The notes beneath the pieces are model-generated. The model was not told the DNA's origin. It did not search any database and worked only from the letters and a program-made list of their open reading frames with translations. A program made the translations under genes and the position numbers. This document shows, one piece after another, positions 1 through 64,000 of a DNA stretch of 64,000 nucleotides; within the stretch, counting starts at the first letter, position 1, and each line of letters begins with the position of its first letter. Source of the DNA: Pseudomonadales bacterium (lineage in GTDB: Bacteria; Pseudomonadota; Gammaproteobacteria; Pseudomonadales; UBA7239); assembly GCA_041395785.1 (NCBI GenBank), contig JAWKZZ010000009.1:8292-72291 (forward strand), written 5' to 3'.

Positions 1-430
1 CGGCAATAAATCCAAACAGACGCACATTTTTGTGCAGGTCTTTTAAGTCAAATTCGTATTGCTCGTTTTCTTCTAAATCAAATAGGCGGAAGCGTTGAAA
101 ATCAGACACCAGCACATATTTGGGGAGATCGCGCTCGGCAATGCCAGGGAAGTAATCCAAGGCTTGCGTGTAGGCTTTGTCGAGATTTTTGCCGCGTGAT
201 TTGTGTTCAACCAGCAGTACACCTTTCCAAAACAAATCAATAAAGCCTTGTTTGTCACCCAATTTTTTAACGGGTTCTTCAAAAGAGGCTACGCGTTTGC
301 GGCTGATGCCAAAAATGTGAAAGAAGCCATCCCAAAATGATTTGGCTTCTGCATCCTCTGATATTTCGTTTTCCCATTCTTTAGAGAAGGCGAGGGAGCG
401 GCTTTTGATTTCATTCCAACTTAATGGCAT
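1..430 (-). CDS. MmeI-family type IIL/IIG restriction-modification enzyme, N-terminal part only (gene continues past window start)
   Basis: Own translation of the minus strand from ATG 430-428: MPLSWNEIKSRSLAFSKEWENEISEDAEAKSFWDGFFHIFGISRKRVASFEEPVKKLGDKQGFIDLFWKGVLLVEHKSRGKNLDKAYTQALDYFPGIAERDLPKYVLVSDFQRFRLFDLEENEQYEF... It is open to position 1, which is why the ORF track lacks it. D65-X9-E75-X-K77 fits the D-X9-EXK nuclease motif described for MmeI. Confidence 0.7.
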   Translation of the reverse strand, partial: MPLSWNEIKSRSLAFSKEWENEISEDAEAKSFWDGFFHIFGISRKRVASFEEPVKKLGDKQGFIDLFWKGVLLVEHKSRGKNLDKAYTQALDYFPGIAERDLPKYVLVSDFQRFRLFDLEENEQYEFDLKDLHKNVRLFGFIA

Positions 431-455
431 GTGGGTTCCTTGTTGGTGAAAAGCA

Positions 456-606
456 ACCCCTCCCTAACCCTCCCCTTATCAGGGGAGGGAATTGGCGTAC
501 CCTCCGATTCGGGTTCGGAGGAGGTTGCCAATTTCCCCCCTGATAAGGGGGGATTGAGGGGGGTTAGATTTTCTCCTCGAATAAGGGGGGATTGAGGAGG
601 GTTAGG
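456..606. repeat. Cluster of G/C-run palindromic repeats (REP-like intergenic element)
   Basis: The motif ATAAGGGGGGATTGAGG(G/A)GGGTTAG occurs twice in direct orientation (about 543-567 and 581-605). A shorter inverted relative, CTAACCCTCCCCTTATC, lies at about 463-479. Small hairpins are present: CCCTCCCC-TTATCA-GGGGAGGG (about 469-490), CCTCCGA-TTCGGGT-TCGGAGG (about 501-521) and CCCCCC-TGATAA-GGGGGG (about 535-552). The region is non-coding and sits between two convergent-ended genes. Confidence 0.6.
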
Positions 607-626
607 TTTCTTCTTCGCATGATCAT

Positions 627-653
627 AAAAAAACAGGCCGCTGTTGCGGCCTG
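627..653 (-). terminator. Rho-independent terminator of the ETF-QO gene
   Basis: The minus strand reads CAGGCCGC-AACA-GCGGCCTG followed by TTTTTTT, starting 9 nt after the stop at 662-664. Confidence 0.7.
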
Positions 654-661
654 TGTCGGTG

Positions 662-2305
662 TTACATGTTCGGGTAATTCGGCCCGCCTGCGCCTTCCGG
701 CGTGACCCAGTTGATGTTTTGTGCGGGGTCTTTGATGTCGCAAGTTTTGCAATGCACGCAGTTCTGGCCGTTAATTTTGAATTGCGGTTTGCCATCCAAT
801 TCCACCACTTCGTAAACACCGGCAGGGCAGTAGCGTTGCGCGGGTTCGTCGTACAGCGGCAAGTTGCGCGCAATCGGCAGCGAAGGGTCGGTCAAACGCA
901 AATGGCAGGGCTGATTTTCTTCGTGGTTGGTGTTGGATAAAAACACCGAAGACAAGCGATCGAAAGTCAGTGTGTTGTCAGGCTTGGGATAGTTGATTTT
1001 CGCGCATTCGTTGGCAGGCTTCAGCTGCGCGTAATCCGGTTTTGGATCACGCAGTGTCCAAGGCAGGTTGCCGTTGAAAATATTGATATCAAAGAAGGCA
1101 TAAGCCGAGCCGATAATGTTGCCGAACTTGTGCTGTGCAGGACCAAAGTTGCGCTGCATCCACAATTCTTGATACGCCCAAGAGGCTTCGTAGCTCTTGG
1201 TGTATTCGTCTAATTCGTCACCAGATTTGCCAGCCGCCAACGCGGCAGCTACTGTTTCAGCGGCAATCATGCCGGATTTCATCGCCGTGTGATTGCCTTT
1301 GATTTTGGCGAAGTTCAGCGTGCCTGCATCGTCGCCGATCAACAAACCGCCCGGAAACGACATTTTCGGTTGTGATTGCAAGCCGCCTTTGACGATGGCG
1401 CGCGCGCCGTAGCAAGTGCGTTTGCCGCCTTCGAGATATTGGCGAATCACAGGATGCGTTTTGTAGCGCTGGAATTCTTCAAACGGGCTGACATGCGGGT
1501 TTGAGTAAGAGAGATCGGTAATCAAACCCACGGCCACTTGATTGTTTTCCAAGTGGTAGAGGAAACCGCCGCCAGCCGAGCCGCTTTCGGTCAGCGGCCA
1601 GCCTGCGCTGTGTACCACCAAACCCTGCTTGTGTTTATCGGCAGGCACGTCCCAAATTTCTTTGATGCCGATGCCGTAGTGCTGTGCATCTTTGCCGGCA
1701 TCCAATTTGAAATTGGCGATCAGTTGCTTGCCGAGATGCCCGCGGCAGCCTTCGGCGAACAGTGTGTACTTGCCGTGCAATTCCATGCCAGGGGTGTAGC
1801 CGTCGGTGGGTTGGCCGTCGTGACCCACGCCCATATCGCCGGTGATGATGCCTTTCACCGCGCCGTTGTCGTGATACAGCACTTCCGCAGCAGCAAAGCC
1901 GGGGAAAATTTCCACGCCCAACGCTTCGGCTTGCTCAGCCAACCAGCGGCACAGGCGGCCGAGGCTGATGATGTAGTTGCCTTCGTTGTGCATGGTTTTC
2001 GGTACGGCAAAGCCAGGGACTTTGATGCCTTTGCTGTCGTTGAGCATCATGTAGATGTCATCGCCAGTCACCGCAGTTTCCAGCGGCGCGCCGTCGGCTT
2101 TCCAGTTGGGGAACAGTTCGTTCAAGGCTTTGGGTTCGAATACTGCACCGGAGAGAATATGCGCGCCAACTTCGGAGCCTTTTTCCACTACCACCACAGA
2201 TAGCTCGGGGTTCAACTGACGCAGGCGGCAGGCGGCAGACAGCCCAGCAGGGCCTGCGCCGACGATCACGACGTCAAATTCCATGGATTCTCTTTCAACG
2301 GTCAT
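662..2305 (-). CDS. Electron-transfer flavoprotein:ubiquinone oxidoreductase (ETF-QO)
   Basis: ORF 662..2326. It has an N-terminal FAD fold (FDVVIVGAGPAGLSAA) and a C-terminal 4Fe-4S cysteine cluster (YCPAGVYE...CVHCKTCDIKDP). The length is typical. ATG at 2305 (MTVERESMEF) is preferred over the TTG at 2326. Confidence 0.95.
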   Translation of the reverse strand: MTVERESMEFDVVIVGAGPAGLSAACRLRQLNPELSVVVVEKGSEVGAHILSGAVFEPKALNELFPNWKADGAPLETAVTGDDIYMMLNDSKGIKVPGFAVPKTMHNEGNYIISLGRLCRWLAEQAEALGVEIFPGFAAAEVLYHDNGAVKGIITGDMGVGHDGQPTDGYTPGMELHGKYTLFAEGCRGHLGKQLIANFKLDAGKDAQHYGIGIKEIWDVPADKHKQGLVVHSAGWPLTESGSAGGGFLYHLENNQVAVGLITDLSYSNPHVSPFEEFQRYKTHPVIRQYLEGGKRTCYGARAIVKGGLQSQPKMSFPGGLLIGDDAGTLNFAKIKGNHTAMKSGMIAAETVAAALAAGKSGDELDEYTKSYEASWAYQELWMQRNFGPAQHKFGNIIGSAYAFFDINIFNGNLPWTLRDPKPDYAQLKPANECAKINYPKPDNTLTFDRLSSVFLSNTNHEENQPCHLRLTDPSLPIARNLPLYDEPAQRYCPAGVYEVVELDGKPQFKINGQNCVHCKTCDIKDPAQNINWVTPEGAGGPNYPNM

Positions 2306-2413
2306 TGGCTGAACCTCGGGAAGCAATAAAAAAGGGGTTAAGAAAGGACGCTTATTTTACCGGTATCGGAAGGGTGATAGAAGTCCCTATAAATTCAGAG
2401 CAAGAAGGGTAGA

Positions 2414-2842
2414 ATGAAATCGAGATCTATTTACGAAGAGCATGAAATGACGGGTTTGATGAAACAAATTGCATGCAGTCAACCGATGCTGGGTGACGAT
2501 GCAGACAGCAATGCGTTCGAGCATGAAAGTGCGGGGACGACGCTGGTTGAGAAACAGAAACCGCGCTTGCACAAGCCGCGGCTGTATCGTGTGGTGATGT
2601 TAAACGACGATTACACGCCGATGGATTTTGTGGTGCAGGTGTTGGAAGTGTTTTTTCACATGAACCGCGAGCAGGCAACGCGCATTATGTTGAAAGTGCA
2701 TGTGGAAGGTCGCGCCATTTGCGGCGTCTTTACGCGCGATATTGCTGAAACCAAAGCAGAGCAGATCAACCAGTATTCTTCGGAAAATGAACACCCGTTA
2801 TTGTGTCAGATAGAGCCAGACAGCAGTAAAGACGACGAATAA
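2414..2842 (+). CDS. clpS: ATP-dependent Clp protease adaptor ClpS
   Basis: The core [64 protein letters not shown] is canonical ClpS. The gene lies directly upstream of clpA. The true start may be an internal Met, because 142 aa is long for ClpS. Confidence 0.9.
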
Positions 2843-2877
2843 TCGACAGTGACCAAAACAACGGCGAGGCCATCAAC

Positions 2878-5154
2878 ATGTTAAGCAAAGATCTCGAAGT
2901 CACGCTGAATCGCGCTTACAAAGATGCACGATCGAAGCGCCATGAATTTATGACCGTGGAGCATTTATTGTTGGCGTTATTGGATAACGATGCCGCCACC
3001 GCTGTGTTGCGCGCCTGCTCTGCAGACTGTAATAAATTGCGCAAACATTTAGTGGAATTTATCAATAGCACCACGCCCTTGCTGGTGGAAGGTGAAGCCG
3101 AGCGCGAAACACAACCCACGCTCGGTTTTCAACGCGTATTGCAGCGCGCCGTGTTTCATGTGCAATCTTCCGGTAAAACGGAAGTGACTGGCGCCAATGT
3201 GTTGGTGGCGATTTTTAGCGAGCAAGAAAGCCAAGCGGTTTACTATCTGCGCGAACAGGGTATTGCGCGCATTGATGTGGTGAATTTTGTCACGCATGGC
3301 ATTTCTAAAACGGATGGTGGTGAGGAGTCGTCGTCTGAGAGTCGCGAGCAAGATTCCGATGCAGAAGTGCGCTCTGGTGATGAAGGAACTTCCAATAATC
3401 CACTGGAAGCCTATGCCACCAATTTGAACGCGCTGGCGAAAGAAGGGCGCATTGATCCCTTGGTCGGGCGCTTGCAAGAAGTGGAGCGCGTGTCACAAAT
3501 TCTTATTCGTCGTCGCAAAAATAATCCGCTGTTGGTGGGTGAGTCTGGTGTGGGTAAAACCGCCATTGCTGAAGGTTTGGCGCGCTTGATCGTCGATGGC
3601 GAAGTACCAGAGGTGTTGGCGAACAGCACGGTGTACTCCTTGGATTTAGGCTCCTTGCTTGCGGGTACAAAATACCGTGGTGATTTTGAAAAACGCTTTA
3701 AGTCGCTGTTGGCAGAATTGAAAAAACGCGACGGTGCGATTTTGTTTATCGACGAAATTCACACGATTATTGGTGCGGGTGCAGCATCCGGTGGGGTGAT
3801 GGATGCGTCGAACCTGCTCAAGCCACTGCTGACATCTGGCGATATGCGGTGCATTGGCTCGACTACTTTTCAAGAGTATCGCGGTATTTTTGATAAAGAT
3901 CGCGCGCTGTCACGCCGCTTTCAAAAAGTGGATGTGGGCGAGCCTTCCGTTGAAGACACCTATCACATTTTGCGCGGCTTAAAACCGGCATTCGAGAAAC
4001 ATCACAATTTGCGTTACACCGATGCGGCTTTGAAAACCGCAGCAGAAATGGCGGCACGCTATATCAATGATCGTTTTCTGCCTGATAAAGCCATTGATGT
4101 GATCGACGAAGCGGGTGCTTATCAACAGTTGCAACCGGCGAGTAAACGCAAACGCCAGATCGGTGTGCATGATATAGAAACGGTGGTGGCAAAAATTGCA
4201 CGCATTCCGCCAAAACAAGTGTCGTCGTCCGATAAAGAATTGCTGCGCGATTTGGATAAAAACTTGAAGATGGTGGTGTTTGGTCAAGACGAAGCCATTG
4301 ATACCTTGGCAACGGCAATCAAATTGTCGCGCGCCGGTTTGGGTGCGCCAGGTAAACCGGTCGGTTCATTTTTGTTTGCTGGGCCAACCGGTGTCGGCAA
4401 AACCGAAGTCACGCGGCAGCTCGCGCAACTGATGGGTATGGAATTGATTCGCTTTGATATGTCGGAATATTTGGAAGCGCACACGGTATCGCGTTTGATC
4501 GGTGCGCCTCCTGGCTATGTGGGTTTTGACCAAGGTGGTTTGTTGACGGAAGCCGTGACCAAACATCCACACAGTGTGGTGTTGTTGGATGAAATCGAAA
4601 AAGCGCATCCCGATGTCTATAACTTGCTGCTGCAAGTGATGGATCACGGCACGCTGACCGACAATAACGGTCGCAAAGCCGATTTTCGCAATGTGATTTT
4701 GGTGATGACCACCAATGCCGGTGCGCGTGAAGTGAGTCGCGGCAGTATTGGTTTTACGCAGCAGGATCATAGCAGCGATGCCGGAGAAGCCTTGAAGCGC
4801 GTGTTTACGCCAGAGTTTCGCAACCGTTTGGATGCCATTGTGCAATTTGCGCCGCTAGAAAAAACCACGATCAAAACCGTGGTGGATAAGTTTCTTGTGG
4901 AATTGCAGGCGCAACTGGACGACAAAAAAGTCACGCTGGATGTGGACGATGACGCACGCGACTGGCTGGCCGATCACGGCTATGACAAAGCGATGGGCGC
5001 CAGACCGATGGCTTTGTTGATCAAAGATAAATTGCGCAAACCACTGGCGGAAGCCGTGTTGTTTGGCGAATTATCGAAAGCGGGCGGGCGTGTGGAAGTA
5101 ACGGTAGAAAACGGGGAAGTGGTATTGCATATCGAAGAGCTGACTCCCGCTTGA
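2878..5154 (+). CDS. clpA: ATP-dependent Clp protease ATP-binding subunit ClpA
   Basis: 758 aa with two AAA+ modules (GESGVGKTAIAEGLA and GPTGVGKTEVTRQLA), a Clp N-domain, and clpS-clpA synteny. Confidence 0.97.
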   Translation: MLSKDLEVTLNRAYKDARSKRHEFMTVEHLLLALLDNDAATAVLRACSADCNKLRKHLVEFINSTTPLLVEGEAERETQPTLGFQRVLQRAVFHVQSSGKTEVTGANVLVAIFSEQESQAVYYLREQGIARIDVVNFVTHGISKTDGGEESSSESREQDSDAEVRSGDEGTSNNPLEAYATNLNALAKEGRIDPLVGRLQEVERVSQILIRRRKNNPLLVGESGVGKTAIAEGLARLIVDGEVPEVLANSTVYSLDLGSLLAGTKYRGDFEKRFKSLLAELKKRDGAILFIDEIHTIIGAGAASGGVMDASNLLKPLLTSGDMRCIGSTTFQEYRGIFDKDRALSRRFQKVDVGEPSVEDTYHILRGLKPAFEKHHNLRYTDAALKTAAEMAARYINDRFLPDKAIDVIDEAGAYQQLQPASKRKRQIGVHDIETVVAKIARIPPKQVSSSDKELLRDLDKNLKMVVFGQDEAIDTLATAIKLSRAGLGAPGKPVGSFLFAGPTGVGKTEVTRQLAQLMGMELIRFDMSEYLEAHTVSRLIGAPPGYVGFDQGGLLTEAVTKHPHSVVLLDEIEKAHPDVYNLLLQVMDHGTLTDNNGRKADFRNVILVMTTNAGAREVSRGSIGFTQQDHSSDAGEALKRVFTPEFRNRLDAIVQFAPLEKTTIKTVVDKFLVELQAQLDDKKVTLDVDDDARDWLADHGYDKAMGARPMALLIKDKLRKPLAEAVLFGELSKAGGRVEVTVENGEVVLHIEELTPA

Positions 5155-5188
5155 TGTTGAAAGGTGTCTTTATCTGGGTCGGTACTTG

Positions 5189-5246
5189 TGATAAAAATAC
5201 TTTACAAAATTTATAATAAGCGTACTATTGATAAGTATTTTTATCA
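5189..5246 (+). promoter_or_regulatory. Putative hipBA operator/promoter: perfect 14-nt inverted repeat flanking a TATAAT box
   Basis: TGATAAAAATACTT (5189-5202) and AAGTATTTTTATCA (5233-5246) are exact reverse complements. TATAAT lies between them at 5212-5217. The right arm abuts or overlaps the first ATG of the HTH gene. Confidence 0.45.
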
Positions 5247-5497
5247 TGTCGGCATGTATGGACTTCCAGTCACTCGGACAGCAAATTAAGCAATTGCGCA
5301 GTGAGCGCGGTATGTCTCAGCAGATGCTGGCGGATCAGGCTGGCATTTCTCGTGTCACCTTAGCGGCGCTGGAAGCTGGGCGCGGCGGGGATGTGGGCGT
5401 GCGCAAGGTGATGAGCGTGCTCAATTTGTTGGGGTGCGAACTGGCGGTGAGAGCGAAGTCGCCTTTTCCTACTTTTGAGGAATTGCGTGATGGCTAA
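5246..5497 (+). CDS. hipB: XRE-family HTH antitoxin (HipB-like)
   Basis: The HTH is LRSERGMSQQMLADQAGISRVTLAALEAG. The gene is small and its stop overlaps the hipA ATG (ATGGCTAA). The start is ambiguous: TTG 5228, ATG 5246 or ATG 5258. Confidence 0.75.
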   Translation: MSACMDFQSLGQQIKQLRSERGMSQQMLADQAGISRVTLAALEAGRGGDVGVRKVMSVLNLLGCELAVRAKSPFPTFEELRDG

Positions 5498-6650
5498 TGC
5501 CTTGAATGTCTATGTGCATCAACGACCAGTGGGTGAGCTGTTTTTGGAAGGCGGAAAGACTGTTTTTCGTTACCACAGCAGCGTCAACGCCGAGGATTTT
5601 GTGTCGCTTACTATGCCAGTGCGTGGGCGCGATTATGTGCACGATCATCTGTTCCCGTTATTTGAAATGCATCTGCCGGAAGGGTATTTGCTGTCAGTGA
5701 TCAAACGGCATTTTAGTAAATTGGCCACCACGGATGATTTCGGATTGCTAAAACTGCTGGCGCCAAGTGTGGAAGGGCGTTTGAGTTATGCATCAAGTCA
5801 GCTGCCTTTCGATACGCTATCGCTGGATGAGCTGTTACAAGCAACGGGAGAAAGAACTTTATTTGACGAGTTGGTAACGCGCTTTGCTTTGCGTTCGCCA
5901 TTAAGTGGCGTACAGCCAAAAGTGCTTGCGCATTTGCAAGGTAAAGCAGCGCTGCAGTTAGGTAGTTACATCGTAAAAGCATGGGGAACTGATTACCCAC
6001 AACTGGCGTTGAATGAATATTGGTGCATGCGTGTGTTGCAAGCAGCCAAGATTCCGGTGCCTGAGTTTTATTTGAGTAGCGATGCTGCGTTGTTTGTCAT
6101 GAAGCGATTTGATTTAACAGCAGACGGCTGCGCGCTGGGCTTTGAGGATATGTGTGTGTTGCAGGCGCGCCAGCGTGATGACAAGTACGCAGGAAGCTAT
6201 GAGCAAGTGGCAAAAACAATCAAAACATTTGTTGCGCCTGCTACCAAAGCTGCTGCGTTAGCTCAGTATTTTAAGATGATAGTGTTAAATCAGTTATTGC
6301 AAAACGGCGATGCGCATCTTAAAAATTTTGGTCTGGTGTATGAAGGTGTTGACAGTGTGTGCCTTGCACCAGCTTACGATGTGGTGAGTACAACGGCATA
6401 TCTACAAAACGATCTCTCTGCGCTGACTATGATGGGCAGTCGTAAATGGTGGACGCGTAAGCATTTGTTGCAGTTTGGTGCGAGTGCTTGTGATCTCACA
6501 TTGAAAGAAGCGAGCGTTTTATACGATGATTGTTTACAAGCTATCGCGCAGATCGAAAGTGAAGTGAGTGCTGCGTGCCTCAGTGAAAGTGACGCAGACG
6601 CTAGGCATGTGTTAGAGCATTTACTGGGTTTGATGAGAAAAGCTATCTAA
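5490..6650 (+). CDS. hipA: HipA-family type II toxin (Ser/Thr kinase)
   Basis: It shows HipA N-terminal coupling region features (VGEL...F.Y), then SGVQPKV and GDAHLKNFG motifs typical of the HipA C-terminal kinase domain. ATG 5490 (MANALNVYV) is preferred over the 5475 start in the ORF track. Confidence 0.85.
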   Translation: MANALNVYVHQRPVGELFLEGGKTVFRYHSSVNAEDFVSLTMPVRGRDYVHDHLFPLFEMHLPEGYLLSVIKRHFSKLATTDDFGLLKLLAPSVEGRLSYASSQLPFDTLSLDELLQATGERTLFDELVTRFALRSPLSGVQPKVLAHLQGKAALQLGSYIVKAWGTDYPQLALNEYWCMRVLQAAKIPVPEFYLSSDAALFVMKRFDLTADGCALGFEDMCVLQARQRDDKYAGSYEQVAKTIKTFVAPATKAAALAQYFKMIVLNQLLQNGDAHLKNFGLVYEGVDSVCLAPAYDVVSTTAYLQNDLSALTMMGSRKWWTRKHLLQFGASACDLTLKEASVLYDDCLQAIAQIESEVSAACLSESDADARHVLEHLLGLMRKAI

Positions 6651-6695
6651 AAGATGAGGGCGATAACTTGAGGTGCCAAGCTGAGGAGCTGTTCC

Positions 6696-6914
6696 TCAGC
6701 GTGCGCGGTAAGTGATGCGACCTTTGCTCAAATCGTAAGGCGTAATTTCTACTTTGACTTTGTCGCCGGTCAGAATGCGGATATAGTTTTTGCGCATCTT
6801 GCCGGAAATATGTGCCATCACGGTGTGGCCATTTTCCAGCTTCACTTTGAAAGTCGTATTGGGAAGGGTGTCGACCACCTCGCCTTCAAACTCAATACAG
6901 TCTTCTTTCGACAT
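6696..6914 (-). CDS. infA: Translation initiation factor IF-1
   Basis: 72 aa: [72 protein letters not shown]. This is near-canonical IF-1. Confidence 0.97.
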
Positions 6915-7039
6915 CTATATACCTCATGGCGTAATCACCGAGTGTCTCGCGGGCAGGAGGCCCAACGCAGCGGGCGGCATTTTGCCGCAAGTATCGTGCT
7001 AAATCAAAGGAGGGATGGCATAATGCGCGCCCCTTTTCT

Positions 7040-7124
7040 GCGAAAGTGGCGAAATTGGTAGACGCACTGGATTTAGGTTCCAGCGGGGCAACCCGTGAGA
7101 GTTCGAGTCTCTCCTTTCGCACCA
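7040..7124 (+). tRNA. tRNA-Leu (anticodon TAG)
   Basis: GCGAAAGTGGCGAAATTGGTAGACGCACTGGATTTAGGTTCCAGCGGGGCAACCCGTGAGAGTTCGAGTCTCTCCTTTCGCACCA. It has a 7-bp acceptor stem (GCGAAAG/CTTTCGC), an anticodon stem CTGGA/TCCAG with loop TTTAGGT, a long variable arm, a GTTCGAGTC T-loop and an encoded CCA. Confidence 0.93.
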
Positions 7125-7169
7125 ACCCCTTTTCTTTACATAATCCTTGAACAATGAGGTTGATTGATC

Positions 7170-8495
7170 ATGCAAGTGTCGGTTGAAACCGTATCGATTT
7201 TAGAGCGCCGTATGACGGTGGGTTTGCCTGCAGTAAAAATTGATGCCGAAGTGGACAAGCGCCTGCAAAGCGCGGCTGGCAGTGTGCGTTTAGACGGTTT
7301 CCGTCGCGGCAAAGTGCCGATGAAAGTGGTGCGTCAACGCTTTGGCTTGGGCGTGCGCCAAGAAGTGTTGGGCGAAATGATCAATAAAGCCTATTTTGAA
7401 GCGGTACAGCAAGAGAAGTTACAGCCTGCTGGTATGCCTTCTATTGAAGCCAAAGGCGAAGATGAGGCGGGTAAAGACTTCGAATTCGTGGCGACCTTTG
7501 AAATCTTCCCTGAAATCACACTGGGTGACATGAGCAAAGTTTCCTTGGTGCGTTTGGAAGGCTCTGTTTCAGATGCCGACCTCGATAAAACCATCGATTC
7601 CTTGCGCCAACAACAAGCGCGCTTTGAAGTGGTAGAGCGCGCTGCGCAGAAAGACGATCAAGTCGTAATCGACTTTGAAGGCTTCAAAGGCGGCGAACCA
7701 TTTGCCGGTGGCAAAGGCGAAAACACACCGCTGACTTTGGGTTCTGGTCAGATGATCCCAGGCTTTGAAGACGGCATCGTCGGCATGAAAGCCGGTGACG
7801 AAAAAACCTTGGCGCTGGCGTTCCCAGATGACTACCACAGCGAAGAGCTGAAAGGCCAAGCGGTGGAGTTCAAGATCAAAGTGCACAAAGTATCTGAGAA
7901 GAAGTTGCCAGAGTTGAATGACGAGTTCTTCAAGCACTTTGGCGTGGAAGAAGGCGGCTTGGAAGCTTTCCGCGCGGAAGTGACTAAGAACATGGCGCGT
8001 GAAATGAAGAATGCCGCGCTGAATAAGCTGAAAACCAATGTGGTAGATGAGCTTCTGAAGTTACATGAGGTTTCAGTGCCTAAGGCATTGATTGGTAACG
8101 AAATTAATGCCATGAGAAATCAGATGTTGCAGCAATTTGGCGAGATGGCCAAGCAGATTGATGCTGCTTCTATCTTCCCTGATGACATGTTTGCCGAGCA
8201 GGCGAAAAAGCGTGTCACCACCGGTTTGATTTTTGCTGAAATCATCCGTCAGCACGATATCAAGTCCGACCAAGCCCGTGTGCGCAGCAAGGTTGAAGAG
8301 CTGGCGGAAGGCTATCGCGAGCCGAAAGAGGTGATCGAGCATTACATGGCAAACAAACAGCTGTTGTCTGGCATTGAAAACATGGTGCTGGAAGATTTGG
8401 TGGTCGAGCTGGTATTAGGCAAAGCCGCGGTAGAAGATCGCAAAGCGAGCTACCAAGAAGTGGTCAGTAAAGCTGAGGAAGCCGACGGCGAGTAA
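7170..8495 (+). CDS. tig: Trigger factor
   Basis: The N-terminus [20 protein letters not shown] is typical, with an FKBP-type PPIase middle domain. tig-clpP-clpX-lon synteny supports the call. ATG 7170 is preferred over TTG 7164. Confidence 0.95.
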
Positions 8496-8550
8496 TGCGC
8501 GTTGTCGGATAAGCTACACTGCGCCGAGTATTGAGACAGGAAAAGACACA

Positions 8551-9183
8551 ATGAACGACAGGATTATTCAATCTCCACAAAATGTTGGTTTGATCCCGAT
8601 GGTGATCGAACAGACGGCTCGCGGTGAGCGGTCTTTCGATATCTACTCGCGCTTGCTGAAAGAGCGCGTCATTTTCTTGGTGGGCCCTGTGGAAGATTAC
8701 ATGGCCAACTTGGTGGTGGCGCAGCTGTTGTTTTTGGAAGCGGAAAACCCCGATAAAGACATTCACCTGTACATCAATTCTCCAGGTGGTTCGGTTACGG
8801 CGGGTATGTCGATCTATGACACCATGCAGTTCATCAAGCCGGATGTCAGCACTATGTGTATCGGCCAAGCCTGCAGCATGGGTGCATTCCTGTTGGCTGG
8901 TGGTGCGAAAGGCAAACGCTACTGCCTACCTAACGCGCGCACCATGATTCACCAACCTAGCGGCGGTGCACAGGGTCAGGCGACAGATATCCTTATTCAT
9001 GCTGAGGAAATCATCAAAATTCGCCATCGCTTGAATGAAATCATGGCATCACATACCGGCCAGCCAGTAGAAACTATTGCGCGCGAAACCGAACGCGACA
9101 ACTTTATGAGTGCGGAACAATCCAAGGCGTTTGGCTTGATTGACGAAGTGCTCGATCGTCGTGTACTGGCGACCGTTAAGTAA
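8551..9183 (+). CDS. clpP: ATP-dependent Clp protease proteolytic subunit ClpP
   Basis: It contains [18 protein letters not shown], the catalytic Ser context [14 protein letters not shown], and IHQPSGG. Confidence 0.97.
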
Positions 9184-9265
9184 GAAACGGTGCTGCCAAA
9201 TATCGGCGGCACTGCTATCATCCAAGAAAGTGTGAAATTGAAGAAAAGCGTGGTGGAGAGTTGAT

Positions 9266-10549
9266 ATGGCCAAAAGTGGCGACGACGGCAAACTGCTGTA
9301 CTGCTCGTTCTGTGGCAAAAGTCAGCACGAAGTAAAAAAGCTAATTGCGGGTCCTTCGGTATTCATTTGCGATGAATGCGTGGATTTGTGCAATGACATC
9401 ATTCGTGAAGAGATCCAAGAAAGCGCAGCGGAAACCGGCAGTGACAAACTGCCTACGCCTTTGGAAATTAAAGAAACGCTGGATCAATATGTTATTGGTC
9501 AGCAAAAAGCGAAAAAAATCCTCGCGGTAGCGGTGTACAACCACTATAAGCGCTTGCGTGCGGGCGGCAATAAAAAAGAAGGTGATGTTGAATTAGGTAA
9601 GAGCAACATCCTGATGGTTGGACCGACCGGTAGCGGTAAGACGCTGTTGGCAGAGACTTTGGCGCGCCTGTTGGATGTGCCGTTTACCATCGCCGACGCC
9701 ACCACGCTGACCGAAGCCGGTTATGTGGGTGAAGATGTCGAAAATATCATCCAGAAGTTGTTGCAGAAATGCGATTACGATGTGGAAAAAGCGCAGATCG
9801 GTATTGTGTATATCGACGAGATCGACAAAATTTCGCGCAAGTCAGACAACCCTTCCATCACGCGCGATGTGTCGGGCGAGGGTGTGCAGCAAGCGCTGTT
9901 GAAGCTGATTGAAGGCACCGTGGCTTCTGTACCGCCGCAGGGCGGGCGCAAGCATCCGCAGCAAGAGTTTTTGCAGGTGGATACACGCAATATCCTGTTT
10001 ATTTGCGGTGGCGCGTTTGCTGGTTTGGACAAGGTGATTCGCGATCGCTTTGAGAAAGGCGGCATCGGTTTTGGCGCGGAAATCAAAAGCAAAGACAGTA
10101 TCAAAAATGTGGGTGAGTCCCTGCGTGAGCTGGAACCAGAAGATTTGGTGCGTTACGGGCTGATTCCCGAGTTTGTCGGTCGTTTGCCGATTATCGCCAC
10201 CTTGGAAGAACTGGACGAAGACGCTCTGATCAGTATTTTGACGGAGCCGCGCAACTCTTTGACGAAACAGTACGCGCGCTTGTTTGAAATGGAAAATGTT
10301 GAAATCGATTTCCGTGAAGATGCATTGCGCGCAGTGGCAAAGAAAGCGATGGAGCGAAAAACCGGTGCACGCGGTTTGCGCTCCATCCTTGAAAATGTGC
10401 TGTTAGACACCATGTACAAATTGCCGTCTGAAAAAGATGTTTGCAAAGTGGTGATTGATGAACCGGTAATTCGCGGTGATTCTGAGCCACTGTTGGTGTA
10501 TCAATCGGTGGAACCACCGAAATTGAGCAAAGCAGCATCGGATGAATAA
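9266..10549 (+). CDS. clpX: ATP-dependent Clp protease ATP-binding subunit ClpX
   Basis: It has an N-terminal zinc finger (CSFCGKSQ...CDECV), Walker [16 protein letters not shown] and an IGF-type loop region. Length is 427 aa. Confidence 0.97.
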
Positions 10550-10570
10550 TCACACGCGTTGTGATGAAAA

Positions 10571-10598
10571 AGGCGGCCCAAGAGGTCGCCTTTTTTTT
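10571..10598 (+). terminator. Rho-independent terminator after clpX
   Basis: AGGCGGCC-CAAGA-GGTCGCCT (one G-U pair) followed by eight T, about 20 nt after the clpX stop. Confidence 0.7.
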
Positions 10599-10671
10599 GG
10601 TGCGTTTCTCAGATTGTGAGCTAGACTGTAAGCGTATTCTCGGGGTTTGATGTGTTGTTTGGGGGGAGCCA

Positions 10672-13080
10672 ATGAATTCATCGTTAGTGTTGCCACTGTT
10701 ACCGCTGCGCGATGTGGTGGTGTATCCGCATATGGTGATTCCGTTATTTGTTGGTCGTGACAAATCCATCAAGGCGCTGGAGCGGGCAATGGCTTCAGAC
10801 AAACAGGTGATGTTGGTGGCGCAGCGCGATGCTGCAGATGATGCACCGACAGCGGGTGAATTGTACGAAGTGGGCACGGTGGTTACCGTGTTGCAGTTGT
10901 TCAAATTGCACGACGATACGGTGAAAGTCTTGGTGGAGGGCGGTGCCCGCGCCACCATCCAGCAGCTGCAAGATGCCGGTGATTACTACTTGGCGGATAT
11001 CGAAAAAATAGCTGAGCATCCAATGGCCGCGCATATGGCTGAGCCGTTGACGGCGGTATTGCTAAAGCAATTTGAAGAATACGCCACGCTGAGCAAAAAA
11101 ATTCCGCCAGAAACGCTGGGTGCGCTGGCGGCCATTGATGAATTGGGGCGCTTGGTGGATACGGTTGCCGCGCACATGCCTGTGAGTATTGCGCAGAAGC
11201 AAGCCTTGCTAGAAATGCCAGATCCCTTGCTGCGCGCTGAGCATCTGCTGGGCCTGATCGAGAAGGAAGTGGATTTATTCCAGATGGAAAAGCGCATTCG
11301 CGGCCGCGTAAAAAAACAAATGGAACGCAGCCAGCGCGAGTATTACCTCAACGAACAGATGAAGGCCATTCAGAAAGAGCTGGGCAATGCGGAAACTGGC
11401 AATGAGATCGATGATATCGAAAAGAAAATTGCCGCTGCAAAAATGTCGCCAGAAGCGGAAGAAAAAACGCGCCGTGAATTGTCGAAGTTGAAGATGATGT
11501 CGCCGATGTCCGCCGAAGCATCCGTCGTGCGCAGTTTTATTGATTGGATGACATCCTTGCCTTGGAATAAGCAAACGCGTCTGCGCCACGATTTGCAGCG
11601 CGCTGAAGATATTCTGAACCAAGACCACTACGGTTTAGAGGAAGTGAAGGAGCGCATTCTCGAGTATCTGGCTGTACAGCAGCGCGTGAAAAAATTGCGC
11701 GGTTCGGTGCTGTGCTTGGTGGGGCCGCCAGGGGTAGGTAAAACTTCACTGGGTGAATCGATTGCACGCGCCACTAACCGCAAGTTTGTGCGCATGGCTT
11801 TGGGCGGTGTGCGCGATGAGGCGGAAATTCGCGGCCACCGTCGCACTTACATCGGCTCTATGCCGGGCAAGTTGCTGCAAAAACTGGCGAAAGTGGCAGT
11901 GAATAATCCGCTATTTTTGTTTGATGAAATTGACAAGATTGGTATGGACCATCGCGGTGATCCTGCGTCTGCTTTACTGGAGGTGTTGGATCCTGAACAA
12001 AATAGCTCGTTCAATGACCACTATTTAGAAGTGGATTACGATCTATCCAATGTGATGTTTATCTGCACGGCTAACTCGATGAATATTCCGGGGCCGCTAT
12101 TGGATCGCATGGAAATTATCCGTATCCCTGGTTATACGGAAGATGAGAAGCTCAATATCGCCAAACGCTATTTGATTCCCAAACAATTTACAGCTAATGG
12201 TTTGGATCAGCGTGAGTGTGAAATTACAGACGCAGCTATCAAAGACATCATTCGTTTTTACACACGAGAAGCGGGCGTGCGCGGTTTGGAGCGACAGTTG
12301 GCAAAAATCTGCCGCAAGGTAGTCAAAGCTAACGGTGCGCGTCAGCAAGGCAAGATTAAGCATATCGTCGTGGATAGTGCCAATTTGGAAATTTATTCTG
12401 GCGTACGCAAGTTCAACTACGGTCGCGCTGAAGAAGAGAGCAAAGTGGGGCAGGTAACGGGCTTGGCGTGGACGCAAGTGGGCGGTGAGTTGCTGACTAT
12501 CGAGTCGGCTGCGGTGAAAGGCAAGGGCGCTATTGTGAAAACGGGCTCCTTGGGTGATGTAATGCAGGAGTCGATCCAAGCGGCACTGACAGTGGTGCGC
12601 AGCCGCTCACAGGCGCTGGGTATTCCGGCTAACTTTCACGAGAAATTCGATCTGCATATCCATGTGCCGGAAGGCGCGACGCCGAAAGACGGCCCCAGTG
12701 CGGGTATTGCCATGTGTACGGCGATGGTGTCGGTGCTGACCAATATCCCTGTGCGTGCCGATGTGGCAATGACTGGCGAGATCACGCTGCGTGGGCAGGT
12801 GCTGCCTATTGGCGGGTTGAAAGAGAAGTTGCTGGCGGCGCATCGTGGCGGTATCACCACCGTCATTATTCCGCAGGAAAACGAGCGGGATTTGAAAGAA
12901 ATACCGGATAACATCAAAGAGGAGCTGGTGATTAAACCGGTGAAATGGATCGACGATGTGCTGGCCATTGCCCTGCAATACATGCCGGAACCATTGACGG
13001 ATGCAGAGTACGCCGACAGCGCCACTGCAGAAGACGCGAGTGCTGGCAAGAAAAAAGTAGAGCGTGTCAGCACACATTAA
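10672..13080 (+). CDS. lon: Lon protease
   Basis: 802 aa with a LON N-domain (LPLLPLRDVVVYPHMVIPLFVGR), Walker A GPPGVGKTSLGESIA and the proteolytic Ser context PKDGPSAGIAMCTAMVS. Confidence 0.97.
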   Translation: MNSSLVLPLLPLRDVVVYPHMVIPLFVGRDKSIKALERAMASDKQVMLVAQRDAADDAPTAGELYEVGTVVTVLQLFKLHDDTVKVLVEGGARATIQQLQDAGDYYLADIEKIAEHPMAAHMAEPLTAVLLKQFEEYATLSKKIPPETLGALAAIDELGRLVDTVAAHMPVSIAQKQALLEMPDPLLRAEHLLGLIEKEVDLFQMEKRIRGRVKKQMERSQREYYLNEQMKAIQKELGNAETGNEIDDIEKKIAAAKMSPEAEEKTRRELSKLKMMSPMSAEASVVRSFIDWMTSLPWNKQTRLRHDLQRAEDILNQDHYGLEEVKERILEYLAVQQRVKKLRGSVLCLVGPPGVGKTSLGESIARATNRKFVRMALGGVRDEAEIRGHRRTYIGSMPGKLLQKLAKVAVNNPLFLFDEIDKIGMDHRGDPASALLEVLDPEQNSSFNDHYLEVDYDLSNVMFICTANSMNIPGPLLDRMEIIRIPGYTEDEKLNIAKRYLIPKQFTANGLDQRECEITDAAIKDIIRFYTREAGVRGLERQLAKICRKVVKANGARQQGKIKHIVVDSANLEIYSGVRKFNYGRAEEESKVGQVTGLAWTQVGGELLTIESAAVKGKGAIVKTGSLGDVMQESIQAALTVVRSRSQALGIPANFHEKFDLHIHVPEGATPKDGPSAGIAMCTAMVSVLTNIPVRADVAMTGEITLRGQVLPIGGLKEKLLAAHRGGITTVIIPQENERDLKEIPDNIKEELVIKPVKWIDDVLAIALQYMPEPLTDAEYADSATAEDASAGKKKVERVSTH

Positions 13081-13133
13081 GCGGATTGACAGCGAAAATA
13101 TACGATGAATATCACGGTTTTGCGAAAGTTGGC

Positions 13134-13162
13134 TTGACCCTCAGCGGTGGCAGGGGTATAAA
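13134..13162 (+). promoter_or_regulatory. Candidate sigma70 promoter for hupB
   Basis: TTGACC (13134-13139), a 17-nt spacer, then TATAAA (13157-13162). This sits about 155 nt upstream of the hupB GTG. The call rests on sequence pattern only. Confidence 0.4.
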
Positions 13163-13317
13163 ACCTGCCCTCGTTAGCCGTAGATGTAGCTTGTAGCTCG
13201 GTAATTTCTGACAAGCTGCAAGCAACAGGGAGCTGCGAGCGAAGATGGTCGGCCGCCGACCCACTAACCATGCCACCCAGACAAAATTTTAATGGAATAC
13301 ATCCAAGGGGTTTTCTC

Positions 13318-13590
13318 GTGAATAAAACTGATTTGATCGACGCAATCGCAACTGCAGCTGATCTGCCAAAAGCTGCTGCTGGCCGTGCACTGGACGCTGT
13401 TATCGACAGCATCACCCAAGCACTGAAAAACAACGACCAAGTAACATTGGTTGGTTTTGGAACTTTCGCTGTGAAAGAGCGTGCCGCGCGTACCGGCCGC
13501 AACCCGAAGACAGGCGAAGCATTGGAAATCAAGGCTTCCAAGCAGCCTGGATTTAAGCCGGGTAAAGCGTTGAAAGATGCGCTGAACTGA
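13318..13590 (+). CDS. hupB: DNA-binding protein HU-beta
   Basis: (V)[89 protein letters not shown] is canonical 90-aa HU. The GTG at 13318 is preferred over the upstream ATG at 13270. Confidence 0.93.
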
Positions 13591-13640
13591 GTTGGCTTTT
13601 ACACATAACCTGCTGAAATAACGCAGGAATTTCGAAAAAA

Positions 13641-13664
13641 GGCGCATAAAAATGCGCCTTTTTT
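13641..13664 (+). terminator. Rho-independent terminator after hupB
   Basis: GGCGCAT-AAAA-ATGCGCC followed by TTTTTT. Confidence 0.8.
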
Positions 13665-13699
13665 GTTACCATGCCGCATCCTTTGACAGTGAGGCTCGT

Positions 13700-15628
13700 A
13701 TGATCGGAGCAATGCGTGAAAAAATGCAGGGCGTGTTTGCCACTGTAATAATTGTTTTTATTTGCGTAATTTTTGCCCTCTTTGGCGCGGATGCGTTTTT
13801 TAGTGGCGGTGGACAAGTTAAAGCGCCGGTGACAGTAGACGGTGTTGAGATTAGTGAGCAGCAAATCAATCAGGCAATCACTGCAGCGCGTGCACGCTAC
13901 AGTGAAATGTTCCAAGGGAAAATAGATCCCTCTTTCCTTACCGATCAAATGTTGCGTGAGCCAGCACTTGAGTCTTTGATTGGTCGGACAGTCTTAACCA
14001 AGCAAGTCAGCGTGATGAAAATGGCAGCAGCGCCGGATGCTATTGATCGTGAAATCGTGCGCAATCCGGAGTTCAGTCAAGACGGTAAAAGTTTTGATCC
14101 GGGCTTTTTCAAAAGTAAATTGAGTAGCGCAGGCATGACACCAGCTATGTACCGCTCGCGTTTAAATGATGCGCTGGTGATGGAGCAGTTGCAGCGTGGC
14201 ATTTCAGAAACGGCATTTACAACAGAAAAGCAAGTTGCAGCGGCTGCTGCATTGTCAGAGCAGAGCAGAAGTTTTGAATATTTGTTATTGGCAGAGAAAA
14301 CAGTTGCCGACAGCATTCAGCCTGATGAAAAAGCCATCGAGCAGTATTTCAAAGATCATGCCGACGAGTTTATGACGGAGGAAACCGTAACGCTTGAATA
14401 CCTTGATCTCAACAAAGCAGCGTTGGGGCATGGAGCTGCGGTTGAAGAAGCCGATTTAAAAGCGGCTTACGAAAAAGAAGCTGCGGCATTCAAGCCATCG
14501 CCTGAGAGACAGGCAGCTCATATTTTGGTGGAAGAAAAACCAGATGGTTCAGAAAAAGCCAAGCTAGATACCATCATGAAAAAATTGAAAGCCGGCGAAA
14601 GTTTTGCAGATGTAGCAAAGCAATACTCTGATGATAAAGACTCTGCTGTGATGGGCGGTGATGTAGGCGTGAGTGCTGGTGATGTTTTTGAGCCGGAGTT
14701 TGAAGCGGCATTGGCGGCACTGACTAAAGAGGGCGATTTTTCTGAGCCGGTTAAGACGCGCTACGGTTACCATGTCATCAAGTTGCTGAGTCAAAAAAAT
14801 ACCGCTTTTCCTTCATTCGCAGAGCGCAAGGCTGCGCTGCAGGAGCAATTGTCTCACGCAAAAGTGGATGCGGATTACACAGAAAAACTGAACCAAATGA
14901 CCGATAGCACATACAGCGCGGGTGATTTGGTGGGGCCGGCAGCTGAGCTCAATATGCAGGTGCAAAAAACGGAAGCGTTTGGTCGTCGCGGCGGTAAAGG
15001 AATAGCAGGTCAGCAGAAAGTAATTGATGCTGCGTTCTCAGAAGATCTGTTAGATTCCGGTAAAAACAGTCAGGTTATTGAACTGTCAGCAGATCGCTCA
15101 GTCGTGGTGCGCGTGGCGGAGCACCAACTGCCAAAACCTAAAGATTTGGCATTGATAAAAGAAGACATTGTCGCCAGCATTAAGAAAACTCAGGCTGCCA
15201 GCCAACTGAAAACACAAGCGGAGGCTATCCGTCAGCGTGTGACAGCCGGTGAGGCGATGGGAGCTGTAGCAAGCAAAGAGAAATTGTCGCGACAGCTTTT
15301 AGAAAACCAAAAAAATAACGCCAATGGTGCCAGTGCAGAATTGGTTGCGCGTGCATTTCAATTAAGTGGTCAGCCCGCTGCGGCAACAGCTACTGATGCG
15401 TTTCAATTAACCAATGGCGATTGGGCAGTGGTGCATTTGCTGGCGATCAACAACGCGCCACTGGATATAAACAGCGCTGAATACAAAGCTGTTCAAGAAA
15501 GAATGAACGCTAGTGTGGGTTCTAACGAGTATGCGCTGTATCAACAAGCATTGCGTCAGGCTGCCAAAGTTGAAAAAAGAAAAGTCGCAACCGCCGTTGA
15601 AAACCAAGAGAGTAGTGAGCAGCAGTAA
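13700..15628 (+). CDS. ppiD: Periplasmic chaperone/peptidyl-prolyl isomerase PpiD
   Basis: It has an N-terminal membrane anchor (MREKMQGVFATVIIVFICVIFALFG) and a parvulin domain (GGDVGV...YGYHVIKLL). hupB-ppiD synteny supports the call. The ORF-track start at 13652 lies inside the hupB terminator, so the Met at 13700 is preferred. Confidence 0.85.
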   Translation: MIGAMREKMQGVFATVIIVFICVIFALFGADAFFSGGGQVKAPVTVDGVEISEQQINQAITAARARYSEMFQGKIDPSFLTDQMLREPALESLIGRTVLTKQVSVMKMAAAPDAIDREIVRNPEFSQDGKSFDPGFFKSKLSSAGMTPAMYRSRLNDALVMEQLQRGISETAFTTEKQVAAAAALSEQSRSFEYLLLAEKTVADSIQPDEKAIEQYFKDHADEFMTEETVTLEYLDLNKAALGHGAAVEEADLKAAYEKEAAAFKPSPERQAAHILVEEKPDGSEKAKLDTIMKKLKAGESFADVAKQYSDDKDSAVMGGDVGVSAGDVFEPEFEAALAALTKEGDFSEPVKTRYGYHVIKLLSQKNTAFPSFAERKAALQEQLSHAKVDADYTEKLNQMTDSTYSAGDLVGPAAELNMQVQKTEAFGRRGGKGIAGQQKVIDAAFSEDLLDSGKNSQVIELSADRSVVVRVAEHQLPKPKDLALIKEDIVASIKKTQAASQLKTQAEAIRQRVTAGEAMGAVASKEKLSRQLLENQKNNANGASAELVARAFQLSGQPAAATATDAFQLTNGDWAVVHLLAINNAPLDINSAEYKAVQERMNASVGSNEYALYQQALRQAAKVEKRKVATAVENQESSEQQ

Positions 15629-15655
15629 TCGTTTGTACTAAACAATTCGCTTGCA

Positions 15656-17977
15656 TTGGCGCAGGGTGGGGCTGTGAAGATTCGAGCAAAGGTAACGGGT
15701 AAACGCTGGCAAACAGTAGCGTCGCTACTGGATGCTAGAGTTTTGCTGCTTATCTTTTCTCTGTTTTTTATTGTCGCTGGTGCATCGACGACCGCGACAG
15801 GCATGCCGGGTTTTAGGGTGGTTGATAAAACGCTGTTTAGGTTGGGTGTTAGGCTGCACGGTCAAATGGATGACTTAACGCCTGCTTTTGTGCGCATTGA
15901 TGTGCCATCGGCAGACATGCAGCATTTTTTACACGATCCTGCCAATGCGCCGAACATGATGGCTTTTCTTGCGCAGTTGCAGGTCAGCAGCATGAAAAGT
16001 GCTGCCTTGGTTTTGCACGGAGCTTTGTGGAATCAGTACGGCTTTAATGATTTGACGGAGCATGTACAACCTGCACTTATTGCCGCATCTTCAGAGCAGT
16101 TTCGCGCTATGGCCAGCAGGATGGCGACTTACCGCTCGCTACTGGCAAATGAGCGAGTGATACGCGCAAAAGTTATCGAAGATTTTGCGGTTCGTGCAAA
16201 AACTTTAAGAGCCAACAATGCGTTGCCCATGTTGTCGATGGAGCAAACGCAATTTGTCGGCATTACTGCGCCACAAGCACAACATGGCGCATTGGAGCGC
16301 CCTCTATTGTGGCATGGAGAAAATGCTGTCCGTTATGACGCGCGATTGGCTTTATTTGCATTGCAGCAAAATGTGCGCAGCCCTGAATGGCTCCCAGATA
16401 AAGGTATAAAAATGCAGGGCGTTTTGATTTCCACTTCGCCTGCGTCTGAAGTCCTGCCTTTCTTTTCTGTCGACAACGGTTTTTCTGTGCCGGCAGCGAT
16501 TCGCTATCCCTTATCCGTAGTGCTTGATCAATCGGCATTGCGTATCTTGCAAAATAAAGTGATTGTTATCGCTGAAGAGGGCGATCAGGATGCAGATGAT
16601 TTACTGTTAAATGTTGCTAGCCTTGAACGCGCCAGTTTTGCTACGCCGTTCAGTGGATTTTTCTTGCTGCATTTGTGTGTGGCTTTGAGTATTGCGCTCT
16701 ACTTGTTTGCCTTGCCATTGTTGAGTGTGCGCTGGGGCGCACTACTATCCGGCTTGATGGTGGTTGCGCTGATACTTGCGCAGCAAATCATGCTGAGTGT
16801 GCATCGCGAATGGTTCCCTATTTCTCAGTGGCTGGTATTTTTATTACTGGGTCACGGCTTGGTGTTTTTGTGGTGTGTGAAGCATTCGTTTATTGGTTCG
16901 GTAGCGGCGACAGTTGCACCGCCTGACAAGCCAGCATCTGCATCTACCAAAATGAAGCGCACCGTGCAAAGTAAACCGTCATTTCTGGATCGGTTTCAGC
17001 GTTCAAAGCCAACGCCACAGCGTATTCAGCCCACGATAGAAAGTGCAGCTGCAACTGTGGGTTTTGAAGATTCTACAATCATTGCAACGGCACGCGGTCG
17101 TCAGCATGCAGAACCTGTTTCATCATCGCGCAGTACATCCAGCCGGCAGTATTTAGGGCGCTATCAAATTTTGCGCGAGTTGGGTCGCGGTGCCATGGGT
17201 GTGGTGTATTTGGGGTTTGATCCTAAAATTGCGCGCCAAGTGGCGATAAAAACACTGCATTACGATCAGTTTGACGCGGCGGAATTGCCCAATATCAAAG
17301 AGCGATTTTTTCGTGAAGCGGCAGCCGTTGGCAAATTACGGCACCCTAATATCGTGACCATACACGATGCCGGTGAGGAACCTGGGCTGGCGTATATCGC
17401 CATGGATTTTGTCGATGGCCAAGCATTGTCTGAGCACACGCGTAAAGATCGTTTGTTGGATGTGGAGTTGGTGTACTACATCATGGCGATGGCAGCGGAT
17501 GCTGTGTATTGCGCTCACAAACAGGGCATTATTCATCGCGATATTAAGCCCAGTAATATTTTGTACGATGAAAAAACCAACGAAGTAAAAGTGGCGGATT
17601 TTGGTATTGCTCGCATTATGGATGGTTCGGCAACACGCACGCGCACCGGTGATTTGTTGGGCAGCCCTTTGTATATGTCACCCGAGCAAATTCGCGGCGA
17701 GCAGGTGAGTCACTCCACCGATATCTTTAGCTTAGGGGTGACTTTCTACCAGTTATTGACAGGTGAACTGCCATTTAAAGCGGATAATATTGCCAATCTC
17801 ACTTTTCAGATTGTGCAATGCAAATTCAAACCCATTGATGAAGTGCGTTCGGATTTACCCGCCAGCGCCAGGCGCATTATCAACAAAGCCTTACAAAAAA
17901 ATCCCAGCAATCGTTATGAGTCGGCAAGTGATATGCAGATTGCTTTGCATGATGCCTATAAGCGAGATTTTTCCTAG
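15656..17977 (+). CDS. Membrane sensor Ser/Thr protein kinase (Hanks type) with a large N-terminal extracytoplasmic domain, CHASE2-like topology
   Basis: The C-terminal kinase shows GRGAMGVVYLG, AIK, HRDIKPSNIL, DFGIA and SPEQ. The N-terminal half has one TM (about aa 30-47), about 290 aa of predicted periplasmic sequence, then three TM helices (about aa 340-417). That is the topology of CHASE2 sensors. The start codon is uncertain: TTG 15656 or GTG 15674. Confidence 0.85.
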   Translation: MAQGGAVKIRAKVTGKRWQTVASLLDARVLLLIFSLFFIVAGASTTATGMPGFRVVDKTLFRLGVRLHGQMDDLTPAFVRIDVPSADMQHFLHDPANAPNMMAFLAQLQVSSMKSAALVLHGALWNQYGFNDLTEHVQPALIAASSEQFRAMASRMATYRSLLANERVIRAKVIEDFAVRAKTLRANNALPMLSMEQTQFVGITAPQAQHGALERPLLWHGENAVRYDARLALFALQQNVRSPEWLPDKGIKMQGVLISTSPASEVLPFFSVDNGFSVPAAIRYPLSVVLDQSALRILQNKVIVIAEEGDQDADDLLLNVASLERASFATPFSGFFLLHLCVALSIALYLFALPLLSVRWGALLSGLMVVALILAQQIMLSVHREWFPISQWLVFLLLGHGLVFLWCVKHSFIGSVAATVAPPDKPASASTKMKRTVQSKPSFLDRFQRSKPTPQRIQPTIESAAATVGFEDSTIIATARGRQHAEPVSSSRSTSSRQYLGRYQILRELGRGAMGVVYLGFDPKIARQVAIKTLHYDQFDAAELPNIKERFFREAAAVGKLRHPNIVTIHDAGEEPGLAYIAMDFVDGQALSEHTRKDRLLDVELVYYIMAMAADAVYCAHKQGIIHRDIKPSNILYDEKTNEVKVADFGIARIMDGSATRTRTGDLLGSPLYMSPEQIRGEQVSHSTDIFSLGVTFYQLLTGELPFKADNIANLTFQIVQCKFKPIDEVRSDLPASARRIINKALQKNPSNRYESASDMQIALHDAYKRDFS

Positions 17978-17994
17978 TTTATGAGCGGGCAATA

Positions 17995-18735
17995 GTGAAG
18001 ACGCAGTGGGTTGTCTCTAATTTAGCCGCAGAGCTGGGGTTGGAGAAAGATTTTGAAACCATGGATAGCTGTCTTGCCCTAAAAGGAAAACAGATCAGTA
18101 AAGGGCCTAGCAATACTGTTACGCTGCATGAAGTAAACGGAAAAGCTTTTTACATGAAACGCTTTGTGCCTAGCAAGCGTCGTGTGCGACAGTATTTTGT
18201 GCGCTCTAGGGTGAGAGCTGAGTGGGAGCACCTGTTCTGGTTTCAGAAAAATGGCATTGATACACCAAAAATTTTGGCGTATGGCGAAGAGTACCATGCA
18301 GGTAAATTTCAACGCGGGGTATTGGTAACAGCTGCCTTGTCTGGCGCGAGAGACATGGAAAGTTTGACTAAAATAAAAAGCCCGTTAATTTTTGATGGGG
18401 GTAAATTCAGAGTCATAGCTAAAAAAATAGCAAAATTTACTCGTGCTATGCACGATAAAAATTTCACGCATAATGATCTGGATTGGAGAAATATTCTCGT
18501 CACGGATGCGATGGATGTCTATTTCTTTGATTGCCCAGGTGGTCGCTTTTGGGTGTGGCCTTTTTTGGAATACCGTATTGTCAAAGATTTGTCGCATCTG
18601 GATAAGATTGCTAGAGAGTGTATCCCTTTGCGTTGGCGGCTGTGGTTTGATAAGCAGTACACAGGAAGAAAGAAACTCAATAAAGCGGATAGGGTGCGTC
18701 TGGAAAAAATTGCGCGTTATTACGACGGCAGATAG
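17995..18735 (+). CDS. Lipopolysaccharide-kinase (Kdo/WaaP/InaA) family protein
   Basis: 246 aa with FYMKRF (Lys-containing beta3-like), HNDLDWRNILV (an HxDLxxxN catalytic loop) and a following FFD motif. The size is typical of InaA/Kdo-kinase-like proteins. GTG start. Confidence 0.65.
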   Translation: MKTQWVVSNLAAELGLEKDFETMDSCLALKGKQISKGPSNTVTLHEVNGKAFYMKRFVPSKRRVRQYFVRSRVRAEWEHLFWFQKNGIDTPKILAYGEEYHAGKFQRGVLVTAALSGARDMESLTKIKSPLIFDGGKFRVIAKKIAKFTRAMHDKNFTHNDLDWRNILVTDAMDVYFFDCPGGRFWVWPFLEYRIVKDLSHLDKIARECIPLRWRLWFDKQYTGRKKLNKADRVRLEKIARYYDGR

Positions 18736-18785
18736 TAGTTATCTCGCAGTCTGCATGTAACAAGGAAGCCAAGGAGGGTTTCATT

Positions 18786-21113
18786 GTGTTCAATACCATT
18801 GCCGTTGCGTTTGTCTGCGGCGCATTGCTGGCATTATTTCGTTTTTCTGATTTTTCTTGGGTTGCTGCAGTTGTTATTGCGGCAGCGGCAGGCTGTTGTC
18901 TGTGTGTTAGAAAGCGATGGCTGCAGTTTGTTGGTTGCCTGCTTTTGGGTTTTGTGTGGACGATAATTGATAGCCAGCGTGTTGTTGCGCAATGGTTGCC
19001 AGAATCGCATGAAGGGAAGTCTATGCTTATTACTGGGCATATACAGGACTTTCCCAGAGCAACAGATGGTGGTTGGCAGTTCGACTTTCATGCCGAAGAA
19101 CTCGGTGGAAAAATTCGACTATCGACGCGACAAGTGCAAGCTGAAAATTTCCCTGATTTTTCTTGTCGCTATCGCTTGCGCGTGAAATTAAAGCGCCCTC
19201 GTGGGTTATTAAACTTTAATCAATACGATTATCAGGCTTGGTTATTACAAGCAGGTTATCGTGCAACAGGCTATGTGCAAGCGATAGAGGCCTGTGAGTC
19301 GTATGAACCTAGTGTCTTCTTGCATTTGCGCGCGGCAATCAATGCGGCGATTAAAGGAGCCAATCTTAGTGATTATGCCAGTAGCACTTTGTCAGCCTTG
19401 CTGATAGGGAATTATGCCGATATAGACAGCGTTCAGTGGCGTGTGCTGCGCGATAGTGGAACCATCCATCTTCTCTCGGTGTCTGGCTTGCATATCGTTT
19501 TAGTGGTGGTGCTGTTTCATTTTCTCTTTAAGCGATTGATGTGTGGATTGGTGTTGCCGCTGCGCTATTGGCCGGCAGATCTGTGGGCCAGTGTTTTCTC
19601 CTTGGGTTTCGCCATTTTTTACGCGCTGATGACAGGTTTTTCTGTTGCGACGCAACGCTCTTTGATTATGGTCGCTGTGGCAGTATTACAGCGCATTGTC
19701 TATGGCAAGTTTCAACGAAAGTTTATTTTTCTCCTATCCTTATTCTTGGTTGTAATCACCAATCCATTGTTGATGTTGTCCGTCAGTTTTTGGTTTACCT
19801 TTGTGGCTACGGCGGCGTTATTACTAGCGAGCCATGTTGCGGCGCAATCGCAATCCTCATGGCAGCATCGTTATGTCATTGAACCTTTTCGTTTGCAGCT
19901 CATCATGTTTCTCGTGATGCTGCCGATATTGCTGTTCGTCTATGGCAGAGTGTCTCTGTTGTCATTGCCTTTGAATATCATTGCTGTGCCATGGGTCAGT
20001 TTTGTGTCTCTGCCCTGTGGTTTTGCAGCGTTAGCCTTGATGCCTCTATCGTCAGAACTATCAAACAATCTGTTGCAGTTATCTGCATGGTCTTTAGATA
20101 TTTATTGGCTCGCGATGCAGTGGGTGGTTGCGTGTTTTGATAGCTGGCAATGGGAATGGGGTGGCGTTAGTTTGTTAACACTGTTGCTGTCGATGATGGG
20201 TGTGTGCGGATTGTGTTTTTTGTCCTGTCGACTACGCTGGCGCATTGGATGTTTGTTGTTTTGTATGCCAATGCTGTTTTCATCCAGTATGAACTTGCCC
20301 GATCAATCTGCTGAAGTGCAAGTGTTGGATGTGGGGCAGGGGTTGGCCGTGGTTGTGCGCACGGCACGGCATGTCATGGTGTATGACACTGGTGACAAAC
20401 ATTCAGAACGCTTTGACGCTGGGCGAGATATCGTTGCTACTGCTCTCAGAAATATTCGTGCTAAACACATGAATATGTTGGTTATTAGCCATGCAGACAG
20501 CGACCATGCTGGCGGGCGGTATGGTTTGTTGGGAGAAGTTTCTGCCTTGCAGAAATGGTCTGGTACACCTGAGCAGTTGGGTGATGATGAAGGCTATTTT
20601 CCTTGCAGCGCAGGAATGCATTGGCGTTGGGATGGCGTGGATTTCAAAGTTCTGTATCCCATTGAAAATAGTGTAGATAAAAATACTACTAATAATTCTG
20701 ACAACAACAGAAGTTGCGTGCTTCAAATAGACGCTGGCGGCAAGCGCGTGTTGCTGACAGGCGATGTGGAAAAGCAAGGCGAAGATCAGCTGTTGCGTGC
20801 AGGTGTTGATGTTCGATCTGATGTGTTGATTTCACCTCACCACGGCAGTAAAACATCATCATCTATTTCATTTTTATCGGCCGTGGCAGCGAAGACTGTT
20901 GTTGTTAGTTCCGGTTATAAAAATCGCTTTCATCATCCAGCCAAGCTAGTGCAAGAGCGCTATCAACAATTTGGAATGGGCATGTTAAACACAGCAGATG
21001 TAGGTGCAGTCAAGATACGCTTGGCTGATACGGGTATTCACATAGAAAAGGCGCTGTGTGCACGGCGCACTTTCTGGCGTGAGGCAAGATACAATGCACA
21101 CTGCATTGATTGA
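18786..21113 (+). CDS. comEC: DNA internalization-related competence protein ComEC/Rec2
   Basis: 775 aa with a polytopic competence domain (HLLSVSGLHI) and a C-terminal metallo-beta-lactamase domain (VLDVGQGLAVVV...ISHADSDHAGG...SPHHGS). Confidence 0.9.
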   Translation: MFNTIAVAFVCGALLALFRFSDFSWVAAVVIAAAAGCCLCVRKRWLQFVGCLLLGFVWTIIDSQRVVAQWLPESHEGKSMLITGHIQDFPRATDGGWQFDFHAEELGGKIRLSTRQVQAENFPDFSCRYRLRVKLKRPRGLLNFNQYDYQAWLLQAGYRATGYVQAIEACESYEPSVFLHLRAAINAAIKGANLSDYASSTLSALLIGNYADIDSVQWRVLRDSGTIHLLSVSGLHIVLVVVLFHFLFKRLMCGLVLPLRYWPADLWASVFSLGFAIFYALMTGFSVATQRSLIMVAVAVLQRIVYGKFQRKFIFLLSLFLVVITNPLLMLSVSFWFTFVATAALLLASHVAAQSQSSWQHRYVIEPFRLQLIMFLVMLPILLFVYGRVSLLSLPLNIIAVPWVSFVSLPCGFAALALMPLSSELSNNLLQLSAWSLDIYWLAMQWVVACFDSWQWEWGGVSLLTLLLSMMGVCGLCFLSCRLRWRIGCLLFCMPMLFSSSMNLPDQSAEVQVLDVGQGLAVVVRTARHVMVYDTGDKHSERFDAGRDIVATALRNIRAKHMNMLVISHADSDHAGGRYGLLGEVSALQKWSGTPEQLGDDEGYFPCSAGMHWRWDGVDFKVLYPIENSVDKNTTNNSDNNRSCVLQIDAGGKRVLLTGDVEKQGEDQLLRAGVDVRSDVLISPHHGSKTSSSISFLSAVAAKTVVVSSGYKNRFHHPAKLVQERYQQFGMGMLNTADVGAVKIRLADTGIHIEKALCARRTFWREARYNAHCID

Positions 21114-21124
21114 TCGATTACCTC

Positions 21125-23014
21125 ATGATTGTTATATCCGATATTAGCTTACACCGCGGCACGCAAATCCTATTGGAGAAAGCGTCGCTGCGTATCAATC
21201 CCGGCCAGCATATTGGTATCACAGGAAGAAATGGCTGCGGAAAATCCAGCTTATTTCAGTTGTTGCAAGGTGACATTCAACTGGATGCCGGTTCTGTTTC
21301 TATGCCACCCAACTGGCGCTTGGCGCATATGGCGCAAGAGGTTTCATCCAGCGACAGAACCGCATTGGATTTTGTGTTGGATGGCGACAAAGAATTGCGG
21401 CGTGTGCAGCAAGTGATCGCGGCCGCTGAAGAAGCGCATGATAACGACGCGTTGGCACATGGTTATGCGGAGTTGGAAACGGTGCATGGTTATGACGCGC
21501 ACTATCGCGCAGAACAACTGCTGCATGGTTTGGGTTTTTTGCAGTCGCAATGTTATTTGTCAGTAAATAGTTTTTCTGGCGGTTGGCGTATTCGATTGAA
21601 TCTTGCGCAGGCTTTGATTTCTCGCTCAGATTTATTGTTATTGGATGAGCCGACCAACCACTTGGATTTAGAGGCGACGCTGTGGTTGGAGCAGTGGTTG
21701 AAGTCGTATCCAGGTACGCTGTTGATCATCTCACACGATAGAGAGTTTATGGACAATGTGGTGGATGGCATCGTGCATGTCGAAAACCAGCAGCTCAATT
21801 ACTATCGCGGCAACTATTCCAGTTTTGAAAAAATGCGCGCCATGAGGTTGGCAGAGACGCAAGCCTCTTATGACAAACAACAGCGTCGCATGGCAGAAAT
21901 TGAGGACTTCGTGCGCCGCTTTCGCGCCAAGGCATCGAAAGCTAAACAAGCGCAAAGCCGTTTAAAAGAACTGGAGCGCATGGAAACGATTTCACTGGCG
22001 CATGTGGATTCCCCATTTCATTTTGTCTTTCGCGACAGTGAAAAAACATCTTCACCGCTGTTGGTATTGCGTGATGCAGATATCGGCTACGGTGCGCCAC
22101 TGCTCAACAAGGTGCATGTCAATTTGCAACCAGGGGCGCGCATTGGTTTGCTGGGTGTGAACGGTGCAGGTAAATCCACCTTAATTAAAGCCTTGGTGGG
22201 TGATTTGCCTCTGCTGTCTGGTGAGCGCGTGACGGGTGAACATTTAGCGATTGGTTATTTTGCGCAACACCAATTAGAAGCCTTGGATATGCATGCCAGT
22301 GCGCTGCTGCATATCCAGCGCATTTCTCCGGATGCGACCGAACAAACAATTCGTAACTTTCTCGGCAGCTTTGATTTTCATGCTGACAAAGCGCTGGAGC
22401 CTATTGCGCCATTTTCCGGTGGTGAAAAAGCGCGTTTGGCCTTGGCGATGGTGGTATGGCAGCGTCCCAACTTGCTGTTGTTGGACGAACCGACCAACCA
22501 TTTGGATTTGGAAATGCGTGAAGCGCTTACAGAAGCTTTGTTGGGATACAGTGGCGCTTTGGTGGTCATTTCGCATGATCGTCATTTATTGCGCAACAGT
22601 GTCGATGAATACTGGTGTGTGCGCGATGGCATGGTGACGGAATTTGACGGCACTTTGGAGGACTATCATCGCCAACTGCATAAACAAGGCAGCGCAGAGG
22701 CTGTTGAGAAAAAAAGTGCGCCAAGTGTTGTGCAGGATAAAAAAGTACAGCGGCAAGAGTCTGCACAGTTGCGACAGTCGTTAGCGCCATTGCGCAAGCG
22801 TGCAGGGGAGCTGGAAAAAAAGATTGCAAATCAACAAAAAAAGTTATCTGATATTGAGAATGCGCTATCTGATCCAGCCTTGTATGAGGCGGCGCAAAAA
22901 AATCAATTACAGCAGACCTTGGCCGAGCAGGGTACTTTGCGCAAACAAGTAGAAGATTGGGAAGCTGAGTGGTTTGCGTTGCAGGAACAGCTAGAAAAAA
23001 CCAGCAATGAATAG
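21125..23014 (+). CDS. yheS: ABC-F family ATPase, YheS-like
   Basis: It has two ABC cassettes (GRNGCGKSS and GVNGAGKST; FSGGWRIRLNLAQAL and FSGGEKARLALA), the inter-domain linker RFRAKASKAKQAQSRLKELERM, and a coiled-coil tail. There are no TM segments. It is collinear with my recollection of E. coli YheS. Confidence 0.88.
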   Translation: MIVISDISLHRGTQILLEKASLRINPGQHIGITGRNGCGKSSLFQLLQGDIQLDAGSVSMPPNWRLAHMAQEVSSSDRTALDFVLDGDKELRRVQQVIAAAEEAHDNDALAHGYAELETVHGYDAHYRAEQLLHGLGFLQSQCYLSVNSFSGGWRIRLNLAQALISRSDLLLLDEPTNHLDLEATLWLEQWLKSYPGTLLIISHDREFMDNVVDGIVHVENQQLNYYRGNYSSFEKMRAMRLAETQASYDKQQRRMAEIEDFVRRFRAKASKAKQAQSRLKELERMETISLAHVDSPFHFVFRDSEKTSSPLLVLRDADIGYGAPLLNKVHVNLQPGARIGLLGVNGAGKSTLIKALVGDLPLLSGERVTGEHLAIGYFAQHQLEALDMHASALLHIQRISPDATEQTIRNFLGSFDFHADKALEPIAPFSGGEKARLALAMVVWQRPNLLLLDEPTNHLDLEMREALTEALLGYSGALVVISHDRHLLRNSVDEYWCVRDGMVTEFDGTLEDYHRQLHKQGSAEAVEKKSAPSVVQDKKVQRQESAQLRQSLAPLRKRAGELEKKIANQQKKLSDIENALSDPALYEAAQKNQLQQTLAEQGTLRKQVEDWEAEWFALQEQLEKTSNE

Positions 23015-23029
23015 GTGAGGGATATAAAA

Positions 23030-24231
23030 ATGACCAATACAGAACTGCATAAATGTTTCTCAAAAGCCGAGTTAAATGGCTTGTCCTTGCGCAACCGCAT
23101 TATCAAAGCAGGAACTTTTGAAGGAAAAACGCCGCATGGTTTGCCGTCACCGGAGTTGACAGAGCTGCACCGCCGTATAGGTGAAGGCGGCACCGGCATG
23201 ACGACGATTGCTTACTGCGCGGCTGAAAATAATGGTCGTTTACACGCTGACATGATGTACATGGACGAATATGTGCGTGAACCCTTGTCGCAAATGATTG
23301 CTACCATCAAAACAACGGGTGCCAAAGTTTCTGGCCAGTTGTCGCACGCAGGTGCCATGACAAAAAATTCAGAAATGGACGGTTGGATAGCAAAGAGTGC
23401 ATCGTTTGGCCCTAATTTATTGGGCATGGCTTACGGTCGTTTGCTTTCGGTGGGGATGACGCGTCCACAATTGCGTGAACGCGCACAAGTGATGGCGCGC
23501 GCTGCCGCGTTTATGCGTTCGGTGGGTTTTGATGCTATCGAAATTCATTTTGGTCACGGCTACGGCTTGAGTCAGTTTATGTCACCGATTACCAATCGTC
23601 GCAGCGATGAATACGGCGGCAGTGTAGCAAATCGCATGCGTTTTCCATTAGAAGTGTTGGCTGCGGTGCGCAAAGCTGTTGGCAGCGATTTTCCGTTGTT
23701 GGGGAAGATCAGCATGTCGGATGGTGTGCGCGGTGGCACCACTTACGAACAATCTTTAGAAATGACAGGCATGTTGGATGATGCAGGTTTAGACTGCATT
23801 ATTCCCAGCGATGGCACTAGCTCCATGAACCCAATGATGATTTTTCAGGGTGACAGCATTCAGCCGGGTTTGTTGGAGCACGAAACCAACCCGCTGATGA
23901 AAGTGGCGCTGAAAGCGATTGGTGGAAAATTATTTCGTCATTACCCCTATCACGAAACTTACTTATTGGAGCACGCGCTGCGTATTCGTGAGCGTGTCAA
24001 AAAGGTAGCGTCTGTTATGTGGGTGGTGTGGATAGCAATGCGGCGATTGCGCGCGTGATGAGTGCAGGGTTTGATTTTATTCAGCTTGGCAGGCCGTTGT
24101 TGTTTGATCCGGATTTTGTCAAACACGCGCAGGCCGATGAAAACTATGTCAACGGCTGCACGCATTGCAATCAATGTGCAGGTTTAATTGAAGCGCCAGG
24201 CGGGATTCGCTGTACCGTGCGTCAAGCGTAA
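23030..24231 (+). pseudogene. NADH:flavin oxidoreductase (Old Yellow Enzyme family), split by one frameshift
   Basis: ORF 23015..24058 carries IEIHFGHGYGLSQFMSPITNRRSDEYGGSVANRMRF. The C-terminus continues in the +2 frame as QKGSVCYVGGVDSNAAIARVMSAGFDFIQLGRPLLFDPDF (ORF 24019..24231). The junction is at the A5 run 23999-24003. Confidence 0.8.
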
Positions 24232-24234
24232 TAT

Positions 24235-25308
24235 TTAACGATAAATGCGCGGCACGCGCGAAGAAATGGCAGTCAATAATTGATAAGCAATGCTGCCAGC
24301 TGCTTGCGCAACTTCTGTTACGGGAATTGTATTTCCCCACAATTCCACATAATCACCGATTGCCGGTAGTGCGGATAAATCCGTGCAGTCAATCGCAATG
24401 GTATCCATTGAAACGCGGCCAATTACCGGTGCGCGTTCGCCGTTGACAGCAATAGCACTGTGATTGAGTGCCGTGATTGGATAACCGTCGGCATAACCGG
24501 CGGCAACAAAAGCAACTTGTGATTCGCGTGCTGCGCGCCAGTGTTGGTTGTAGCCTGTGGCCTCTCCGGCGGGTATGGTGCGCGTGCCGATTACTTGTGC
24601 TTCCAATTGCATCACGGCTTGTAAATTGTGCGATGTGTTTTCTAGCGGATTGATGCCGTACATCATCAATCCTGGGCGCAGCCAACCGCGCCTTGCGGCG
24701 GGCCACGCCAAAATGCCGGCAGAGTTGGCGAGGCTGTGGTTGTCGAGCAATAAATGGTTGGTGTGTTGTTCGTAGCAGTGAATTTGCTCGACCGTTGTAT
24801 TTTTATCGGGTTCATCAGCGCAGGAAAAATGTGTCATGCCGATGATTTCATCACACCAAGACAACGCGCGCAGTTGTTGGTAGGCGTCGGCATACTGCTC
24901 CGGCAAAAAACCGAGGCGGTGCATGCCGCTATCCATTTTTAACCAAAAGTTTGTTTTATGTGCTGCTTGATAATGAAAATTGGAGAGCAGTAATAGATGC
25001 GCGGGATCGTGCACAACAATATCCAAGTGCAGCGCAATCGCTTCGGATAATTCCGCTGAATTGCTCACGCCGCACATCAACATTAAGCGTCCTTGGTATC
25101 CTGCTGTGCGCAAAACTTTTGCTTCTTCCAAACGCGCAACGGCCAGTGCATCGCTGTGCTGCGTAACGGCGGGCAGCAAGCCCACTGCACCGTGACCGTA
25201 AGCATCGGCCTTTACGATGGCGAGAGTGAGGCTATTCGGCACCAACTGGCGAATGGAGGTGAGGTTGTGAGCGAAAGCGGCAGTGTTGATGAGGGCGCGG
25301 GTTTTCAT
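24235..25308 (-). CDS. alr: Alanine racemase
   Basis: It has the PLP-lysine context AIVKADAYGHG and the C-terminal barrel motif GYADGYP. Met at 25308 (MKTRALINT) gives about 357 aa. The 40-aa upstream extension in the ORF track overlaps the neighbouring gene's promoter region. Confidence 0.9.
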   Translation of the reverse strand: MKTRALINTAAFAHNLTSIRQLVPNSLTLAIVKADAYGHGAVGLLPAVTQHSDALAVARLEEAKVLRTAGYQGRLMLMCGVSNSAELSEAIALHLDIVVHDPAHLLLLSNFHYQAAHKTNFWLKMDSGMHRLGFLPEQYADAYQQLRALSWCDEIIGMTHFSCADEPDKNTTVEQIHCYEQHTNHLLLDNHSLANSAGILAWPAARRGWLRPGLMMYGINPLENTSHNLQAVMQLEAQVIGTRTIPAGEATGYNQHWRAARESQVAFVAAGYADGYPITALNHSAIAVNGERAPVIGRVSMDTIAIDCTDLSALPAIGDYVELWGNTIPVTEVAQAAGSIAYQLLTAISSRVPRIYR

Positions 25309-25391
25309 GTGTGCAACGATCAATGATTCCGTTCCATGATACTGACTTGCTGCTAGACTGACGAGCGAAACACGGGCAGGAGCAGGCAGAA

Positions 25392-26291
25392 ATGTCGAAA
25401 CACTTTGGCAGCAAACTGGTGATCGCAATTTCCTCGCGCGCGCTATTTGATTTGGATGCCAGCCACGCCATTTACGAGCGCGAGGGCTTGGCAGCCTATG
25501 CCGCGCATCAAGTTGCCAATGAAGACAATCCGCTGCAACCCGGCGGCGCTTTTCCCTTGGTGCGCAAATTGTTGGCTATCAACGAGCAGCTCGGCGGAGA
25601 GCCGCGGGTGGAAGTGATCCTGTTGTCGCGCAATACCGCCGATACAGGTTTACGCATTTTTAACTCGATACAGCATTACCAACTGCCCATCGTGCGCGCA
25701 GCTTTTTGCGGCGGGCACTCACCGTATCCCTACGCCACGGCATTTGGCTGCCATTTGTTTCTTTCGACGGAAGCGGAAGATGTGCGTTTAGCGCTGGAAA
25801 ATGGGTTGGCGGCAGCGACATTGCTGCCATCCTCCAATCAACAGCAAGAGGGCGGCGAAATTCGTTTTGCGTTTGACGGCGATGCCGTTATTTTTTCTGA
25901 CGAAGCAGAACGCATTTACAAAACACGTGGATTGGATGCGTTTGCCGCCAGTGAAAAAGCGGCCGCGCACGAGCCTTTGTCGGGTGGCCCGTTCAAGCCA
26001 TTTTTACAAGCCTTGCAAAGTCTGCAGACGGAATTTCCCAACGATACCTGCCCCATTCGCACAGCCTTGGTGACGGCGCGTTCTGCGCCGGCACACGAAA
26101 GGGTGATACGCACGCTGCGCGCTTGGCAGATTCGTATTGATGAGTCATTGTTCCTCGGCGGTTTGGCGAAAGGTGAATTTTTGCGCGCTTATGGTGCTGA
26201 TGTATTTTTTGACGATCAACAGGGGCACTGCGATTCCGCCTCGCAGCATGTGCCGACAGGGCATGTGCCACACGGTGTTGCCAACGAATAA
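25392..26291 (+). CDS. 5'-nucleotidase family protein (cN-IA-like, PF06189-type)
   Basis: KLVIAISSRALFDL...FAFDGDAVIFSDEAERIY...IRTALVTARSAPAHERVIRTLRAW...FLGGL.KGEFL...FFDDQ resembles the bacterial 5'-nucleotidase family from memory. This was not verified by a search. Confidence 0.6.
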   Translation: MSKHFGSKLVIAISSRALFDLDASHAIYEREGLAAYAAHQVANEDNPLQPGGAFPLVRKLLAINEQLGGEPRVEVILLSRNTADTGLRIFNSIQHYQLPIVRAAFCGGHSPYPYATAFGCHLFLSTEAEDVRLALENGLAAATLLPSSNQQQEGGEIRFAFDGDAVIFSDEAERIYKTRGLDAFAASEKAAAHEPLSGGPFKPFLQALQSLQTEFPNDTCPIRTALVTARSAPAHERVIRTLRAWQIRIDESLFLGGLAKGEFLRAYGADVFFDDQQGHCDSASQHVPTGHVPHGVANE

Positions 26292-26315
26292 TTTAATCAA
26301 AAAAAGAATGCGGTT

Positions 26316-27290
26316 ATGAAGCTACAGCAATTGCGCTACATCGTGGAGGTTTCGCGCCAAGGGTTGAATATTTCCTCGGCAGCAGAGAAGCTGCACACCT
26401 CGCAGCCTGGCATCAGCAAACAAATTCGTTTGTTGGAAGATGAGTTGGGCGTGGAAATTTTTACTCGCAGTGGCAAACATCTCACGCATGTGACGCAAGC
26501 GGGGGAAATGATTTTGCGGGAAGCGGAGGAAATATTGCGCCGCGCAAACAGCCTGCGTCAGATTGCACAGGAATTTAATGACCCTAGCTGCGGCAGCTTG
26601 AGTATCGCCACCACGCACACACAAGCGCGTTATGCACTGCCTGCGGTGATTAACGATTTCATTCGGCAATACCCCAATATTGCGATGCACATTCACCAAG
26701 GGACGCCGATGCAAATTGCGCAAATGGTGGCGGAAGGGCAGGTGGATATGGCGATTGCAACCGAAGCGATGGAGCAGTTCCCTGAATTGATTACGCTGCC
26801 GTGCTATCGCTGGAATCGCTGTGTGTTGGTGCCAAAAAATCACCCACTGTGTGCAGAGTCATCGTTATCATTAGCGGCGATTGCACAGTATCCCATCGTG
26901 ACTTATGTGTCGGGTTTTACAGGGCGCTCGAAACAAGACGCGGCTTTTTTGCGTGAAAATTTAGTGCCACAAGTAGTGTTCACGGCAACGGATGCCGATG
27001 TGATTAAAACCTATGTGCGCTTGGGTTTGGGTATAGGCATCATCGCACACATGGCATTTGATACGGCAGTCGACAGTGATTTGGTGGCGCTGGATGCCAG
27101 TCATTTATTCGAACCGAGCGTAACCCGTTTGGGTATACGGCGCGGCACTTTTATTCGCAGTTACATGTACGATTTTATTGCGCATTTTGCGCCGCATCTC
27201 GATAAAGCACGAGTGGTTGCTGCCTCGCAACAAACCACAGCAGAAGAAAGAGCGGCGTTGTTTTTCGATGTCAATTTACCTGTGCGTTGA
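26316..27290 (+). CDS. cysB: LysR-family transcriptional regulator CysB
   Basis: The N-terminus MKLQQLRYIVEVSRQGLNISSAAEKLHTSQPGISKQIRLLEDELGVEIFTRSGKHLTHVT is near-identical in pattern to CysB/Cbl. Length is 324 aa. Confidence 0.9.
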   Translation: MKLQQLRYIVEVSRQGLNISSAAEKLHTSQPGISKQIRLLEDELGVEIFTRSGKHLTHVTQAGEMILREAEEILRRANSLRQIAQEFNDPSCGSLSIATTHTQARYALPAVINDFIRQYPNIAMHIHQGTPMQIAQMVAEGQVDMAIATEAMEQFPELITLPCYRWNRCVLVPKNHPLCAESSLSLAAIAQYPIVTYVSGFTGRSKQDAAFLRENLVPQVVFTATDADVIKTYVRLGLGIGIIAHMAFDTAVDSDLVALDASHLFEPSVTRLGIRRGTFIRSYMYDFIAHFAPHLDKARVVAASQQTTAEERAALFFDVNLPVR

Positions 27291-27293
27291 GGC

Positions 27294-29131
27294 TTAACGC
27301 ACGGCAGCTTTGCACTCCCAGCAGCGTACATAAATATGGTTGGGATCGTTAAAGCGTTGCAAGCTGTTCAAGCTTTGCAGTGCAGGCAAACGCGCTACAG
27401 TTTGCGCCCATTGCACCAATGGTTTTGGCAACAGCGAAGCGTTGAGCAATTCTCTCTTGAACGATTCCCAAGGGCTGAGTTCTGGCTCGATAAAATCGGG
27501 TTCGTATTGTTTGAGATTAGCTAAGCGAGCAGCAGCACCAATGGCATCATCCAATTCGCCGATATGATCGACTAAACCCAACTGGTGTGCATGTTTGCCG
27601 GTCCATACGCGACCTTGTGCAACTTGGTCGATCACTTCCGGTGTGCGCTTTCTGCCTTGTGCCACCAAGCGCAAAAATTCGGTGTAAGTAAAATCAACGC
27701 CTTGCTGAATGACGCGCGCAGCCAGCGGACTGATGGGTCTATCTATTTGTTGTGCTGCCGAGTCGGTGAGCGCGTGTGTGCCATAACCGTCGCTGTGTAC
27801 ACCCCATCGGCTCAATGTATTTTCGAGTGTGGGAACGATGCCGAACACGCCAATCGAGCCGGTAATCGTCGTAGCGGAAGCCCAAATTTCATTCGCGCTG
27901 GCGGCGATCCAATAACCGCCGGATGCCGCAACACCACTCATGGATGCAACCACCGGTTTTCCGGCTGCTTGCGCAGCAGCCAGTTCGCTGCGAATGAGTT
28001 CTGCGGCAAAGGCGCTGCCTCCTGGGCTGTCGATGCGCAGCACAATGGCGGCCGTTTTTTTGTCTTCCCACGCAGCGCGGATTAAGGCGACTAATGTTTC
28101 GGATCCAACGGTGCCGGACGGTTGATAGCCGTCGACGATTTCACCGCTCGCTTGGATCACGGCAATTTTTTGGGTGTTTTCGATCAGCCGGCTCGGCTCT
28201 TTGCGTTCCATTGTTACGCGATAGTAAGTATCGCTATCCACGGTGTTGGGTTCATCGCTGCCAGCGAGTGCGTGTATGGCTTTTTCCGCTTCTTGTCGTG
28301 TAGCGAGTACATCCACCAAGCCGTATTGCAGTGCCAGCTTGGCGGCATGGTTGTTATTTTGTGCCAATAGCACATCTTGTTGATTGATAAAATTGTCTAC
28401 GCCACCAGCAGACAGTTTGCGGCGTTGCTCAATGGTGCTGCGATAAAAACTCCACTGTTCATTGATCCATTGTGCTAAGTTTTCACGCGCTTCTGGCGAC
28501 ATATCGTTGCGTAAAAACGGTTCGACAAAAGATTTAAATTGTCCGGCGCGAAACACATGCACATTAATTGCCAAGGAGTCGAGCAAATCTTTCAAATAAC
28601 TTTGATAAGCACCAAAACCGTAAAGTTGCACGCTGCCCATCGGGTTGAGATAGATTTTGTCAGCGACACTGGCAAGGTAGTATTGGCCTTGGCTGAAGTT
28701 GTCGCCCACCGCAATGACAGGTTTTTTGCTCTCTTTGAAAGAGTTGATCGCCTGTGTGATGGCATCCAACTTACTTAAATCTGCACCTTCGAGATTGTCT
28801 GTTTGGATGACGATGCCTTTAATTTTTTTGTCGTGTTGCGCCCAGCGAATGGCAGAGGTGATTTCATGCAGCACGCTTTCTTCTGGAATTTCTTCGTCTA
28901 TAGACTGCATGAGCGTGCTAAAAGAATCGTCGTAGCTGCGCTGTTCAACAAGGGTTCTGCCTGGTTGCACATACAGCAGCGTGTCATTTTTTAAAACAAC
29001 TTTGTTTCCATCGTGCAGCAAGGCAACTGTGACAAACAACACGATAACCAATAGTAATAAGTTGGCTAGTATTTGCCGCAACCAAGTCAACGCATGCCAA
29101 GGCCAGAAAAATAAACAGGTGAAGAGTTTTT

Positions 29132-29135
<4 letters not shown>
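27294..29135 (-). CDS. sppA: Signal peptide peptidase SppA (67K type)
   Basis: It has two ClpP/crotonase-like repeats and the SGGYW catalytic Ser context (AASGGYWIAASA). Met at 29135 (MKKLFTCLFFWPW) gives about 613 aa. The longer ORF-track start overlaps the upstream gene. Confidence 0.9.
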
Positions 29136-30425
<1,290 letters not shown>

Positions 30426-30498
30426 AGTCGAATCAACTTGGTAAGTTAGTGATGCAGTTCACAAAAACACACTTACAACGGGACTGCTCAAGGGGGGA

Positions 30499-30978
30499 AT
30501 GACCATGTTAATGGATAAACGAATGTCACGCTTTACTCTGATAGCAGCTGTAGCACTTTTGTTCTCAGCGTGTAGCAAAGAGCCGCCGCCGGCAGTGTTA
30601 AACAGTATTGAAGGTAATGTTATTCAGCCTGCAGATTGGAAGGGTAAGTGGGTGTATATCAATTATTGGGCCGAGTGGTGTAAGCCCTGTGCGGAAGAAA
30701 TTCCTGAGCTGAATAAATTTGCTGCTGCACGCCAAAATGTCATGGTTGTCGGCGTCAATTTTGATAACCCTGATTCAGTTGTTGCTCTGCAGCAGATGAA
30801 CAAAATGCGGATTGATTTTGCCGTGGTTACCAATGACAGCGCACAAGCAGTATTTCCCCATACCGTACCGCAAGGTTTGCCGGGAACAATCGTAATCAAC
30901 CCAGAAGGGAAGATTGTGCGCACCTTGCAAGGGCCGCAAACGGAATCCAGTTTGCTGCAAGCGCAAACCAGCCAGTAG
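30499..30978 (+). CDS. TlpA/redoxin-family thiol:disulfide oxidoreductase lipoprotein
   Basis: It has a lipobox (LLFSAC), the thioredoxin motif WAEWCKPC, and a cis-Pro context LPGTIVI. Confidence 0.8.
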   Translation: MTMLMDKRMSRFTLIAAVALLFSACSKEPPPAVLNSIEGNVIQPADWKGKWVYINYWAEWCKPCAEEIPELNKFAAARQNVMVVGVNFDNPDSVVALQQMNKMRIDFAVVTNDSAQAVFPHTVPQGLPGTIVINPEGKIVRTLQGPQTESSLLQAQTSQ

Positions 30979-31082
30979 CGATCAGCAGCCGAGGTAGGCT
31001 GCTTTCACAGCGGGGTTGAGGTAAAAGTTCGGCCTTTGGGGTCGTAATAAAAGGACTTGCCTTTCTGTGCAGCTCTGTTTCC

Positions 31083-31397
31083 TCAGCGCGTTTCCCACTG
31101 CTGATTATCAGGGTTGGTTAAATCGCGGCTGCCGTGGACTACCGTAACAATGACAATTTCCTGTCGTGCTTCAATGAGTTGATAAATAGCACGGTATCCC
31201 CGATAAACAACTTCGCGAATGTCGTTGTGTTCGGCTTCAGGGACAAGGCGGCCACTGTGGGGGAATGTAGACAAGTTCTCCAGCCGAGTTGTTAATTGTC
31301 CAATAAATTGTTGCGCATAAACAGGCGAATCCAATGCGATGTAATCTCGCAATTGAGCAACATCTTTCAGTGCGCGTCTGGACCAGCGTAACTTCAT
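31083..31397 (-). CDS. RelE/ParE-family type II toxin
   Basis: 104 aa: MKLRWSRRALKDVAQLRDYIALDSPVYAQQF...FPHSGRLVPE...REVVYRGYRAIYQL...IVIVTVVHGSRDL. This is a typical ParE-fold pattern. It has a 4-nt overlap with the upstream small gene. Confidence 0.8.
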   Translation of the reverse strand: MKLRWSRRALKDVAQLRDYIALDSPVYAQQFIGQLTTRLENLSTFPHSGRLVPEAEHNDIREVVYRGYRAIYQLIEARQEIVIVTVVHGSRDLTNPDNQQWETR

Positions 31398-31585
31398 GGT
31401 TTCCAGTTGCCATCCAACAGTTCTTTTTTGGCATCTTCGTGCGAAACCGTGCGTCCTTCCTCAATATCTTTTAATCCTTCTTCGATCTTCTGGCGCACAT
31501 AAACGGTATACATCACATCATCCCATGTGGCCTTTTCTGGCAGGTGATCCGCAATATTGTGAACAATTTGTTGCATGGTTTGCAT
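31394..31585 (-). CDS. Putative antitoxin partner of the ParE-like toxin
   Basis: It is a small acidic/helical protein (MQTMQQIVHNIADHLPEKATWDDVMYTVYVRQKIEEGLKDIEEGRTVSHEDAKKELL). Its stop overlaps the toxin ATG. The start is uncertain: 31627, 31585 or 31576. Confidence 0.6.
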   Translation of the reverse strand: MQTMQQIVHNIADHLPEKATWDDVMYTVYVRQKIEEGLKDIEEGRTVSHEDAKKELLDGNWKP

Positions 31586-31682
31586 AAATGGTCTCTCGCT
31601 GTGTCTGGTCATTTTTTGGAAATTCACAGGTGTTCATGATAAGAGACCCTTCATGATTTCCATAGTGGCGTACCCCAATTAC

Positions 31683-32420
31683 TCAACCACCCAAATACGC
31701 CGCTTTAACCGCAGGATTGTTGAGCAGCGCGCTGGCCGCATCGTGCAGGATGATCTCACCGTGCTCCATCACATAGCCGCGCTGCGCCAGTGTCAGCGCG
31801 AGTTGGGCGTTTTGTTCCACTAATAACACGCTCACGCCTTCGCGGTTGATGGTGGCGATCACTTCAAAAATTTTTTGCACAAGGATGGGAGCCAAGCCCA
31901 TGCTCGGTTCATCCAATAGCAGCAGGCGCGGTTTGCTCATCAAGGCGCGCGCGATGGCTACCATCTGTTGTTCGCCGCCGGATAGCGTGCCGGCCGCTTG
32001 GGTGCGTCTTTCCGCCAAGCGGGGAAACAGCGCGTAGGCGTGTTCGATATCGTGCTGGATAGTGTGCGTATCGCTGCGGCTGTACGCCCCCATTTGCAGA
32101 TTTTCCAGCACCGTCATTGCAGGAAAGATGCCGCGACCCTCTGGTACCAGTGCCAAGCCTTTGCTGGCCAAGCTGTGCGCGGGTGCGCCTTCGATATTTT
32201 CGCCAGCCAACGCAATGGTGCCGTGTGTGGGTTTCAACAAGCTGGCGATGCTTTTTAGCAGGGTACTTTTTCCTGCGCCGTTGGCACCGATCAGCGACAC
32301 CAATTCCCCTGGCATCACATGCAGCGACACTTGGCGCAGCACTTGGATCGCGCCGTAACTGACATCAATGGCATCCACGGCGAGCAGTGCGTCGGCAGGG
32401 GCTGGGGAAATCATAGACAT
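31683..32420 (-). CDS. LivF-type ABC transporter ATP-binding protein (orphan; no cognate permease or SBP nearby)
   Basis: It has Walker A GANGAGKSTLL, signature LSGGEQQMVAIARAL and Walker B LLLLDEPS. The C-terminus (NPAVKAAYLGG) is typical of branched-chain amino-acid LivF. Confidence 0.8.
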   Translation of the reverse strand: MSMISPAPADALLAVDAIDVSYGAIQVLRQVSLHVMPGELVSLIGANGAGKSTLLKSIASLLKPTHGTIALAGENIEGAPAHSLASKGLALVPEGRGIFPAMTVLENLQMGAYSRSDTHTIQHDIEHAYALFPRLAERRTQAAGTLSGGEQQMVAIARALMSKPRLLLLDEPSMGLAPILVQKIFEVIATINREGVSVLLVEQNAQLALTLAQRGYVMEHGEIILHDAASALLNNPAVKAAYLGG

Positions 32421-32426
32421 AGTGCT

Positions 32427-33251
32427 TCAGTCCGTTGTGGGCAAACCGCCATCTGGCATCGGCTCGCCGGGCAGCAGAGGCCATAAGGTTTTGTGTCGCG
32501 GATGGGTTTCGGCAGCGGGGCGACCATTGGTGTAGTAGTACAGCGCCAGTGAACGGCGCGCGCGATCGGGCGGACAAGTGAGCGCGTGCGGGTGGCCGTG
32601 CCAAGTGTCGCTGCCGGTGCTGAAAATCGCCAAGCGCTTAGCAATCGGCAGGATGCGTTTTTGACAGGCTGTGAGCTGGCGATCCCACAACTCCAAATGA
32701 CCGCCGTATTCTTCGGGCCAATCGTCGTTGAGATAGAGCAGCAAATTCAGGCGACGATCCAGCTGATAAATGCGATGGATATTGAAATCCGCGTGCACGC
32801 GTAGCAATCCGCCGGGTAGGGTTTGGTGTGTGCCGCCACCGAGCAGGCGCGGATCCGGCAGCAGGTTTTGAATGCCCGTGAGTTTTTCCAAAAACAGAAT
32901 AAATGCCTGCGATTGCATCTCCCACAGCAAGTGACGCACAAAAGGAGCAAACATGCGTTCGTTGCGGATGCCGACTTTGTTTTTTTGCGCGGGGATGCGC
33001 TGCGTGTCTTCGTCGACAAAGGAGGTGTTGTCGCGTTCTTGCAGCGTGGGATCCGCAGGCGGTAAGCCCGCTTGCAGTTGCTGTGAAATGTCTTCGCTGA
33101 CGAAATCGTCCACCACAATATGCGGGAAGGGCTGTGCGGTGCGATAGCCTGCGCTGTGACTTTCAGCAAAGGCCATCAGCGCATCGTAGTCAAAGACATA
33201 TTCGCCGGCTTTGCCGGAAAAATGCGGGTTGATCATGGGTGGAATGATCAT
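32427..33251 (-). CDS. 2OG-Fe(II) oxygenase superfamily protein
   Basis: LRVHADF (HxD) plus the downstream WHGHP and GGHLELW pattern fit prolyl-hydroxylase-like 2OG dioxygenases. It lies 6 nt upstream of the livF-like gene. Confidence 0.7.
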   Translation of the reverse strand: MIIPPMINPHFSGKAGEYVFDYDALMAFAESHSAGYRTAQPFPHIVVDDFVSEDISQQLQAGLPPADPTLQERDNTSFVDEDTQRIPAQKNKVGIRNERMFAPFVRHLLWEMQSQAFILFLEKLTGIQNLLPDPRLLGGGTHQTLPGGLLRVHADFNIHRIYQLDRRLNLLLYLNDDWPEEYGGHLELWDRQLTACQKRILPIAKRLAIFSTGSDTWHGHPHALTCPPDRARRSLALYYYTNGRPAAETHPRHKTLWPLLPGEPMPDGGLPTTD

Positions 33252-33327
33252 GTTTTGGATTTACCGAATGCCCTGTGATGGGTCGTCATGCTAGCATTCC
33301 ACCTATCGTAAATTAAGGATTTAGATC

Positions 33328-34173
33328 ATGAAGTTTGAAGGTACCGAACGCTATGTTGCCACCAATGACTTGCAAATGGCGGTCAACGCGGCGGTGACTT
33401 TACAGCGCCCTTTGCTCATCAAGGGTGAGCCTGGCACGGGCAAAACGCTGTTGGCAGAGGAGGTGGCGAGCTCGCTAGGCAAACGCTTGATTCAGTGGCA
33501 CATCAAATCCACCACCAAGGCGCAGCAGGGTTTGTATGAATACGATGCGGTGTCGCGCCTGCGCGATTCGCAGCTCGGCGATGATCGCGTACACGATATT
33601 CGCAACTACATTAAACGCGGTAAGTTGTGGGATGCGTTTGATGCCGATGAGCAAGTGGTGCTGCTGATTGATGAAATCGACAAGGCGGATATCGAGTTTC
33701 CCAACGATTTGCTGGTAGAAATCGACAAAATGGAATTTTTTGTCTACGAAACCGGCGAGACGATCAAGGCGAAAAAACGCCCCATCGTCATCATCACCAG
33801 TAACAACGAAAAAGAATTGCCTGACGCATTTTTGCGTCGCTGCTTCTTCCATTTTATCAACTTCCCTGATCGGGAGACGATGACAAGAATCGTCGATGTG
33901 CATTTCCCGACTATCCAACACGATTTGGTGAAAGAAGCGCTGGATGTATTTTTTGATGTGCGCAAAATCCCCGGCTTGAAGAAAAAGCCGTCCACTTCGG
34001 AGTTGATCGATTGGCTGAAACTGCTGATGGCCGACAATATTCCTGAAGAGATTTTGAAGAATCGTGATGCCACCAAAGCCATCCCGCCGCTGTACGGCGC
34101 ACTGCTAAAAAATGAGCAGGATGTGCATATGCTGGAGCGCTTGGCGTTTATGGCGCGCCGCGAAGGGCGTTAA
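33328..34173 (+). CDS. MoxR-like AAA+ ATPase
   Basis: It has Walker A GEPGTGKTLLAEEVA, Walker B VVLLIDEIDKA, and ITSNNEKELPDAFLRRC (sensor/arginine finger region). Length is 281 aa. Confidence 0.8.
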   Translation: MKFEGTERYVATNDLQMAVNAAVTLQRPLLIKGEPGTGKTLLAEEVASSLGKRLIQWHIKSTTKAQQGLYEYDAVSRLRDSQLGDDRVHDIRNYIKRGKLWDAFDADEQVVLLIDEIDKADIEFPNDLLVEIDKMEFFVYETGETIKAKKRPIVIITSNNEKELPDAFLRRCFFHFINFPDRETMTRIVDVHFPTIQHDLVKEALDVFFDVRKIPGLKKKPSTSELIDWLKLLMADNIPEEILKNRDATKAIPPLYGALLKNEQDVHMLERLAFMARREGR

Positions 34174-34179
34174 GCCGCG

Positions 34180-34917
34180 ATGACTACGCAATCGAAAGCA
34201 AAAAGCTTGGAATACCTGCGCGAAGGTTTTCGTCTGTTGCTGCATCCTGAGTTGCGCGCTTACGCCGTCATTCCGCTGCTGATCAATACGCTAATTTTTG
34301 GCGGCTTGTTTTGGTGGAGTGTTAATTTGATTGGCGATTTAATTAACAGCGCCATCAATGCACTGCCGGAGTGGTTGGATTGGCTGAGTTGGATCATGTG
34401 GCCGCTGGCTGTGTTTTTGGTGTTGGTGGTGGCGATGTACACCTTTAGCACTTTGGCTAATTTGTTGGCGGCACCGTTTAACGGTTTGTTGGCAGAAAAA
34501 GCAGAAGCCTTGTTTACCGGCGTATCGCCCAATAGCAAAGAAACCGTGTGGGGTGCTTGCAAGCAACTGCCGCGTATTTTTATGAAGGAATTACATAAGC
34601 TCGGCTTTCAAGTGAAATGGCTGATTGCCTTGCTGATTCTTTCTTTAATCCCAGGCTTGAATATCATCGCGCCGCTGTGCTGGTTCATTTTTTCCGCCTG
34701 GGCGACTGCATTGGAATACTGTGATTACCCAATGGACAATCACGCTTACAGTTTTGCGCAAGTGCGAGAAGCGGCAGGTACGCAGCGCTGGTCCTGTTTT
34801 AGTTTTGGTGCGCTCGTGATGTTGGGCAATATGGTGCCACTGCTCAATTTGTTGATGATGCCCGCTGCCGTGTGCGGTGCGACCTTGTTGTGGGTTGAGC
34901 GTCTGAAAGACGAATAA
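34180..34917 (+). CDS. cysZ: Sulfate transporter CysZ
   Basis: 245 aa, polytopic, with the N-terminal pattern YLREGFRLLLHPELRAYAVIPLLINTLIFG typical of CysZ. Confidence 0.85.
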   Translation: MTTQSKAKSLEYLREGFRLLLHPELRAYAVIPLLINTLIFGGLFWWSVNLIGDLINSAINALPEWLDWLSWIMWPLAVFLVLVVAMYTFSTLANLLAAPFNGLLAEKAEALFTGVSPNSKETVWGACKQLPRIFMKELHKLGFQVKWLIALLILSLIPGLNIIAPLCWFIFSAWATALEYCDYPMDNHAYSFAQVREAAGTQRWSCFSFGALVMLGNMVPLLNLLMMPAAVCGATLLWVERLKDE

Positions 34918-34951
34918 TCTGCTGGTTTTAAAATTTCTTTCTGGAATGCAC

Positions 34952-35914
34952 ATGCTTTATTCCTTGCTGCGCCCCTTGTTATTCCAAGTGGATGCTGAAA
35001 AAGCACACCATTTGACCTTGGATAGCTTGAAGTTGGCGCATCAGATGGGTTTGTTGTCGTTATATGCTGGCAAACCAGTTTCTGATCCGACGGCTGTTTG
35101 GGGTATCAACTTTCCCAATCGTGTCGGTTTGGCGGCGGGCTTGGATAAAAATGCCGATTACATTGATGCGCTAGGTGCCTTGGGTTTTGGTTTTGTTGAA
35201 GTGGGAACCGTCACGCCGCGTCCGCAAGCTGGCAACCCGCAGCCGCGTTTATTTCGTGCGATAGAACAGCGCGGCATCGTCAACCGCATGGGTTTTAATA
35301 ACTTGGGCGTAGATTACTTGCTGAACAATATTCAGCAAAGAAAGTATCGCGGTGTGTTGGGCGTCAACATCGGTAAGAACGCGACTACACCGGTCGAAAA
35401 TGCACTGGATGATTACCCGCATTGTTTGAATGCTGTGTATGCCGATTGCGATTACATCACGGTCAATTTGTCTTCACCGAATACGCCAGGCTTGCGCGAT
35501 TTGCAGTTTGGCGAACCACTGCAGCGCTTGTTGGAAGGTTTGAAAAATCAGCAACAGCATTTGCACGCACACTACGGAAAATACAAACCGCTGTTGGTAA
35601 AGATCGCGCCAGATTTGGCAGAGCAAGATGTCGCCAGTATTGCGCAAACTTTATTGCAAACACAGATTGATGGTGTAATTGCGACCAACACCACCGTCGA
35701 TAAAACTGCTTTGGCGGGTACCGTTTTAGCGAACGAGGCGGGTGGTTTGAGTGGCGCGCCGGTGTATCAAAAATCGACCGCTGTTTTGCGTCAGTTGTCG
35801 CATGAATTAAACGGAAAAATGCCGGTGATTGGTGTCGGCGGCATAGAAGCCGGTGCGCAAGCGAAAGAAAAAATAGCAGCGGGTGCATCCTCGTGCAGTT
35901 GTATTCCGGCTTGA
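34952..35914 (+). CDS. pyrD: Dihydroorotate dehydrogenase (quinone) PyrD, with an aberrant 3' end caused by a frameshift
   Basis: It shows PyrD class 2 motifs ([42 protein letters not shown]-like [14 protein letters not shown]). The read-through ORF ends ...[12 protein letters not shown]. The +1 frame instead reads [26 protein letters not shown] up to 35970. So a 1-nt deletion at about 35888-35892 truncates the annotated ORF. The repaired gene would be 34952..35970. Confidence 0.9.
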
Positions 35915-35984
35915 TTTATCGCGGGCCTGAGTTAGTGCGCGAGTGTGCAACTGCTGTGGCAAACAAATAGCAAAAAGGACGGTT

Positions 35985-37522
35985 ATGGCTCGCTCATCCA
36001 AACCCAAAAAGAAGTCAGTGCCGAGCCGTTAGAAAAACAGCTCTGGAAAGCTGCCGACAAACTGCGCAAGAACATTGATGCCGCCGAGTACAAGCATGTG
36101 GTGCTCGGCCTTATCTTCCTCAAATACATTTCCGATGCCTTCGAGGAGCAGCACGCGCTGCTCGCGGCAGGGAAGAGGAATATGCAGGCGCAGACCCGGA
36201 AGACCCAGACGAATACCGCGCGGGCAATGTGTTCTTCGTTCCGGCGGATTCTCGGTGGTCTTACCTCGTTTCGCAGGCTAGGCAGCCGAAGATTGGCACC
36301 GAGGTGGATGCCGCCATGGATGCCATCGAGCGTGACAATCCTCGCTCAAAGGCGTGCTGCCCAAGGTGTATGCCCGCCAGAATCTGGACCCGACCGTGCT
36401 CGGCGAATTGATTGACTTGATCGGCAATATCGCCATGGGCACGGCCAAAGCCCGCAGTGCCGATGTGCTGGGCCATGTGTTCGAGTATTTCCTCGGCGAG
36501 TTCGCATTGGCGGAAGGTAAACAGGGCGGCCAGTTCTATACCCCGCGCTCCATTGTTGAATTGCTGGTGGATATGCTCGCGCCCTACAAAGGCCGCGTGT
36601 TTGATCCCTGCTGCGGTTCCGGCGGTATGTTTGTGCAAAGCGAAAAGTTTGTAGAGGAGCATCAAGGCAAGATAGATGACATCTCCATCTACGGGCAGGA
36701 AAGCAACCAGACCACTTGGCGGCTGGCAAAAATGAACCTCGCCATTCGTGGCATCGACATGCTGCAAGTGAAATGGAACAACGAAGGCTCATTCTTAAAG
36801 ATGCACATACGGATTTAAAAGCCGATTTCATCATCGCCAACCCGCCGTTCAATGTCAGCGACTGGAGTGGCGAGCAACTGCGCGGCGATGCGCGCTGGCA
36901 ATACGGCACACCGCCGCCCGGCAATGCTAACTTCGCGTGGTTACAGCATTTTGTGTTTCATCTTTCACCGCAAGGCAGAGCGGGTGTGGTGCTGGCCAAA
37001 GGTGCGCTCACTCCAAAACCTCCGGCGAAGGCGAGATTCGCAAGGCGATGATCGAGCAAGGCAATTTGATTGATTGCATTGTCAACCTGCCGGCCAAATT
37101 GTTTTTGAACACACAATTCCAGCGGCGTTGTGGTTTTTAAATCGCGCCCGTTCAAACGGTCATAAACACAAGAAAGAGATTTTGTTTATTGATGCGCGCA
37201 ACCTCGGTCATTTAATCAACCGCCGCACCGAAGAATTAAGCCACGATGACATTCGCCAAATTGCCGATACCTACCATGCGTGGTTGGCGGATAAAATTAT
37301 GCCGATGTTCCGGGCTTCTGCGCCTCCGTTCCTATTTCCCGCGTGGCCGAGCTGGATTATGTGCTCACACCGGGGCGTTATGTCGGCTTGCCGGATGAGG
37401 AAGATGATTTCAACTTTGCCGAGCGGTTTGCTGCGCTGAAGGCGGAGTTTGAAGAGCAGTTGAAGGAAGAAGAAAGGCCGAACAAAGCCATTGCTGAGAG
37501 TTTGGCGAGGGTGAAGTTGTGA
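35985..37522 (+). pseudogene. hsdM: Type I restriction-modification methyltransferase subunit HsdM, at least 7 frameshifts
   Basis: Conserved HsdM segments are spread over all three frames: MARSSKPKK | [46 protein letters not shown] | [32 protein letters not shown] | [16 protein letters not shown]...[30 protein letters not shown] | [22 protein letters not shown]...[10 protein letters not shown] | [28 protein letters not shown] | IPAALWFLNR...LFIDARNLG | VPGFCASVPISRVAELDYVLTPGRYVG...KL*. The frame changes lie at about 36006-12, 36168-73, 36341-50, 36795-800, 37009-16, 37113-18 and 37291-300. Each is consistent with a 1-nt deletion. Confidence 0.9.
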
Positions 37523-38711
37523 GTGGGTGGCGTGAAGCTAAACTTGGATGTTTAGGGAAAGTAATCACAGGAAAAACACCATCAAAAGACAATCCTGAAG
37601 ATTGGGGTGATGCAGTATTATTTGTGACCCCATCGGATTACAAAAACTATAGAAAAAAGCAAATTCAAGCTTGCGAATGCTTTCTGTTGCTGGAGCCGAT
37701 AGACAAAAGCAACGATTGCTGCCAGCAATCGGTGTTAGTGACTTGTATTAGTTCTGATATGGGGAAAACTGTTGTTAATGCATTGCCTTGCGTTACAAAT
37801 CAGCAGATAAATGCATTATTCCCAATGAATCTGTAATCGATCCTGATTATCTTTATTACATAACCAAAGACCTATATAGCTTATTAAGCAGTCTTGGAAG
37901 TGATGGCACTGCGGTTCCGATATTAAATAAGTCAGATTTTAAAACATTGATATTGTCATTCCTGGCCTTGAAGAACAAAAATCCATCGCCTCCGTCCTCA
38001 GTAGCCTCGACGAGCAAAATCGACCTCCTGCATCGCCAAAACAAAACCCTCGAAGCCATGGCTGAAGCACTGTTCAGGCAGTGGTTTGTGGAGGGGGTTG
38101 GGGATGCCAAGCCGGTAGTTCTAGGTGATTATGTGGAGGTTTTTAACGGGGTTTCTTATAAGAGCGATGATTTGCAGCCATCAAAAACTGCCATGGTTAC
38201 TCTCAAAAGCTTTGATAGAAACGGCGGATTTAGGCGTGATGGCTTTAAAGAATTTACCGGCAAATACAAGCCGGAACATGTTGTTGAGCAAGGGGATTTG
38301 GTTGTTGCTCACACTGATATAACACAGGATGCTGCAGTAATAGGCAATCCTGTCCTTGTGGTTACTGATCCTGCATATGAGAAGCTGGTTATATCAATGG
38401 ATTTGGTAAAGGTGAAATCACGGTTCGATTGGTTAACAAATGAGTTTCTCTATGTCCTTATGCGAACGAGTGATTTTAAGCAGCACTGCCTTGGTTATTC
38501 TAATGGATCAACCGTTTTGCATTTGAGCAAAAAGGCCATTCCGTCATATGAATTTAATTTTCCATCAATTGAAAAGGTTGGAGAATTTAGCCTTTTGGCA
38601 AAAAACCTATTTTCAAAAAAATTTAAGAATATCGAACAGGTTATATCTCTAGAAAAACTTCGCGACAGCTTGCTGCCGAAGTTGATGAGCGGTGAGGTTA
38701 GAATTTCTTAA
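37519..38711 (+). pseudogene. hsdS: Type I R-M specificity subunit HsdS, multiple frameshifts
   Basis: The GTG overlaps the hsdM TGA (GTGA). TRD1 reads ITGKTPSKDNPEDWG..LFVTPSDY. The conserved TNQQINA | (L)IPNESVIDPDYLYY junction is broken at about 37815-37822. The central conserved helix IVIPGLEEQKSIASVLSSLDE sits in a different frame from the flanking NKSDFKTL and KIDLLHRQNKTLEAMAEALFRQWFV. TRD2 and the C-terminal conserved region (LEKLRDSLLPKLMSGEVRI) are intact. Confidence 0.8.
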
Positions 38712-38722
38712 GGAGATATGCA

Positions 38723-40195
38723 ATGCACATAAAGGAAATGAAGCTGGCTAACTTCAAGGGGTTTTCTGCGGGATTGCCTCCTTTGCAATTCAATATCCCC
38801 AATGGAGAGCTCGGAAGCGGGCTAAATATATTTGTTGGTGAGAACAATACCGGCAAGTCAACATTATTGGAGGCTATAGATTTCCTGAGAAATGGGACAA
38901 AAAAGCCTGTGGAGGTTATCAAGAATAAAAACAATGGCGCAGAGGCCGTAGTAGAGATTCTATTTCAGGGTGATGTCGATTCTGTTATTGATGGGTTCTC
39001 ACAGCCTAATAAGGTGGCCGTTTTTAAAAGATATGTATTCGGCGAAGCAAGGGAAAATATTAGATTTTCGAGAGACACTGCTGATATTAAGGCAATAAAG
39101 CTTTGGTCTAATGCTGATGGTATTTACCAAAATGAAACAGGCATAGATGGGCCTGCAAAAAAGCTATTTGAAGCGAATTTTGTATGGGCAGATACCAACC
39201 CTAATGATGAGGTTAGTTTTGGTGCTACAACTATTTGCGGTAACCTTCTGAAGGAAATTGCCAGTGGATTCACGGAAACAGATGACTACAGAATATTCTC
39301 GGAGAGCTTTCATCAGACATTTAACTCTGAGGATTCGGGGTTGAGGCAGGTTCTTAGAGGTATTGAGGAAAAGACGCAAGAAATATTTCGAGAGCAATTT
39401 GGAGATGCTGGTATAAGCTTTAGATTTGATGAATTAAAGATAGAGTCATTTTTTAAAAACACGGTTATTGATATTGATGATGGTGTCAATACATCTATGG
39501 ATGAAAAAGGAAGTGGCATGCAAAGGAGTGTTGCTTTGGCCTTATTGCAGGTTTATGCAGAGGAGCTAACTAAGCATCCAGATGGTAACGACATAAAAAA
39601 ACCTTTTTTCCTTTTTATAGATGAGCCTGAAATTTGCCTGCATCCCAAAGCGCAAGAAAGGCTTTTGGATGCGATTCTAGAGATATCCAGAACAAAGCAG
39701 GTGTTCTTAACGACACATTCTCCATACTTTATATCTACTAACCACCTTCACAGGGTTGGACTTTTTATATTTAAAAAAGCTAATAATCAGCATTCTATTG
39801 AGGTTATTGGTGGCAATAATCGCCTTCTTCCATGGAGCCCTACATGGGGGGAGATAAATTTCAAGGCCTATCAGCTGCCAACAATTGAATTCCATAACGA
39901 GCTTTATGGCCGCTTGCAAGAGATTAGTACTCAAACACAAATAATCGGCTTCGATGGTTGGCTGGAGGCGCAAGGATTTCCAAAGATCAAGCAATGGATA
40001 AAAGAAGCTAATGGAGTGGCTGGTAATTCAGTCGATGTGACATTGCAGACTTTTATAAGGAATAAGATTCACCATCCTGAAAATTCGACTATGCAGACCC
40101 TTGAATACTCAAGGGACGAGCTTAGTCAGTCAATTCAAGAAATGATTGGTCTTATTGAGGCGAATAACCAAACTGCTGTAGAAGATGGATTATGA
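38723..40195 (+). CDS. ABC/OLD-type (AAA_15/AAA_21-like) ATPase with an uncharacterised C-terminal domain of about 145 aa carrying an RNxxxH (HEPN-like) motif
   Basis: This is an intact 490-aa ORF with SD AGGAG 8 nt upstream. It has Walker A GENNTGKST, signature-like KGSGMQRS, Walker B FFLFIDEPEICLHP and H-loop FLTTHSPYF. The C-terminal domain (about aa 345-490) ends ...VDVTLQTFIRNKIHHPENSTMQT. Its TGA overlaps the ATG of an hsdR 5' remnant (ATGA). Confidence 0.8.
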   Translation: MHIKEMKLANFKGFSAGLPPLQFNIPNGELGSGLNIFVGENNTGKSTLLEAIDFLRNGTKKPVEVIKNKNNGAEAVVEILFQGDVDSVIDGFSQPNKVAVFKRYVFGEARENIRFSRDTADIKAIKLWSNADGIYQNETGIDGPAKKLFEANFVWADTNPNDEVSFGATTICGNLLKEIASGFTETDDYRIFSESFHQTFNSEDSGLRQVLRGIEEKTQEIFREQFGDAGISFRFDELKIESFFKNTVIDIDDGVNTSMDEKGSGMQRSVALALLQVYAEELTKHPDGNDIKKPFFLFIDEPEICLHPKAQERLLDAILEISRTKQVFLTTHSPYFISTNHLHRVGLFIFKKANNQHSIEVIGGNNRLLPWSPTWGEINFKAYQLPTIEFHNELYGRLQEISTQTQIIGFDGWLEAQGFPKIKQWIKEANGVAGNSVDVTLQTFIRNKIHHPENSTMQTLEYSRDELSQSIQEMIGLIEANNQTAVEDGL

Positions 40196-40272
40196 CAAAA
40201 CTCACAGAATCCGCCATCGAAACCTTTGCCATCGAGCAATTCGAGCAGCTTGGCTGTCGGTATATGTATGGC
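40192..40272 (+). pseudogene. Remnant of an hsdR 5' end (second, diverged copy)
   Basis: ATGACAAAACTCACAGAATCCGCCATCGAAACCTTTGCCATCGAGCAATTCGAGCAGCTTGGCTGTCGGTATATGTATGGC encodes MTKLTESAIETFAIEQFEQLGCRYMYG. The real hsdR start at 41163 encodes MIKLTESAIEDFAIEQFEQLGYQYIYG. I counted 66/81 nt identical, with a perfect 23-nt core. Similarity ends at about 40272. Confidence 0.75.
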
Positions 40273-40332
40273 GCAGTTGTCCAGAAATTCCTGATAACTC
40301 GATTTATCTATAGTTCAAGGAGGAACTAAACC

Positions 40333-41166
40333 ATGAGTAACATCAAGCTTTTTCACGATCAGCAAATTCGCAGCCACTGGGATGACGAACAAGCGGAATG
40401 GTTTTTTTCAGTGGTTGACGTGGTGGCAGCGCTTACAGACAGCGCAAACCCCACAGATTATCTGAAGAAGCTGCGCAAAAGGGATGGTCAATTAGGCGGC
40501 TACATAGGGACAAATTGTCCCCAGGTAGCTATGCAGTCCACCACGGGTAAATCAAGAAAGACGCTGGCGGCCACTACTCAACATCTGTTACGGATCATTC
40601 AATCGGTTCCTTCTAAAAAGGCAGAACCTTTTAAGCTGTGGCTGGCTGAAGTGGCTAATCAGCGACTGGATCAACTGCAAGACCCTGAGCTGTCCATAGA
40701 GCAGGCCATGCGGGACTACAAACAACTGGGCTACTCGGATAATTGGATTAACCAGCGTTTGAAAAGTATAGAGATCCGCAAGGAATTAACCGATGAATGG
40801 AAAAAGCATGGTTTGCAGGAAGGCATGGAGTTCGCTTTTTTAACTGATGTGATTTACAAAACCTGGGCGGGTAAAAATGCCAAAGAATATAAGCAGCATA
40901 AAGGGCTGAAAAAGGAAAATCTGCGTGACAACATGACCAATAAGGAACTGGTCATCAATATGTTGGCAGAGCTTTCCACAAAAGAGATTTCGGAAGTCGT
41001 CAATCCTCAATCGTTTACCGAGCATGAAGATGTGGCCAAGCGTGGTGGCGGTGTTGCCAAAGAAGCCAAGCTCAAACTGGAAGCAGAAACAGGCAGAAAG
41101 GTTGTTAGCAGCAAGAATGCCAAACAACTCGGTAAAACACGAAATTTAAGGCCGCCAGACAAATGA
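40333..41166 (+). CDS. Bro-N domain protein, DinD-like (DNA-damage-inducible protein D family)
   Basis: This is an intact 277-aa ORF with a strong SD (AAGGAGG). The N-terminus (IRSHWDDEQAEWFFSVVDVVAALTDSANP.DYLKKLRKRD) looks Bro-N-like. The C-terminal half (KEYKQHKGLKKENLRDNMTNKELVINMLAELSTKEIS) parallels my recollection of E. coli DinD (..HQRKGLKKNQKILDHMGSTELAANLF..). Its TGA overlaps the hsdR ATG (ATGA). Confidence 0.65.
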   Translation: MSNIKLFHDQQIRSHWDDEQAEWFFSVVDVVAALTDSANPTDYLKKLRKRDGQLGGYIGTNCPQVAMQSTTGKSRKTLAATTQHLLRIIQSVPSKKAEPFKLWLAEVANQRLDQLQDPELSIEQAMRDYKQLGYSDNWINQRLKSIEIRKELTDEWKKHGLQEGMEFAFLTDVIYKTWAGKNAKEYKQHKGLKKENLRDNMTNKELVINMLAELSTKEISEVVNPQSFTEHEDVAKRGGGVAKEAKLKLEAETGRKVVSSKNAKQLGKTRNLRPPDK

Positions 41167-44100
41167 TCAAACTCACCGAATCTGCCATTGAAGATTTCGC
41201 CATCGAGCAATTCGAGCAGCTGGGCTATCAATATATTTATGGTCCGAACATTGCGCCTGATTCAGAAACACCCGAACGCGAGCGTTGGGATGAGGTGTTG
41301 CTGAACGGGCGGTTAATGCAGGCGTTGCAGCGCATTAACCCCAAACAGCCGCAAGCCGTGCTGCAAGGTGCGTTAAAGAAATTGAGCGCCTACATTCGCC
41401 AGATTTGCTCGCCAGCAATGAAGCATTTCACCGTTTATTGACGGAAGGTGTAAAAGTCAGCACACAGAAAGAGGGCAATGAGCGCGGCGACATTGTTTGG
41501 TTGGTGGATTTTAATCATCCAGAAAACAATGAATTTTTGGTCATCAATCAATTCACAGTCATCGAAAACAACATCAACAAACGACCAGACTTGGTGCTGT
41601 TTGTGAACGGCATTCCGTTGGTTGTGTTAGAGCTGAAAAATGCCGCTGATGAGAACGCAACCATCACATCGGCTTTCAAGCAGTTGGATACCTACAAAAA
41701 AACTATTAGCAGTTTATTTACTTACAACGCATTGTTAGTGATTTCGGACGGTTTGGAAGCCAAAGCCGGTTCACTGTCTGCTGGGTTGTCGCGTTTCATG
41801 GCGTGGAAAACCGCCGACGGTAAAGCGGAAGCTTCGCACCTTATCAGTCAGTTAGAAACATTGATCAAAGGGATGTTGCGGCCTGCTACCTTGCTGGATC
41901 TGGTGCGACATTTCATTGTGTATGAAAAAACGCGCAAGGAAGATGCTGCTACAGGATTGATCAGCGTCAGTACCGTGAAAAAAGTTGCTGCCTATCACCA
42001 GTATTACGCCGTGAATGCGGCGGTCGAATCGACCTTGCGTGCGGCAGACAAGGTGGTTGCCGAATCACCAGCCAGCTACGGTGTGCCCAGTGTGGAAGAC
42101 CAACCGCGCGGTGATCGCAAGGCGGGGGTGGTGTGGCACACGCAGGGCAGTGGTAAATCGCTCTCCATGGTGTTCTACACCGGAAAAATTGTACTGGCGA
42201 TGGATAATCCCACGGTGTTGGTCATCACGGATCGCAATGATTTGGATGATCAATTATTCGATACATTTGCATCGTGCAAACAATTGCTGCGGCAGGAGCC
42301 AAAGCAGGCGGAGAATCGTCAGCAGTTAAAAGATTTATTGCGTGTCTCTTCCGGTGGTGTGATTTTTGCCACGATCCAGAAGTTTCAGCCTAATGAAGGT
42401 AACGTCTACGAAGAGCTATCCAAGCGCAGCAATATCGTGGTGTTGGCTGATGAAGCGCATCGCACGCAGTATGGCTTTGCAGCCAAAACTGTCGATGAGA
42501 AAAATGATGCTGGTGAAGTCATCGGCAAAAAAACGGTTTATGGTTTTGCGAAATATTTACGCGATGCGTTACCGCAGGCCACTTATCTTGGCTTCACTGG
42601 CACGCCGATTGAAAAAACGGATGTGAACACACCGGCGGTGTTCGGTAACTATGTGGATGTTTATGACATTGCCCAAGCCGTAGAAGACGGTGCCACGGTT
42701 CGTATTTTTTATGAAAGCCGCTTGGCAAAAGTGCAGTTGAATGATGAAGGAAAAAAACTGGTCAAGGAACTGGATGACGAGTTAGAGCAAGATGAATTAA
42801 CGGAAACACAAAAAGCTAAAGCCAAGTGGACGCAACTGGAAGCGTTGATTGGTAGTGAGAAACGCATCGCCAATATCGCTAACGATATCGTCACGCATTT
42901 TGAAACTCGACAGAAAGTATTTGACGGCAAGGGCATGATCGTCAGCATGTCGCGCCGCATTGCTGCTGAGCTGTATGCGGCGATTGTTGCCCTGCGCCCA
43001 GATTGGCATTCTGATGATCCCGCCAAGGGCGTGATTAAAGTAGTGATGACGGCCAGCAGCAGTGATGGCCCACAAATGGCCAAGCACCACACAACCAAGC
43101 AGCAGCGGCGCGCATTGGCCGAGCGCATGAAAGACCCGGATGACGAACTAAAGCTAGTGATCGTGCGCGACATGTGGCTCACCGGCTTTGATGCGCCTTC
43201 CATGCACACGCTGTATATCGACAAGCCCATGAAGGGCCACAACCTGATGCAGGCCATTGCGCGTGTTAACCGCGTGTATGGTGACAAGCCCGGCGGCAAT
43301 GTGGTGGATTACCTCGGCATCGCTTCGGATTTGAAGGAAGCTCTCAGTTTTTATTCCGATGCGGGAGGCAAGGGCGATCCAACGCTGGCGCAGGAACAGG
43401 CTGTGGCATTGATGCTGGAAAAGCTCGAAGTGGTCAGCCAGATGTTCTCGGGTACGGAAGGGCATGGTTTCCCCTATGAAAATTACTTTACTGCCGATAC
43501 CGCACAAAAACTCTCGCTGATTCTCGCGGCCGAGGAACACATTCTCGGTTTGGAGAATGGCAAGAAGCGTTACATCAACGAAGTCACTGCCTTGTCGCAG
43601 GCGTTTGCTATCGCCATCCCGCATGAACAAGCCATGGATGTGATGGACGAAGTGGCATTTTTTCAAGCTGTAAAAGCGCGGCTGGCGAAATTTGATAGCA
43701 CGGGCGGCGGGCGCACAAACGAAGAAATCGAAACCACCATTCGACAGGTGATCGACAAGGCGTTGGTGTCCGATCAGGTGATCGATGTTTTCGATGCAGC
43801 CGGTATCAAGAAGCCAGATATTTCGATTCTATCGGATGAATTCATGGAAGAACTGCGCAACCATCAGCACAAAAATATCGCGCTGGAAGTATTGAAAAAA
43901 ATCTTGAATGACGAAATCAAAACACGAGCACGCACCAATCTGGTCAAAAGTAAGACGCTGATGGAAATGCTGGAAAACAGCATCAAGAAATACCACAACA
44001 AAATTATCACGGCGGCAGAAGTGATCGACGAGTTGATCAAACTCAGTAAGGAAATTGTCACTTCAGATGCAGAAGCCAAACACATGGGCTTGTCGGATTA

Positions 44101-44386
44101 TGAGTATGCTTTTTACACCGCAGTCGCTAACAACGACAGTGCCAGAGAGTTGATGCAGCAGGATGTGTTGCGTGTATTGGCCGTGGAGTTGTTTCGCGCC
44201 ATCAAAGATAACGCTTCTATCGACTGGACGATGAAAGAAAGTGTACGCGCCAAGTTGAAAGTCATCGTCAAACGATTGCTGCGCAAATATGGCTATCCAC
44301 CGGATATGCAGGCCTTGGCAACGGAAACCGTGTTGCAACAAGCAGAAATGATTGCCGATTCCCTCGTAGCATCGGCTTCGATATAA
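41163..44386 (+). pseudogene. hsdR: Type I restriction enzyme endonuclease subunit HsdR, one 5'-proximal frameshift
   Basis: The main ORF 41405..44386 has the nuclease region ([19 protein letters not shown]) and SF2 helicase motifs ([47 protein letters not shown]). The N-terminal 72 aa lie in another frame (41163..). The frames join if one A is added in TTAAAGAAATT (about 41374-41380), giving ...[26 protein letters not shown]. Confidence 0.9.
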
Positions 44387-44402
44387 ATTTCGGATTAATA
44401 CC

Positions 44403-46649
44403 ATGAAACCACTACATTTCATCGCCACTTGCGCGCGCGCCCAAGAGCCATTACTGGCAGCAGAACTAGAAGCCTTGTTTGCGCAGGATGTGGTGGCTGG
44501 CGATCGCATCGTCAGTTTTTCTGCCAGCCCAGAGGTGGTGTATCGCGTGTTGCTTGGCACGCGCATTGCCAACCGCGTGTTGTGGCCTCTGTGCACGGTG
44601 CCGGCCAGTGATGGCGATGAAATGTATCAAGCGCTGCGTGAATACGATTGGGCGCTGTTGCTACAACCGTCTAACACTTTTTGTGTCGATTTCATTGGCG
44701 AATCGGACAGTATTCGCAATAGCATGTTCGGCGCGATGCGTGTGAAAGACGCGATTGTCGATAGTGTTCGTGCAGGCGATTTGCGCCCGAGTGTTGTGAA
44801 AGATTCGCCCGATATTCGTTTCAATGCGGTATTGCTGTCCAACGAAAAGCAAACCGATCGCGTGCAAGTGGCGATCGATTTAGGTAATGGTAGTTTGCAT
44901 AAACGCGGCTATCGCCAACAAGCAGGCGAAGCGCCGTTAAAAGAAACCGTGGCTGCAGGTATGTTACTGCGCGCGAATTGGCCAGCCATCGCAGCAGCAG
45001 GCGGCGCATTATTTGATCCAATGTGTGGCAGTGGCACTTTGCTGATTGAAGCGGCGTTGATGGCGGCAAACATTGCCCCCGGTGTTTATCGTGAGCAGTG
45101 GGGCGTGCGCTATTGTCCGTGGCACGATGAGGTGTTGTGGAAAAAAATACTGACCGATGCCAAAAGCCGACTATTGAATGTGGGCGCAATCAGCATGCCT
45201 AAAATTGCCGGCAGCGATGCGTTGTTGCCAGTGATTAAAAAAGCGCGCGAAAACATTGATCGCGCCGGTTTGTCGGAATGCATTAGTGTTGATGCGGAGC
45301 ATTTAGCCGACAGCATGCCGCCACGCGCTAAAACGGGCTTGCTGATTTGTAATCCACCTTACGGTGAACGCTTGGGCAATATGGAAGATTTGCCGCAACT
45401 GTATGCCGCTTTAGGTGAAAAAATCAGCGTGCTACACGGCTGGCAAGCAGCGGTGTTGACCAGTGAAAAAGAATTGGCGCAGGCCATTGGTTTGCGCAGC
45501 CACCGTTCGTATCGTTTCGATAACGGCGCCATTGCTTGCAGGTTGTATTTGTTTGAGTTGAATGAGCGCAATCGCTTTAAAGCGTTTGACGCATCAGTTT
45601 CTCGCGCCAGCCAAGACGCGGTGAGTGAAATAGAACAGCTCTCGGATGCAGCGCGGATGTTGTGCAATCGTCTGCAAAAAAATGCACAGAAATTGCAGGG
45701 CTGGTTAAAGCAGTCCGGTGTGACTTGTTATCGCCTTTACGATGCGGATATGCCGGAATACGCGTTTGCGATTGATATTTACACGCATGCCGAGAATGGT
45801 GAGCGCCATGTGCATTTGCAGGAATATACACCGCCAAAAACAGTCGACGAAGCGGCTGCAGCGCGCAGGCGTGAAGAAACGCGCTTGGCGGTGTCGGCGG
45901 CATTGCAAATTCCCTTGTCGCGCGTATACGGCAAAAACCGTGAGCGGCAGCGCGGCGAGAAAAAGCAGTACAACAAGCAGGAAGCGGTGGTGGATACGCG
46001 TTTCCCTGTGCAAGAAAGCGGACACCTGTTTCAAGTGAACATGCAGAGTTATCTCGACACGGGATTATTTCTCGATACGCGTCCCGTGCGGCAATTGCTG
46101 GCAGAGAAAGCCCGAGGCAAAAGTTTTTTGAACTTGTTTTCGTATACGGCGAGTGCCACGGTGTATGCCGCAAAAGCGGGTGCGCGCAGTTCGCTGTCGA
46201 TAGATATGTCAGCTACCTATACCGATTGGTCGCGCCACAATTTTGCCAATAACGGTATCAATACACGCAAGCATCAGTTGTTGACGGCCGATTGTTTACA
46301 GTGGCTGGAAGAAGTCGATGAGCAGTTTGATCTGATTTATCTGGATCCGCCGACTTTTTCTAACTCCAAGCGCATGCGCAGCACGCTGGATGTGCAGCGC
46401 GATCAAGTGCAGTTGATTGGCTATGCCTTGGATTTGTTATCGGATAACGGCGAGCTGATTTTTGTCACCAACCACCAGCGCTTTAAGTTGGAGAATCGGT
46501 GTTCATTAAAAGCCACGGCTGGAAGCCAGAAAATATTACGGCGCAAACACTGGATGTGGATTTTCAGCGCAGCAAAAAATTCACCAGTGCTGGTTATTCC
46601 GCAGCGCTTGAATGATGTCCGTCGAGTAGGTGAAGCGCGTCGTGAATAA
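44403..46649 (+). CDS. rlmL: Bifunctional 23S rRNA methyltransferase RlmKL (RlmL), with a frameshifted 3' end
   Basis: It has THUMP and N-terminal MTase motifs (DPMCGSGTLLIEAA, ICNPPYGERLG) and a C-terminal MTase (FDLIYLDPPTFSNSK). The expected tail SVFIKSHGWKPENITAQTLDVDFQRSKK | IHQCWLFRSA* lies in the other two frames. The shifts are at about 46491-94 and in the A6 run 46574-79. The repaired stop would be 46609-46611. Confidence 0.85.
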   Translation: MKPLHFIATCARAQEPLLAAELEALFAQDVVAGDRIVSFSASPEVVYRVLLGTRIANRVLWPLCTVPASDGDEMYQALREYDWALLLQPSNTFCVDFIGESDSIRNSMFGAMRVKDAIVDSVRAGDLRPSVVKDSPDIRFNAVLLSNEKQTDRVQVAIDLGNGSLHKRGYRQQAGEAPLKETVAAGMLLRANWPAIAAAGGALFDPMCGSGTLLIEAALMAANIAPGVYREQWGVRYCPWHDEVLWKKILTDAKSRLLNVGAISMPKIAGSDALLPVIKKARENIDRAGLSECISVDAEHLADSMPPRAKTGLLICNPPYGERLGNMEDLPQLYAALGEKISVLHGWQAAVLTSEKELAQAIGLRSHRSYRFDNGAIACRLYLFELNERNRFKAFDASVSRASQDAVSEIEQLSDAARMLCNRLQKNAQKLQGWLKQSGVTCYRLYDADMPEYAFAIDIYTHAENGERHVHLQEYTPPKTVDEAAAARRREETRLAVSAALQIPLSRVYGKNRERQRGEKKQYNKQEAVVDTRFPVQESGHLFQVNMQSYLDTGLFLDTRPVRQLLAEKARGKSFLNLFSYTASATVYAAKAGARSSLSIDMSATYTDWSRHNFANNGINTRKHQLLTADCLQWLEEVDEQFDLIYLDPPTFSNSKRMRSTLDVQRDQVQLIGYALDLLSDNGELIFVTNHQRFKLENRCSLKATAGSQKILRRKHWMWIFSAAKNSPVLVIPQRLNDVRRVGEARRE

Positions 46650-47596
46650 CGGTGACCGTGGCGCCTTTTTATGTGCGCGTTTTCACTGATATGACGGCGA
46701 AACTGGCGCGAGCCAGAAACATTGTGCCACAAGCCTAGAAGATGGCGCGTCAACATGCTGAGTGACACACCCAGCGCGTGTTGTTCTGCACAGTAAGCGG
46801 CATACTGCTGGGTAATCTGAATTCTATTGGTAGTTTCGTGCGGATCATCGAACAGCACCGCATCCGCTTCGGATAAGAAAAAAGTGTTGTGCCATGCTGC
46901 GCGTCCCATCATCACACCATCGACATGTTGTAGATGATGCTGAGCTTCTGCCAGTGTGGCGATGCCACCGTTAATAACAATATTTAATTGGGGGCGCAGC
47001 GCTTTTAAGCGATAAACCCAATCGTATTTTAGCGGTGGAATTTTGCGGTTTTCTTTCGGGCTCAAGCCCCGCAGCCACGCATTGCGGGCGTGCACAATCA
47101 CGGTATTGCACGGGCTGTCTGTTGTTACATCAATGAATTGCAAAAACTCATCAAAATTATCTTGTTGATCGATGCCGGTTCGGCATTTCAGTGTCACAGG
47201 CAATGCGCTGCCTTCTGCCATCGCGCGCAGGCTGTCGCGCACCACAGTGGGCGTGCTCATCAAACAGGCGCCAAAAGCGCCGCTCTGTACGCGGTCGCTG
47301 GGGCAGCCACAGTTGAGGTTCAATTCATCGTATTGATATTGCGCAGCAATGGCGCTGCTGTCGCGCAATTGCGCTGGATCTGCGCCGCCGAGCTGTAGGG
47401 CAACAGGATGCTCAGTGTTGTTAAACGCTAATAAATGATCGGTTTTTCCATGCAGAATGGCATGGGTGGTAATCATTTCTGTGTATAGCAGTGTGTGTTT
47501 GGTGAGTAAGCGCGCCAGATAACGAAAGTGTTTGTCTGTCACATCGATCATGGGAGCGACAGACAATTTTCCCATCAATAAATTATTTGTGGGCAT
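46421..47596 (-). CDS. dusA: tRNA-dihydrouridine synthase A (DusA), with an artificially extended 3' end caused by a frameshift
   Basis: The Dus TIM-barrel shows SVAPMIDVTDKHFRYLARL, LNCGCPS and VTLKCRTGID. After ...RQFRRHISENAHIK the expected tail GATVTVIHDALHLLDGHHSSAAE* is in another frame. The shift is in the T5 run at 46666-46670 on the plus strand. The repaired stop would be 46594-46596, giving about 334 aa. Confidence 0.85.
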   Translation of the reverse strand: MPTNNLLMGKLSVAPMIDVTDKHFRYLARLLTKHTLLYTEMITTHAILHGKTDHLLAFNNTEHPVALQLGGADPAQLRDSSAIAAQYQYDELNLNCGCPSDRVQSGAFGACLMSTPTVVRDSLRAMAEGSALPVTLKCRTGIDQQDNFDEFLQFIDVTTDSPCNTVIVHARNAWLRGLSPKENRKIPPLKYDWVYRLKALRPQLNIVINGGIATLAEAQHHLQHVDGVMMGRAAWHNTFFLSEADAVLFDDPHETTNRIQITQQYAAYCAEQHALGVSLSMLTRHLLGLWHNVSGSRQFRRHISENAHIKRRHGHRYSRRASPTRRTSFKRCGITSTGEFFAALKIHIQCLRRNIFWLPAVAFNEHRFSNLKRWWLVTKISSPLSDNKSKA

Positions 47597-47605
47597 GTGA
47601 CAGGC

Positions 47606-48175
47606 TTAGAGGCGATTTTTGATGCGATCTAACTGGCGTTTATTCCAGGTGCGTATCACATGCCAGCGCCAGAAAATTTGCACGGTAAAATAACCAGCGA
47701 TTCCCAGTGCAGTGCCGATAATGAAAGTGCCCAATAAAAGTGGTCGCCATGTGTCTTTGATAATACGAAAGAGATTGCTTGCTTCATTAAGAAAGCTGTC
47801 ATAACTCCAGTCAAACGCTAACAACGCATTGATGTCAAAATTGACAGTGTTAGGAATAAAGAAAGAACCAATTTTTAATGCGGCATAAAGAATGGGGGGA
47901 GAGGTTAAGGGGTTAGAAACCCAGACCAAACCTACGGAGATAGGTAAATTGCCGCGCAGCCAGATGGCGATAATGGCAGCAATTAACATTTGAAAAGGAA
48001 AAAGGATAAAAGCAAAGCCGGCAAACAGCCCTGCAAAAAAAGCGCGTGCAACGCTATTGCGGTTTAAATGCCATAAATTGGGATCATGGATGCGGCTACC
48101 CAATACAGCCAGTTTTCCACTAGACAGCAGTTTTTGCCCGTCAACGGTAAACCGTTTGAATATTTTTTTTGCCAT
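47606..48175 (-). CDS. DUF2062-like membrane protein
   Basis: 189 aa. The N-terminal basic region is followed by SVARAFFAGLFAGFAFILFPFQMLIAAIIAIWLRGNLP and further TM helices, which is the typical DUF2062 pattern. Confidence 0.65.
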   Translation of the reverse strand: MAKKIFKRFTVDGQKLLSSGKLAVLGSRIHDPNLWHLNRNSVARAFFAGLFAGFAFILFPFQMLIAAIIAIWLRGNLPISVGLVWVSNPLTSPPILYAALKIGSFFIPNTVNFDINALLAFDWSYDSFLNEASNLFRIIKDTWRPLLLGTFIIGTALGIAGYFTVQIFWRWHVIRTWNKRQLDRIKNRL

Positions 48176-48231
48176 GCCTGAAATCGTGTCGATGAACCGT
48201 AGTAACGGCCGACATTATCCCACAATTGCCA

Positions 48232-49827
48232 TCAGAACAATGCACGGAGTAATTGCTGGGTAGCTGGGTGTTGCGGATGCTCAAAAAGCTGCTGGGTGGC
48301 GCCACTCTCAACGATGCGGCCTTGCTGCATTACCATCACTCGGTCAGCAATACGCTGAACTAGCCGTAAATCATGGGTAATAAACAGCAGCGAGAGCTGC
48401 ATATCGCGTTTGAGTTTCAGGAGCAGGGTGATGATTTGTGCCTGCGTGGATACATCCAGTGCGGAAACGGCCTCATCGCAAATGATGAGTTTGGGGTTTA
48501 AGGCGATGGCGCGCGCAATGCCAATGCGCTGGCGCTGGCCGCCAGAAAACTCATGGGGGAAGCGATGCAAGCTATCAACAGGAAGCTCCACGCGTTGCAA
48601 CAATGAGCGCACAGTCTCCGCGCGAGTTTGTGGGCTGCCAATGTTGTGAATTTGCAAAGGCTCTAGCAGGATGCGTTCAACCGTGTGTCTTGGATTGAGT
48701 GAATCATTGGTATCTTGAAAGATGACTTGGCACTGTTGGCGAAAGTTTGTCATTTGTTGGCGATTGTTTTTGTCGAGCACTTGCTGCTGAAAAACAATTT
48801 CACCGGAATCTGCTGGGTCTAAGACCAACAAGGCGCGCCCCAGTGTACTTTTTCCGCAGCCGGATTCACCCACTAGCGCCAGTATTTCCTGTTCGTGGAT
48901 AGAAAAATGGATGTCGTGTAGAACAGTAACAGCAGGTTTTTTTCGTGCTAATAATGCCTGTGGCGGTGTAAAGGCTTTGCGGATATTTCTGGCTTCTAAC
49001 AAGATATTTTTGTGTGTGATGGCTGTTTCAGCGTAAGCAGTTGCTTGCAAGGCAGCGACCAAACTTTGCGTATACGGGTGCTGCGGGGATGAAAAAATTG
49101 TTTCAGTTGTGTCGATTTCACAGAGAGCGCCGTTTTGTAATACCGCAACGCGTTGGCACCAGTGTTTTACTAAGGCCAGATCGTGCGTGATAAACAGTAC
49201 AGCCATTTGGCGCTGTTGTTGCAGATTCTGTAATAGCGTTAACAGTTGGTGTTGCGTGCTGGCATCTAGCGCCGTGCTGGGTTCATCGGCAATCAGTAAA
49301 TCGGGTTTTCCTGCTAAAGCCATGGCGATCATGATGCGTTGGCATTGACCGCCAGAGAGTTGGTGCGGAAAACTGTTTAGGCGCTGTTCTGGTTTATCGA
49401 CATTGACTTCTTGCAGTAATTGCAGGGATTGTTCGTAAATACTGGCCGCCTCTAAAGCGGGTTCGTGCAGTTGAAAGACTTCTGCCAGTTGTTCGCCGAT
49501 GGTTTGCACGGGGTTTAGCGCAGTGATCGGTTCTTGAAAAATCATGGCTATGCGTTTGCCGCGTAGGCTATGCAATAGCGACAAATTGTTGTCAATGCGT
49601 TCGCCATCAAACAAAATTTTTCCGGCGCTCATGCTGAGTGCCGGCTTGGGTAATAATCCCATGATGCTCTGTGCGCAAAGACTCTTGCCTGAGCCAGATT
49701 CGCCCACCAGAGCTAGCGTTTCACCCCGTTGCATCGCGAAGGAAATGTCACGCAACAAGGCTTGCTCACCTTTATTGTTGCGAACACTGACGCTGATATT
49801 TTCGAGAGCGAGCAGAGGTTTCTTCAT
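48232..49827 (-). CDS. yejF: Peptide ABC transporter, fused double ATP-binding protein (YejF-like)
   Basis: It has two cassettes (GESGSGKSL and GESGCGKST; LSGGQCQRIMIAMAL and FSGGQRQRIGIARAI). Length is 531 aa. Confidence 0.85.
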   Translation of the reverse strand: MKKPLLALENISVSVRNNKGEQALLRDISFAMQRGETLALVGESGSGKSLCAQSIMGLLPKPALSMSAGKILFDGERIDNNLSLLHSLRGKRIAMIFQEPITALNPVQTIGEQLAEVFQLHEPALEAASIYEQSLQLLQEVNVDKPEQRLNSFPHQLSGGQCQRIMIAMALAGKPDLLIADEPSTALDASTQHQLLTLLQNLQQQRQMAVLFITHDLALVKHWCQRVAVLQNGALCEIDTTETIFSSPQHPYTQSLVAALQATAYAETAITHKNILLEARNIRKAFTPPQALLARKKPAVTVLHDIHFSIHEQEILALVGESGCGKSTLGRALLVLDPADSGEIVFQQQVLDKNNRQQMTNFRQQCQVIFQDTNDSLNPRHTVERILLEPLQIHNIGSPQTRAETVRSLLQRVELPVDSLHRFPHEFSGGQRQRIGIARAIALNPKLIICDEAVSALDVSTQAQIITLLLKLKRDMQLSLLFITHDLRLVQRIADRVMVMQQGRIVESGATQQLFEHPQHPATQQLLRALF

Positions 49828-49828
49828 C

Positions 49829-51679
49829 TCAATGTCGCCAAGTGCTATCGGTAATTGTGACAGGTGCAGTCAGTGCTTCATCGCTGCGCTGCAACTGGCG
49901 AATGCGATTTTTCGTGGGCAAATCAATCCAGAATAAGCCTGTGCCCATGGCGTCTACAGCACTGTCACTGCTGCGTGTGGCATAGCTGGCCGGTGTTTTT
50001 ATCCACGCCCAATAGGCTTCACGAAAGTAGGGGACTTTGAAAGTGGGAATCATGGCTGCGCTGTCGTAGATTTTTTGCTCAATTTGATGTGCCAGCTGAA
50101 TGCGTTTATTGCGATCCAATTCTTCGCGGTAGGCATCAATCAGTTTATCCATCGCGGGATCGGCAAAATTGGTGATGTTGTTCGGTTGTGCTTTGAAGGC
50201 ATTATCCGAATGATAAAACTGGCGATACTCGGGTGATAAGCCGCCGCCGCTCCAGCCTAGGGAGGCAATTTGATGATTTTTTTCCAGCACTTGTTTGAAA
50301 AAAGCAGAGCTGTCCATGAGTTGTAATTGCAAATCAATGCCGGCTTTGCGTGCTTCTTCTTGCAGAATCACGAGCCGATCGGTGTGCAGTGGATTGCCGT
50401 AGCTGAGCGTTAGCGAAAGTCGCTGCCCATTTTTTAAACGGATGCCATCTTTGTCTTGAGTATTCCAGCCGGCTGCTTGCAGCAGCGTGATTGCGCGCGG
50501 AATGTCGAAGCCGCGCGGCTTAATTTGTTCGTTGTCGTAATCGCCGTAACCAACATTCTGCGTTTCCATGCGCTGATAGTCGCCATGCAAAACCGTGTTA
50601 ATCACTTTGTCAAAATCCATGGCATAGGCGATGGCTTCACGCACGCGAATATCGTCCAGTGGCGGTTTGGCCATATTGAGCCACAAACCTTGTGCTGGTT
50701 GCACCACATCGTTGTAGTACCACAATTTATGCACAAAGCCTTTGTCAAAAATTTCACCTCTGGCTTTGTTGTGCCAAAAATCCGGCAGCGTCAGGGCAAA
50801 ACTATCCAACTCACCTTTTTGAAAATACTGCCAAGCAATGTTTGGGTCGCGAATGACTTTGACGATGATGTGATCGGGATTAAAGCGGTGTTTGTAATAG
50901 CGTTTGTTATTGGCCCACCAGTCGTTCATGCGATCAAAGCGCACATATTTGCCTTTGCGCACTTCGCCAATTTTGTAGGCAGCGGTGCCGGGTTCTGGCA
51001 GCCAGTTGTAGTTGCGCACCCAGTTCTTATCCAGCACATGAAAATGGCGTGGTACTGGGTTTACATTGACTTGTTCGAGCAGCTCATCGTCTGGTTTTGC
51101 AACACCAGAAACAATGGCAATGGTGTAAGTATCAAATTTGATGATGTCGGTGATTTGCGTAGTGAAGTATTCATTTTGAAACGGCGCGACAATAAATTTG
51201 GAGCGCATAAACTCCAGCAGGTATACATAATCGTCTGCGGTGACGGGCTTGCCATCAGACCAGCGCGCATCGGGGTCTAATTTGAAATACATAGTTTTAT
51301 GGTCTTTGCCAAAAGCCCAGTGTGTGGCGAGTGCGGGAATTGGGCGGCGCGTGTTGGGATGCAAATCCACCAAATTCATATTCAAGGCGCGGGTATAACC
51401 GGCAAAACTGCCATTGGAATCTGGCCCAGTGACGCGCAGCGTGAGCGGAAAACTCAACATCGATTCGCGCAGCGTGCCGCCGCGTTGTGCAGCAGGGTCG
51501 GCAAACTCTGGATCTGTGTCATTGGTTTGCCACAGCAAATCACTGGGCAGCGGCGTCGTAGTATTGGAATAGGGCGCCAGTGTTTGTGTTGTTATTTCTG
51601 CGCGCGATTCTGTTTTTTTATCACAGCCAAGCAGCAATAAAAAAAGACAACATAACAAAGCAAGCGAACGGCGCAGCAT
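49829..51679 (-). CDS. yejA: Family-5 extracellular solute-binding protein (YejA-like)
   Basis: 616 aa with a signal peptide/lipobox-like N-terminus (LLCCLFLLLLGC). Size and context within the yej-type operon support the call. Confidence 0.8.
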   Translation of the reverse strand: MLRRSLALLCCLFLLLLGCDKKTESRAEITTQTLAPYSNTTTPLPSDLLWQTNDTDPEFADPAAQRGGTLRESMLSFPLTLRVTGPDSNGSFAGYTRALNMNLVDLHPNTRRPIPALATHWAFGKDHKTMYFKLDPDARWSDGKPVTADDYVYLLEFMRSKFIVAPFQNEYFTTQITDIIKFDTYTIAIVSGVAKPDDELLEQVNVNPVPRHFHVLDKNWVRNYNWLPEPGTAAYKIGEVRKGKYVRFDRMNDWWANNKRYYKHRFNPDHIIVKVIRDPNIAWQYFQKGELDSFALTLPDFWHNKARGEIFDKGFVHKLWYYNDVVQPAQGLWLNMAKPPLDDIRVREAIAYAMDFDKVINTVLHGDYQRMETQNVGYGDYDNEQIKPRGFDIPRAITLLQAAGWNTQDKDGIRLKNGQRLSLTLSYGNPLHTDRLVILQEEARKAGIDLQLQLMDSSAFFKQVLEKNHQIASLGWSGGGLSPEYRQFYHSDNAFKAQPNNITNFADPAMDKLIDAYREELDRNKRIQLAHQIEQKIYDSAAMIPTFKVPYFREAYWAWIKTPASYATRSSDSAVDAMGTGLFWIDLPTKNRIRQLQRSDEALTAPVTITDSTWRH

Positions 51680-52734
51680 TATTCATACACCGTGTATTGT
51701 TTGGGGTCGAAGGCTTCGCGCAAGGCTTCACCTATCCATGTCACCATGATTAACACCGCTACCATTGCGACAGTTACCGAGCCGACGATCCATTCGCTAT
51801 CGAGGCGCGACATGCCTTCGCGTAATAACACGCCCCAACTAGGTGTCGGTGGCGGCAAACCAAAACCGAGATAGTCCAGCGCGGTTAATGCCGTGATGCC
51901 GCCAGTAATGGAAAATGGCGCAAAAGTAATTAACAGCGAACGCGTATTGGGTAACAAATGTTGCGTGATGATGCGCCAATCCGATGCACCCAATGCGCGC
52001 GCCGCCAACACATAATTGCGCGCTTTTTCTTTGTAGCTGGCGGTGCGCATATACCAAGTGATCGCGGTCCAATCAAAAAATGCCATGATCAACAGCAGCG
52101 TCCAGAAACCAGGCAGTACCAACGAAGCGAGAATCATGATGACATACAGCGTGGGTATGGATGACCAAATTTCAATCACGCGCTGCATGATCAAATCAAA
52201 CTTGCCGCCATAAAAACCCATCGCAATACCGATAACAGTGCCGATGCTGTAGTTGCACAATAAAAGTAACAGACTGAACGCAATGGAGAAACGAAAGCCG
52301 TACAGCAAGCGCGCAGCGATATCGCGACCTGCGCCGTCGGTACCGAGAAAATGGCGATAGCTTGTGGAGGGAGCGAGTGGGGGGTATTCACCTTCCACAG
52401 CATGTGATTCCAATGGGTTCCAAGGAATCGCGGGCATCAATACCCAGTTGTTGCTGTTTTTTTCTTGCCGAAATTGCTGTTGCAGAGCACGGTAATCGGT
52501 TTCGTGTGGGTAATCCAAACCGAAGCGGGTTCCTGGCAAAAAAGCGCCGTAAGTAGGAAAAAAGTATTGATCGTTATAACGCACAATTAGTGCGCGGCTG
52601 TTGGCAAGCAATTCGGCAATACAACTGAAAGCAATCAACAGTACCAACAATACTGCAGACCAAAAACCGCGTTTCTGCGTGCGAAAACGCTGCCATTGTT
52701 TTTGCGTTTGTGGATGCAGTGTGAACACGCTCAA
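51679..52734 (-). CDS. yejE: Peptide ABC transporter permease (YejE-like)
   Basis: This is a DppC/OppC-type permease. It has an N-terminal TM, the FLGTDGAGRDIAARLLYG motif, and the EAA-loop region AARALGASDWRII. Confidence 0.85.
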   Translation of the reverse strand: MSVFTLHPQTQKQWQRFRTQKRGFWSAVLLVLLIAFSCIAELLANSRALIVRYNDQYFFPTYGAFLPGTRFGLDYPHETDYRALQQQFRQEKNSNNWVLMPAIPWNPLESHAVEGEYPPLAPSTSYRHFLGTDGAGRDIAARLLYGFRFSIAFSLLLLLCNYSIGTVIGIAMGFYGGKFDLIMQRVIEIWSSIPTLYVIMILASLVLPGFWTLLLIMAFFDWTAITWYMRTASYKEKARNYVLAARALGASDWRIITQHLLPNTRSLLITFAPFSITGGITALTALDYLGFGLPPPTPSWGVLLREGMSRLDSEWIVGSVTVAMVAVLIMVTWIGEALREAFDPKQYTVYE

Positions 52735-53765
52735 TCAAACCTCACGCGCGGATCAATAGCCGCGACACAGAGATCGGAGAGGATATTGCCGATCAAAAAC
52801 AGCAAGGAAGAAATTACGAGTAATCCCATCACGACGGGGTAGTCGCGTTCAACGAGGGACTCGTAGCCGAGCAGTCCCATGCCGTCGATATTGAAAATGG
52901 TTTCTACGAGAAAAGAGCCAGACAAAATAATCGAAATGCCGTGACCGAAGGAAGTGGCGAGTGGAATCAAACTGTTGCGCAGTGCGTGACGAAACACGGC
53001 TTGGCGAAACGAAAGGCCTTTGGCGACGGCTGTGCGTACATAATCGCTAGCGATATTTTCCAGCAAGCTGTTTTTCATCAGCATGGTCATCACGGCAAAA
53101 CTGCCGACCAGATAGGTGGTGAGTGGCAATACAGCGTGCATGGCTATATCGCGGATTTGTTCTAGCCACGATAAGTCGGCTATGTCATCGCTGGCAAAAC
53201 CACCTAAAGGAAAAACTTCCCAATGCGAAGAAAAAACCGTGATCAAAATAATACCGAGCACATAGTTGGGAATCGCAAAACCTAAAAAAACGAGAGCAGC
53301 ACTGAAGTGATCAAAGCGCGAATGGTGGCGCAGCGCTTTGGCGATGCCGAGCGGAATGCACACAGCATAAGTGATTAACAAAGAAAGTCCGCCGTAAAAC
53401 AATGAGAGCGGCATGCGCGAAATGATTGTGCCCCATACTGGTTCGCCGTAGCGTGTGGAATAGCCGAGATCGAGATGCAGTACACGCCACAACCATGTGG
53501 CGTAACTGACGAGGAGTGGTTTATCAAAACCGTAATACGCTTTTAATTCGGCTAATTGTTGTTCATCCAGTGCGCCATTGCTGTTAGCGCGATCGCGACC
53601 TACCTGCGCACCTTCGCCAGCAGAAAATTGCGCATCCGTCATCATTTTTTCAATGGGGCCACCCGGTACAAAGCGGGTGAGGGTGAAAACAATTAGCGTG
53701 ATGCCCAATAGCGTAGGGATAGTGAGTAATAAACGGCGCAGCAGGTACGCGATCATTGCCGCCAC
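52731..53765 (-). CDS. yejB: Peptide ABC transporter permease (YejB-like)
   Basis: This is a DppB/OppB-type permease: YLLRRLLLTIPTLLGITLIVF, and EAA loop DYVRTAVAKGLSFRQAVFRHALRNSL. The start may be the Met at 53756. Confidence 0.85.
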   Translation of the reverse strand: MAAMIAYLLRRLLLTIPTLLGITLIVFTLTRFVPGGPIEKMMTDAQFSAGEGAQVGRDRANSNGALDEQQLAELKAYYGFDKPLLVSYATWLWRVLHLDLGYSTRYGEPVWGTIISRMPLSLFYGGLSLLITYAVCIPLGIAKALRHHSRFDHFSAALVFLGFAIPNYVLGIILITVFSSHWEVFPLGGFASDDIADLSWLEQIRDIAMHAVLPLTTYLVGSFAVMTMLMKNSLLENIASDYVRTAVAKGLSFRQAVFRHALRNSLIPLATSFGHGISIILSGSFLVETIFNIDGMGLLGYESLVERDYPVVMGLLVISSLLFLIGNILSDLCVAAIDPRVRFD

Positions 53766-54580
53766 TGCCTTGCGCGTGTGGGCTTGAGATCGGCATGGCT
53801 GGCGCGAAATGGATTGATATCGAGGCCGCCGCGTCGTGTAAAGCGACCTTCCACGCTCAGTGTTTCAGGCTGGCAATGTGTCCATAGATCACAAAAAATG
53901 CGTTCGACACACTGCTCGTGAAAGCCTTGGTGCAAACGAAAGGAACACAAATAACGCAGCAGATTTTCTTCGTTGATCGCTGCGCCGCGATAAACAATGC
54001 GCACGCTCGCCCAGTCCGGCTGCCCAGTGACAGGGCAATTGCTGCGCAGCAAATGGCTGACTAGGGTTTGTTCAATGGTGTTGCTTGCGTCACAAGTTAA
54101 GAGTGCGGAAGTGATTTCGTAGTTATCGATGGCGATATTGCTGTCATCAATACAGCGATCCGTCCACGCTTGGATTTGCAGCCTGCTATCGCCCTGTGCA
54201 GAACAAAAATCTACCTGCACTTCACCGCCGACAATATTGGCAACATCGACCGTAATTTTTTTGATCAGTGTGTGCTGATCGGGCAGTGTGGTTTGATTAA
54301 AGCTATTCAGGTACAGCTTCAATGATTTGGACTCGACGATATTCGGTGTTTGTGCGCCGTAGTTGAGCAGAATGCACCCGGCTTGTGGTTTGCCTTGCTG
54401 GTCTAGCCAAGAAATTTCGTAGCCTGTCCAGCTGTCTTCGCCGACAAAAGGCAGCGCTTGATCGGTCGGCCAAAAATCGCGCGCGGCTTGTCGCGGCACG
54501 GCAACGAGCAAGCTGGGATCGTAGTGATCGCTGTAAGTTGTGTGCTTGCCAAGAGGCAGCTGGCTGAAATCCAGAGTCAC
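53753..54580 (-). CDS. queF: NADPH-dependent 7-cyano-7-deazaguanine reductase QueF (two-domain type)
   Basis: LGKHTTYSDHYDPSLLVAVPR, the E(S/L)K(S/A) motif (IVESKSLKLYLNSF) and the catalytic Cys context LLRSNCPVTGQPDWASV support the call. GTG at 54580, 4 nt after the yadH stop, is preferred over ATG 54643, which would overlap yadH by 59 nt. Confidence 0.85.
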   Translation of the reverse strand: MTLDFSQLPLGKHTTYSDHYDPSLLVAVPRQAARDFWPTDQALPFVGEDSWTGYEISWLDQQGKPQAGCILLNYGAQTPNIVESKSLKLYLNSFNQTTLPDQHTLIKKITVDVANIVGGEVQVDFCSAQGDSRLQIQAWTDRCIDDSNIAIDNYEITSALLTCDASNTIEQTLVSHLLRSNCPVTGQPDWASVRIVYRGAAINEENLLRYLCSFRLHQGFHEQCVERIFCDLWTHCQPETLSVEGRFTRRGGLDINPFRASHADLKPTRARQWRQ

Positions 54581-54584
54581 GGAT

Positions 54585-55358
54585 TTAGTTCCGCAGGCCT
54601 TTGCTGCTATTGAGCAAGCGCAGCGCAAAAAAACCGGCGACACATGAAAACAGTGCGATCATGGCGAGTGATGCCGTGACATTGACATCAGAAATGCCGA
54701 GCATGCCATAGCGAAACGCATTCACCATGTAGAGTATCGGGTTGAGTTGCGAGACGGCGTTCCAAAACGGAGGCAGTAAATCAATGGAATAAAACACGCC
54801 GCCGAGATAAGTGAGCGGTGTTAAAACAAATGTAGGAATAATGGAAATGTCATCAAAGTTTTTGGCAAAAATGGCATTGAGCAAGCCCAAGAGCGAGAAC
54901 AAAATAGAAGTGAGTAGTACGGCGCTGATCATAATTAGCCAATGTTGCACATGCAGTTTGCTAAAAAATAATGACAGGATGGTGACAACAATGCCCACGC
55001 AGATACCGCGCGCTACACCACCTGCTACATAACCGGTGAGTATTACCCAGTTGGGAACGGGCGCTACCAGCAACTCCTCAATGCTGTGTTGAAATTTGAT
55101 ACTAAAGAATGAGGAGACCACATTGCTATAAGAATTGGTCAGCACCGACATCATCACCAAGCCTGGCACCACAAACTGAATATAACTGTAGCCTTGCATC
55201 TCGCCGATGCGGCTGCCAATCAAGGTGCCAAAAATAACAAAGTACAAGCCTGTGGTGATGGCAGGTGGCAGTAGGGTTTGCATCCAGATGCGGATAAAAC
55301 GACGGATTTCTTTGGTCAGGATGGTGCTGAAAGCAATCCAAGTTTCTTGCGAATTCAT
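54585..55358 (-). CDS. yadH: ABC-2 type transporter permease YadH
   Basis: 257 aa. It is collinear with my recollection of E. coli YadH: IRRFIRIWMQTLLPPAITTGLYFVIFGTLIGSRIGEMQGYSYIQFVVPGLVMMSV...NPILYMVNAFRYG. Confidence 0.85.
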   Translation of the reverse strand: MNSQETWIAFSTILTKEIRRFIRIWMQTLLPPAITTGLYFVIFGTLIGSRIGEMQGYSYIQFVVPGLVMMSVLTNSYSNVVSSFFSIKFQHSIEELLVAPVPNWVILTGYVAGGVARGICVGIVVTILSLFFSKLHVQHWLIMISAVLLTSILFSLLGLLNAIFAKNFDDISIIPTFVLTPLTYLGGVFYSIDLLPPFWNAVSQLNPILYMVNAFRYGMLGISDVNVTASLAMIALFSCVAGFFALRLLNSSKGLRN

Positions 55359-56278
55359 GCGGCATTCTCATTCAGTAATTTAACAAACAACTCTTCCAGG
55401 CGATTGGCTTTATTGCGCATGCTGGTAACTTGGATATTTCTTTCGCTGAGTTGTGCAAAGAGGGTGTTGATATCGGTGCCGCGCTTTACTTCTACTTCCA
55501 ATGAATGAGGGTCTGTTTGTTTAACAGCAAAGCCGTGAATCTCTGGCATAAAGTGCAGTGCATCTTTTAGATCCAATACAAAAGTTTCCTGATCCAGTTT
55601 TTGGATCAGGCTTTTCATGGAGGTGTTTTCAATGATATTGCCTTTGTTGATGATGGCGATATTGCGGCAGAGATTTTCTGCTTCTTCCAAGTAATGGGTG
55701 GTCAGAATAATGGAGGTGCCTTTTTTGTTGATCTCGCGCAGAAACTCCCACATGGAACGGCGCAGTTCAATATCGACGCCAGCGGTTGGTTCATCCAAGA
55801 TCAATAATTTGGGTTCGTGGATTAATGCGCGTGCAATCATCAAACGGCGTTTCATGCCGCCGGATAACATGCGCGCTATAGAATCGCGTTTATCCCACAA
55901 ATCCAGTTTTTTCATATAGAAATCAGCGCGTTCTTTAGCGAGGCTGACGGGCATGCCGTAGTAGCCGCCCTGTGTGCGAATGATGTCGCCCACTTTTTCA
56001 AACTGGCTGAAATTAAATTCTTGTGGCACAACGCCTAAACATTTTCTCGCCTGCGGAAAATGGGTGTCGATGTTGTGACCAAAAATACTGACGGTGCCGG
56101 AAGTTTTTCTGACCAGTGAACACAATATGCCGATCAGTGTGGATTTTCCTGCGCCGTTTGGGCCGAGCAGAGCAAAAAAATCACCTTCATTAACGGTGAG
56201 ATCAATGCCTTTGAGTGCGGAAAAACCGTTGTCGTAGGTTTTGCGTAAATTTTGAATAGAGACCGCGTTGCTCATCAT
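55355..56278 (-). CDS. yadG: ABC transporter ATP-binding protein YadG
   Basis: It has Walker A GPNGAGKSTLI, signature LSGGMKRRLMIARAL and Walker B LLILDEPTAG. Length is 307 aa, with a 4-nt overlap with yadH. Confidence 0.85.
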   Translation of the reverse strand: MMSNAVSIQNLRKTYDNGFSALKGIDLTVNEGDFFALLGPNGAGKSTLIGILCSLVRKTSGTVSIFGHNIDTHFPQARKCLGVVPQEFNFSQFEKVGDIIRTQGGYYGMPVSLAKERADFYMKKLDLWDKRDSIARMLSGGMKRRLMIARALIHEPKLLILDEPTAGVDIELRRSMWEFLREINKKGTSIILTTHYLEEAENLCRNIAIINKGNIIENTSMKSLIQKLDQETFVLDLKDALHFMPEIHGFAVKQTDPHSLEVEVKRGTDINTLFAQLSERNIQVTSMRNKANRLEELFVKLLNENAA

Positions 56279-56370
56279 AAATCTGCATGTTTTAGGGAGG
56301 CGATATTATGCCAGAGGCTTCCTCTTTGCGGTTTAAAAACGCATAATTTATACGGATATACGGAGGCGTT

Positions 56371-58677
56371 ATGAAAGAAAATACGGCAATTCACCAGCCA
56401 AAATGGCAGCGCGGCCAAGGCCCGATTGTTCATCGCACTGAAACAGTAGAGCGCGTGACAGCTTTGGTAGAGCGTTTAGTGAGAACTGGCAGTGTTGCCA
56501 GCGCGGAAGAGGCTTACGCACTGCTGGCAGCTGCGGACAAACTCACTTGTGTGGCTATGAGTGTGGTTGTGCACATGACTTATGCGCAGCGTATTGATTT
56601 AACGGGCGAACCCTTACAGGCAGACGATTTTAAGCCGACGCCTGAAGGGCATACTGGGGGTTCCTTGAATATGGTGCCGGCTTTTGTCGGTTATCTGCTG
56701 GCAAACGCACTGACCAGTAAGACGCGCGGTTGGGTCATGGAGCAAGGGCACTGCGTGGCGGCTATTGAAGCGGTGAATGCCTTGACGGGTGATGTGTCCA
56801 GCACCCAGCGCGGGCGTTACGACCGCAGTGCTGAAGGTCTGTCTCGTCTCATTAATGACTTTTATTCGTATGCCATAGATGCCAATGGGCGGCCTGCTGT
56901 GCCGCTGGGTAGTCATGCTGGCCCGAATACAGCGGGTGCGGTATCTGAAGGTGGCTATCTCGGATTCGCCAGCTTGCAATATGTGCATATGCCACTGCCG
57001 GGAGAAAGTTTGGTGGCCTTTTTGAGCGATGGCGCTTTTGAAGAACAGCGCGGTTCAGATTGGGCACCGCGTTGGTGGCGTGCAGAAGATTGTGGCTATG
57101 CCATTCCGGTGATGATTCTCAATGGTCGCCGCATCGAACAGCGCACACAAATTGTGCAAGAAGGCGGTGCTGACTGGCTGGCTGAAGATGTGCGGCACAA
57201 TGGCTTCGCCCCTCTGGTTGTTGATGGGCGCGATCCTGCGGCGATTGCTTGGGCATTGATCGAGGCCGAGACAGCGCTGCAAGCATTTTCGGCGCTGGCA
57301 GATAAGCGCTATCCCGCACAGCTTCCTTATGTCATCGCTGAAACGGAAAAGGGATTTGGTTTTCCCGGTGCAGGCACCAATGCAGCGCACAACTTGCCGC
57401 TGCCGGGTAGCCCTTGCTGTGATGAAGCGGCGCGAGAATTGTTCAATGCCAGCGCCAGTGCGTTATTTGTTCCTGAGCATGAATTAAGTGAGGCAATTGC
57501 ACTGCTCAGTAATCATCAACAACAGCAGCGTGATAAAGAGAGCCAGCATCCAATGGCGCATCGCAATCCTGCGGCACTGCAATTACCCGCGCCAACCGAT
57601 ACAGCGGTTGGTGTGGTTGGCAGTGCTATGAGCGCTGTGGATCAATGGTTTGTTGATTTGGTGGAGTCGAACCCTGCATTGCGTGTGCGCATCGGCAACC
57701 CTGATGAATTAGCCAGTAACAAAATGGGTGGCACGCTGCGTTTATTGAAACACCGTGTAAATATTCCAGAGGCAGGCGTGCCAGAAAGTTCGCATGGCGC
57801 AGTCATTACTTCGTTGAACGAAGAAGCTGTGGCTGCCGCCGCGCTTGCCAATAAAGGCGGGTTAAACCTGATTGTCAGTTACGAAGCATTCGCCGTAAAA
57901 ATGCTGGGCATTTTGCGACAAGAAATTATTTTTGCCCGCCATCAAAAAGAAATTGGTTGTGCGCCGCAGTGGTTGCCTGTGCCGTTGGTAGTCACTTCTC
58001 ATACATGGGAAAATTCAAAAAACGAACAGTCGCATCAAGACCCCACGATCGCAGAAACTTTATTGACAGAAATGTCAGACACTTCGCGAGTGTTGTTTCC
58101 GGTGGATGGCAATACCGCAACCGCTGCCTTGCATAATGTTTATGCAGGGCGAGGGCAGATAGCCTGCGTTGTGGTATCGAAGCGCGATGTGACACATCAA
58201 TTCAATGAGGAAGATGCCAAAGCATTGGTAACGCGCGGTGCAGCGCATGTGGCAGGTTCTTTGCGTGAGGCAAAAGTGCAGTTGCTGGCGATTGGTGCCT
58301 ATCAATTGGAGGAAGCTTTGAAGGCGCAAGCGTTACTTGCGGAGCAAAATTATCCATCGTGCGTCACCGTGATTATCGAGCCTGGCCGTTTGCGCGCGCC
58401 GCGCGATGAACATGAAGCGGCGTTTGTACTGGATGACGCATTGCTGCAGGCGTTGTTTCCACCGCATTTACCGCGTGTGCTTTTGACGCATACGCGACCT
58501 GAATCTATGTTGGGTGTGTTGCGACGCTTGGATGGCGGTCCAAACAATATGCGTGCGTTGGGGTATATCAATCGCGGTGGAACATTGGATGTTGCAGGCA
58601 TGTTGTTCGCCAATCGCTGTACAGCAGCGCATGCTGTCGACGCTGCACTTTCGTTAATCGAAAACAGAGGGCAATGA
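56371..58677 (+). CDS. Phosphoketolase-family protein (divergent XFP-like, ThDP-dependent)
   Basis: 768 aa. GHTGGSLNMVPAFVGYLLAN (compare GHWGTTPGLNF), SEGGYLGF (compare EGGELGY) and VTSHTWENSKNEQSHQDP (compare WRQDHNGFSHQDP) parallel phosphoketolase signatures but deviate from them. Confidence 0.7.
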   Translation: MKENTAIHQPKWQRGQGPIVHRTETVERVTALVERLVRTGSVASAEEAYALLAAADKLTCVAMSVVVHMTYAQRIDLTGEPLQADDFKPTPEGHTGGSLNMVPAFVGYLLANALTSKTRGWVMEQGHCVAAIEAVNALTGDVSSTQRGRYDRSAEGLSRLINDFYSYAIDANGRPAVPLGSHAGPNTAGAVSEGGYLGFASLQYVHMPLPGESLVAFLSDGAFEEQRGSDWAPRWWRAEDCGYAIPVMILNGRRIEQRTQIVQEGGADWLAEDVRHNGFAPLVVDGRDPAAIAWALIEAETALQAFSALADKRYPAQLPYVIAETEKGFGFPGAGTNAAHNLPLPGSPCCDEAARELFNASASALFVPEHELSEAIALLSNHQQQQRDKESQHPMAHRNPAALQLPAPTDTAVGVVGSAMSAVDQWFVDLVESNPALRVRIGNPDELASNKMGGTLRLLKHRVNIPEAGVPESSHGAVITSLNEEAVAAAALANKGGLNLIVSYEAFAVKMLGILRQEIIFARHQKEIGCAPQWLPVPLVVTSHTWENSKNEQSHQDPTIAETLLTEMSDTSRVLFPVDGNTATAALHNVYAGRGQIACVVVSKRDVTHQFNEEDAKALVTRGAAHVAGSLREAKVQLLAIGAYQLEEALKAQALLAEQNYPSCVTVIIEPGRLRAPRDEHEAAFVLDDALLQALFPPHLPRVLLTHTRPESMLGVLRRLDGGPNNMRALGYINRGGTLDVAGMLFANRCTAAHAVDAALSLIENRGQ

Positions 58678-58678
58678 C

Positions 58679-60037
58679 ATGCTGACATTGACATGCCTAG
58701 GCGGTGCTGGAACGGTGACAGGTTCAAAGCACTTATTAACTTGCGGCAATACGCGCATCATGGTCGATTGCGGTTTGTTTCAGGGCTTAAAAAATCTGCG
58801 CGAATTGAATTGGCAGCGCCTGCCTAGTGATCCTCGTGAGATTGATGCGGTTGTTTTGACGCACGCGCATTTAGATCACTGTGGATATTTGCCGCGCTTA
58901 TTGCTCGATGGTTTTTATGGCGAAATTTTTTCAACTTCAGCGACTCGCGATTTGGCTGAGTTGATATTGTTAGACAGCGCGTGGATTCAAGAAAAAGACG
59001 CGGAGTACGCCAATCGCAAAGGGTTTACAAAACACAAGCCGGCACAGCCTTTGTATCGTGTGCGCGATGCGGAACGCACGGTCGCGCTATTTAACACAGT
59101 GCCGCTACATCGTGAGGTGGATTTGCCTGGCAATGCAAAACTATTGTTGCGCAGAGCTGGGCATATTTTGGGAGCGACCACTGCGCAAATTGATATTGGT
59201 GGAAAACGCATCGTTTTCTCTGGTGATTTGGGTCGTTATAACGATGTGGTGATGCATGATCCCGAACCTGTGCCATCGGCAGACTATGTGGTGATTGAAT
59301 CCACTTATGGCAATCGGGTGCATGATCCAGCTGATCCTGTGCAGGCATTAGGCGAAATTATTGAGCGCACCGTACAGCGTGGTGGCACGGTGGTTGTGCC
59401 AGCATTTGCCGTGGGGCGCGCGCAGTCGCTAATTTATGATCTGTGGCTGCTGCGTCAGCAGGGACGATTAAAAAATGTTCCTGTCTATCTCGATAGTCCT
59501 ATGGCAACCAGTGCCACGGAATTGTTATACAAACACAAAAATGAACATCGATTAGATAAAAAAGATTTTGAAGCCGCGTGTCGCGCGGTGAACTACATTC
59601 AGAATGTTGATGAATCGAAAGAGCTGTCTGCAAATCGTTATCCAAAATTGATTGTTTCAGCCAGCGGCATGGCGACGGGAGGGCGCGTGTTACATCACAT
59701 TGCGGCTTTTGCGCCAGACCGTCGCAATACTTTGTTGTTCTCCGGTTTTCAGGCCGCAGGCACGCGCGGTCGTAAATTGCTGGAAGGTGCGCGCGAAGTA
59801 AAAATGTTTGGTCGCTGGTTGCCGGTGAATGCGGAAGTGACAGAGTTGCCGATGTTATCTGCCCATGCAGACAGCAATGAATTGATGCAGTGGTTGTCAG
59901 GATTTGAAACGGCACCGAAAAAAGTCTTTATCGTGCATGGTGAAGCCGACGCATCAGAAGCCTTGCGTGAGCGCATTCAGCGCGAGTTGGGTTGGCAGGC
60001 GTGCGTGCCGCTGCAAAATCAAACTATCGAACTGTAA
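58679..60037 (+). CDS. Beta-CASP family metallo-beta-lactamase (RNA/DNA-processing nuclease-like)
   Basis: It has the MBL motif THAHLDHCGYLP, beta-CASP-type downstream motifs (ESTYG..., HH...FSG, SAHAD) and a C-terminal RNA-specificity-like region. It starts 1 nt after the phosphoketolase stop. Confidence 0.8.
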   Translation: MLTLTCLGGAGTVTGSKHLLTCGNTRIMVDCGLFQGLKNLRELNWQRLPSDPREIDAVVLTHAHLDHCGYLPRLLLDGFYGEIFSTSATRDLAELILLDSAWIQEKDAEYANRKGFTKHKPAQPLYRVRDAERTVALFNTVPLHREVDLPGNAKLLLRRAGHILGATTAQIDIGGKRIVFSGDLGRYNDVVMHDPEPVPSADYVVIESTYGNRVHDPADPVQALGEIIERTVQRGGTVVVPAFAVGRAQSLIYDLWLLRQQGRLKNVPVYLDSPMATSATELLYKHKNEHRLDKKDFEAACRAVNYIQNVDESKELSANRYPKLIVSASGMATGGRVLHHIAAFAPDRRNTLLFSGFQAAGTRGRKLLEGAREVKMFGRWLPVNAEVTELPMLSAHADSNELMQWLSGFETAPKKVFIVHGEADASEALRERIQRELGWQACVPLQNQTIEL

Positions 60038-60045
60038 AAAGCGTT

Positions 60046-62368
60046 TTAAGCCGACGCGCGGATCAACACGGGAATTTCTTTATACGCCGGTGTGCGCGTG
60101 TATTCCGAGAGTGATGACGCGTGCAGTAGCGGTGTGGCTTCCGGAAAGTACGCGGCGACACAGCCGGCTGGGATGTTGTAACGCACCACTTTGAAACCTT
60201 TCACCACGCGCGCGGCTTCGCTGCCATCGCCACAGCTGTGCAGGTCAACCAAATCGCCGTCTTGCAAACCGCGTTTGTGCAGATCGGTTTCGCTGATGAA
60301 TACGACATTGCGCCCACCAAATACGCCGCGATAGCGATCGTCCTGCCCGTACACCGTGGTATTGAATTGATCGTGCGAACGCACCGTCATCAGCGTCAAC
60401 ACATCACTGCCGTGTTTCACACGCGCGCGTTCTACTGGGCCGTGCGTGCGCAGTGGATGCACGCGAAATTCGGCTTTGCCGCTGGCGGTTTTCCATAGTC
60501 GCAGGCGTGCGGTGTTGGTGAGTGTGAAGCGCCCCTGTTCGTTGATTTTGCGGTTGTAGTCGCTGAAATCATCCACCAGGCCGCGCTGACATTGTTCGAT
60601 GGCGTTGCGGATCAGGCTGTAATCATCCGCCATCGCCAACCAAGGAATACCGCTGTCTGGCGCGAGCGCTGCGCCGAGGTTTGCGACGATGGCCGGCTCG
60701 CTCATCATCTGCTCAGACAGCGGTGTCTGCACGCCGCGCGAGGCGCGCACATTGCTCATCGAATCTTCGACGGAGATCACTTGCGCTGTGCCGTGGCGCA
60801 GGTCGATGTCGGTGCGCCCCAAGGTGGGCAGCAGCAAGCCGACTTCGCCGGGGTAGCAGTGCGTGCGGTTGAGTTTGGTGGCGATGTGTAGGGTAAAGCG
60901 GCAGCGGCTGAGACCTTCCAGCACACGCACGGAATCGGGGGCCGCTGTGCCGAAGTTGCCGCCCAGCGTGAAAAAAGCGCGCACTTCGCCATTGAACATT
61001 TTGGGCATCAACTGGCCGGCATCGAGACCGGCAGCGCGGGTGATGCGCGCTTGCGGAAATACGCTGCTCGTGTCGAGCCAGCGCTCGGACACCACGGAAG
61101 TCGCGCCCATCGTGCGATCGCCCTGCACATTGCTGTGGCCGCGCACTGGCACCGCCCGCGCCGGGGCGGCCGATGTGCCGCGCAGCAGTAGCAAGTTCAC
61201 CGGTGTTTGAATGGTGTGTACGCCGTTTTCATGATGCGTGAGCCCCATGCACCAAGTGGCCATCGCGGCAGGGGCTGCGGCGGCAGAGTTCGGCCAGCTC
61301 GCGGATGTCTTCCCACGCTGATGCCAGATTGCTCGACGAGTGCATCCCACGATGCGGCGGCTAAATCTGCGCGCAGCGCTTCAAAGCCGGTGGTGGTAAT
61401 TTGTTCAGCGATGAAGGCTTCATCCAATATCGGCGTGGTGTTGTTGGCTGTTGCTTGGGCGTGCATATCAAACAGATGCTTCATGACGCCTTTGAACAGC
61501 GCGGGTCGCCGCCGATACGCACTTGGTAAATGCGGTGTGCAACCGCCATGCCAGTGTTGGCGATCATTTCGCCCATGGCTTTGGGGTCGGAAAAATTGGT
61601 AAAGCCGCGTTCGCGCAACGGGTTGATGGCAATGACTTTTGTGCCGCGCGCCGCCGCTTCATGCAGAGCCGCCCATCATGCGCGGGTGGTTGGTGGCGGG
61701 GTTTTGTCCGACCACTCCAAAATCAAATCGGCGTGTTCAAAATCATCCAGCGAGCAAGTGCCTTTGCCCACACCGATGGATTGTTTGGTGCGAAGCCCGA
61801 AGACTCATGGCAGAGTTGGAAGAGTCAGGCAGGTTGGCGCAGCCGCAAGCACGCGCGACCGGTTGCCACAAAGCCGCTTCGTTGCTGCTGCGGCCAGAGG
61901 CGTAAAACGCGGCTTGGTCGGGTGAGATGGCTTGCAATTCAGCGGCTGTGATCTCGAAGGCTTTTTCCCACGAGATGGGCTGGTAAGTGCCGCTTTCTCG
62001 CGTGTAGAGCATCGGGGTGGTGAGGCGGCCTTGGAACTCCAAGCCGTAGTCGCTGCGTGCGCGGTGTTCGAGGGTTTGTCCGGCAAAAAAATCGGGGCCA
62101 GTTTCCTTGCGCGTCATTTCCCAAGCGATGGCTTTGTGGCCTTGCTCGCAGCTGTCGACCGCAGGTTTGCCCGATTGTCGGGGAAGGCGCAGCCTGGACA
62201 GTCAAATTTGGCGAGCTTGTTGGCTTGTAGCAGCATGGATGCGGCTTTTAGCGGAGACATGCCCTGAGCGGTGTAAGACTTGAAGGTGCTCTTTACCGCG
62301 CCGCGTCCGCCCGCGGGTTTGTCGGTGTGGTCGATACGAATATATTTCGGTTCGACGGCTTCAGGCAT
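60046..62368 (-). pseudogene. YdeP/FdhF-like molybdopterin oxidoreductase, many frameshifts in the N-terminal half
   Basis: Start MPEAVEPKYIRIDHTDKPAGG...FDCPGCAFPD | VDSCEQGHKAIAWEMTRKETGPDFF...FYASGRSSNEAAL | CHESSG | QSIGVGKGTCSLDDFEHADLIL | ..NPATNHPRMM | ..AARRGAKVIAINPLRERG... | MKHLFDM... These pieces are distributed over three frames between about 61150 and 62170. The C-terminal roughly 370 aa (60046..about 61140) are continuous (VRGHSNVQGDRTMG...). Confidence 0.8.
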
Positions 62369-62479
62369 GACGCAAATCTCCAGTGATACAGAGCAAAGCA
62401 CGCAGGCTTTTTACTGGGGGATAGTTGCACGACAGTTTACATCATCGTAGACGACTACTTTTCCATGGCTCTTTAATAA

Positions 62480-62510
62480 ATTAGATTTGCATAAATTATA
62501 TAAATCTAAT
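62480..62510. promoter_or_regulatory. AT-rich inverted repeat in the ydeP/arsR divergent intergenic region (candidate ArsR-family operator)
   Basis: ATTAGATTT (62480-62488) and AAATCTAAT (62502-62510) are exact reverse complements separated by 13 nt. They lie about 30 nt upstream of the arsR-like ATG. Confidence 0.35.
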
Positions 62511-62540
62511 ATAAATACGGCCAAGCCTTGGGGTAAGCGA

Positions 62541-62909
62541 ATGAAGACACGGGATATTTCATTACAGACGAATAGCGCTGCAGAACAAATGGCAGCCAAT
62601 GCGCGGCGGGCTTCGTTGTTTTTAAAGCAGTTAGCGAATGAAAACCGCCTGCTCATTTTGTGTGCACTGATAGAGCGCGAGATGTCCGTGGTGAAATGGG
62701 CGGCTTGGTGCCGTGGAGCTGATCATCGCTCTCGCAACACCTAGCTAGCTTGCGGGATGCGCAGTTGGTGACGACACGCAGAAGGGCAAGAGCATTTTTT
62801 CTATTCAATTGCCAACCCAACCGTGAAGGCCGTCATACAGGTGCTACATGAACAGTTTTGCCCTAACGGAATTTCATCCACTGCAGAGGTTTCTCATGAA
62901 AGTCATTGA
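62541..62909 (+). pseudogene. ArsR/SmtB-family (BigR-like) HTH regulator, frameshifted
   Basis: MKTRDISL...ASLFLKQLANENRLLILCALIEREMSV | ...SLSQHLASLRDAQLVTTRR | ...FYSIANPTVKAVIQVLHEQFCP. The canonical ArsR wHTH is spread over three frames. Confidence 0.7.
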
Positions 62910-63408
62910 TGCCAAGACATTTTTGCAAGAGGGCGATATCGTCGCCGTGTTATCGATATTGCGCTCACCGGCCGAAGGTTTAGAGCTAACCATGCTACCG
63001 AGCGGCGAAAACCTCCCGCTGGATAAGGTGCAGGCAGGCATCTTGCCCACACACTGAATGAGGGGTGAAGTCATCACCCTGTTGTGTCGATCGAGGAAAC
63101 GCTCAGAAGCGCCGCCTGCTGGGAACTGCTCACGGCGAAGTTGGGCGGCAATGTGGTGACCATAGAAGGTGGGATAGTCGCACTTGCTCAAGAAGGTGTT
63201 GTTTTAGAAGGCTCTGGCAGAGCGTGGTCGCTAGAGGCAGCAGGTGCGCTTGGTGGCTGGCGCACACTGGTGTTTTTAGGCAGTCTTTGTCTTTGCTGTA
63301 TTTTTTGGCAGTGCCGCTATTTGTCGGTGCCGGCTTGATGTTTGCGGGTATCACGGTAACACTTGTGGTATGGCGATGCTGTTGGCGCGTATGCCTTGGA
63401 ATCGCTGA
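62896..63408 (+). pseudogene. Rhodanese-domain protein with C-terminal DUF2892-like membrane segment (YgaP-like), frameshifted
   Basis: MKVIDAKTFLQEGDIVAV...SPAE...ENLPLDKV | ...ITLLCRSRKRSEA | ...ACWELLTAKLGGNVVTIEGGIVALAQEG | ...FVGAGLMFAGIT..TCGMAMLLARMPWNR*. The rhodanese active-site Cys context (CRSGKRS-like) and the DUF2892 tail lie in different frames. Confidence 0.65.
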
Positions 63409-64000
63409 TGGCTGTGCTCATTGGCGTTGTCATTGTGGTGGGGCTGACAGGCGCGGGCGGATCGGTACTGGCGGTGCCGCTATTAGTGTTGATGCCTCAA
63501 TCTATCGATGAACCACGCCACGGGTATCGCCTTGGGTGCTGTTGCTGCCAGTGCGATCAGCAGTGTGTTTCAGCGCATTCGCAGCAGGCAGGTGTTGTGG
63601 ATACCGGCAGCCATTCTCGCCATGACAGGAGCTGCTATGGCGCCTTTGGGCAGATGGGTGGCGCAAGGCATACCTGAAGTGGTGTTGTTGCTGGGCTTCG
63701 TACTGTTGGCAAGTGCTATCGCGGTGCGTATGTGGCGTCAGGCTGTGCGTCAACCTGATGCAGCGCATTCGTGCTGGCACAGAACTACCAGCCAGCAGCG
63801 GGTGCACTGTTATGTCCATTCAGTGCGACAGGTAGTTTCAGCTGCGCCCGCGTTGTGTGACGAATTATTGCGTAGGCGGTGCGGTAGTGGGTTTTTTGTC
63901 AGGCATGTTTGGCGTAGGTGGCGGCTTTCTTGTTGTGCCTTTGCTGATGATGCTATCAGCTTTGTTCACTTACGCCATCGCTGTAGCAACTTCGCTTGCC
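63408..64000 (+). pseudogene. TauE/SafE-family sulfite exporter (DUF81), frameshifted and running off the window
   Basis: MAVLIGVVIVVGLTGAGGSVLAVPLLV | ...HATGIALGAVAASAISSVFQRIRSRQVLWIPAAILAMTGAAMAPLGRWVAQGIPEVVLLLGFVLLASAIAVRMW... | ...GGAVVGFLSGMFGVGGGFLVVPLLMM. The ATG overlaps the preceding TGA (TGATG). Confidence 0.65.

Follow-up and report, generated by a model that had tools for sequence, protein, structure and literature searches.

An intact gene in a decayed type I restriction-modification operon

In the window (the whole stretch of 64,000 nucleotides that was analysed) we found an intact gene, here called gene X, that lies after hsdS and ahead of hsdR in a type I restriction-modification (R-M) operon (Table 1). 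As the first-pass annotation had read from the sequence, its 490-codon reading frame starts 11 nt past the stop of an hsdS-like reading frame (37788-38711) and its TGA (40193-40195) overlaps an hsdR-type ATG at 40192; a Shine-Dalgarno sequence (AGGAG) lies 8 nt upstream of the start. The overlapping ATG opens a reading frame of 45 codons (translation MTKLTESAIETFAIEQFEQLG...), the first ~27 of which share ~83% DNA identity with the beginning of the real hsdR at 41163. Between this stub and hsdR lies a gene with a Bro-N domain (Pfam, E 1.6e-8) that matches the PADLOC defence candidate PDC-S13 (E 9e-126) and the stop codon of which overlaps the ATG of the real hsdR (ATGA). The GC content of gene X is 40%, against 50% for the whole window, and that of hsdS is 41%.

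Table 1. Coordinates of gene X, its domains and motifs, and the surrounding genes of the R-M operon in the window
Feature	Position	Strand	Evidence
hsdM pseudogene, at least 5 frame changes	35945..37522	+	tblastn with intact L052 HsdM
hsdS, two frames (37519-37836, 37788-38711), 1 frame change	37519..38711	+	ORFs and tblastn
Gene X, OLD-type ABC ATPase with new C-terminal domain, 490 aa, intact	38723..40195	+	ORF listing and sequence
ABC ATPase domain, aa 1-345	38723..39757	+	Pfam AAA_15/AAA_21, PADLOC, Foldseek
Walker A G39ENNTGKST47	38837-38863	+	Sequence motif
ABC signature K262GSGMQR268	39506-39526	+	Sequence motif
Walker B F295FLFIDEPE303	39605-39631	+	Sequence motif
H-loop T330THSP334	39710-39724	+	Sequence motif
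C-terminal alpha+beta domain, ~125 aa (aa 366-490), candidate effector	39818..40192	+	AF2 model
Motif W371-S-P-T-W-G-E377	39833..39853	+	Near-invariant, 58-65/68 family sequences
Motif H391-N-E393-L-Y-G396, within helix	39893..39910	+	Family alignment
Motif R446-N-K-I-H-H451-P-E-N454 (Rx4H, N after R)	40058..40084	+	Invariant in 64/64 family members
hsdR 5'-end stub, ~27 codons, ATG overlaps gene X TGA	40192..40276	+	Alignment to real hsdR start
Bro-N-domain gene, 277 aa, intact, PADLOC defence candidate PDC-S13	40333..41166	+	Pfam, PADLOC
hsdR pseudogene, one frameshift near 41340-41440	41163..44386	+	ORFs 41163-41441, 41405-44386

The hsd genes themselves are all frameshifted. The tblastn matches of hsdM alternate between frames 1, 3, 2, 1, 3 and 1 and its reading frames are fragmented, while hsdR is read in frame 2 and then in frame 1, with 78% identity to the HsdR of the same reference locus (L052). 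The first-pass annotation had seen that gene X is intact while hsdM and hsdS are broken, which holds; the frameshift in hsdR it had missed. As evidence the contrast is weak by itself, because with a local frameshift density of about 0.45-1.2 per kb we estimate that a 1.47-kb reading frame would stay unbroken by chance with a probability of roughly 0.2-0.5. The window copy of gene X might then have no function and survive as a leftover of a decaying R-M islet, and besides the five or more frameshifts in hsdM and the single ones in hsdS and hsdR, a promoter scan in which nothing rose above chance is compatible with such a view. We nevertheless consider it unlikely, as gene X keeps all invariant residues of its family and is under purifying selection (dN/dS of 0.06 against its nearest relative, an 88%-identical homologue), the adjacent PDC-S13 gene is intact too, and elsewhere the window shows little decay (92% coding). 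The promoter scan and the accompanying terminator scan gave counts at or below the shuffled expectation and are thus uninformative.

An OLD-type ATPase with an exchanged C-terminal domain

As had been proposed on the basis of the four ATPase motifs listed in Table 1, the N-terminal part of the gene X protein is an ABC ATPase of the OLD/AAA_15 type; none of its catalytic motifs is missing. Residues K45, G263, G265, D300, E301 and H332 are kept in all 68 aligned relatives, and Pfam assigns the protein to AAA_15 (E 2e-34) and AAA_21 (E 6e-21). The PADLOC model 'Old' matches with an E of 2e-47, only across the ATPase part of the model, and the ATPase is also matched by the PADLOC models of AriA and GajA. 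Foldseek with the full structural model retrieved PtuA, GajA, retron Eco8, OLD (6p74, E 5e-12) and Rad50, at E values of 1e-13 to 1e-10, and the old gene of phage P2 was related by tblastn (3e-14). A PDB sequence search with the complete protein returned ATPases only, and Pfam, NCBIfam and PADLOC recognised nothing in it beyond the ATPase; there is no full-length PADLOC model for gene X, nor did a specific NCBIfam model match.

What follows the ATPase is different from the C-terminus of its close relatives. Four genomic proteins (L029, L031, L032 and L034) share 56-62% identity with gene X across aa 1-348 and all have an EGxxD motif. Among the three of these that were scanned (all but L032), the OLD-like TOPRIM family PF20469 scored at the C-terminal position in L029 and L031 and gave no match in L034. 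In gene X Pfam detected no Toprim, neither in the full protein nor in the C-terminal domain alone, in agreement with the earlier remark that no Toprim-like acidic motifs could be recognised in its C-terminus. Since an OLD-like Toprim takes this place in sister proteins, the domain of gene X is probably the effector; judged from these alignments, it probably replaces the usual Toprim nuclease.

The C-terminal domain, which is modelled with confidence (AF2 pLDDT of 89), was found in at least 933 clusters at 50% identity, and in every cluster scanned it lies C-terminal to an AAA_15/21 ATPase; the homologue search with gene X returned more than 1385 homologues. Its invariant polar and charged residues span phyla and different ATPase partners. 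The WSPxWGE motif is lost in a divergent 650-aa class of the family, while H391 is invariant also in divergent architectures. Position 393 is E in 63 of 68 and D in 3 of 68 family sequences, and a variant on a plasmid of L. helveticus lacks E393. The only R[NHD]xxxH of the protein, R446-N-K-I-H-H451, is located at nt 40058-40075, exactly where it had been reported. A single such motif in 490 aa is not improbable by chance (a few per cent, by our estimate). We judge it to be real because it is invariant, as [IV]R[NH]x[IV]HH, in all 64 full-length members and persists in divergent architectures: R446, H451 and N454 are invariant in a 47-sequence alignment that includes the divergent classes, where H450 is replaced by Asp and R446 and H451 are strictly retained. 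The invariance of R446 and H451 on which the first-pass annotation had made its proposal depend is thus found throughout the family.

That proposal was that the domain is HEPN-like. In the description of Anantharaman et al. (2013, PMC3710099) HEPN domains have an Rx4-6H motif with a polar residue after the R, located where a helix gives way to the loop that leads to the last helix; a helix further upstream contributes an acidic residue, and an insert lies between helices. Gene X has Rx4H with the polar N directly after R, and the AF2 model (helices 375-383, 388-402, 407-416, 441-450 and 464-488) has the motif straddle the end of helix 441-450 and the beginning of the loop that runs to the last helix; an insert between helices is present as well. 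E393 lies in helix 388-402 and, with R397, fits the HEPN Ex3[KR] pattern in the window protein (Y, H, F, K or W occur at the +4 position elsewhere), and a beta-hairpin (423-439) directly precedes the motif helix. The order of elements agrees with HEPN; the helices are shorter than those of classical HEPN domains. The motif and the secondary-structure order thus fit the proposal, whereas the profile and fold searches do not confirm it. Pfam at E<=10 found nothing in the window domain and no recurrent HEPN in 25 family C-terminal domains (HEPN_RiboL-PSP was touched by one, E 0.16), and Foldseek retrieved no HEPN structure from PDB or BFVD. In the same Pfam scan DUF2027 matched 5 of the 25 domains (best E 0.004). 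More generally, the Foldseek search of the domain model against PDB and BFVD gave no match (best E 0.2, TM<0.25), ribosomal S7 and prefoldin being discarded at TM<0.25, and the best PDB sequence match of the domain profile, DOM34 (E 0.37), is noise.

The failure to find HEPN by Foldseek and Pfam would also suit a metal-dependent DNase or another non-HEPN nuclease that acts on DNA like Old and GajA, with H391, H450, H451, E453 and N454 as ligands: judged from sequence, the invariant His, His, Glu and Asn cluster could hold a metal, the beta-hairpin directly precedes the motif helix, and databases name the family 'ATP-dependent nuclease'. That name is, however, a generic one derived from the OLD-type ATPase, the replacement of H450 by Asp next to a retained R446 and H451 is the pattern of HEPN Rx4H, and, in contrast to His-Me finger nucleases, the family shows no sequence conservation in its hairpin. 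We hold this alternative to be improbable; a His-Me/HNH reading of the hairpin-helix was rejected because the hairpin is not conserved in the family.

Genomic contexts of the family

The gene X family is strongly over-represented in type I R-M operons, which host 24 of the 74 family loci (about one third), typically right after hsdS. In 15 loci hsdS is immediately upstream. All three closest relatives (L081, L082 and L083) directly follow hsdS, and many relatives in type I operons have junction gaps of -10 to +69 nt. The remaining loci, about two thirds, have no type I genes nearby. For instance, a homologue is solitary and flanked by IS elements on a Klebsiella plasmid, solitary on the L. helveticus plasmid pLH1, directly downstream of an integrase in 10 E. 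coli genomes, located in the cas3-cas5d interval of a type I-C CRISPR locus in two cases and, in Neisseria, flanked by matE and murB. In other loci the homologue lies among other R-M genes, with an RloC-like gene (adjoining it in L055) or with Mrr-nSTAND3.

Other frequent neighbours of the family encode RhuM, Fic, Bro-N and Abi_C proteins. Immediately downstream of the homologue we found Fic in L082 and RhuM in L004, as PDC-S13 in the window, and in L083 the start of a RhuM/Fic gene overlaps the stop of the gene X homologue. PrrC-like genes were reported to co-occur with RhuM and Doc (Anantharaman et al. 2013, PMC3710099). These neighbours may leave room for a multi-gene system, in which the C-terminal domain would be a non-catalytic sensor, adaptor or partner module and toxicity would come from a neighbour (Bro-N/PDC-S13, RhuM or Fic) or from an action of the ATPase on a partner, as in AriA-AriB and PtuA-PtuB. 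The reported co-occurrence and the lack of a nuclease fold in the Pfam, PDB profile and Foldseek (PDB/BFVD) searches point in the same direction. We nonetheless think such a role quite unlikely, as close relatives carry a Toprim nuclease in cis where this domain lies, no conserved partner accompanies the solitary copies, and a variable sensor would be less likely than a catalytic site to keep Arg, His, Glu and Asn residues invariant.

The position after hsdS and before hsdR, with tight or overlapping junctions in the window and in many relatives, resembles that of prrC, and together with the strong enrichment in type I operons it recalls a guard that is kept latent in the HsdMSR complex and fires only when an anti-restriction protein of a phage disables R-M, a mode of action with published precedent (PMC3710099; bioRxiv 10.1101/2024.01.29.577857). 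Such R-M-imposed latency, put forward in the first-pass annotation, is weakened by the context data. With a family that is often solitary (in IS-flanked plasmid, integrase island, CRISPR I-C and housekeeping settings) and with all three hsd genes of the window frameshifted, an obligatory PrrC-style guard is unlikely; evidently an intact gene X can be tolerated where no working R-M complex is made. Its sequence shows no relationship to AAA_13 or to the RloC nuclease domain either, and all in all we give this alternative little chance.

Relation to known ATPase-nuclease systems

The comparison with PrrC and RloC supports the earlier suspicion that gene X belongs to a distinct family. AAA_13 (Rad50/SbcC-like) matched gene X with an E of only 0.57 in Pfam, over the P-loop alone. 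When an alignment of the RloC ACNase was assembled for this comparison, hhalign gave a probability of 0.3% between the C-terminal domain and the RloC nuclease domain, and with a 121-sequence profile a score of 17.7 (P 0.028, probability 1.8%), which 4 of 150 column shuffles reached. In this weak pairing I-H-H451-P-E-N of gene X lies over the invariant Y-S-H-E-E-N of RloC (P~0.03). Judged from these profiles the similarity is marginal and we do not claim homology.

Like gene X, PrrC has an ABC-type ATPase at its N-terminus, followed by a small C-terminal domain with Arg/His-type residues (essential in PrrC), and its gene lies at the hsdS-hsdR junction of a type I operon. It differs in its ATPase, which is AAA_13/Rad50-like and not of the AAA_15/OLD clade, in the frequent independence of the gene X family from R-M and, as judged through its relative RloC, in an ACNase domain without significant profile similarity to that of gene X; its length we take to be ~396 aa, against 490 aa for gene X. 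RloC is a wobble-nucleotide-excising tRNase that is usually unlinked to R-M and regulates itself. It shares with gene X an ABC ATPase followed by a C-terminal RNase (predicted for gene X), but gene X has no coiled-coil/zinc-hook insert and no AAA_13 match, and the catalytic Arg of RloC comes from an upstream RRFxE helix, whereas the Arg of gene X is located 5 residues before the His.

Class 1 OLD proteins such as Old of phage P2 have the same type of ATPase (according to PADLOC, tblastn and Foldseek 6p74), the combination of sensor and effector in one polypeptide (a candidate one in gene X) and the habit of mobile defence cargo; their C-terminal Toprim nuclease is replaced in gene X by the unrelated ~125-aa alpha+beta Rx4H domain. 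APECO1_4465 and ERFG_01251, which are on record beside PrrC and RloC as fusions of an ABC ATPase with HEPN (PMC3710099), resemble gene X in the C-terminal Rx4-6H domain and in their occurrence in R-M operons with RhuM or Fic/Doc, in prophage-like islands and, sporadically, within CRISPR-cas loci. Compared by description, the HEPN of ERFG_01251 is a 'classical' one and is also found fused to HEPN/Toprim-NTD1, neither of which is true of the gene X domain: no HEPN_Toprim_N fusion was present among the short matches of the domain, which are all truncated ATPases. The names of the E. coli clusters of gene X homologues are generic, without a link to ERFG_01251 or APECO1_4465, and the Neisseria homologue, checked for a setting like that of these two, does not lie in a CRISPR locus. 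PARIS AriAB, Septu PtuAB, Gabija GajAB and HEC-01 to HEC-04 have related ATPases (PADLOC, PDB), are habitually nested in other defence operons and follow the same logic of a sensor ATPase with a nuclease, which is predicted for gene X. PARIS, Septu and HEC-01 to HEC-03 have their effector (Toprim, HNH, NERD or PIN) on a protein apart from the ATPase, and GajA and HEC-04 have a Toprim fused to it, whereas the fused domain of gene X is of a different, unrecognised type.

Our preferred reading, to which we assign a probability of about 0.55, is that gene X encodes an autonomous single-polypeptide abortive-infection protein with an OLD-type ATPase as sensor and a C-terminal nuclease as effector. 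The ATPase would act as a nucleotide-driven switch and, by analogy with P2 Old, GajA, AriA and PtuA, may sense a signal of phage origin, for instance an anti-restriction protein or aberrant DNA. The C-terminal domain, in the Toprim position, would be the toxic part, in which R446 and H451 together with N447, E453, N454, H391 and E393 most likely form a metal-independent RNase site with HEPN-like chemistry; two such domains may be brought into a pair when ATP makes the ATPase heads dimerise. We infer that the target is likely a tRNA or another RNA of translation; OLD-type ATPase effectors have been reported as tRNases (bioRxiv 10.64898/2026.07.10.737580; PARIS, PMC12409363). A more specific and rather tentative version is that the domain has a ribonuclease fold not recognised before, or is a HEPN reduced to the extreme, and was swapped for Toprim, and that head dimerisation builds a composite tRNA-cleaving site from R446 and H451. 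As a mobile cassette with a preferred site after hsdS in type I R-M operons, gene X would provide a second line of defence near R-M and would not need the R-M complex to remain silent.

Modules of an ABC ATPase and a nuclease (Old, Gabija, PARIS, Septu, PrrC and RloC) are among the commonest anti-phage devices, and the gene X family, a large one whose members are probably single-gene anti-phage proteins, joins this known sensor chassis to a candidate effector that is recognised by none of the domain libraries searched. The family is abundant across phyla, but its annotations go no further than 'AAA family ATPase' or 'ATP-dependent nuclease'. Toprim and the new domain on ATPases that are ~60% identical form a natural swap pair for studying how effectors are activated, and if the Arg/His site is that of an RNase, it would be a new effector class for OLD-type systems. 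The preference for the hsdS-hsdR junction and the 5' stubs of hsdR make the idea of a backup of restriction testable beyond PrrC. If the more specific version of our reading is true, the family, with its 933 or more clusters, would be a new and very widespread single-gene abortive-infection system and a habitual backup of type I R-M, and occasionally of type I-C CRISPR, against phages equipped with anti-restriction proteins.

Gene X within a decayed type I operon

The ORF, the 11-nt spacing after hsdS, the TGA/ATG overlap and all sequence motifs that the first-pass annotation had described for gene X, in the hsdM-hsdS-X-hsdR order of a type I restriction-modification (R-M) operon, were found in the window (see the table). 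X starts 11 nt past the stop of the hsdS-like ORF, with an AGGAG ribosome-binding site upstream, and its TGA overlaps an ATG at 40192. The short ORF that begins there repeats, in its first ~27 codons (MTKLTESAIETFAIEQFEQLG...), the true hsdR start at 41163 in diverged form (~83% DNA identity).

In the window, hsdM has at least five frame changes and hsdS and hsdR have one each, while the rest is intact and 92% coding; inactivation appears to have hit the type I R-M system selectively. The earlier remark that X is intact between broken flanks is thus true, hsdR being frameshifted as well, but, at the frameshift density seen locally, an unbroken X argues only weakly for selection acting at present. 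Compared with its closest relative, X shows strong purifying selection (dN/dS 0.06), and we consider it unlikely that, in this genome only, X is a functionless remnant. The locus also shows that a genome can keep the X protein when no functional HsdMSR complex is present.

The GC content of X (40%) and hsdS (41%) is low compared with that of the window (50%), consistent with both being horizontally exchanged cassettes. The stop of the Bro-N gene overlaps the ATG of the real hsdR (ATGA) in the same way as the stop of X overlaps that of the partial hsdR copy, and in two other loci (L026 and L027) a 99-aa HsdR N-terminal fragment lies 14 nt after the X homologue. The fragment in these loci and the copy behind X suggest that recombination at the conserved 5' end of hsdR exchanges embedded cassettes, which take a piece of hsdR along. 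Further downstream, an rlmL-like ORF (44403-46649, +) and a dusA-like ORF (46421-47596, -) overlap by ~230 nt and both look longer than usual at the overlapping ends, which may be a frameshift or start-codon artefact.

Features of gene X, its surroundings and related loci (window nucleotides unless residues of X or a locus are named)
Feature	Position	Strand	Remarks
Gene X	38723-40195	+	490 aa
ATPase motifs of X		+	G39ENNTGKST, K262GSGMQR, F295FLFIDEPE, T330THSP
R446NKIHH451 motif	40058-40075	+	sole R[NHD]xxxH in the X protein
C-domain elements, in order (predicted model)	residues 375-383, 388-402, 407-416; 423-439; 441-450; 464-488		three helices; beta-hairpin; helix; long helix
Type I R-M pseudogenes	35945-38711 and 41163-44386		neighbouring housekeeping genes intact
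Partial hsdR copy after X	40192-40276		counterpart at 41163-41247
Bro-N gene	40333-41166	+	intact, 277 aa, between X and hsdR; PADLOC defence candidate PDC-S13, E 9e-126
Sister proteins	L029 8001-9743; L031 4810-6456; L032 177-1919; L034 3010-4641
CRISPR-embedded X homologues	L010 8001-9461; L013 8001-9440		cas3-X-cas5d-csd1-...

An OLD-type ATPase with a new C-terminal domain

The N-terminal 345 aa of X is an OLD-type ABC ATPase, as had been recognised from its motifs: Pfam assigned AAA_15 (2e-34) and AAA_21 (6e-21), and the best PADLOC model was 'Old' (2e-47; match limited to positions 3-348 of the 578-position model), followed by AriA, GajA, PtuA and HEC-01A. The full-length AlphaFold model (pLDDT 82) matched PtuA, GajA, the retron-Eco8 effector, Thermus OLD (6p74), Rad50 and SMC heads with E-values of 1e-13 to 1e-10. 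Since K45, G263, G265, D300, E301 and H332 are kept in 68/68 relatives, the ATPase should be active. The NCBIfam search of X gave no model above threshold, and no model of Pfam, NCBIfam or PADLOC covers the whole protein.

For the C-domain (residues 366-490) no recognised family was found by Pfam, either for X or for 25 family members (E<=10), a PDB profile search gave nothing meaningful, and Foldseek found nothing in PDB and BFVD (best E 0.2, TM<0.25). Its predicted model is of high confidence (pLDDT 89), and it has three essentially invariant motifs, W371SPxWGE, H391NELYG and [IV]R446[NH]x[IV]HH451[PG][ED]N. The last, which contains the two residues singled out by the first-pass annotation (R446 and H451), is present in 64/64 full-length family members from many phyla. 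In some members the domain is attached to a very different ATPase of 650 aa, and with this class in the alignment H391, R446, H451 and N454 are still invariant and H450 can be Asp; on Lactobacillus helveticus plasmid pLH1, a copy that is 29% identical has retained RNEIDHPET. A C-domain profile matched 933 representative clusters (50% identity) at E<=1e-3, and in every cluster scanned the domain lies C-terminal to an AAA_15/21 ATPase, shorter matches being truncated ATPases.

In residues 1-348, four sister proteins (of loci L029, L031, L032 and L034) match X at 56-62% identity; beyond that they have a different C-terminus. All four contain an EGxxD motif; of the three scanned (L029, L031 and L034), the C-termini of L029 and L031 scored as OLD-like TOPRIM (PF20469), and that of L034 gave no Toprim match. 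A single lineage of sensor ATPases thus has, in one and the same place, either a Toprim nuclease or the new domain, and this swap is the strongest argument that the C-domain is probably an effector and not a regulatory appendage. The alternative, that it is non-catalytic and that the toxin is supplied by a neighbouring RhuM, Fic or Bro-N gene, seems to us improbable.

HEPN domains have been defined (Anantharaman et al. 2013, PMC3710099) by an Rx4-6H motif in which N, D or H follows the Arg, by an acidic residue further upstream, in helix 2 and often part of Ex3[KR], and by inserts that frequently separate helices 2 and 3. In X, helix 388-402 contains E393-x3-R397, an extra helix and a hairpin then form the insert, R446 is near the end of helix 441-450 and H451 opens the loop that leads to the last helix. 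As read from the secondary-structure string, not from a fold comparison, the elements of the predicted domain come in the order so described, and motif and topology fit well. The earlier HEPN-like assignment thus agrees with motif and element order, but profile and fold searches were all negative. With an RloC nuclease-domain alignment, seeded from the RloC-like gene neighbouring an X homologue (L055), hhalign gave a probability of 0.3%; with a 121-sequence X profile the score was 17.7 (P 0.028, reached by 4/150 column shuffles), IHH451PEN being set on the invariant YSHEEN of RloC, a resemblance that we take as a possible lead only. HEPN-like chemistry is plausible and HEPN membership unproven; a metal-dependent DNase is a reading to which we give little credence.

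Genomic contexts of the X family

Type I hsd genes were found within 6 kb in 24 of 74 X-family loci (78 fetched minus the four Toprim-type sisters), and in 16/45 of those flanked by 3 kb or more on each side. As a rule the genes run hsdM-hsdS-X-(0-4 genes)-hsdR on one strand. In 15 loci hsdS directly precedes X (gaps of -10 to +69 nt, one outlier of 521 nt), each of the three closest relatives (88%, 79% and 68% identical) follows hsdS directly, and in four loci X is found between hsdM and hsdS. By our estimate a random gene would lie so near type I genes in well under 1% of cases, and the association, which the first-pass annotation had proposed to test, is therefore real. In the locus of the 68% identical relative (L083, 4496-7615 and 10899-12371) the operon reads hsdM-hsdS-Abi_C-X-RhuM/Fic-hsdR, with a HEPN_LA2681 gene, ardA and another Fic gene just downstream, a dense defence/anti-defence islet.

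Loci outside type I operons show that the gene also travels alone. Homologues were found between cas3 and cas5d of type I-C CRISPR operons in Actinobacillus and Haemophilus, between two ISNCY copies on a Klebsiella IncF plasmid, solitary on pLH1, between matE and murB in a Neisseria species and, in 10 of 5426 complete E. coli genomes, directly after the integrase of a small capsid-encoding island. Other neighbours include AlwI-type, C5 and N4/N6 methylase genes, HNH_5, Mrr-nSTAND3, a DUF4011 helicase, a UvrD-PD-(D/E)XK protein and the RloC-like gene. The E. coli island (L079/L080, 7529-12169) adjoins rcnR and has the homologue as first gene after the integrase. Genes for a major capsid protein and a tape measure protein are part of the island too, and it may therefore represent a satellite or defective prophage with the homologue as cargo. 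In a Saccharimonadales locus (L036, 9491-12841) a 1116-aa UvrD-helicase/PD-(D/E)XK protein lies 39 nt downstream of the homologue, a pairing that recalls Gabija or class 2 OLD. Public annotation of homologues goes no further than 'AAA family ATPase', 'ATP-binding protein' or 'ATP-dependent nuclease', and we found no experimental study of any family member in the literature.

Proposed function and relation to known systems

We favour, with a probability of roughly 55%, the reading of X as an autonomous sensor-effector protein, in which the OLD-type ATPase would sense an infection cue and turn on the C-domain, which would have nuclease activity, most probably as a metal-independent RNase that relies on R446 and H451. 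HEPN RNases require a composite site, and ATP-driven dimerisation of the ATPase heads may build one. A tRNA target is a reasonable guess, because tRNA cleavage has been reported for the OLD-type effectors P2 Old (bioRxiv 10.64898/2026.07.10.737580) and PARIS AriB (PMC12409363). Its placement after hsdS would make X a second line behind restriction.

X resembles PrrC and RloC in combining an ABC ATPase with a small RNase-like domain and in its link to R-M, but has neither an AAA_13 ATPase nor demonstrable ACNase homology and is ruled out as a member of either; the earlier comparison with PrrC thus holds for linkage and design. A strict PrrC-type guard, silenced by HsdMSR, is also rather doubtful, as X is carried here although HsdMSR is non-functional. 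With Old it shares the ATPase type and a fused effector, but X is without Toprim and is ruled out as an OLD nuclease. Lacking the defining features of OLD, PrrC and RloC, X represents a distinct family, as had been allowed for; given the comparable contexts described for them, it may coincide with the ABC-HEPN group APECO1_4465 or ERFG_01251 of Anantharaman et al. Together with its sisters, X constitutes a natural effector-swap series.
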